Part shown: positions 1 to 46,518 of the stretch, piece by piece | Numbering within the stretch: the first letter of the stretch is position 1 | Layout: each line of letters opens with the position of its first letter | Made by a program: the position numbers and the translations under genes | The notes under the pieces: generated by a model | Databases searched by the model: none | Told to the model about the DNA's origin: nothing | Seen by the model: the letters and a program-made list of their open reading frames with translations, nothing else | Assembly (NCBI GenBank): GCA_021432655.1 | Contig: MU271546.1 | Span: 1-46,518 of the forward strand | DNA from: Atractiella rhizophila | Taxonomy: Eukaryota | DNA length: 46,518 bases | Direction of reading: 5' to 3'

Positions 1-775
1 TATCAAGATATCTTCTCGCGCTATTCCTCTCCGCCGAGCATTCTCACCGTCACCCACCTAACTGGCACACATTCCCATTTAGTTCAACAAATGCGTGTCC
101 TCCTCTCCCTCGCTCACTACACAGGACGCGCCTTCGTCCCTCCCTTGTACGCCACGCTCACCGGCCTCCCAAGGGGAGCAACGACTACCCTAAACTCGTG
201 GAACGTATTCCCTTTGGATCGCTTAGGCGATTGGTTAGGCATGGATTTGAGAGAAGCTGATTATGAGCAGCATGCGAGGCGACGACTGCTGGAGCTAGGG
301 GAAGAGGGGGTGGAGGGACTGAAGAAGCTGAATGACGTCGTGGATTTGGACGTGAGAGGTTTTACTGGGTTTGGACATGCAGTGACGGCGCTCAGGAGTG
401 AACGGGAGAAGGGAAGTTGGAGGGAGGAAGGATGGGCTATGGAGGACGCTTACGCGAATAATGGGATCATTGGAGGGGAACGAGGACTCAAAGGAAGAGG
501 GATCATAAGACTGAATGGATGGGAGATATGGAGCGATTGGCGGAAGTGGAAAGTTCCCAAACGTGCTGAGAGGTATGTCATCTCGCTTTCCTTAGAGTAA
601 CACTTGTACTAAACGACCGTGTAGATTTATAGACCTTTGTGCAGACGTAGACGAGGGACCGGATTGTGGACGCTTGTGTCGCGACAACCCTTTGATCATC
701 GATCGAATACAGTCTGGAGATGCTTTAGCAGAACGATGGCAATGGGAAGAGCTAGAGGAGGTATCACGGTGGTGA
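1..775 (+). CDS. 3' part of a hypothetical protein, possibly glycosyltransferase-like (5' end outside the window)
   Basis: Open frame through 572, GTATGT..TAG intron 573-624, last exon RFIDLCADVDEGPDCGRLC...EVSRW* with TGA at 773-775. The 'QMRVLLSLAHYTGRAFVPP' segment resembles GT-type 'ALA..TGRxLVLP' motifs, so the product call is weak. Confidence 0.45.
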
Positions 776-1118
776 TCACTTGCATTCCGTTAGAGATGAC
801 ATCTACATTTGTACGCAGTCTCTCTCCCGATGTATTCTCGGTCACTAATTTATGAGCAAGGAGCATTACTGTACATACAACATAGTTAATACTGGTGCAA
901 CTGTTCACAGGAGATGATTTTCCGTCATGGGAAAGGATGTGGGCACTTTCATTATAGGCTGCGCTGAGTACCATTTTTGTTTATAAAATCTGACGAACTT
1001 GTACCAAATGCCAGGAGGATATCGTTATTTTTTACATCCTATGGCCTTACATTTGTGTATTGTTACAACTGTCATTCTTTAATACATATTCCGTTCCCGA
1101 GCTTTTGCAACCTTTTGT

Positions 1119-2618
1119 TTAGAGAACACGCCTCAAAAGTTCTCCAATTTCTCTCGCGCTAGGCAGTTTCTCGCCAAGGCCATCATCGCTCCATCCGCCG
1201 TCACAACCCAACAAGTTTCTAGAGACCTTAATACCGAGCTCCCTACAATCTTCCTCCTTCACGCCATAGCTTCCCGCCTTGCTCTCGAGTCCCAGCTCAG
1301 TCACCAAAAGCTGCACGGCGTCCGCGAGCGCATAAGCCTTCTCCTCCTCCTTCTCCCCCGTTTCCTTCCTGTACTTCTCCGGCAAGCGATCGTGCGCTCG
1401 GGCGAGGAATTTGATGACGTTTGGCGACAAGGAGTTGGTGGAGAGCAGCAGTTTGATGGTTGGTGCGAGGGTCAAACAGGATGTTATCCCGTGCGGGATG
1501 GAGTATGTCGCACCGAGAGCGTGTCCGAGAGAATGGGAGAGGCCCAAGACGTGAGGAACGACGTTTGTTCCCAGACTTTTTTCCAAATCGATCAGTGAGT
1601 GGGTGAATCAGTCGATCGTGAGAATGGTAAGGGAGGAGACTCACGACATCCAAGCTCCTACGAAGGCTTCTTGACGAGCAGGGAGAGATGAAGGATCCTT
1701 CTTGCAGGCGGGAAGAGCGGTAAAGAGGATTTCAAGAGCATCGATCGCTGCATATCTCGCTGGAACTGAAGCCCGTGGGCGATAAAGGGTCTCGACAGCA
1801 TGGTCCACCGCTCTATTCCATTGAAAATGTGATTCAGTCCTCCCACGAAAATAAGCTAGGGAGGAAGACAAACCGGATTCCAGAGCTGAGCCAAAGCCTC
1901 TCTGGAGTATGAAGACTGACATGAGGGTCGTAAATTATCACCTTTGGAGCCATACGAGGGTCTCCTGCACCGGCTTTGTGTCCTTCTGTGTTGGTGTAGC
2001 CCGCCGTCCTATTTCAACAGCACGCAATCAGTTATTCATATATGGTTAGCAAAGCAGGTTGGCATACATAGTGAGTTCGGCAGCACTCAATGTAGTCGGA
2101 ATGGCGACAGACGGGATAAACGCGCCACCATTCTGTGCATTAAAGTATCCCACCAACTATGAAAGTAATGACGGTTAGTTCTCTTCTTGGGAAAGAGAGT
2201 AGACGGGTGGGAGACAAACCTTAGCAGCATCGATGGGCGAGCCTCCTCCTAAACTAATTATCACCTCCACTCCCTTCTCCTTCGCAGTCGCCGCTGCCTC
2301 TTCGACTCCTTTAATCGGTGCATGTTCTCCAATATCCGTATAAGTTGCGATAACACTGTTTCCCAGCAATTTCTTGACCACAAGTTTCGATCAGTCAACT
2401 TGTCACAGCAAGGGATGGTGGTTGAGACGAACTTGAATATCCTTCAACAATGGTGTTTTCGTAGCTATACTCTTGCCCGTGATGATGAGGGATTTGGGGA
2501 GCTTTCCGTTGGAATCAGGGAAGAGAGACTTGAGGATGGCCGGGAGCTCCTTCAGCTTTCGTTCCCCGTAATGGATCGCGGAGAGGGGTGTGGGTGTGTA
2601 AGTACCTCGAGTGGCCAT
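1119..2618 (-). CDS. Iron-containing alcohol dehydrogenase / maleylacetate reductase-like protein (multi-exon)
   Basis: NAD-binding motif LGGGSPIDAAK, IVAIPTTLSAAE, and metal-ligand motifs AVDHAVE, GLSHSLGHALG and IPHGITSC, spread over exons with canonical introns. Confidence 0.88.
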
Positions 2619-3307
2619 TCCAGGATTGAAAAAGTTGATGGCGTATCGATCGAGAGAGAAATATTTATTAATGACTGGATTTTTAGCGAATCAGAATGGT
2701 ACAGAGGACACGGTAGCGGACGCTGACACCACTCTTTTATGGACAACTATGACCCCTAGGCTGAGCGGCCTCGGATCAATCGATCACGCCTCTCCCGAGT
2801 GGTCCAGCTCCCAACCGCCTAACTGTCTATCTGAGTTTGGGCACTCACAGTCACAACAGGCCGCGTAAAATAGGCCGATGAGGAGATTTTCCAAGATCAG
2901 ATTCATGTTACTCCCATTGCATTTCACTTAACCGGTCGCGCTTTCAAGTCACGTTTTGGGAAAGCGAGTTTCCGACCGCTTTGCGAAGTTCCGAGTCGGA
3001 CTGGAAGAAGAAGAACGACACAACGACGACTAAGAAAATCTGAAGAGAGAGAGCTGCAAACTGCTCCACCTCGCTCGACTGCTGGTGACTCTGTCTTCCC
3101 GAACGTGTAAGTGTTCATTATCAAGTTCAAGTTTTGGGACGTGGATGTTTCGAGGTGCCGAAAGCGAAAGGAGGCACTACACTCAAGCTGCCCGGGAAGA
3201 TAAAAACGGGGGCTTAACAAGTGCTATTCCCTTCCGCGTCTTTCTGTTCTAAGAAGACCCAAAAGCGAGGTGTCTGACGCCACGATATCTCTGCAGGAAC
3301 AAGTAAA

Positions 3308-4210
3308 ATGACCCGTCCCTCCTCCTCGTCCATCTCCCGCCTCAATTCTCCACATCTCCTCGAAGTGCCTCTCCAGGACTCGACGCGAAATCGAGGACGC
3401 AGTTCTTCGCTCCTGTCTGTCAAGGAGATACAAGACAATGATGATGGATTTGTGGACGAAGGAGCAATGAGCAACTACAACGCAGACTGGGTGAATTACA
3501 AGGGTACGTCTTTCCGACCAACAGACTCTAGGAGAGTTTGTTGATCGATTGCCGAATTTCCAGGCGCATGGATCCTCCATCTCCTCCTCCTCGCCCTCGC
3601 CAAGCTCATCCTCGACTCGCTCCCCTTCCTCTCCCAAAACCTCTCCTGGACCATCCTCAACATCGGCTACAACCTCGTAACCTACATCATCTTCCACCAC
3701 ACCCTCGGAGTCCCCCTCGAATCCCAAACCTCAAACTATTCCGGAGTCTACGACCGTCTCACTCTCTGGGAACAAATCGACGAGGGCGACCAATACACTC
3801 CTTCAAAGAAATGGCTCAGCATCCTCCCCATAGCCCTCATGCTCTGCGCTAGCCATTACATCAAAGAAGACAGCGGCACCCTATTCGCTCTCAACTTCAT
3901 CGCTCTCCTGGTCCTCGGACTCATACCCAAGTTGCCCGTGGTCCACAGGATGAGGTTGAGGTGGGAAGGGTTTGGAGGGACGAAGGAGAGGCCGATCGGG
4001 TTCGAGATGAGCGGTCCGCCGGTACGTCTCCTTCACGCCTTTTTGCCTTGTCTTCTTTGGATACCGTTTGTCTGATGCTTGCTGGTGGTGGGATAGACCC
4101 CGATCGAGATGCAAATGAAAGGCATCCATCGCCCCCCTAGCACGGATGAGACGGAGGAATACGTGAATGTGGATGCCCCAGCGGAGGGAGGAGGAGGGAA
4201 GGAGTCATAG
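3308..4210 (+). CDS. ORM1: ORMDL family sphingolipid synthesis regulator
   Basis: NYNADWVNYKG|AWILH, FHHTLGVP, YDRLTLWEQIDEGDQYTPSKKWL and LIPKLPVVHRMR, plus an N-terminal RGRSSS phosphoregulatory motif. Two introns; TAG at 4208-4210. Confidence 0.93.
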
Positions 4211-4429
4211 ATTCCTTTCTCTTGCTTTTAGTGCCCATGCCCATGTTAAGTGGCTTGAGATATAGTGTTCCTAGAGCAGTGTAATGGACCTACTAATTCA
4301 AACCTTTCGTACATTGTCGTCAAGCTTAAGTTCTTGTTGTTCAAGGAGAGGAGAGGTTTGGCAGTGATCAAAATCCCAAAATGCGCGCGTTGCAAGATGC
4401 AGGGTATATTTTGAAGCATGAAACAAAAA

Positions 4430-6409
4430 TCACCAATCCTCCCACTTATCCTCCTCCTTCTTCGCCGTTCCCACCGAAGGAGTCGGGACCGTCGCCCCCC
4501 TCTTAACCGCCCCCAGCCTCATACCCTTCCCCTTAGCAGACGCAGACGCAGGCGTAGGCGCCTCCTTCGCAGGCGGATCGTCGAACCCAAACTCCTTCCA
4601 CTCGTTCGCGTTCTCCACCGGCCGCGCCGACTGACTGGTGGGCGACAGTTGGTCCGCGAAGAAGTCGTCGTTGCCTTGGTGCGAATAGCGCGTCGAGGGT
4701 TCGCGCGAGGAGTCGTCAAAGCCTTGATCGACGGTGGAATAGCCGTGCGTTTCGGGACGGCGGTCGACGTAGCCTGCCCCGACTGGAGGAACATGTCAGG
4801 TTTGGGAGTTCGGGAGGAGGAATCGGGACGAAAACAGATAACATGTGGAGGGAAGGGATGGGTGGGAGAGGGACGCACGTTCGCCAACATCGTACCCCGT
4901 CTCCCTCTTGATCATCTTTCCTCCTTGTCTCAGTCCGTCGCCTAAATACGACCCTCCTTTCTGTAAAGTCTCCCCAGCGCTATGCAAGTAGTCCCAGCCC
5001 TGTTTATGGAGTTCAGGATCCTGTGCCATTCGCATGCCGGGCTGTACCACACTCCTGCATCCATCCATATATCCCCTCAGTAATTGCATCACCAATATGT
5101 AGGGAAGGATATGACATGGGTTAGAACGGGGACAGACTCATTGACTACCTTCGCAGCCTGGCCAAAAGCGCTGCTCAAAAATCCCCATCCCTTACTCACC
5201 GCCTTCGCCGGATCATCTCTCAAATCATCCAAAGTAGGCAGAGCCCTCGAGCTCGTCGCCTCCGCGACCGAATTCGAGGGAGTATACGACGTATTCCCGA
5301 ACCCTCCATACTTTCCTCCCTGCGAAGGAGGCAGGTTGTCAGGCCTAGAAGCGTTCGCGGCACCGAGGGAAGCGAAGTAGTTCTCGTTCCTCTCTTTTTG
5401 TGACCCTCCCATCCCGAAATCTGAATTCGAGGTGGGGTTTGGAGAGGCGGAGCGGGAACCAATGGGTGATGGAGTGCTGTTTCCTCGCAATGAAGAACCG
5501 AGGCGTCCACCGGGCTTGCGTAGGGAGGAACTACCTATGCCTGTCGGTGTGGACGGTGTGGAAGGTCTCGAACCGTTTGATGGCGACGGAGGAGGCACTT
5601 GGCTGGGATCCCAGGGACGGTTGGCGATCGTGGCCGCAAGCTTGGATTTGTAGAGGGTGGCGAAGTGCGCAGTATACTTTTGAGGGATCGGAAGGGTGGA
5701 GGAGTAGTCTGGAGACTAGTAGTTTCGTGATGTGAAATGAGAAAAAGGACAGTGGAAGAGAAGGGTACGGACGAACGGTTTCAAAGAATTCTCGGCACTG
5801 TCAAGATGACATCGAAGTCGAAGAAGACAAAGATATGAGTCGGCAGAATCAAGGAAAGGGAAGTGGTTGACGCACTGCTGCGTTTCCTCCCATTTTCATA
5901 TATTTCAACTGCTCCTCCGTCCATTTGTCCTATTCAATAACCACATGTCTCCCATCAATCGGATATTGCAGGAGAGGGAGAATGAGAAGGTACAGACCAT
6001 GGTGATGGACCGAACAAAGGTGATGTGAACACCTAAGCCTCGATGTTGACCGGAGCAAGAGAGGCAGATAAACGTCCCGAAACTGTCGTTCATTCCTTAT
6101 CAACTTTCCATCTCCCATTCCAGAACTACGAAAGAGGACTGACCTAAGCGAAGCCCACTTTATCACCCGTTGTCTTGTCAGCTTTCTTTCACTTTTTCAT
6201 TGCAAGGAACAGGAGGGAAGGAGAGGCAGGGAAAGAAGGACCTGAGGCATGGGCGAGGAACAATCCATACACGTCTTATTCCTGTGACGATATGTGCATT
6301 AGCTCCTCATGCCACCTCGCATATGATAAACACTAGAGGAGGAGGGATCAACGAACCCAGGCTGTTTCATGAGCTCCAAGAGGAGCGCTTTCGTCTCTGG
6401 ATCCGCCAT
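4430..6409 (-). CDS. GCS1: ARF GTPase-activating protein (Gcs1/ArfGAP1 type)
   Basis: Spliced zinc finger NKTCMDCSSPMPQ|WASL|SFGTFICLSCSGQHRGLGVHITFVRSITM|DKWTEEQL, then NENYFASLGAANASRPDNLPPSQGGKYGGFGN and C-terminal EEDKWEDW. Confidence 0.92.
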
Positions 6410-6679
6410 TTCTTGTCTCTGTTCTTTCTATGCCTGCCTGTTCCTTCTACCTGAGAAATATTAATCGCGGAATGGTCGTTAAGCACAAAGCAAAAGATAT
6501 CCAAAGTGAAAGGTCACGTGGTATTTGTACGCCTAGTACGAAGAAGGTACGGGACGTCTGCCTCAATCTTTTTCACTTTCGCGATCGCGTTCGCGTTTAA
6601 ACGTTTCTTGATAACAGTTATAACTACTGCACCGTTTATGGTTGGCATAGATTTATGCTTTATCAAGTGTAAATAAAGG
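6410..6679. promoter_or_regulatory. Short bidirectional promoter between GCS1 and AFG2
   Basis: 270 bp between divergent ATGs. Contains GTCACGTG (bHLH E-box, ~6513-6520) and clustered CGCG(T) MCB-like motifs (~6580-6596). Confidence 0.45.
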
Positions 6680-9636
<2,957 letters not shown>

Positions 9637-11239
9637 GATACCACAAATCAAGCATGATACTGGTATCCGATACATAATCTTTGCAATGATTCATGTTCAC
9701 AAACGCTTAGATACAAAGGGCCAGTGGCATGCATCAAGGACGCACAAATTAATATAAAGCTGGACGAACCTCTCCACGTGATCAATAAACATCATCAATT
9801 AACTGGAAGCAGTAACACAATGAAAAATAAAAGAATGGCTGGGAAGGATATGCAGTGACTGGTCAGAAGCTGGAGGAGTGTTACTTGGGCAGCCACCCAG
9901 ATGTTCCTGATGTTGAAACCTCAATATGGTGCGTATTTCCCATGCGGTACCCGTATAAGTGAAGAGGGCGGAGGGTTAGGAGCCCATGGGGAGACTTGAC
10001 TACGTATGCTGTGTACATCGGTGAGCTCTTTGCCAGTGGAGTAGTTAAGAGGCATAATCCCCCGATTACCAGCGGTTGTCCCATCTATCCTATGTTGTCA
10101 GGCCTTTACCCATAAGCCGCTGTACACTTCCCGGACTGTACAAGACCACTGGAGGGGAGGAATTTGTCAGAGGGACTAGAGAGTGGTGGCAATTTGCTCC
10201 AGGGCAATCTTGACATTGCTCTCACCTTGAATTATCACAGCCCACATCCCAACGCTGATGCTTCGGGGTCGTTAACAATTTCTCAGAAATCCAGATCAAG
10301 ATATACAGTAAATGTCGCATTTGAAGAATCTTTTGCAAGCTATTCATCCGCTCACCTCCACCCTCACCCTACGCCTCCGTCGGCCTTGATGCGGCCAGAA
10401 CTTGGACGTTCTAAACGACATACTTGTCCCCTCGTAGTCACTTACAATCCTGCTTGGTGCAGATATGACTTGCTATAGTCTGCCCCGTCATGGCGGTATA
10501 TAGGCCCAGACATTACTAGAGACTAGAGCAGTCGAGTTCCATCTGCAAGGACAAGCAGTCATGGTCACCTACCTTGCCAAAGTCGAAGATTAGTAAAATC
10601 GATCATCTTTTCTTAAAGATGAACAAACGCAGAATCTTGAGAAGGACATCAAGTCATTTCCTTAATTGACTAATCTCCAATCGAAAACGAGAGTCTAATT
10701 ATCGGCTGCTTTCACAAACAAAAGACTCACCGTGTCATTTTTTTTTTGTTTCCTGCATTATGATGGCTTGAGCCTACAATGCATTCAGATCAAGTGTCTC
10801 GATAATCTCGATATTGTTTATTGGTACTTTTGTTGTCGATGTCAATGATCCATCCAGAACATGAAAGCACAACATTCCTCTCTTTCTGCATTCTATGTAA
10901 TTGTTGGCAAAGAAATCTTTGTAAATCGCAGCCATGGCTGTTATCATGCAATAGGTCGGACTCTACCTCCACTGAGGCCTGATATGCTTATTTTTCCACC
11001 TGAAAACAACCCGTATTTTCACACGTGCAGTCTTGTTATTGTCACGTTTTGTTACTCTGTAAACGCCGAAGAATCTAATGATTTCATAGGTCCACTTGTC
11101 TCACACCCGGAACCTAAACTTTTCTCGATTCCGAAATGATTATAAAACGGCCCTACTCCGTCTCCGCCTCCACGTCTCAAAAACACCTCACACTCAAATT
11201 CTCTCAAAAAAACTCGGCTTGACGATACCTCACGGCAAT

Positions 11240-12060
11240 ATGTCTTCTGAACCCTTACTAACCCTGACGACTGGAAGGAGTCCTAATTCTCCCCTCGTCG
11301 ATCTCAACCCTCTCCTGTCGTACCCTCCGTCCTGTTCTGCCTGGGGTCTTTCTTGGGACATCTACCAAGAGCTGAACCTACTGATTTGGGAGGCGAATCT
11401 TGAAGATCCAGAACTGAGGGAGGCAGCGGAGCTGATGCTGAGCTCCGATTTACCACCTTTTATCCATTTTGCTCTTGAAGCAGCGCTTGCTTGGGTCGGC
11501 GCTAAGGCGATGGAAGCTTGGACGTTATACTCAGTCGCTTTCCAAGAAACATATCGGTTTCAAGTCAACACCTGCTCAGCACATCAGGAGGCGACACTAA
11601 TCAAGGTCTTTCGAGAGAAAATCGCTCGCGAATTAGAGGAGCTATATGGTACGCCTCGTCTTTTTACCATCTTTCCGCCTTTTGAGAGCCATATCCAGAT
11701 TCCATCACTGGCGTCTCTCGCGTCCCAAGCGAATACAAAGACCTATCCCGTTCTGTTCCAACGCGATCTCCCATTGTTCCTTTCCTCATGTGGCTCGAAA
11801 AGGATGTCGCAAACCTTTTCACCACCGCCGACATGGAAGCGCTAGACACGTATCGTAAGTACTTTTATCTTCCCATTACTTCGCTTCTCACCTGCACTTT
11901 GCCAGAAATGTATCTTATCGAGGTCGCTCGACGTGACAACCACTGGAAAGTCGTAGCGCAAACGCTAGATGAACAGACAGAGAAGGCATCTCCTTACATC
12001 GGCGGAATCGAGGTTTTTCGTAACGCTCTGAATGCCATTCGAAAACAGATGCACTTGTGA
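11240..12060 (+). CDS. Hypothetical helical protein, 3 exons
   Basis: ATG at 11240. Introns starting GTACGC (~11649) and GTAAGT (~11855) join three open frames into one ORF ending NAIRKQMHL*. No family recognised. Confidence 0.55.
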
Positions 12061-13074
12061 CGGCTCGACTTCTCCCTTTTGACGACTCCACGCTCGTTAT
12101 GATCTTCTTCCGCCGCTTCGTCTTTCTGACGTTCTATTACATTCCTTTCCATTTTGATTTGGTTCCGATTTGGTCATTCGTTCACCGTTTTCTCTCATGG
12201 CATCTGCACTCCGCATCCCACATCGTTTCTCAATCGCATTTGCATCATAGATTAGTGTATCGTCTCATTATAATTTCGTCGTTCTTGCAAAGTACAACTG
12301 TCCACTTTTCCTGTTCACAAGAGAACGCAAGTCCCAACAAACCATTGTATCCGGTATTGGTGCTAGTAATCATGTTTGTCATCTGAGTACCTATGGAATT
12401 GGCAGGGGATGCTAGGCGTTTATTCGCGCTTAGAGATATCAGTATAGCAGTACTAATTCTGTCTCCTGCTTCTGACGCTGCCTGATGCCTGGAAAGTCGA
12501 AAGAGGTTTGTTGTTCTGATGGTGGCATTTTTCAAATTGATCCTAGCCATAAAAGTGAACTATTGTAAAATGGGGATGAAGAAGGAAAGAGACGACTCTT
12601 TTGAGAGCAAAAGATGTAAATTTCAAAACTATTTCTGCCAACATGTATTAGGGCATTGAGGAGCTGAAAGTCAAGGTAAATATTAGGGATGGGATACTAC
12701 TCGACAAACAGAAGAATTGGGGTCGGGTCAATAAGGAACCCTTATGTGATCGTTACGGAAATGGTGTTTATCCTTCCAGAAACGTTTGGTTAGAAGATAA
12801 ACATCAGTTTACTACTGAAGAACTGTGAACTGGAACTGGAGAGAAGACATGCGAATGCGAGCCACAACGAATTGAAACTTGGGAGGGGAAAATGTGTACG
12901 TCGTAGCAGGGAAGCTGCAAATGATTAAAACCGAAACAAAACGTTGGAATGGGGTTGTGGATCTGTTGCGCACTGACTGAGATTTGATATTTGGTGGATG
13001 GAAACCGAGACAGAGTCAGAGAACCGAGACGACCGAAACCGAAACAAGCAAAATCAGAGAACAAAACGAAACGT

Positions 13075-13952
13075 TTAATAAGCCCTCGCGAGTCCGATAG
13101 GAGTCACTCCCTTGCCTTTAGGCTTCCTGTCTTCTTTCTTCCCACCCCCGCTTCCGGGTATGAAGGGGTTTCCCCTTTTGATCGCAGGGGTAGGAGCAGG
13201 AGAGACCCTCTTCCTTGGGTATTCGGAAGCGTTCACACCGTAGTTGGAGGAGGAGAGAGAGCGCTTCTCAGGAATGAACGAGTTCTTCCAGACTTTTCGA
13301 GGGACAAGAGGAGGGGTATCAAATGTAGGCTTAGAAGGTATCGCGGCAACAGCCGGAGGAGGAATGAGGGAAGCATCGTATTTCTTTCGGAGGGAAGGAT
13401 CGGAGAGAGTGGTATATGCAGTCGTAAGAAGTTGGAAGGCGAGATTGGCACATCCTTGCTCTGATGCCGAATGTTTATCGGGATGTGTAGCGAGAGCCAA
13501 CTTCAGGTGCTCCGTAATAAGTCAAGCATTAAACTCGCGAGAGGGAGACAAACAGATTTATATGCCTTTCGAATCTCGTCGACGCTCGCATTCCTCTTCA
13601 CTCCGAACAGCTCGTAGTGATCCTTCGCATCGATGAGCTTCTGCCAGTCAACCGTAGGGGCTTCAAATTTTGCCCTAATATGAACTGGAGTTGAAGGAAC
13701 AGGGTTCTTGGTTACCGACACAGCCGCTTCATTGACAATATCCAGGTCCAAATCGACAAGGATCTTCGCGGTGTCTCGATGCTGTTTGGACTGGGCAACG
13801 GCATTAATCACGACGGCCAACTCGTCATCGCTATGCGCCTTCTTCCATCGATTCAATAGCGCGAGTTTGTGCCAGTTGAAGACAATAGATTCCTTTCTTG
13901 CCCATGAGAAACGACTTGGACGAGCTGGAGGAGGCTGAGTTGCTCGTGTGGT
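13075..13952 (-). CDS. J-domain (DnaJ/Hsp40) protein, 5' end lost in an assembly gap
   Basis: DHYELFGVKRNASVDEIRKAYK|KLALATHPDK...AFQLLTTAYTTLSDPSLRKKYD, with one intron before the HPD motif and a basic/Pro-rich tail. Confidence 0.85.
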
Positions 13953-14307
13953 NNNNNNNNNNNNNNNNNNNNNNNNNNNNNNNNNNNNNNNNNNNNNNNN
14001 NNNNNNNNNNNNNNNNNNNNNNNNNNNNNNNNNNNNNNNNNNNNNNNNNNNNNNNNNNNNNNNNNNNNNNNNNNNNNNNNNNNNNNNNNNNNNNNNNNNN
14101 NNNNNNNNNNNNNNNNNNNNNNNNNNNNNNNNNNNNNNNNNNNNNNNNNNNNNNNNNNNNNNNNNNNNNNNNNNNNNNNNNNNNNNNNNNNNNNNNNNNN
14201 NNNNNNNNNNNNNNNNNNNNNNNNNNNNNNNNNNNNNNNNNNNNNNNNNNNNNNNNNNNNNNNNNNNNNNNNNNNNNNNNNNNNNNNNNNNNNNNNNNNN
14301 NNNNNNN
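13953..14307. other. Assembly gap (N run)
   Basis: Run of N bases. Confidence 0.99.
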
Positions 14308-16131
14308 AAACAACCCAATTCTTTTATTTCCGCCTAGATCTATAAAGCAAATAATAATCAATATTCGACCAAACAGACGACGATCAGCTCCACAGAGGGC
14401 AAAGACACGTTTTTATGGCCAGGGAATGTTGTCGCGAAGTTGTATAACAGAGTTCGAACTTCTACCCACTTCCGGACCGCTTCCGAAAGGAAACACTGTT
14501 ACAAAGAAGTTTGTTACTGATGCTGATTAAATGGTGAGTGGATGAAGCATGGTGGACGAATGGAGACCGGGGTGGATGGGCCGTTCGAAAGTCATTGGAG
14601 GAGGTGCGCGTTCCGCGTTTTCATATTGTGGAAGGCGATGGTGAGAAGACATTCTACACTTACTTCCCGGGATTCCCTCAGTTGGGACAGGATTAGATTC
14701 TCTGGGCTCTGGGCTTCCCTCCTTGTTCTGCAGCTGGCTCTCCTCTTCATTTTGACTTCAGGCGCGGTCTTGCTATGATCACGTGCCGCCTGTCTCTTCA
14801 GTTATTGAATGAAGCCCAGTAGTGCATTCCGTGGAATAAACATGGATACCGCCTAAATAGTTCTCGACAAGTTGTAATTCATGGCTTCTGAGCGCGAAGG
14901 TAATTAAGCGAGTCTACAGCCTGGGCACAAATTGACGAACCTTCTTTTCCATGTTAAAAGCCTAGATCGGCTTATTGTTTCATTGACGGCTGCCCAATAT
15001 TCTTCTGCAATTGGTCACGGGTTGTGCTGGGTTGGTGATGTCGCTTGCACCATATTCTCCAAAGATAATCCCCATTTTGGTACCGGAAACCAGGAAAGTG
15101 ATCTCCTTGCACAATTAAAGGAAGCCAGCCAAAAGAGCTGCTGCGAAATTAGGAGTTGGGACATGGCACAGGCACTGGCACTTGATACAGCTATTAGTGA
15201 GGGCTTCCGGTCTCGCCGCTCGATCCCAAACTTGAAGCAAAGAGATGCTATCATGGCGTCAGTTTTGACCACTTCTTCCGCTTATTACAACTGCTCTACG
15301 AATCGTATCGGGAACATAACAAATCTTTCTGTACTCTGTACGAACATTTTATTTTTCGAGTATTCTCTATGCTTTTGGGGGTGATCAATACACGACCAAG
15401 GAAAATTTGAGGACGTTACAAAAAGCCTCAGCTGTCGATAGTCGTCAGCCTCATACCCTCCTCGGCGTCTTTCAAGGGCAACTGAGCCAGTTTCAGTATT
15501 TTACAGTCCTGAAAGATACGGCGACATCGATCTTAGGTACAAAGAAACAGCCCCGACCTGGAACGAATGCTCAGATTCGTTTCTCGTCTCTCTCCACCGA
15601 TTGCTCCCCTCGTCTCAGCAGGTATAACAGACCTGTAATGTCTCCATTTACACCCACTCAGAAGCAAAAGGATGCAGGTTTAGAGGGACTAGTACATAAC
15701 GAGAGATCCAGGTACTAGTAGTGTAGCGTTTTATGACAACTATCTACATGACATCTTCGTTTCCTTGCGGGCTGGGCTCAAAAGATTTCTACCTTGCTCC
15801 GCGGTCATTAATATCGCTGCTCAGCAGTCAGCTGCTGGCTTGTTTATTTCTTCATTCTATGAAGACTGAAATGATGTGCTTTGATTGTCGCGCCGAGATA
15901 TCGGTAAAATAGGGTTCATTCAAAGCACCAGATCTCGATCGCTACTGTAACTTCGATTTCGATCCAACTCTCTGGAACATGACAATCCTAATCCGATTCG
16001 TGTCGCTGGCTTACTGCATATAAAGCCTCTCTGACTTTCGGCAGACTCTCTCGTCTTCTGCAGCCAACGAATGATTCAGCGACTGCAGACAACAATACCT
16101 CCAAAGCTATCTGCGACTGCGACATTTCAAC

Positions 16132-17245
16132 ATGCTTACCACCAGCTCAACAACGAACAAACGCCCTTCTCCTACACCGAACCCCAGCTTCGAGGGTCGA
16201 AAGACGAAGAAGCCAAAGACTTCCCAGACGACGAAAACTAACGAAGAAGAAGGTGTTTTGCCAGTGAAGAAGGCAAAGAACAGGCCAGAGGTCAAGCAGG
16301 ATAAACCGTACCTTCGTCCTCTGCCTCCTGATTTGTGTCTCTACAATGAGCTGAAGGATGCTCTGGGCAAACTTGGCGGAGAAGGAGAAGCGGGGGAAGG
16401 GACCAGGGTGTGGTGGATTCGTAATAAAGATCTCAGATGTATGTCCTTTGCTTCGTTCAGGGGTACAGCATCGTTCCATTGTAAACAATTCAAGTCAATA
16501 CATGTCTTTGCCCGCTTGCATTACGGAGCAGATTGTTTTCAAATGTTGACGTTCACACTGTTGAGCATACCACATCGCGAATCAGAACGAAACTTGCTTG
16601 ACGCATTCTGTGTAGTGCAAATCAATTTCCTTCGCTTGCTATTGACTCTCTGTGAGGTAGCACTGATGCTGACGCGACAAATCAAACAGTACATGACAAC
16701 CACGCTCTATCTCTTGCAACGAGAATTTCCAAGAATGGGTGCTCTGGGGGTCTGATCGCGCTCTACATAATCTCTCCAAGCGACTACAAAGCGCACGACC
16801 GTTCCCCTCGCCGGATCGACTTCATGCTTCGTAACCTCTCCAGCTTGCGGGAAGACCTTCACGCACTCAAAGTTCCGCTTGTAGTCAAGACAGTGGAAAC
16901 GAGAGAAGATGTTCCCACGAAGGTGGTGGAGTGGTGTGAGCAGTGGATGGCGACGGGGTTGTATGGGAATATAGGTTCGTAACACAATTCCTCGAGTATA
17001 GGAAGCAATGTTAACGAGCAATTAGAACATGAAGTTGATGAGTTGAGACGCGACATCCGAGTCTTGAAGATTGCGAAGAAAAAACTTCCAAACCTCCAGG
17101 TTAAGTTTGTCGACGATCACTGCGCCATTGCTCCCCTCACACTTTTGACGAAACAAGGGAAACCGTACACTGTCTACTCTCCTTGGTATCGATCTTACAT
17201 CTCCGCGCTCGACAATGACCCTTCCATGCTCGATCCCTATCCTGA
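16132..17245 (+). CDS. PHR1: Class I CPD DNA photolyase, N-terminal half (continues into the gap)
   Basis: VWWIRNKDLR|VHDNHAL, AHDRSPRRIDFMLRNL, YGNI|EHEVDELRRD and GKPYTVYSPWYR, preceded by a basic N-terminal extension. Confidence 0.88.
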
Positions 17246-18062
17246 NNNNNNNNNNNNNNNNNNNNNNNNNNNNNNNNNNNNNNNNNNNNNNNNNNNNNNN
17301 NNNNNNNNNNNNNNNNNNNNNNNNNNNNNNNNNNNNNNNNNNNNNNNNNNNNNNNNNNNNNNNNNNNNNNNNNNNNNNNNNNNNNNNNNNNNNNNNNNNN
17401 NNNNNNNNNNNNNNNNNNNNNNNNNNNNNNNNNNNNNNNNNNNNNNNNNNNNNNNNNNNNNNNNNNNNNNNNNNNNNNNNNNNNNNNNNNNNNNNNNNNN
17501 NNNNNNNNNNNNNNNNNNNNNNNNNNNNNNNNNNNNNNNNNNNNNNNNNNNNNNNNNNNNNNNNNNNNNNNNNNNNNNNNNNNNNNNNNNNNNNNNNNNN
17601 NNNNNNNNNNNNNNNNNNNNNNNNNNNNNNNNNNNNNNNNNNNNNNNNNNNNNNNNNNNNNNNNNNNNNNNNNNNNNNNNNNNNNNNNNNNNNNNNNNNN
17701 NNNNNNNNNNNNNNNNNNNNNNNNNNNNNNNNNNNNNNNNNNNNNNNNNNNNNNNNNNNNNNNNNNNNNNNNNNNNNNNNNNNNNNNNNNNNNNNNNNNN
17801 NNNNNNNNNNNNNNNNNNNNNNNNNNNNNNNNNNNNNNNNNNNNNNNNNNNNNNNNNNNNNNNNNNNNNNNNNNNNNNNNNNNNNNNNNNNNNNNNNNNN
17901 NNNNNNNNNNNNNNNNNNNNNNNNNNNNNNNNNNNNNNNNNNNNNNNNNNNNNNNNNNNNNNNNNNNNNNNNNNNNNNNNNNNNNNNNNNNNNNNNNNNN
18001 NNNNNNNNNNNNNNNNNNNNNNNNNNNNNNNNNNNNNNNNNNNNNNNNNNNNNNNNNNNNNN
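17246..18062. other. Assembly gap (N run)
   Basis: Run of N bases. Confidence 0.99.
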
Positions 18063-19164
18063 AGTCTCCTTCGCCAGTGCTGGTAGCCTGAACTGTTCGC
18101 TCAAACTGGTAGCGTGAAGAGAGGGTGGATCGTCAGGTGGTTAGAAGGGAAGGGTGGAAGAACCTGCATTGTGGAGTCGACTCTGACGCTGAGGAAGCCT
18201 TATGCGGAACGTAAGAAGCTCTCGAGGCAGCTCTCTTGGGTCACCTTACTGGTTGCCGCGGCGTAGAGCTGCTGGCAGTTTCCTCGGAAGGGAATCGCCT
18301 GAGTTTGGGCTCCACAGCTGCATGTTAGAAGGTCGGGGGCGGAGTAGGTCTGTCCGCAGTAACTACGGCCCACTTTTCAAACTCCTTCAGTCAGCACAGG
18401 AAGGAGAGTCGCTACTGGAGAAACGGAGCGATCTAGAATTGGGTAGGGGGCACTTTGGCTTTGGATGCGACCTTTCGCAGTTTCTCTGGAAAAGACGAGA
18501 AAAGCCGCTGAGCGGTCTCATTATCCATGAGTGCTGGAGCGTAACAATAACGAGCAATCGATTGAAGTTCAACAAGAACGTATAGTGATGGGAGTAAGAG
18601 TATGTAAAGTCTGACGCTCTGAAGCTCCAGACGGAGACAAGAGGAAACAAAGTGACTACTGAATCTAGCAAAAGGAGTCGGTACAACGTAAACAAAAGAA
18701 GTACAGCGTTCTTCTAAATAAATTTCTGTTACGGTAAATGCGGCGGCTTAAAGAACTATTTAGGAGGCGTTTGTGTTAACAAAACTTGTTTCTCATCTTA
18801 CTTTTTGTGGAAAATTGTGTAGCATTTAGTATGAGAAGGACCCGACGCAAGTGTTATTTGTTCTTAGTCTGTCTTTGTTGCTTTCGCTCTCATTCGAGTG
18901 AGAAATTTAGAGCGATTACGGGAAAGAGAGGGGTGAAATACGAGTGGGTTCCGAGGTGTATTGGTCAGAAGGCCTTACGTAGGAATAGGTAAGCCACCTT
19001 TCCTAGTACTTAGCGGAAGGGAAAGTGTAAGAAGTGAAATTCTGCCAGCTGAACAGTCGGAGGAGAGGTCGTCACGTCCTCTATCTTCGCACTTCTGCTT
19101 GTGAGCCCTTAGGTCGCTGCCTATTTCAAAGGGAGGCCCAGCTTGAAGAGTGAGACGTCGTCCC

Positions 19165-21982
19165 CTAATTTATAAAGACTTTATACCGACTCCCAGCGTG
19201 GGACACCTTCGACTGGTAACGGTTGGAGGTAACAACGAAGATGGCGTCGAAGGAGTTGAGGGCTGGGCGATTCTGCTTGGACTGAGGTGGGGCCTGCGGC
19301 GCCAATGAGCTCGAGCCTTGCTTTTCTGCCAGATACTGAGCGAGGGATGGACCAAATGACAGGACGTCATTTCCATTTCCAACCTCTGAAGTAGGTGCTG
19401 TATCGCCCGTCGAACTTGAAGTCTGGAATCCGTTGCTCGTCTTCCGCCTCTTGGAGTTGGGAGGAGACGACGCAGTACCGGATGGCAGGGTATGTTTGGT
19501 GGCAGCAGACGAAGGAGACAGTTGAGACGGTGCGCTTCGTTTCTCATGAACAGCAACTCTTGAAGGGCCACTCTCACTCGATAGACTTGGGGCAAGAAAA
19601 GAGGGTCGAGATGACGAAGGCGGAGGGGCATTTGCTAACTTCTTGTTGAGAACCATTGCAGCTTGCCTCATCGGGGATGTCTTGGGCATTGGTCCAACTC
19701 TTCTCAGGGGACTTTTGAATCTCTTTGGACTGGAAAGGGGCCGCTTTGGGCTTCCTGGAGGTCGCAATGTTGTGCCAGTCTGAGGCACTCGACGAACAGA
19801 ATGACTTCCGCCTTGCAGCATTTCGCCCACCTTCCTTTTGGTAGCTCGAGGATTCTGTCGACAACGAAGGAAGGTAATACAAGCTGTAGTTTGGATAAGA
19901 TATGGGTTCATGTATACTGGCCAGAGAAGGGACAAACCTTGGCAAAGACACTCGTTCCTTTGTGCATGATAAAACCACTTGCTCGTCCTCCTCGTCCCAC
20001 ACTGTCTACACTTCGCATAATCCAGCACGTTCGTCCCATTCAAATCGAAAGTCGGCTCTCTCAGATGAACCCACTTCGTGCTCATGTCCGTGGTCCCTCC
20101 AGGAGTTGGCACATCCGAAAAGACCGAGGCAGGGGTCGGCGCGTCCCATGGTACCGGGGTGCTCTCGCACGGCAACGGACGAAGAGCGGAAGTGGAGGGG
20201 AGCGGAGTGGGAGCGTTCCTCTTTGGCGCATACAGGGCGAGGCCAGCACTTGAACTCCTCGTGGCTCGAGCATCATCCACTACTTCAATAATCTCCATCC
20301 TCTTCACATTACTGCTCTCTTTTGGAGCTGGAGGGGGCGGTGGTGGGTTGGGTTGGGAAAGAGGGAGAAGGGTGGGAAGACCTTTGCTCCGAGCGTGTGG
20401 TGGTAGAGGTCCTGTAAGCTTGGGAGGCGGCAGCACTGGAGGGGTTGACGAATAGTCGGCGGACGCATTGGGGCCTGACCGTCTCCTTCCTGTTTTGCTC
20501 AGAGACGGGCCTGCCTTTGCATTGGCGTTGCGGCTAGAGGACAGATATGTCTGAGAAGAAGCCTTCGGTGGCTCTAGCTTTACGGGAGTGTACATAGAAG
20601 GGTTAGAGTGGACCGGAGTTTGAGAGTTGTTGCTACTATCCCGCTGACCGAGGTTAGATGCTGACGTCGTGCTCGTCGTCGTCAAGGGAAGATGCTCCGC
20701 AGAAAAGCTGAGGAAGTGAGAGGGGTCGGAGAAAGAGGAATGATGATTCCTCAAGAACTTCTCCGGCGCCACAATCGAACCACTGCCCAATTCCTGATTA
20801 GTCTGACGAGTCGAGACCGTTACCGTGTCGCTCGACTGAGACATCTTCTTCACCGGGTCTCCCGACCGCACACGCTCCCTCGGCAGGGATCCGCTGCTCG
20901 CCTTTCGCTCCAGCGACTGAGCCACAGCCGCTGGGATGCTATCCACCCGCTTTCCGCTTTCAGGCGCATCGTTCCCAGACCCCGCGGCTCGAAAGAACTC
21001 TTCCCAACTCATGCCTTCCATCGAGCCGACAACGTCTTGCGCCGGCGGTTGTAGGCTGGCATCGATCGCGCTGCCTCCACCGAAGATGCCGCTGAGGTCG
21101 AGGTGGGCTGATGAGTTGTCGATGCCGTCGAAGAGGGCAGTGTTCGAAAAGTCGAAATGGGGGAAGAGGTCTGAAGAAGAGTCGCCGGAGAGGAAGTTTG
21201 GGAGGTCGGGCATGGACATGGAACACGGGTGCGAAGCCGCGGAGGCTGGAATTGGAAGTTGAGAGGAAGAGGAAATGCCGGTTATGTAGGATGCCATGGT
21301 ATTGACGAACTGCTCTTGTGTGACCGTTTGAGTCTACGATGCGAACAAACTGTTATAGAGCAGGGATGGGATAACTTGAAGGGAATTGACGTACCTCTAC
21401 CAGCAGCAACGAGACCTCGAGCAAGTTTCCCTCGTCTTCCGCTTCATCGTCCTCCGAATCTTCAGACTCGCCATACTCGTTGACGATGCGTCCTATGACC
21501 GTCGTATCGCCCTCATCATTTTCGGCTACGATCCAGCTCAAGAGGCCCTTGCTTTCGAGGACAGACGTGTCCCTTGGATCCTTGTAATACAGCATAAAGT
21601 CTCTATTCTCGGAACCAAGCTCCGGCGCAGAAAGCAGGTCCGGTCTTCACTTCCCATTACCCCTGCCTTGACATAAGTAGGAACAAAGGATGCTCACCTG
21701 GACGAGAAAAGACTAATGACGCAGTTCTTCAGCTTCGTCTTTCCGAACCTCTCCCTTCCCCTCTCCCTCCCGCCTCCATTCTCCTTCTCCCTCCGCGGCT
21801 TCCTCCTCTTGATAACGTCAACCTTCAGCGTCCCTTCCGGTCTGCAACACAGATTGAAGCTCGGGGTATATTCAGGTCCAGGGGCCGTTTTGGAGCTCGA
21901 ATAAAACAGTTTGACTGTACATCCTCAACTCAAAATACAACGATTGAAAGCAGAAAGCACCCACCACCCATGAGTCTGACAT
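19165..21982 (-). CDS. Ams2/Spt21-like transcription factor with a GATA-type zinc finger
   Basis: Spliced N-terminal domain VKLFYS...LCCRP...FGKTKLKNCVISLFSS|RPDL...DFMLYYKD...SKGLLSWIV...VIGRI...LEVSLLLVE|TQTVTQEQFVNTM resembles the Ams2/Spt21 N-terminus. After removing intron 19884-19937 the finger reads CRQC-x18-CQAC. The exact 3' end is uncertain because a further exon toward ~18980 is possible. Confidence 0.72.
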
Positions 21983-23047
21983 TGTTTGGCTTCGCGGTCG
22001 AAGGAAGGGTCGAGGTCTGGACATCCTCCATCGTCGTTCCCGCGTATCAACGCGGAACTGAACAGGAGAGAAGAGCGAAAATCAGCGCCTGTAAAGCGCG
22101 TCACAGCTGCTCTCGAACACTTTAACAGGGAGAAGAAAGCGTCTGAACGTCGTCGTGATTCGGGGTGACGACCCAAACAGCACCCTTATTGCATCCTCAC
22201 GTGACCTCAATCACATATATAAGGTTCGGCCCGCACTTGTTGATTTTTTCATGAACAACGAAAGAAGCGGCGCATAAAGTGAGTGTTTCGTCCTTTTCCT
22301 CGCAAATCAAAGTAGTTTCTGATGTGTGATGGATGGATCAGGTTCGGGTCTTTCATCTATCGAGTTGGAAAGAATCCGCGTTCCAGCGCCGCAGATTGAA
22401 CGTCTGCTTCGCTCACAGTGTGCTCGAGAAGTCGAGGGGAAATCGCCTGGTCTTTCTTTTGTGGGAGGCATGTGGTGGTATGAACTTGGACGGAGCGCGG
22501 TGTGTGATCGGACTACATTTTTATTTGTGATATAGTAATGTGATTATGAAATTTCTGTTTCAGAAGGAGTTTGGATGTGGTGCGAGGCAGTTGGATGGTC
22601 AGAGTTGGGCCAAATTTGCACGGACAGGAGGCAGCTGTTTGCTTATTCACAAGGAAGGGATTTCATGGAGAAAACTAGCTCTGCAGCTTTATGCTCTTGA
22701 GTCTCTGGGTCCAGTTTGAGCCGCTCCTTACTCCATCCAAAACAGAACGAAGGTAATAGGACGACAATCGCTTCAGTTCGAGACCATGCCATCAGTCACG
22801 TATGTAGGGACCTGAGAGATAAGGTATGTGATCGCATGTGAGTAGCAGCATGACCACCACCTCAAACGGCAGATTGCTCACACCGTCGACGGAAAGAGAA
22901 GCGAGAGAGCAAGTGATGAACTGGGAAAGGACCTCACCCGTTCATAACAATCTACACAGTGAGCACAACATAAAGCAAGCTCCCTCTTTCTCCCTTGACC
23001 AAGCAAAGGAACGCACGCCAGTCCCAAATTTTTCACATACATGAATT

Positions 23048-23552
23048 TCACTCATCCGCATCCTTCACCTCCTCCGCCTTCGGAATAGCCCTCAAACTCT
23101 CTCCTCTCATCTTTCCCGCAAAGTCCCACCTCCTCTACCCGAACCAATCCAAACCAAACCAAACCATCCAACACACACGCATCAATACACCACTTCACTG
23201 AGTAGATTAGAGGGAAGAGAAACACACCTCGGTGCTCTTCAACAGTCCTAAACTAAACAGAGGCAGGGCGACGATCCAAAAGACGCTGTGGAAGGTGGTC
23301 CGGGGTGTGAAGCGGAAGGTCTTGTATGAGTTGTCTCGTGCGCGCACCCAGGCGTCTATTGCTGGGTCGAACTAATAAACGTCATGCCGCAACCGTACCA
23401 AGGAGATTGGAAAGTCCTTCTGTCAGTACAGGCATGTTGGCTGGGGAAGGAGGGACTGACTTTGACGGAGTCTGGTTGGTCGGTTAGTTAGTGGGCTCGT
23501 TTAGAATGAGAGGGTAGAGAGACGTACGGTACTCGTGTGGTCCTCCTGCCAT
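23048..23552 (-). CDS. NDUFB4: NADH:ubiquinone oxidoreductase B15 subunit (NDUFB4)
   Basis: MAGGPHE...|FDPAIDAWVRARDNSYKTFRFTPRTT, a single TM segment, then WDFAGKMRGESL. Three introns including a micro-exon. Confidence 0.8.
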
Positions 23553-23706
23553 GTTCACTTTGGCAGAGTCAAACAATATCAATCCTCTAATCGAAATCGT
23601 CGTTTTGTCACCTTGGAGCTCCGTGCGGACGGGTAGTCTTCTATGCTTTCTATAGTTTCTTCCTTCCCGCTTAAAACTCACCCACCAGCAAAACACTGAG
23701 CACAAC

Positions 23707-24851
23707 ATGTCTGCACCTCCACCGCACACGTCCGCATCGACCTCCAGCGGTAAAAAGAAGGCCTTGCCTCCACCTGCGACCCCGGAAGAGACCTACAAAG
23801 CGCTCCAATCACGAATAGCCGCGTGAGTTTTCCCAGTCCAACGCAACTAAACAACCAAATATCGAAAGACGAAGAGAATTGTCCCGCAGAACTTGCTAGC
23901 ATGCCTGCTGAGATGTTGATGTTGTGTAGACGGAGATATTCATGTTGACTTGAGATGTTGATGGAAGCGAAGGTGGAGATGTTGTTGACTTGGGAGGGTT
24001 AGGTAGACTCGAAAGCTCGAACGCTGCGTTGGAGGAGGAGGTTAGGAGGGACGAAAGTGCGGCGAGGGAGAGGTTGGGTGGCGGTGGAGATGGGGATGGG
24101 GAAGTGTTGGGGAAGGGAGAGGTGGAGAGGAAGTACATCGAACTTGTCAGTCTCTCTTCATGCATGCACTCACTTCTTCGGGAAAGGGAAGGTTGAAAAA
24201 TGATTTTGTTTGAAACAGTTCAAGGAGATGAAGAGGAACGAAAGAGAGTGGATGAAGGAGAAGAAGCGGCTCCTGAAAGACAAAGAACTAGGTGTGCCTC
24301 CTTCCCTCTCTTTCCTTCTAACTATGCGCTTACGATTCGGCATCGCATCGATCGACAGTCAAATCCGACCTCACGAAAGCGAATGCGGCGCGGACCAAGC
24401 TCGAGAAGCTCTCGAGGGACCTGACGAAGGAGAACAAGCGCTTGGCGTCCCTTTCCGCCTCTACCTCTACCTCGGCTTCCAATTCCACTTCCACTGTCGC
24501 CGTCGGAGGAGGAGGGGCGAGTGAACGTCGATTGTCAACGTTAGAGGCCGAGGTTGAACAACAATACGAGGTCCATCCTTCTCCCTTCCTATTGTGTGAT
24601 GGTGTGACGTTGGAGAGTGGAACTGATGATGAATGGTGGATGATGGATAGATGAGGGAGAAATACTACGAATGCGTGCTCCGAGCTAAAGATTTGGAGGT
24701 CGCGTTAGAGAGGGCGAGAGGGGAGAAGTGGAGGAGGAGGGCGGAGGAGTTGGTGGGTCTTCTTCCCTCCATCTTTTCTGTTTGGATGCGACTGATTGTT
24801 CGAGCAACGTTGGTGGTGTAGGAGAGGGAGAGGGAGAGGACGAAACGGTAG
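23707..24851 (+). CDS. Taxilin-family coiled-coil protein (short)
   Basis: KYIEL|FKEMKRNERE, KSDLTKANAARTKLEKLSRDLTKENKRL and QYE|MREKYYECVLRAKDLEV match taxilin motifs. The last exon and stop are tentative. Confidence 0.62.
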
Positions 24852-25483
24852 CACTCTTCGGTCTGGTCTACGTCTTTGTTGTCCAATTCGCATGGTGTTC
24901 CAACTGCCAATTTCGAGAAGAGGTATATATACCAAGCGAGAGCGAGGTGACGAAGCTAGGAGAAGCCTGTAGATAGGGAGCGCTCTTCTTTGTTGTGTTT
25001 ATACTTTGCCTTGCGAGGATGATATCAAGCATCAAGCACATCAGGGATCATGAAATATCAATGGGGGTGGAATGGTGAGATAGTAATACAAGATAAATGT
25101 TGCTTGATATTCACATTGAGATTGACATCGTTCACTGCAATGGACTATCCTTCTCTTCTCCATCTCTCATATCCACTTTCTGCGGATCCACCCTCCTCTA
25201 CCTTAACACAAGTCCGAAATATCGCATCATTAGCTCATTTTACGCGCCATTCTTCGCCCCACTCGTCTATCCTCAACTCATATTAACCCGGTCAACACTT
25301 GATAACCAATAGGGAGACTCGGGAACGTTGGGTACAACTCGGCGTAGATGATCATGGTTGAAAGAATGCCGTGATAGTCTGTAGGAGAGAAGAACGCGGA
25401 GAGAGTGGGGTAGATTAGAAGGGACTACGAATCGCTCCTCTCTGTCGGTTCGCCTTTCGAGCTGTCATCCCCAAATTGACAAG

Positions 25484-26062
25484 TCAACACCTGACCGACT
25501 GGTACCATGGGATGGGGGAGCAAGGGTCATGCTTTCTTTCGAACGAGAGATTTTCGCATACGCAACGTAGCCCTCCCATTGCCTTCGCGGCCCTTGAAAA
25601 AAGATTAAGGAAGTTGGAGACGCACCCTTGTGGCCATTCCCGGTTTCCCTCTTGCTCCGACTTCTGCACTTGTCGTCTGAACAGGCTCCTCCCTTGAGGT
25701 GTTTCTGCTTCTACGACGAGTAAAGGCGAATCGAAGGATCGCTGTAACAATGCCTATCGACCCAAACACACCCACCGTCAGCAATTCACATCCAAACTTC
25801 TATTCCAAGTTCATAACTTGAAGACTTCATTACTTCAAATTCTTTTGAAATGACCTGAGAAGACATAAAGACACACCTGTCTACGTATAGATGCCAGCTC
25901 GTCCTCTAGCGCTGTTATCTCGCTGGACGTGGGTTGGGCGGGAAGAGAGCGGAAGAGGAGGCGGGTGTGCTGGAAGAAGTAGGTGCGGAAGTTGTACGAC
26001 GGGAAAGAGAGCGCGGCGCGGAGTGTGCGTCTGTACAATGTTCGTAGGCTGGTAGAAGACAT
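25484..26062 (-). CDS. ISD11: LYR-motif protein Isd11/LYRM4 (Fe-S cluster assembly)
   Basis: LRTLYRRTLRAALSFPSYNFRTYF...LASIRRQ|ALLQRSFDSPLLVVE. The 3' end is uncertain. Confidence 0.72.
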
Positions 26063-26230
26063 CCTTTCTGGCCTTTCAGACTATTTACCTCACTCTCAAT
26101 ATTCTGGATCTTGAATCGCTTCGTTGATTTGCTTTGCCTTGGTTTGGTTTGCTGGTTTGGTGGGAGAACTTAAAGTTGGCACAGTATCCGGCCGCAGGAA
26201 AGATCAAATCCAGCGAGTTTGAAAGGAGAG

Positions 26231-28409
26231 ATGGAGGCGGATAGCGTGCCAAAGAAGAAGGCTACGGTGAGAGAGCTGAAGCAGAAGGACTCGGAGAAGG
26301 AAAAGGCGAAGGAGCGGGAGAAGGAGAAGTTCATTTGGAGACAGGTCCTCGCGAACCCTCACAGTGCCAAAGGACAGAGCTGGTGAGCTTGTCTTTTTTC
26401 TTTTAGTATCAGAGAGGGGGGGAGTGTTGTTTTTGCTGCTCAGAAGGAAGATTCTGTGTGCTCTATGAAGGACTTCAGCATCTGTTTCGACTGGGAACAC
26501 TCCATTTGCTCCGTACGCTATTGTACAATCTTGCAACACCAGGAAAAACCTGGCGTATCACAGGAATAGGAATTAAAGAGTACCTTTTGGGAAGCTTCAC
26601 ACATTACACTAACTTTGGACATCACTACTCACTAGCGTCCACAGGCCACACCTCCCATCCACTCCCGAAGGCCTAAACCTCTGCAACGAGCTCATTTCCC
26701 TCTTGTCTCCGATAGGAGAACAACGTAGCGCCGAATCGGGGTCGTCGAACTCGAAATCGAAGAAGCGAAAGCGCAAGGAAGCAGCCTCGTCCTCGTCCGT
26801 GAGCACGAAGAAACAGAAGGTAGCGACGGAACCAGTTGTTTCAGGATCAGGAGCGGATGTTCCCATGGAGGTGGACGCGACTGGTGGATCTCAGGACGCA
26901 GTCGTTGTCAGGTCGTATACGTTGAGGTCGGATAAGGTGGTGGAATATCGACCTCGTCAGAACTTGTTCAATGCTTCTAAAACTGCCAGCGGTCAAGAGG
27001 ACGCGAATGGGAAGATGGAGCAGGGGGTGGAGATGCTGGAGGAAGTGAAAGGGGAGGCAGCCGTGAACGATGAATTGCTGCAATTCGTCACGATAGGGAT
27101 TAACGACGTCACGAAACAATTGGAGAGGATGATACATTCTCGAAGAGCTGTTGAGGTCGGAGCTTCAGATGATGTCCCAGTTGCCCAAGTAAAGGAGACG
27201 GAGAAAACGAACCCATCGGAAGATGCGCTCGCTTCCGTCTTTCTATCAAACCTCCAACCAGCCATACCACCTCCGATTTCTTTGCAAGCAGCTCCTCCAG
27301 AACTAGTATCGAAGAGGATCCAGCTAGCGCAACTCTCCAAGCCCATGGGATCAGAAATCAGGATCAAACGGGACACGATAGCCCTCGACCTCGACCTTCC
27401 TTCTTTTCGATACCTCGCCAAACCCAACTCAGAACAAGACGTGGGGAGTCAACCATCGTCGTATGCCCTGTTCCAGGATATGCCATCCCTCCCCCCGATT
27501 CCTTCCCTCCCTGATTTTCATACGGAACCTCACCCTCCGATACTTAATGGGAAACCTCATCCTTCGAAGAATTCCGCTCTCGTTACGGATTCGGTCTTGA
27601 AAGAGCTTTATAGACCGATGGTCGAAGGTATTTACAGGGAGGAGAGGGAGAGAAAGATTAATTTGAAGAAGAGGGGAGCGAAAATGCGGAGGGTGAAGAG
27701 GGAGGTTGAGAGGATGGAGATGTTGGTTGCTGCAGGAAGATTTGTGAGCTCGAAACAGAAGATGCAGCAGAAGGAAGGAGGGATGAAAGGTAGTCGGAAG
27801 AAGAAGGAGAAGAAGGAACGGGTGGATAGAGGAGATGCGAGAGTCGTCCTGGTTTGTAGGGACGACCTGAACCCGCAGAGCTTGACGGATCATCTCTTGC
27901 AGATGGTAGGAAGTTGGAATGCGTTATGCGAAGAGGAGACAAAGGCAGATGAAGGAGATGAACAAGCGGAGAGGAAATCATCGGAATCCAAGCCTGATAA
28001 GAAGGAGGAGAAGGTGTTTCTAGTCGCTTTACCACAGGGCAGTGAAGTATCACTTGCGAAAGCTCTCGGTGTGAGACGTGCAGCTGCCATCTCCCTTTCT
28101 TCGACCTTCCCCTCCCTCGAACATATCGTCTCGCTTCTATCTACCAATGGCATCTCGCCCATATCCCTTCCGAACCTCAATCGTCCCAGGTCGTATGAAC
28201 AGACCCACATCAAGCATCTGAAGACGAGCGTGCCGACGGACTTGAAGGAGAGGAAAGAGGTGAAAGCAGAGAAGAAGAAGAAAAGGAAGGAGGAGATACG
28301 GGCAAAGGAGAGGAAAAGAAAGGATGCGCTGAAGTTTGAGAAGAAGTTGAAGCAGAAGGAGCAGAAGAAAAACAAGACGCAGATGATGAACCGGGCACAG
28401 TCACAATGA
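26231..28409 (+). CDS. POP3: RNase P/MRP subunit Pop3/Rpp38-like protein (L7Ae fold)
   Basis: WRQVLANPH..SW|PHLP..LISLLSPIG, VTIGINDVTKQLE, VVLVCRDDLNPQSLTDHL and LVALPQGSEVSLAKALGVRRAAAISL, with a Lys-rich tail. Intron 26383-26644. Confidence 0.75.
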
Positions 28410-28660
28410 AATTCGCTTTAGCAGACTTCACTGTTGAAGTATTTACAAAACAACTCGTTATCATTGTCATACACCCTTGATCTCAAAATATAACGCGATT
28501 CGACGCGGCAACATCATGTGATCTACGCAAAACCTGAGTTCGGGACAGATTCAGGTGGGTTGCGTTCCTGGCTGCCACGACGCTAGAACGCGTCAAAAAC
28601 GACGAGATTAGCCTCATCCTGCTCTATTTTAATGTTCTTTAGATAGTCTGTAAGGAGAAG

Positions 28661-31600
28661 ATGGACCCCAACGATCTATCACAGGTTCTACCAAGTTCCC
28701 CTTTGAAGAAAGCTCGGCTCGCCATTGATGGAACAGCGACCTGCCAACAAACATTTGAGGACCCGATAACCACAATCGAAGAGCAGAATGACGAAAGTAC
28801 TGTGGAATTTGCAACTGATTTGACGGAGGAGGAAGTGAGAAAGTCAAGGAAGTATCAAGATGAAGCACTTGTTGCTGCAAAGGCTGGGAACGTTATTGTC
28901 AGGATGCCTACGGTGCGTGTCACGATCAGTTCGCAACTTGTGTCAAGAAGCCTTTTTCATTCTGCCATATAGGCATGAAAGCCTGCTCATTCAGCTTGTA
29001 GGAAGTCGTCTTCTTGAAGCCGTCACACTTTTAGCCTTTTGAAAGCCACAGAGCAGGATCAGCTCACTGATTCATTTAGGGATCTGGAAAGACAATGGTG
29101 GCAACTATGCTGATAAAAGACATGTTGTCCTCACCCCTGAGCCAAGGTGATACCACACCCAAGGTCCGCCTCTTCACCTCCACTTAAATTGTGTTTCCAA
29201 ATCCCGCTTGACAGAAAATCATCTTCCTTGTTCATACAACGCTCCTTGTGCACCAGCACCACGCCACACTCTCCGCCTCACTCCCATCCCTCCATTCCTC
29301 CTCATCTCTCAAATCCTACTATGGCATGGGGTACGACGACTGGTCATCCTCAAAATGGGAAGCCGAGTTCGAAGAGCTCGCTGTGGCGATCATGACGGCC
29401 CAAATCTTTCTGAACCAGCTCCGAGCTGGGACGTGGAAAATGAACCGGTGCCAGCTCATTGTCTTTGATGAGTGCCATAATGCCACGAGAAATCATCCCT
29501 ACGTTGCGATCATGAAGGAAGTTTATCATCAGATGCCTGCAGAGGAGAGACCAAAGATTTTAGGCCTCACTGCAAGCCCGATTCAGGATCCACAGGCTGA
29601 TAAGGCGAAGAAATTCATCTGTGGAAGGAAGGTGGAGGTCGCCGAATTTGGATGGGAGGATGTCGACTATGGGAACGAGAAAATCACGTTCAAGGTTAGC
29701 GATGAGAAGCTTCTGGAATGGGCAGATGACGGGATAAAGAAGAGCCATCTTCTTCGACTGGACGAATGGAATCGAAAGTGCTACATGGTGTCCCTTAATC
29801 GTCGCTTTTCGAGGGAAGATTTGGCGTATGAAAGAGAGTCGAATAGTCGAGTGGAACCCCAAAAGTCGCAACATCGACTGTTATGGCTTCTCGCACCACT
29901 TTCTAGTGATGGTCACATCGACTGGTCATTGGTGGATGAGCCCTGGTCTCCACTTCCCAGATTTATTGAACACCTGAACCTACATGAGCTGCATAGCTCA
30001 GTGATACTTGTTCCTCATCGGCCTCTCACCACCCGACTCTTCAACTTTGTTTCCCCTCGTCACGACGTCTCCACTTCCTCATCGGTCCATTTACCTCTTG
30101 CAAAACGCATCGAATGGATAGATTATGAACATTGGTTCACCAAGATGAGGAGACACCATGCATCGGTCCGAGCTCTCCCAGAAGTTACCTACTTCTTAGA
30201 ACTTCAAAGTCATCCGAAGCCCAGGAACTTCCTTGCGCCATCGACCAAGGATTCTTACGAAGATCGTCGTACCTTTCTCGTTCCCAACAATCTTTGTGCA
30301 ATCGATCTTTTAGGGGTTGGTGTATGGAAGACTTTTCGACATGTCCCTAGCTTTACCAGGAGGATTCACGACATGCTACTCGCTGACATGGTTGCGAAGG
30401 AATTGACGTTGGATTTCATTCCGTCTGAGTTGATGTGCCATGCCATAACTTTGCCAGTTTGCGGAGTCGGATATAACTATGAGTGGGTGCTTCGCACATA
30501 ACCTCCCAATTCCTCATTGATACGACATAGGCGGCTTGAATACTTGGGCGATTCTTTCGCAAAGTTGGTATGTTGCCCGCCAGGCATAACAGATCGTTGA
30601 ATGGGTTTGAAGGCATCGAGTATCCACTTGTATTTGCTCAAGGACAAAAACCAAGACCTACTGGACGAAGGACTTCTCAGCGCTCGAAGGCAGGCTTGTA
30701 TCAGTAATTTCACCTTCCGGAAACGAGCGATCGAATCCGAGCTGCATAACTGCTTCTCTACTTTCATTTGTCGTATCAATGCCTGGCGGCCTCCAACTTT
30801 CGAAGTTGACAACGACCTTTCTGCCGATGGCTTGACAGTTGTCCGCACAGTGGCTCGTCGTACCCTCTCTGACGTGACTGAAGCGGTCATGGGTGCTGCC
30901 TATTTGTCTGGAGGGATACCAGGAGCTTTACATGCTTCACAACAACTTGGCCTCTCGTTTGGGAAGGCTAAGGACGGCGATTGGGAGAAACGGTGGCATG
31001 AATTAGGGAATGAAGGCGATATCTATCCCGCGGGGCCCATTTTGCGAGAGTTGGAAGAAACACTTGGATGGATATTTCGCGATTCGAGATTCCTAATGAG
31101 CTCTCTGACACACAATTCATATACTGCCGCCGACGCATGTTATCAACGTGAAGAGGTCTGTCCTCTGTCCTTCTACCTACATCGTTGATTGACATCTGTC
31201 CAGTTTTTGGGTGATGGTAAACTGTCCATTCATCCGCAGATCAGAACTAATTGATCCCATCAGCCGTGATTGATTTCTTTGTCGCCTCTAAACTCTTTTC
31301 CCTCTTCCCTCTTGCTCCACCTTCCCGCCTTTCAGTTCTCCGCTCTATGTTAGTTTGCAATTCGACCCTGTCATACCTCTCCCTCTCGTTATCCCTCGAC
31401 AGTCACATCCGGCTCTCCGCAGCATCCTCCGCCATCGACGCCATTGCTGCTGCCCGCAAGGAATATTCTACCTTTGGACCTCTGGATAAGGATTGGCTCT
31501 CCAGAAAGCCCTGGACTTGGGATCCTCCAAAAGTTCTGAGTGATGTCTTTGAAGCGGTTATCGGCGCAGTGTTTTGGGACTCCAAATTTAACGTTCAGAA

Positions 31601-32250
31601 AGTCTGGGTGATCCTAGAGAGATGTTTTGCTAATCTCTTGAGGGTTATTCAGGACTGTGGAGATGTGGTAGCAGATCCGTGGTCGGTTATGGAAAAGAGG
31701 ATCAGGCAAGAGGCTCGTTGTCATGAATGGAGGGTCGAGCATAGGTCTGTGTTTATTCTGAATTCTGAAAATTTGAAGAGTGAGGCTCGCCTTTAGTCAA
31801 CTAGAACCAGGCGTTCGACTCGCACAGGTCATATTCCATGATGTCGAGATAGGATCCGGGACGGGCAAGACGCGAGCAATGGCAAAGATGGCAGCAGCGG
31901 ATGCAGCCAATGCATGGTGGCTGCTCCATCGACAAGACGTGCGAAAGGAGAGCGCAGAGGATGATCAAGAAAAAATCTGCGATTGTCATTTCATGAGGGA
32001 GCAGAAGAAAAAGGAGAAAAAGGAGGCGAAACTTAGGGAGAAGCTAGCTGCTAGAGATGTGACAAACAAGGCAGGGAAAACTACTGGAGAGGTCGATGTG
32101 GAGCTCTTTAGAGAAAAGGAGGTCCCAAACTCTATAATCGAAGTTGAGAAGGAAACTGGACAGCGAATTGAACCTGGACAGCTTGACGAACTGGTCGAAG
32201 AAGTCGATGTGGATGATGTTGATTCTGAAGGCACAGACGAGGAGATGTGA
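28661..32250 (+). CDS. Dicer-like protein A, internally deleted (HEL1 - platform - RNase IIIa - RNase IIIb - dsRBD), about 1040 aa
   Basis: Exons 28661-28912, 29080-29163, 29215-30482, 30531-30567, 30612-31155, 31204-31216, 31264-31744, 31797-32250. Motifs: RKYQ, MPT|GSGKT, VFDECHNA, GLTASP, YE|RLEYLGDS, LSDVTEA, REE|FLGD|A, LSDVFEA, dsRBD with CDC. No helicase-C domain or DUF283. Confidence 0.9.
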
Positions 32251-32606
32251 TGCTTTGTGGACATTTGGATCGGCCAATGGATGTACGATAGACTTCTTGG
32301 GCATGTTGGAGTGTTAAGACATTAGATTCATGTACTCTATCATCAGGCCTATCTCCCAGCGTCATGTAAGGATGATGTTCAACTCATGCGCAAGCGGACG
32401 CGTGCCCCCCTGTTTTGGAGCGGGGGCTAATGAATTGAGCAAAACCCTGTGATCAACTGTGATGGCCTCCCGGGGTCGTAACAGGACAACAGGACAAGTG
32501 GACAAGTGTTTTCGTCGTTTGCGATGATTGCGTCTCTCCTCCCCATCATTAATAAGCGGGTCTCCAGCATGAGGACAAACCCGCAAGCACCTCGCCACCT
32601 TTCATT

Positions 32607-35600
32607 ATGCAGGAATCATCCAGCGAGCGAGCAATGATGGGGATTGAGATGTTAACGTCCAGAAAGTATCAGGAGGAGGCGCTGATCGCTGCAAAGAGGG
32701 AGAATGTGATTATTAGAATGCCAACGTGGGTCTCCTCTTTACCAAATATTTAATTTCAGCTCCGCGGTGAGGCTCCTCGCTCCTGTGGTTGTGACTGCAA
32801 TAAAAGATGTGGAATTTCTAAAGCTCTGAAGCATGAAAGCTTCCACGGTCACTTCACTTGATCTCTTCATCTGTGCTGGTAGACTAGACAGGGACATCGT
32901 AGACATTTCTCACCTCGCGAGGGTACAGTACTCCCACTCCCTGTATCCTAGTAAATATCCAGATACAATATTTTACATTTTTCTCCCGGAAAAGATATCT
33001 GTTTGAGTTGTGAGATTACGGGTGGATATTCCAAGGAGATTTGTGAGCGAGTCGGGGTGATATCGACATCCAACAAAAGGAGAATGAAGTTGTCTAGAAT
33101 TGCTCAAAATCCCAACATGGCACAGTATCTGGGGATGTTTGATTTATTCAAAGCAAATTTGAGATTCTCACGCCTTTTTGATGTATTTTTCTTTTCAGTT
33201 CTTTGATGACAGTATGTTAGCCTGACTGACTTAAAATCACGCTGTTGTATAGAGGCTCTGGAAAGACTCATGTGGCCGCTCTTCTGATCAAAGAGATGTT
33301 GTCCATGCCTCTGGAACCAGGTCAAACAGAGGCTAAGGTATGTATGCCTTGACTTCATCGCACTGGGCTGATGGAAAGAATAGAAAATCATCTTCCTCGT
33401 GGACAAAACGCTGCTAGTGCATCAACACATTGGTACACTGACGCGGTACATGCCTTCACTAGCGTCCCGCCTCAAACATTATTTTGGAATGAGCTGCGAT
33501 AGCTGGCCAGTGTCTCAATGGCTCGAAGAATTTGCTTCTCTCGATGTTGCCGTCATGACAGCACAAATCTTCTTGAACCAATTACGTGCCGGGACTTGGC
33601 TGTTAGACAAATGCCAGCTGGTCGTCTTCGATGAGTGCCACCATGCAACCAAGAGCCACCCATATGTTACGATCCAAGAGGAAGTGTACATGAAGATGGA
33701 GGGTGAGAGACCGAAGATTCTGGGCCTCACTGCGAGTCCGATATACAATAGTGAGTCGGAGAAGGCGAAGAGAGACTTAGCGTATGTCTTACTACTTGAC
33801 TTCAAGCAAATGAGTCGTCGAGTAGTGACATTTGGTCTGGTGTAGCAAACTCGAACGTATCCTCGATTGTCGCATTCACGAAACTAAGCTTCACGTTGAG
33901 GAGTTGAAGCTGTTCTCACCCACTCCCGTTGAATCGATATATGGCTATCCAAGATCTGAACTAGGAGAACCTCGCCCCGTTTCTCACATCGAAAACTTAT
34001 TCAAATCTTGTATCTGGAGCTGGAAGAAGTTTACAGAAGGGCCGGGGAAGATGTACAAGGCATTTTTAGATGCAAACCAAGTTAAACGTTCCCAGTACCT
34101 TGATAACGTTGAGGCTGATTATGTTTTACAGCACCTTGGAACTGTAGGAGGAGACATATATCTGTACCTTTGGCTGGGCGAATTCAAGAACCATGTCGAT
34201 AACCACCCCGCATTCCACTCGATTAAGCAGGACACACGTCGTTATTCGCAGCTTCAGCGGTTATATTCTCTAATGAAGACAGCTGTTGAAGCTCTTCCAA
34301 CTTTCGTTCCATACAGTTCCTTCACCAGCGAACAGTTTCGGCACGACGACCTGGACCGGATGCAATACGATCCCTTCCCTTCTGAACTCCTAGTCGGCAA
34401 TGACGGCTTCTCGCACAGACTTCGGCTGTTCCTATCCCTTCTTCCCATCTACCGAGACGTTGCATCTGATAAATTTCAATGTCTCGTCCTCTGCCAGACT
34501 AGGTTGCAATGCGAGGTATTGTGCGAAATTGTGAATCGCTTTTCCGGCTACCCGTGGATTAAGGCGGGCTGGCTGGTTGGTCATGGGGATAGCAAGGACG
34601 GAGTGAAAAGGGATATGCAAACAGAAGTCGAGGCCAACATGAAAGTGGAGGAACAACTCAACATGATGAATGGTTTCAAAAGAGGAGATATTAATCTGCT
34701 CGTCGCCACCAACATTGCGGAAGAGGGGATTGTATGTTTGACACTGCTCCCTTCTTCCACATCAAATTGAGATTGCCATGCAACAGGATGTCCCTGCTTG
34801 TAATCTGGTTGTGCGCTTCGATCCACCGCAGACCTTGGTAGTTGTTTTCTCTTTTTGTGTGTGGTCAGTGATGACATATCATGGCACTGTGGCAGGTCTC
34901 CTACGTGCAATCTCGCGGACGTGCCAGGCGTCACAATTCATATTACGTCCTGCTGGCTTCCAACGAGGACGAACGGCAGAAGTATGTGAAATGGAAGGAA
35001 CAAGAGCTGACTCTCCTGGCGCAATATCGAAATAGGGAGGACATGGAGAACCTGCAAGCACAATCGGAACCGGACCACTTTTTCTTCCAACATCGCGGAG
35101 AGAAAGCGTACCTGACTGGCCATTCTGCGGTTATGCTCATTGCTGCCCTCTGCAATATTTATCGAGTAAGTAGTGCTTTCCTGTCACCACCTTGAAAAGA
35201 GAGTGAACAAGGGAGAAACAGGACGAGTACACTCCAGATACTAAGCCAATTTACGAAGAGTACGAGCATGCCGACACCTACTGTCGTTTCCAATATCGCC
35301 TCCAGCTACCCATGATCACTCCACTCACACAAAAGGAGAGAAATATACTGTCCGACCGCTGGCCCACCAAGAAGAAAGCAAAACATCATGCTGCCTTTTT
35401 GGCGTGTCTTTTTCTGCGGGACAAGGGGAAGATCGACAAAAACTGGCAACCCATCAAGAAGCCGAAGAAAACAGGTAACCAAATGGAGTATTGGTTCGAT
35501 GGAAATGGGGAAAAGGTGGTTGTCACGAAACTACCTGCTGCTATCGAAGGAAATATGCCCAATGTCTGGGGAGATTTGTGGAGGCCCGAAGGGGAGTGCT

Positions 35601-38132
35601 GGATGCATATTCTGCTGCTGACAACTGGAACCTTGGAGACAAAAATGGCTTTCATTTGCGGGAAGCGCATCAGCTTCGAAACGTTTGGCTGGAACGATGT
35701 CGATTTTTCCAATGAAGCTGTTTCTTTCTCCCTTGTCGGCACTCAGCTTATGACGTGGCAAGATCAAGAAGCAAAACGAAATGAGTTGCTACGACTGGAC
35801 AAATGGAATCGCAAGTGCTTTATGGTCTCATTGAACCGACGGTTTGTGAGGGAAGACATTTCTCATCATCAGGAATCCCTCAATGGAACTGCACCGGAGA
35901 AGTCGCATTTTCGATTACTCTGGCTTCTCGCCCCCCTTGACTCTGAAAATGCCGTCAATTGGACGCTAGTCGACGAACCTTGGATCCCCATTCGCAATCA
36001 GTGTGACTTGCAGGATCTGGAACAGTCGATTATTGTTTCGCCATATCGGCCACTCACCTGCCGGCTCTTCAAATTCATCACTCACCGTCCAGACATATCG
36101 CCTTCGTCTGAAATTCAACTCCCACTTCTAGGCAGAATTAAATGGGCGAATTATAGCGAATGGTTCTCATACTCGAGAAAGTATTATCCTTGTGTTCGGG
36201 CAACACCAGAGACTAACTTCTTCCTGGAACTCGAGAGCCGTCCCAAATCTCGAAATTTTCTTGATGGGACGTCTCAATCGAAGCAGCTCAACCAGGGACC
36301 GCACCAATTGATCCTGCCCGACAACTTGTGCGCGATTGACCGCCTGGGAGAAGGCATGTGGAAGGCATTCAGGCATGCTCCCAGCTTCAGCCGGAAAATT
36401 CACGATGGGTTGCTGGTTCGGCTGGCAGCTCAGAAATGGAAGATGCAATCGGTACCCAGCTCCCTCCTTACCGAGGCCCTTACTTTGCCTGTTTGCGGTG
36501 TTGGGTTCGACTACGAGTGAGTTGCCCCATACCATGCTGCAAAATACTAACAAGTCCGCAGACGCCTCGAATATCTAGGAGACTCGTTCGCAAAATTGGT
36601 TTGTTGTTTAATACTTTTTCAGCAAGTTGTTTACGAGAATACAGGCTTCTAGCGTGCACCTTTTCTTGCTCGAGGATTCCACAGGAAGATTGCTAGATGA
36701 GGGTAGCCTGAGCTGTCGCCGTCAAGCCTCAATTAGCAACTTCACCTTCAGAAAGCGAGCATTGGAAACTGGAATACATAGCTATTTCTCCACGCTTCCT
36801 ATACGACCCTATGCCTGGAAACCCCCTTCCACCGATTTGCACAAGCTGTCACTGGACGGCCAACACCTGGTTCGGAATGTTACACGTCGTAGTCTGTCAG
36901 ACGTCACCGAGGCGTTGATGGCGGCGGCGTACCTCACTGGAGGGATTGAAGGAGCCTTGGATACCTCTAGGGAGCTCCAGTTGTCGTTCGGAAAGCGTGA
37001 GGATGGAAGTTGGCAGGAACGATGGGAAGCTAAAATGCGAAATGAACAAGAGTATCCGGCTGGACCTGTATTACGAGACCTAGAAACGACTCTCAATTAT
37101 CGCTTTCGAGATTCCCGCTCCCTGTTGCGCGCATGTTGCCATAGGAGCTTCTTGGCCGCAGATGCCTGTTACGAAAGGGAGGAATTCTTAGGGGATGCTG
37201 TTATCGATTTTTTCGTTGCGAACAAGCTCTACCATCTATTCCCCAATGCGCCCCCCTCTCGATTAACAGTCCTTCGCTCCATGCTCGTCTGCAATCCTAC
37301 TTTGTCTTACTTAAGCTTCAAGCTCCGCCTTCACAACTATATTCGAATGTCTCCAGCGTCATCCGCCCACGCAGCCATCCATGCAGCACATGGGGAATTC
37401 AAAGAATTTTCTCCACCCGACTCTACCTGGCTTTCAAGTATCCCTTGGACCTGGGACCCGCCTAAAATCCTAAGCGATGTTTTCGAGTCGGTCATAGGTG
37501 CCATTTTCTGGGACTCAAAATTTGATCTCGATTTGACGTGGAAGATTTTGGACGATATTTTCGGAGAGCTGCTTCTCGTCATCCAACAATGTGGTGATTT
37601 TGTGAGGGACCCGTGGTCTTTGATGCAACTGCGAATGGTCAAGGACACTCGCTGTCGCAAATGGAAAGTGGTTCACAGGTACGTTATTCAATGTCTATTA
37701 AGATAGCTTTGTTCATGCCCTTATAGTCAAGGGGAACCTGGCCTGAGGCTCGCCCAGATTACGTGTCACGACCAGGAGATTGGTTCAGGAACGGGGAAGA
37801 CACGAGCTTTGGCGAAACAACAAGCCGCTGGCCGTGCAAATGCTTGGTGGCTACTCAATCGTCAGAACCTTCGAAAAGAGAAAGCGGACGATGACGAGGA
37901 CAAGATCTGCGACTGCTATTTCTTGTGGGAGCAAGAGAAGAAAGGGAGGAAGGAGCAGAAGCGACTAGAAAAGCAAGCAGCTAAAGACGCAGCCGCGGCC
38001 GCTTCTGATCTCAACACGGGCAAAGTGACGGAGATTGAGAAGGAGACAGGAAAGTTGGTGGAGGGAAATGAACCTCTAGACGGCGCTGAAGCTGAGGAAT
38101 ATACATCTGAAGATGAGCATGAAGATATATAA
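32607..38132 (+). CDS. Dicer-like protein B, full length (DExD/H helicase - DUF283 - platform - two RNase III - dsRBD)
   Basis: RKYQ, MPT|GSGKT, VFDECHHA, GLTASP, LLVATNIAEEGI|DVPACNLVVRFD, SYVQSRGRAR, DUF283 (AVMLIAALC...KKKAKHHAAFLAC), ERLEYLGDS, LSDVTEA, EREEFLGDA, LSDVFES, dsRBD with CDC. The start codon is tentative. Confidence 0.94.
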
Positions 38133-38299
38133 AACAAGGAATCCACAACTACTTTGCTAGATTTACGATTCTCAATACTCCTTGACTAGTGACTTACTCT
38201 GCAAGCTCTAAGATGGAGATATTGTGAGCACCCAATATGAGTTAGCTAGGGAATTATCATCTGCAACACAGTCTATCGTTATAGATTTACTTTTACAGC

Positions 38300-40296
<1,997 letters not shown>

Positions 40297-40666
40297 TTTG
40301 AGGATTGTGGGCTGGGAGCAATAAGGTGCTATTGGTGGTGAATGCTGAGTTGACATCGTGTAGGATTTGATGCAGATTTGATGGGGATTGTGGTGGCAAC
40401 GCGTCGAGTCGCACTTTTGAGATTGTAGATTGTAGATTTGATGGATTCACGCTCAGTCTGAAATGCGGCTTGCAGATTTTCAAACATCGCACAAACTCAG
40501 CCAACCTGCGACTTCAAACTACGATTCTCCAATCCCTCTTCCAGCTCTCCAGCCTTAAGTAAAGCCTCTTCAAGATGAATATGGGTGGTCCGTGTCTTAG
40601 TTCTTTCATATTTCAAAAAAGAAAGAAAGAAGAAAGAGTCTAAATGGCAATGTTTGGCGTATAGAC

Positions 40667-40905
40667 ATGTTCGGCGGCCAAATGGGCCCTTCGCCAGCTG
40701 AGATCGAGCTCATCCGCCTCGAGAGTAGATTGGTCATTCGAGGGTTCCTATGGACTGCCTTTTGGCTGCGTATCTGTGCGTCTCTCTTCTATCTGTTCGT
40801 GTTGCAAAAGTGGTTGGCTGAGACGTGTATGTTGGGCGAAAAGCACCGTTTGCGTGGGACGTGGTCAGGTCGGTGTGGAGGGGGTTGTTTACTTCTCGCG
40901 CATGA
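40667..40905 (+). CDS. TOM5: Mitochondrial outer-membrane translocase subunit Tom5
   Basis: MFGGQMGPSPAEIELIRLES...FLWTAFWLRI|SPFAWDVVRSVW shows the MFG start and a C-terminal TM segment with the conserved Pro. A tiny upstream exon at 40575 is possible. Confidence 0.78.
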
Positions 40906-41386
40906 GAGCAGTGTGAGAGGAGAGAGGAGAAAAGTAGAAGTTTTGTCGTAGACCTTTTAATGCTTGTGAATATATGCACATGTCCTCTCCATTTTGTGTC
41001 GGTGTCTTCTCGTCTATTAGTTAGGGATTGTGCTGTCAATAAAAGGACTGCAACTGTGCAGTGGGCAAGTTCCAATATTGGGATTTGACAGAGAAATGGA
41101 GACGTTGCAACATTGGACTCAGGCAGCATTCACTCTTATCGGCGATCACAAGAGCAATGCCAGGCTCTGTTGATGTTCTCAACAGCTTTGAAGGGAAACG
41201 AATGAAATATTTTCATCAATTCAATAATATAAACATGACAAACGACCCAATTTACAACGAACTAAAGGGTTCTCAGCCCTATTTAAGCTTAAACCGACCA
41301 CTGAAATGACGACCACGAATCTATCCACATAACTGAAGATTATACACAGTCCACTGAAGCCAAGCTACCGTCCACAACCGATTAGG

Positions 41387-43759
41387 TCAATGTTTTCGAA
41401 TATGGAAAGACAGTGCAGAAGACGAACCTTCCATAGCCATCGTATCCCGAAAGTGTGCACCATCTATACTCGTCCTACCGAACGGGAGCGTGCTCTCGAA
41501 CCCATCGAACCACTCCATCCTCGCCCCCGGATTATCTTCCTTGAACCGAGACAACGCTTCCATTGTCTTTTCGGACCAAGAAGAGAGGCGCGAAGGGGTC
41601 CGCCAATCTCGATTATCCCACCTAATCACGTCAAGCTTCAGCCTCCCGCGGGAGCTTAATGTGAGAGAGAGGAAGGAGACGTACGAATATTTTTGGTTGC
41701 GTAACGGGTAGGCGGGGGTGGTGATGAAGAGTATCCGAGGGAGTCTTCCAGAGTGAAAGGCCCGCGAAAGCCTGCCTAATACGCTTTGGATGCCGCGAAC
41801 GAAGCGGTCGGTGGACCAGTGTTCGAAGGCTTGGTGTGCTCCCTGCAAGGGTCATGTCGGTTTTAAGAACAAGGGTGGGGTGGCAACGCACTGTGGAGAG
41901 GATAAAGGTATCTGCTCGCTTCAGTTGTTTGGACGTTAGACGAGCAAGGAAGTGGTCCCATTGGAATTGGAACTCGACGTTTCCGACGTAATCCTTCTTA
42001 TACACTCCCTTCTCCTGTATTCCATCACCAAACACAATACATCAGTTCGCAACCCCATAGTTGCCGACCGAAGAGACGAAACCTGAAGGTCCACGAAGAG
42101 AACACATACATAAGAAGCATTCCTCCCCTCGCCTTTCAGCCTTGGCACAAGGGCATCATAGAGCATCCTCATATGGCTGTCTCCCCTCAACACGATCCTC
42201 CTCTTCCGCGCCAAGCAAGCCTCCTTCACGTCCCTCTCCTCCGCACTCAAACCCTCATTATCGCTCAACAAGATCATCGTGTTCCGGTCGAACTTGCATC
42301 CGTAAGGAACAAAGCCGTACTTGCCCGTGCCCTCTGAGAGGGATTGGGGAAAGGAGAGCTGTGGAGCGGGGTCAGGAAGATATGTCCCGCTTATGGAGTT
42401 GTGAGGACAAAGCGGTAGCTCTTTACTTTCTAGCGAAATGTCGCTTTCTTCCAAGGAGTCTTGGAGGGGAGAAGAAGCGGACGTGGAGGAAGAATCGAGG
42501 GTCCTTAGAGCAGAGAGATGTGTTTGATTCTTTGGACTGAACGAGAAAGAGATGCAAGAGGATGGACAGAGGAGAGATTGGATTGGTAGGGCTTCGGAGT
42601 TCAGTCCGAGGATGGAATATCGGCTTGTTCTTTGGATCGAAGACTGAAGTAGAGGCGTATCGAGGATGACTGGCCACCTGGGAATCTTTTCGTCCACCAG
42701 TTCCCCTTCATACTTCTTTCCCAGATAAACCTCCTCATCGCGTTCGAACGACTCAATCATCCCGTCCCAATTCTCGTATACCCAGTTGACAGCCAAGCGG
42801 AAGGGCGAACCGCCATTCTTGACCTCGACGCCAAAAAAGTATTCGCAGGCTCCTCCCCCTATCTCTTCCTCTCCGTCCGCAGGCGTACGACGAAACCGAA
42901 ACGGGCGAATGATGCTCTTCCTCTCTGAGCCTGTAATATCAATGATGAAAGAGTCAGGTCCGAGGAGTTCTTCCGCCAACGTCGACTCTTGGCTATTTCT
43001 CGTCAATCCTCCACCTTCAATCGGAGGAAGGTGACAGCCGTCCTTCCTTTGTATGCGAAGGACGAAGGAATTGCATGCCATCTGCGCGCGAAGGTGTCGA
43101 GGGGGACGACACTGTGAAACCACGAAGGGATTGGGACGCGGATAGGTCCACAGCTTAGCTGAGAGTTGACGCAGCGTTGGGATCGGTTCGCATTCTAGTT
43201 CTTCTTCTGCTTCAGCTTCGCCTGAGGTGGGAGAGAGAGACCAATGTATCTGTTCGGCGGAGTGCAGGGATGGACATTTCAATGTTTCTTCTGTTTCTTT
43301 TTCGGAGGAGAGCGCCGCTGGGACAAGCAAATCGACATCGATGGAATTGTTGATTTCGGGTTCGACAGCTGGATGCGGATGTTGTGGGCGAGAGAGGGAG
43401 AAGGTCGAAGGAAAGGGAGATGGAGAGTCGGAAGAAAAGAGGTATAAAAGAAAAGCAATGCCCAGAAGAAAAGTAACGGTAGACTTTGCTCTCTTTATCA
43501 AGATGGAGCGCCAGCCAGTGAATCCAGGTGGAGCAAGAACAAGAGGTGCGGCTTGTTTGTCAACTGCGAACATGTCGACGTCGAATGTTGGAGGATGTTC
43601 CTTGAATTTCGACGGTAGGGAAGAAGAGATATTGGTATTAATATTGGTTGCTAGTGAATGGGTATCCACGGTGCGCTGCCTCTTGTGCAGACCGTTCGAC
43701 AGAGCGGCTTTGAGCGATCGAGTCTTGAGATTCCACTCCTGATGAAATCCCGTTCGCAT
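41387..43759 (-). CDS. Type II membrane SGNH/PC-esterase-fold protein (NXPE/TBL/Cap64-like putative polysaccharide O-acyltransferase or esterase)
   Basis: N-terminal TM segment (VTFLLGIAFLLYLF), GPDSF motif, RIVLRGDSHMRMLY (catalytic Ser) and C-terminal SIDGAHF (DxxH). Several introns in the 3' part. The start could be 43573. Confidence 0.65.
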
Positions 43760-46518
43760 CGTTCTTGCCGTTCTTGCTCTCTCGCTCTTGTCTATAGATC
43801 TATGCGTTGGACATAACAGCTAAGTTGCTGTTCGATGGAGAGGAGAATGAATGAATGAATGAGGAACTTGAAGCAGCCCAGTAAATCAGCGATAAAATAT
43901 AAGGGAATCGAGATGTCGAAGTGAGAGAGGGAGATTCTTCTTAACCACTCAGCCAGCCTGAGAAAGCAGAATACATCGAAACGAGGCCATCCTCAAGTGT
44001 ATATCGCCACTGGCAAGCGTCACAAATTAACTGCAAGATCAACGCAGATCCTAAAACTCGCCATCACTCCAAGCGAAACTGGAATTCAACGAAACCAGGG
44101 CCTGTCTCACCACAGGATAAGTGCATAATGATCCACACCGCTCATGTTCGTGTGGTAGAGAGCGTAAATAAACCGAATCAGGAACACATAATGAAAGATC
44201 GTTGCTCGCGCAATCACTTCCCTTGGCCCGCAATTCAAAATTTGGGGAGCTGGCAATCCATTGCCGTGGAGAGGTGCAGGGAATGAGCCTGGCGGGTAAA
44301 GAGCCCATTCAAGCGGATTTGGTGGTTGGTTGTGGAAGCTTCCTAGCCGGAACTGGGCTCTTTTTAAGATCCTTCTCCAACTATTGCCAACCGTGAAAAT
44401 CATCGACGTCGACCAAGCACCATGGTCTGGGATCGACAATAGTTGGCCAATGAACAAACCATACTTCAACCATTCTGAGAGATAATGTATTAATCATCAG
44501 CGAGTGATGGCTAAGTAACCACATCTTGGCAATGCCTTTGCGGCTCGACGATGCCTGAACAAAGATTGTCGCTACTTGAAAACAGTTGTAAGATTATATA
44601 AAAACCGTGAAGCCATAGCATGAGATCCGAAATAACAATTTTCAAGGTCTGATAATTTCTTAAACATTCGACCCCAAGATGGCACCAGCACATTCAGATT
44701 TGGTTGAAATCACTTGAATTTTTGTATACCACCTTTACTACAGCCTGTTTCTCTCCCTGACGCTCCTCCTGTTCCTTACATCCTCCTTCTGCCTCGCCTC
44801 ACATCCCCTTCACGATTTCCCATCTGCTACTTTCCTGCAGCCTCCAGTTGTCCCCACACCCTCCAATCGTTGCTAACTGTCGTGGAGAGGTCAGGAGCTG
44901 AGTGGAGGGGATGCGAGCGGTCATTCGATACAGTAGGAGATGGTGAGTCATAGATGACATGGGATGGCTAGAGAACAAAAGTTGAATGCAAGTCGCGACG
45001 GAGAGCAAGCAAGGCGCACCTGATCCAAGGCCTTGAGGCAAAATGTAAAAGAAAGAAGCCAGTGCAGGAACTTTCAATACTTCTAAAACAGGCTGGTTAG
45101 ATAAGCAAAAGCGAGCAGGGAGACTCACATTGCACAGCAACGGGTTAAACTAATGGTAACACTACGTGCAAACCTCAATACCAGGTAATGACAGAAGAAA
45201 GAAACTGCTCACGCGAAAAATGAGGATGAACTTGTCACGTGAAGTGCGATCCTGTGATTAAAAGATGAGTCCAGCTCGTGAATCTTCATGTCCAGCCTTC
45301 ATGCTTCCTGTTTGCCACACGCTCCAAATACTTGAAGAACATACCTCCCACCCTTGCTTTACAGCACAATCCTGGCAAGGCGTTCTTCAACGTTCGTAAA
45401 GCTTCCTATTCTGAACTGCTGATCATGGCCATCGTGGTCTTCATGCTCATCTTGATTCAATCGAGGGGGAGGGCTGGGGGGAGGGGGATGCCTAGACAAA
45501 GAGTGACGTCCTAGGAGGCGAGTTGTTGCACACTGTGACTGGAATTGGAAGGGAAAGGCTCGTGAAGGAGAGGATGGAGAGGGAAGGGCAAGTCGTCGTT
45601 TCTTTGACGTCAAATCTCATCAGAAGTCCAACTTTCGGCAACCTCACGTGCAAGGCCACTCTAGCTAGAGAGAGGAAGAATGCGTACCAGTTCAGCTCTG
45701 AGAGACAGCGTACCATTATTGCATTTCCTTGGAACCGATGCTCCAAGGTACCTCAGCGCTTCATCTCTATCTCCTTCACTTCTGACATATTTTCCTAACA
45801 TTGAACTACTCCTGCAATACAGCTGCAGCATCGTTGACCGAGGATTGTGGACACAGATGTTTCGTTATTCTATCGTTTTCGATGTTGACAATGATATGCC
45901 TCGCTTCCCATCAGAGTCAGTACATCATTGACAATGAAATAAGAAGCACTAACCATCATGAATGCATCAGTGATCGCAGTGGTTCATTGTTTCTGAAGGA
46001 GTGATCAACGATGGACAAGTCCATGAATGATGTGGCAACTGTAGACGGATGATGCATCAATGATGGGCGACCTAAGCCAATTGGCATCAGTTTTAATTCA
46101 GTTGGAGGACAATAGAAAAGCTCTTCTCACCTCCTTGACACATAAGCTAGCAAGCATGGAGCAATCGTTGACGAGCGCAGATAACTGTCATTGGAGTTGA
46201 CAATAGTGGGACAATGATTCGACAACAATGTACCAATTTCTGATCGGCTGCTGGCCAAGTTTAGTTTGTCTGCAACGATTTAGCAATGCTCAAGAAACAG
46301 CAGTGCAACCACACGAAAACGGTTTGAACATGGTGGTTCGCCTTTCTAATCAACTTCCAGCACCTACAAGTATTTTACGGACATTGGACAAGAATCTTGC
46401 AAAGGGACCCTGTTCCGGCTAGGTTGGACTGCACGTGCCTCGAATCTCACTGACAATATGTTCACACTTTCTCAATGCGCTGAACAGAAGCGCATGTGAA
46501 CTTGAAGCTAAGAGAAAG

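Follow-up and report, generated by a model that had tools for sequence, protein, structure and literature searches.

A Dicer-like gene without HEL2i, HEL2 and DUF283 in one Atractiella rhizophila assembly: a candidate private deletion allele of a full-length gene

The window, which is the whole stretch of 46,518 nt of Atractiella rhizophila DNA analysed here (contig MU271546.1), carries two Dicer-like genes arranged head to tail on the + strand, referred to as gene A and gene B. Exon models for both were built from open frames plus splice signals. The features are as follows; AF2 denotes structure prediction, P0204 is a full-length reference protein, and X1 and X3 are public sequencing runs, described below.

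28661-32250, + strand: Dicer-like gene A, putative deletion allele, 8 exons, 1043 aa (GT..AG introns, open frame, Pfam, X3 splicing)
28661-28912, 29080-29163, 29215-30482, 30531-30567, 30613-31155, 31204-31216, 31264-31744, 31797-32250, + strand: gene A exons
29215-29613, + strand: retained part of HEL1, from beta-strand KIIFLV through DECH and TAS to ...ADKAKK (Pfam DEAD, AF2)
29613/29614, + strand: putative deletion junction, at which residues 246-789 of P0204 (544 aa) are absent (alignment and X1/X3 loose ends)
29614-30482, + strand: predicted rest of the platform-PAZ-like-connector cassette, without its first beta-hairpin (model of the gene B counterpart, AF2)
30531-31155, + strand: RNase IIIa, consisting of a 37-nt exon coding (E)RLEYLGDSFAKL and then exon 30613-31155 (Ribonuclease_3, E 2.7e-06)
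31204-31216, + strand: 13-nt micro-exon that encodes the RNase IIIb catalytic signature, FLGD(A) (X3 contig, exon model)
31264-31744 (31266-31742 as translated), + strand: RNase IIIb main exon (Pfam Ribonuclease_3, E 4.8e-13)
32607-38132, + strand: Dicer-like gene B, full length, 10 exons, 1526 aa (9 GT..AG introns, Pfam)
32607-32725, 33253-33337, 33384-33781, 33846-34731, 34787-34837, 34896-35165, 35222-36516, 36562-36598, 36645-37678, 37727-38132, + strand: gene B exons
33774-35650, + strand: gene B segment matching the loss in gene A, 1877 nt, 548 codons plus 4 introns (HEL2i, HEL2, Dicer_dimer and the start of the platform)

All seven introns of the gene A exon model are bounded by GT..AG (45-167 nt), and the frame contains zero stops. 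The translation retains GSGKT, DECH and the E/D...D/E residues of both RNase III domains, and the initial annotation, which had described Walker A, DECH, the RNase III acidic residues and the splice sites as intact and the frame as free of stops, is borne out by the 8-exon model. A Pfam scan covered 11 exon translations of genes A and B. For gene A it returned DEAD/ResIII (the DEAD match spans residues 2-126 of the translation of exon 29215-30482, E 1.8e-08) and two Ribonuclease_3 matches with the catalytic E, D ... D, E, that is, a tandem pair of RNase III domains. The corresponding motifs, which we take to be those of RNase IIIa and RNase IIIb, read ERLEYLGDS/SDVTEAVMGA and REEFLGDA/SDVFEAVIGA. 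Helicase_C had no match in the gene A exons, so that a complete DExD/H helicase (HEL1, HEL2i and HEL2 with motifs IV-VI) is missing, and Dicer_dimer/DUF283 (PF03368) had zero matches across the same exons. The last exons of both genes were without a Pfam match for a C-terminal dsRNA-binding domain; residues 1415-1474 of P0204 match DSRM_2 at 20.3 bits, under the cut-off of 27.

Eight public sequencing runs contain part of the window, and contigs from four of them, X1 (DNA) and X3, X4 and X8 (RNA), were aligned to 28500-38300. The highest share of sampled window words in any run was 0.80 (X1), and X1 and X3 may not derive from the window's own strain; the sole X1 contig to cover 28702-28864 has 7 listed mismatches to the window. 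X3 is evidently RNA. Its contigs skip the gene A introns 30483-30530, 30568-30612 and 31745-31796 singly (GT..AG), the first two of which lie on either side of the 37-nt RLEYLGDSFAKL exon. The FLGD micro-exon sits between 48- and 47-nt introns that are absent from gene B; an X3 contig bridges 31155 to 31263 as one skip (introns 31156-31203 and 31217-31263) with the micro-exon letters between, and these letters also form the loose end of an X4 contig at 31263. All nine introns of gene B likewise appear as GT..AG skips in X3 contigs. This splicing at the predicted borders indicates that genes A and B are both transcribed and are spliced as modelled. X4 and X8 each contributed two contigs of 151 nt within gene A (30780-30930 and 31263-31400 for X4, 29853-30003 and 30023-30173 for X8), all away from the junction.

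Pfam matches in gene B comprise DEAD/ResIII, Helicase_C, Dicer_dimer (E 3.9e-12) and two Ribonuclease_3 stretches, in agreement with the earlier description of a full-length paralog next door. The two genes have intron positions in common, including those of the 37-nt exon, and are identical at 569 of 975 aligned residues (58%), a level which indicates old paralogs from an old duplication and at which synonymous sites between them are saturated. Gene B differs from gene A in being full length, with HEL2i, HEL2 and Dicer_dimer present, in the length of its first intron (527 nt) and in lacking the two introns that flank the FLGD micro-exon. The NCBI model of gene B from A. rhizophila (P0001, 1222 aa) is mis-modelled; 1154 of its 1205 aligned residues are identical to the window's gene B.

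Exon 29215-30482 of gene A is a single open exon reading ...GLTASPIQDPQADKAKK followed directly by FICGRKVEVAEFGWEDVD..., with FICGRKVEV first after the join; at the DNA level the letters are ...GCGAAGAAA and then TTCATCTGT... The frame that had been reported as continuous over about 29610-29613 therefore runs through a join at 29613/29614 inside an open exon. In gene B the segments homologous to the two flanks stop at 33773 and restart at 35651, and the separation first estimated at about 1.9 kb or 540 aa corresponds to 1877 nt with 548 codons and 4 introns. The loss had been described as comprising HEL2i, HEL2 and DUF283; all three are indeed gone, but the missing part extends about 60 residues past DUF283 and takes the first beta-hairpin of the platform with it.

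Two origins for the gap were considered and rejected. Splicing does not account for it because the missing piece, judged from the loose ends of the contigs described below, begins GATCTG and ends TTGGT or TCGGT, and these are not GT..AG ends. For a microhomology-mediated deletion the closest common word is AAAGAT, which does not line up with the breakpoints and predicts another join.

A join of this kind might also be an assembly artefact, in which both haplotypes are full length and the diverged end of a haplotig (left) was abutted to a contig starting about 1.85 kb further on (right). We regard this as a serious alternative, with odds clearly below even. In its favour, a chance join would be in frame 1 time in 3. 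Against it, overlap-free contig joins normally receive Ns, and two gaps in the window assembly are marked in this way (13953-14307 and 17246-18062, 355 and 817 nt, both distant from genes A and B), whereas the junction at 29613/29614 carries none. Nor was any repeat or overlap between the two junction ends, able to make an assembler collapse the region, found in the gene sequence and the loose ends.

The same gene is complete in the annotated proteome of A. rhizophila. Reference protein P0204 (KAH8930434.1) is a full-length Dicer-like protein of 1587 aa, to which window gene A is identical at 239 of 245 residues (97.6%) before the join and 783 of 798 (98.1%) after it. In this alignment homology halts and resumes at the join with zero bases lost or added, and the exact coincidence of the borders with the points where homology to a full-length allele stops and resumes argues against an artefact. 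P0204 shares its C-terminal tail with gene A and has the counterpart of gene B (P0001) as its tandem neighbour, both on one 292-kb contig. Window gene A differs from it in lacking residues 246-789, inside which both Helicase_C (498-557) and Dicer_dimer (627-726) of P0204 were placed by Pfam, together with the start of the platform. Judged from these alignments, window gene A appears to be a deletion-bearing copy of a gene whose annotated reference version, from this species or a very close one, is complete. The initial annotation had proposed a specialised, ATP-independent class of Dicer, and this proposal finds no support in a gene whose annotated counterpart encodes 1587 aa.

A second NCBI protein, P0056, is partial (244 aa) and identical to window gene A at 243 of 244 residues, representing a window-like haplotype; with the junction exon as query it was 100% identical over the matched residues 1-132 (132 residues). 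The only further member of its cluster is P0204. P0056 stops at ...ADKAK, one codon short of the join, on a separate 8220-bp contig. That a window-like contig stops within one codon of the same base counts in favour of an artefact. A heterozygous deletion whose downstream part was collapsed onto the near-identical other haplotype would also produce a haplotig ending as that of P0056 does, so that this contig end fits a real heterozygous deletion and a contig-end join alike. The far end of the 8220-bp contig falls at about 21.39 kb in the window, in unremarkable intergenic sequence.

Protein and metagenome collections were searched for the join itself. With the junction exon as query against a representative library, the only close proteins among the best 150 of 1773 matches were P0001 and P0056, and no protein among these best 150 bridges the join. 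No bridging protein was found among the 55 matches to longer proteins, the single match among near-length proteins was P0056, and shorter proteins gave 0 matches in region 95-175. The absence of a bridging protein is weak evidence because the collections searched also lack the existing open reading frames of the X1 and X3 contigs. In a metagenome scan, 0 matches were obtained for the 24-nt junction sequence and 0 for a degenerate left-flank pattern that was able to catch full-length alleles too; these negatives are uninformative, as the collection lacks gene A entirely.

None of the X1 and X3 contigs aligned at 29613/29614 crosses it, and no joint is recorded there. Two X1 contigs match the window to 29612 or 29613 and continue with 85-86 letters of other sequence, and an X1 contig of 1274 nt begins with 114 letters of other sequence and follows the window from 29614 on, with 6 mismatches in 1160. 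X3 contigs leave the window at the same junction, and their loose ends, read from the contig letters, code DLRALMSVLN and KAGKAVTKIG, which are residues 246-255 and 780-789 of P0204. As X3 is spliced at every listed intron and carries both ends of the P0204 middle part, a full-length form of gene A is evidently transcribed, and because the translation of the X1 right-hand loose end departs slightly from that of X3, there are two or more full-length alleles. Where X1 and X3 contigs enter 29614 from the middle part they run on unbroken, which, for contigs of a de Bruijn assembly, speaks against the presence of the deleted form in the X1 and X3 samples. No transcript of the deleted form was found; the RNA contigs at the junction, which come from X3 only, are all full-length.

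Several expectations that accompanied the initial annotation can be set beside these results. The same fusion was not found in related material, the reference protein and the borders in X1 and X3 being full length, and in place of junction-spanning RNA the X3 contigs, from a strain that may differ from the window's, run on into the segment that gene A lacks. Two outcomes had been named as counting against a functional form, additional sequence at the junction and a deletion private to the strain, and X1 and X3 come close to presenting one or the other, with the reservation that both may differ in strain from the window.

That contigs on both sides of the junction enter the middle part and none crosses it favours an artefact, although X1 (0.80 of sampled words) and X3 may not be the window's strain. 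The distribution of differences bears on both readings. Relative to the X3 allele, the window has 17 differences in 401 positions left of the join and 5 in 869 right of it (4% against 0.6%), a shift at the join such as a chimera would show, but one that also accords with a heterozygous deletion whose downstream sequence nearly equals that of the other haplotype. The window assembly is thus far the one source of the junction, which is absent from the independent data sets examined.

On balance, gene A is best read as a recent strain- or haplotype-private deletion allele that is probably null or weakened, with a probability of roughly 0.55; the reality of a private deletion, taken by itself, is given modestly better than even odds. 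Relative to a conspecific full-length allele, the window has a deletion with exact borders that is absent from two other data sets. We infer its reality, as opposed to an error of assembly, its recent origin and its effect on function.

The likely consequences for the product were explored by structure prediction. Gene B exon 35222-36514, folded from an alignment of 48 sequences (mean pLDDT 84.7), matched Dicer chains in a fold search (best E 4e-14) and aligned with the human platform-PAZ-connector cassette 4ngb with a TM on target of 0.51. Strands 127-135 and 138-146 of this model form a hairpin (pLDDT 95-98), and F144, inside the second strand, is the counterpart of gene A's first residue after the join. 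The right breakpoint consequently cuts a predicted platform hairpin, so that the loss is not a clean domain excision and does not follow domain borders. The AF2 model of the gene A junction exon has a mean pLDDT of 79.1, with 78-96 per 10-residue block over residues 1-120. Around the join, blocks 121-160 have means of 43, 66, 57 and 59, against 98, 82, 81 and 97 for blocks 141-180 of gene B, figures that express model confidence and are not a measure of stability. The gene A model retains most of the platform-PAZ secondary structure, minus the first hairpin; the fold matches given above are those of the gene B model. A lone RecA1 lobe cannot build an ATPase site, for which SF2 helicases require motifs IV-VI of HEL2.

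A third explanation is that the HEL1-only form is a selected, functional Dicer, capable of ATP-free dicing, using other substrates or modulating gene B. The open frame, seven canonical introns and preserved Walker A, DECH and RNase III residues are compatible with this, and the adjoining full-length paralog could serve the canonical role. Helicase-poor Dicers have precedents, as many fungal Dicers are without detectable helicase subdomains in the account given in sections of PMC12663654, and truncated mammalian isoforms alter activity according to passages of PMC11239679 and PMC9645528. We nevertheless consider it improbable. The form is unconserved in its species-level cluster, the reference protein, X1 and X3 being full length; the breakpoint wrecks the platform hairpin and ignores domain borders; X3 contigs at the junction contain no deleted-form transcript; and, as a weak point, no protein bridging the join was present in the collections searched.

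Nor does the sequence of the gene speak for selection since the deletion. Of the 17 nucleotide positions left of the join at which the window and the X3 allele differ, at most two alter the protein (H139Q, A168T), and such a small number of protein-changing differences indicates that gene A as such evolved under purifying selection, which is silent about the time since the deletion. The window and P0204 differ at 21 residues; polarised with gene B, 9 of these were informative, with the derived state in the window at 6 and in P0204 at 3, an asymmetry that is not significant (binomial p about 0.5, 9 sites), and post-deletion selection leaves no sign at these 9 informative sites. The intact frame is itself no evidence of selection because a recent deletion would look identical.

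Under the preferred reading of a private deletion, gene A would be the window's version of an unexceptional Dicer-like gene that is normally full length and expressed and belongs to an old tandem pair. A genomic deletion of roughly 1.6-1.9 kb, codon-exact and without useful microhomology, would have taken out residues 246-789 and with them HEL2i, HEL2, DUF283/Dicer_dimer and the first platform beta-hairpin. It would be private to a haplotype or strain and probably recent, and the frame and catalytic residues may survive for want of time to decay and not through selection. The product, if made, would combine a lone RecA1 lobe incapable of ATP hydrolysis with a platform-PAZ cassette that is damaged and RNase III domains that are both intact. 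Such an allele would probably be null or weakened and covered by the full-length allele, by gene B or by both. Laboratory-made helicase-deleted Dicers are active, and for this reason we infer, and do not assert, that it is null or weakened. There is a small chance that it is instead a segregating natural HEL1-only allele that is transcribed and stable and either dices without ATP or titrates partners of gene B.

If the deletion is real, it provides a natural allele for studying the roles of HEL2i, HEL2 and DUF283 in a root-endophytic basidiomycete with two Dicers, and a stable HEL1-only allele, should that prove true, would be a natural experiment on the function of the Dicer helicase and DUF283 in a fungus. 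If it is an artefact, it warns against admitting in-frame 'domain losses' from a single heterozygous fungal assembly to surveys of non-canonical Dicers until reads have confirmed them. The HEL1-only form does not recur even within the species-level cluster and is therefore not a feature of the lineage, and the completeness of the normal copy in this species means that no new conclusion on Dicer evolution follows from it.

Comparison with known helicase-poor Dicers was made for three systems. Giardia Dicer is a minimal enzyme, consisting of platform-PAZ-connector and two RNase III domains, which is active without a helicase; its structure (PDB 2ffl) ranks 41 among the fold matches of the gene B platform-PAZ model. 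Its platform is complete, whereas the gene A protein would have a stray HEL1 lobe and lack the first platform hairpin. The mouse oocyte isoform is reported to lose HEL1 through an alternative promoter and to keep HEL2i, HEL2 and DUF283, and is said to be expressed and fixed in its lineage. In gene A, by contrast, HEL1 is kept and the rest appears to have been lost by a genomic deletion, known here from DNA. The resemblance between mouse oocyte Dicer, or Dicer lacking HEL1, and gene A lies in the incomplete helicase, and the mouse form has changed activity; passages of PMC11239679 and PMC9645528 describe truncated mouse Dicer without HEL1 as supporting RNAi. Among fungi, parts of PMC12663654 report 273 non-canonical C and 342 non-canonical E Dicers without helicase subdomains from 1592 proteomes and note that its authors deem true truncation possible; the term 'Atractiell' has 0 occurrences in its main text. 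These Dicers are like gene A in that one or more helicase subdomains are missing. As presented in the same parts of PMC12663654, however, they show N-terminal shortening that is linked to clades, whereas the deletion in gene A is internal and known from one assembly, the reference copy of the gene being complete. The HEL1-only arrangement of gene A matches none of these helicase-poor forms.

The deletion junction of gene A, the Dicer-like gene that lacks part of its helicase (29613|29614), is the point at which divergence between the window and the allele in the public RNA run X3 shifts across the region 28500-30482, with 17 mismatches in 401 nt to its left (29213-29613) and 5 in 869 nt to its right (29614-30482). 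Further downstream in the same gene, the residues FLGD(A), which form the catalytic signature in RNase IIIb, sit on a micro-exon that was present in the spliced contigs of X3 and of a second public RNA run, X4.

31204-31216 (within 31156-31263), plus strand: gene A micro-exon of 13 nt, coding FLGD(A)

It is flanked by introns of 48 and 47 nt, and both are absent from gene B, the full-length tandem paralog.

Gene B itself has a first intron which is approximately ten times as long as the other introns and was spliced in X3.

32726-33252, plus strand: gene B intron 1, 527 nt

In one contig of the public DNA run X1, 135 different letters take the place of 172 nt of this intron (32983-33156), indicating that it is polymorphic. 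One X3 contig also lacks 51 nt (17 codons) of gene B exon 4 at 34077-34129; the skipped segment has the ends CA..TA, which are non-canonical for an intron, and may represent either an artefact of contig assembly or an in-frame indel that distinguishes alleles.

For gene B the public NCBI protein (P0001) has 1222 aa, with intron sequence translated and the Dicer_dimer region left out, and the spliced RNA contigs support 1526 aa instead. The full-length NCBI model of gene A (P0204, KAH8930434.1) is approximately five residues short at the EEGIDVP helicase motif.

Elsewhere in the window, two runs of Ns and one long open reading frame were recorded.

13953-14307: N run, 355 nt
17246-18062: N run, 817 nt
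19165-21333, minus strand: stop-to-stop ORF of 722 aa, rich in serine and proline

The G+C content at 16000-19000 is 0.28-0.30, against approximately 0.49 in the rest of the window, in part because Ns were counted as non-GC. The ORF contains a CxxC...CxC stretch, seemingly split by an intron, which we take to be GATA-type zinc-finger-like.
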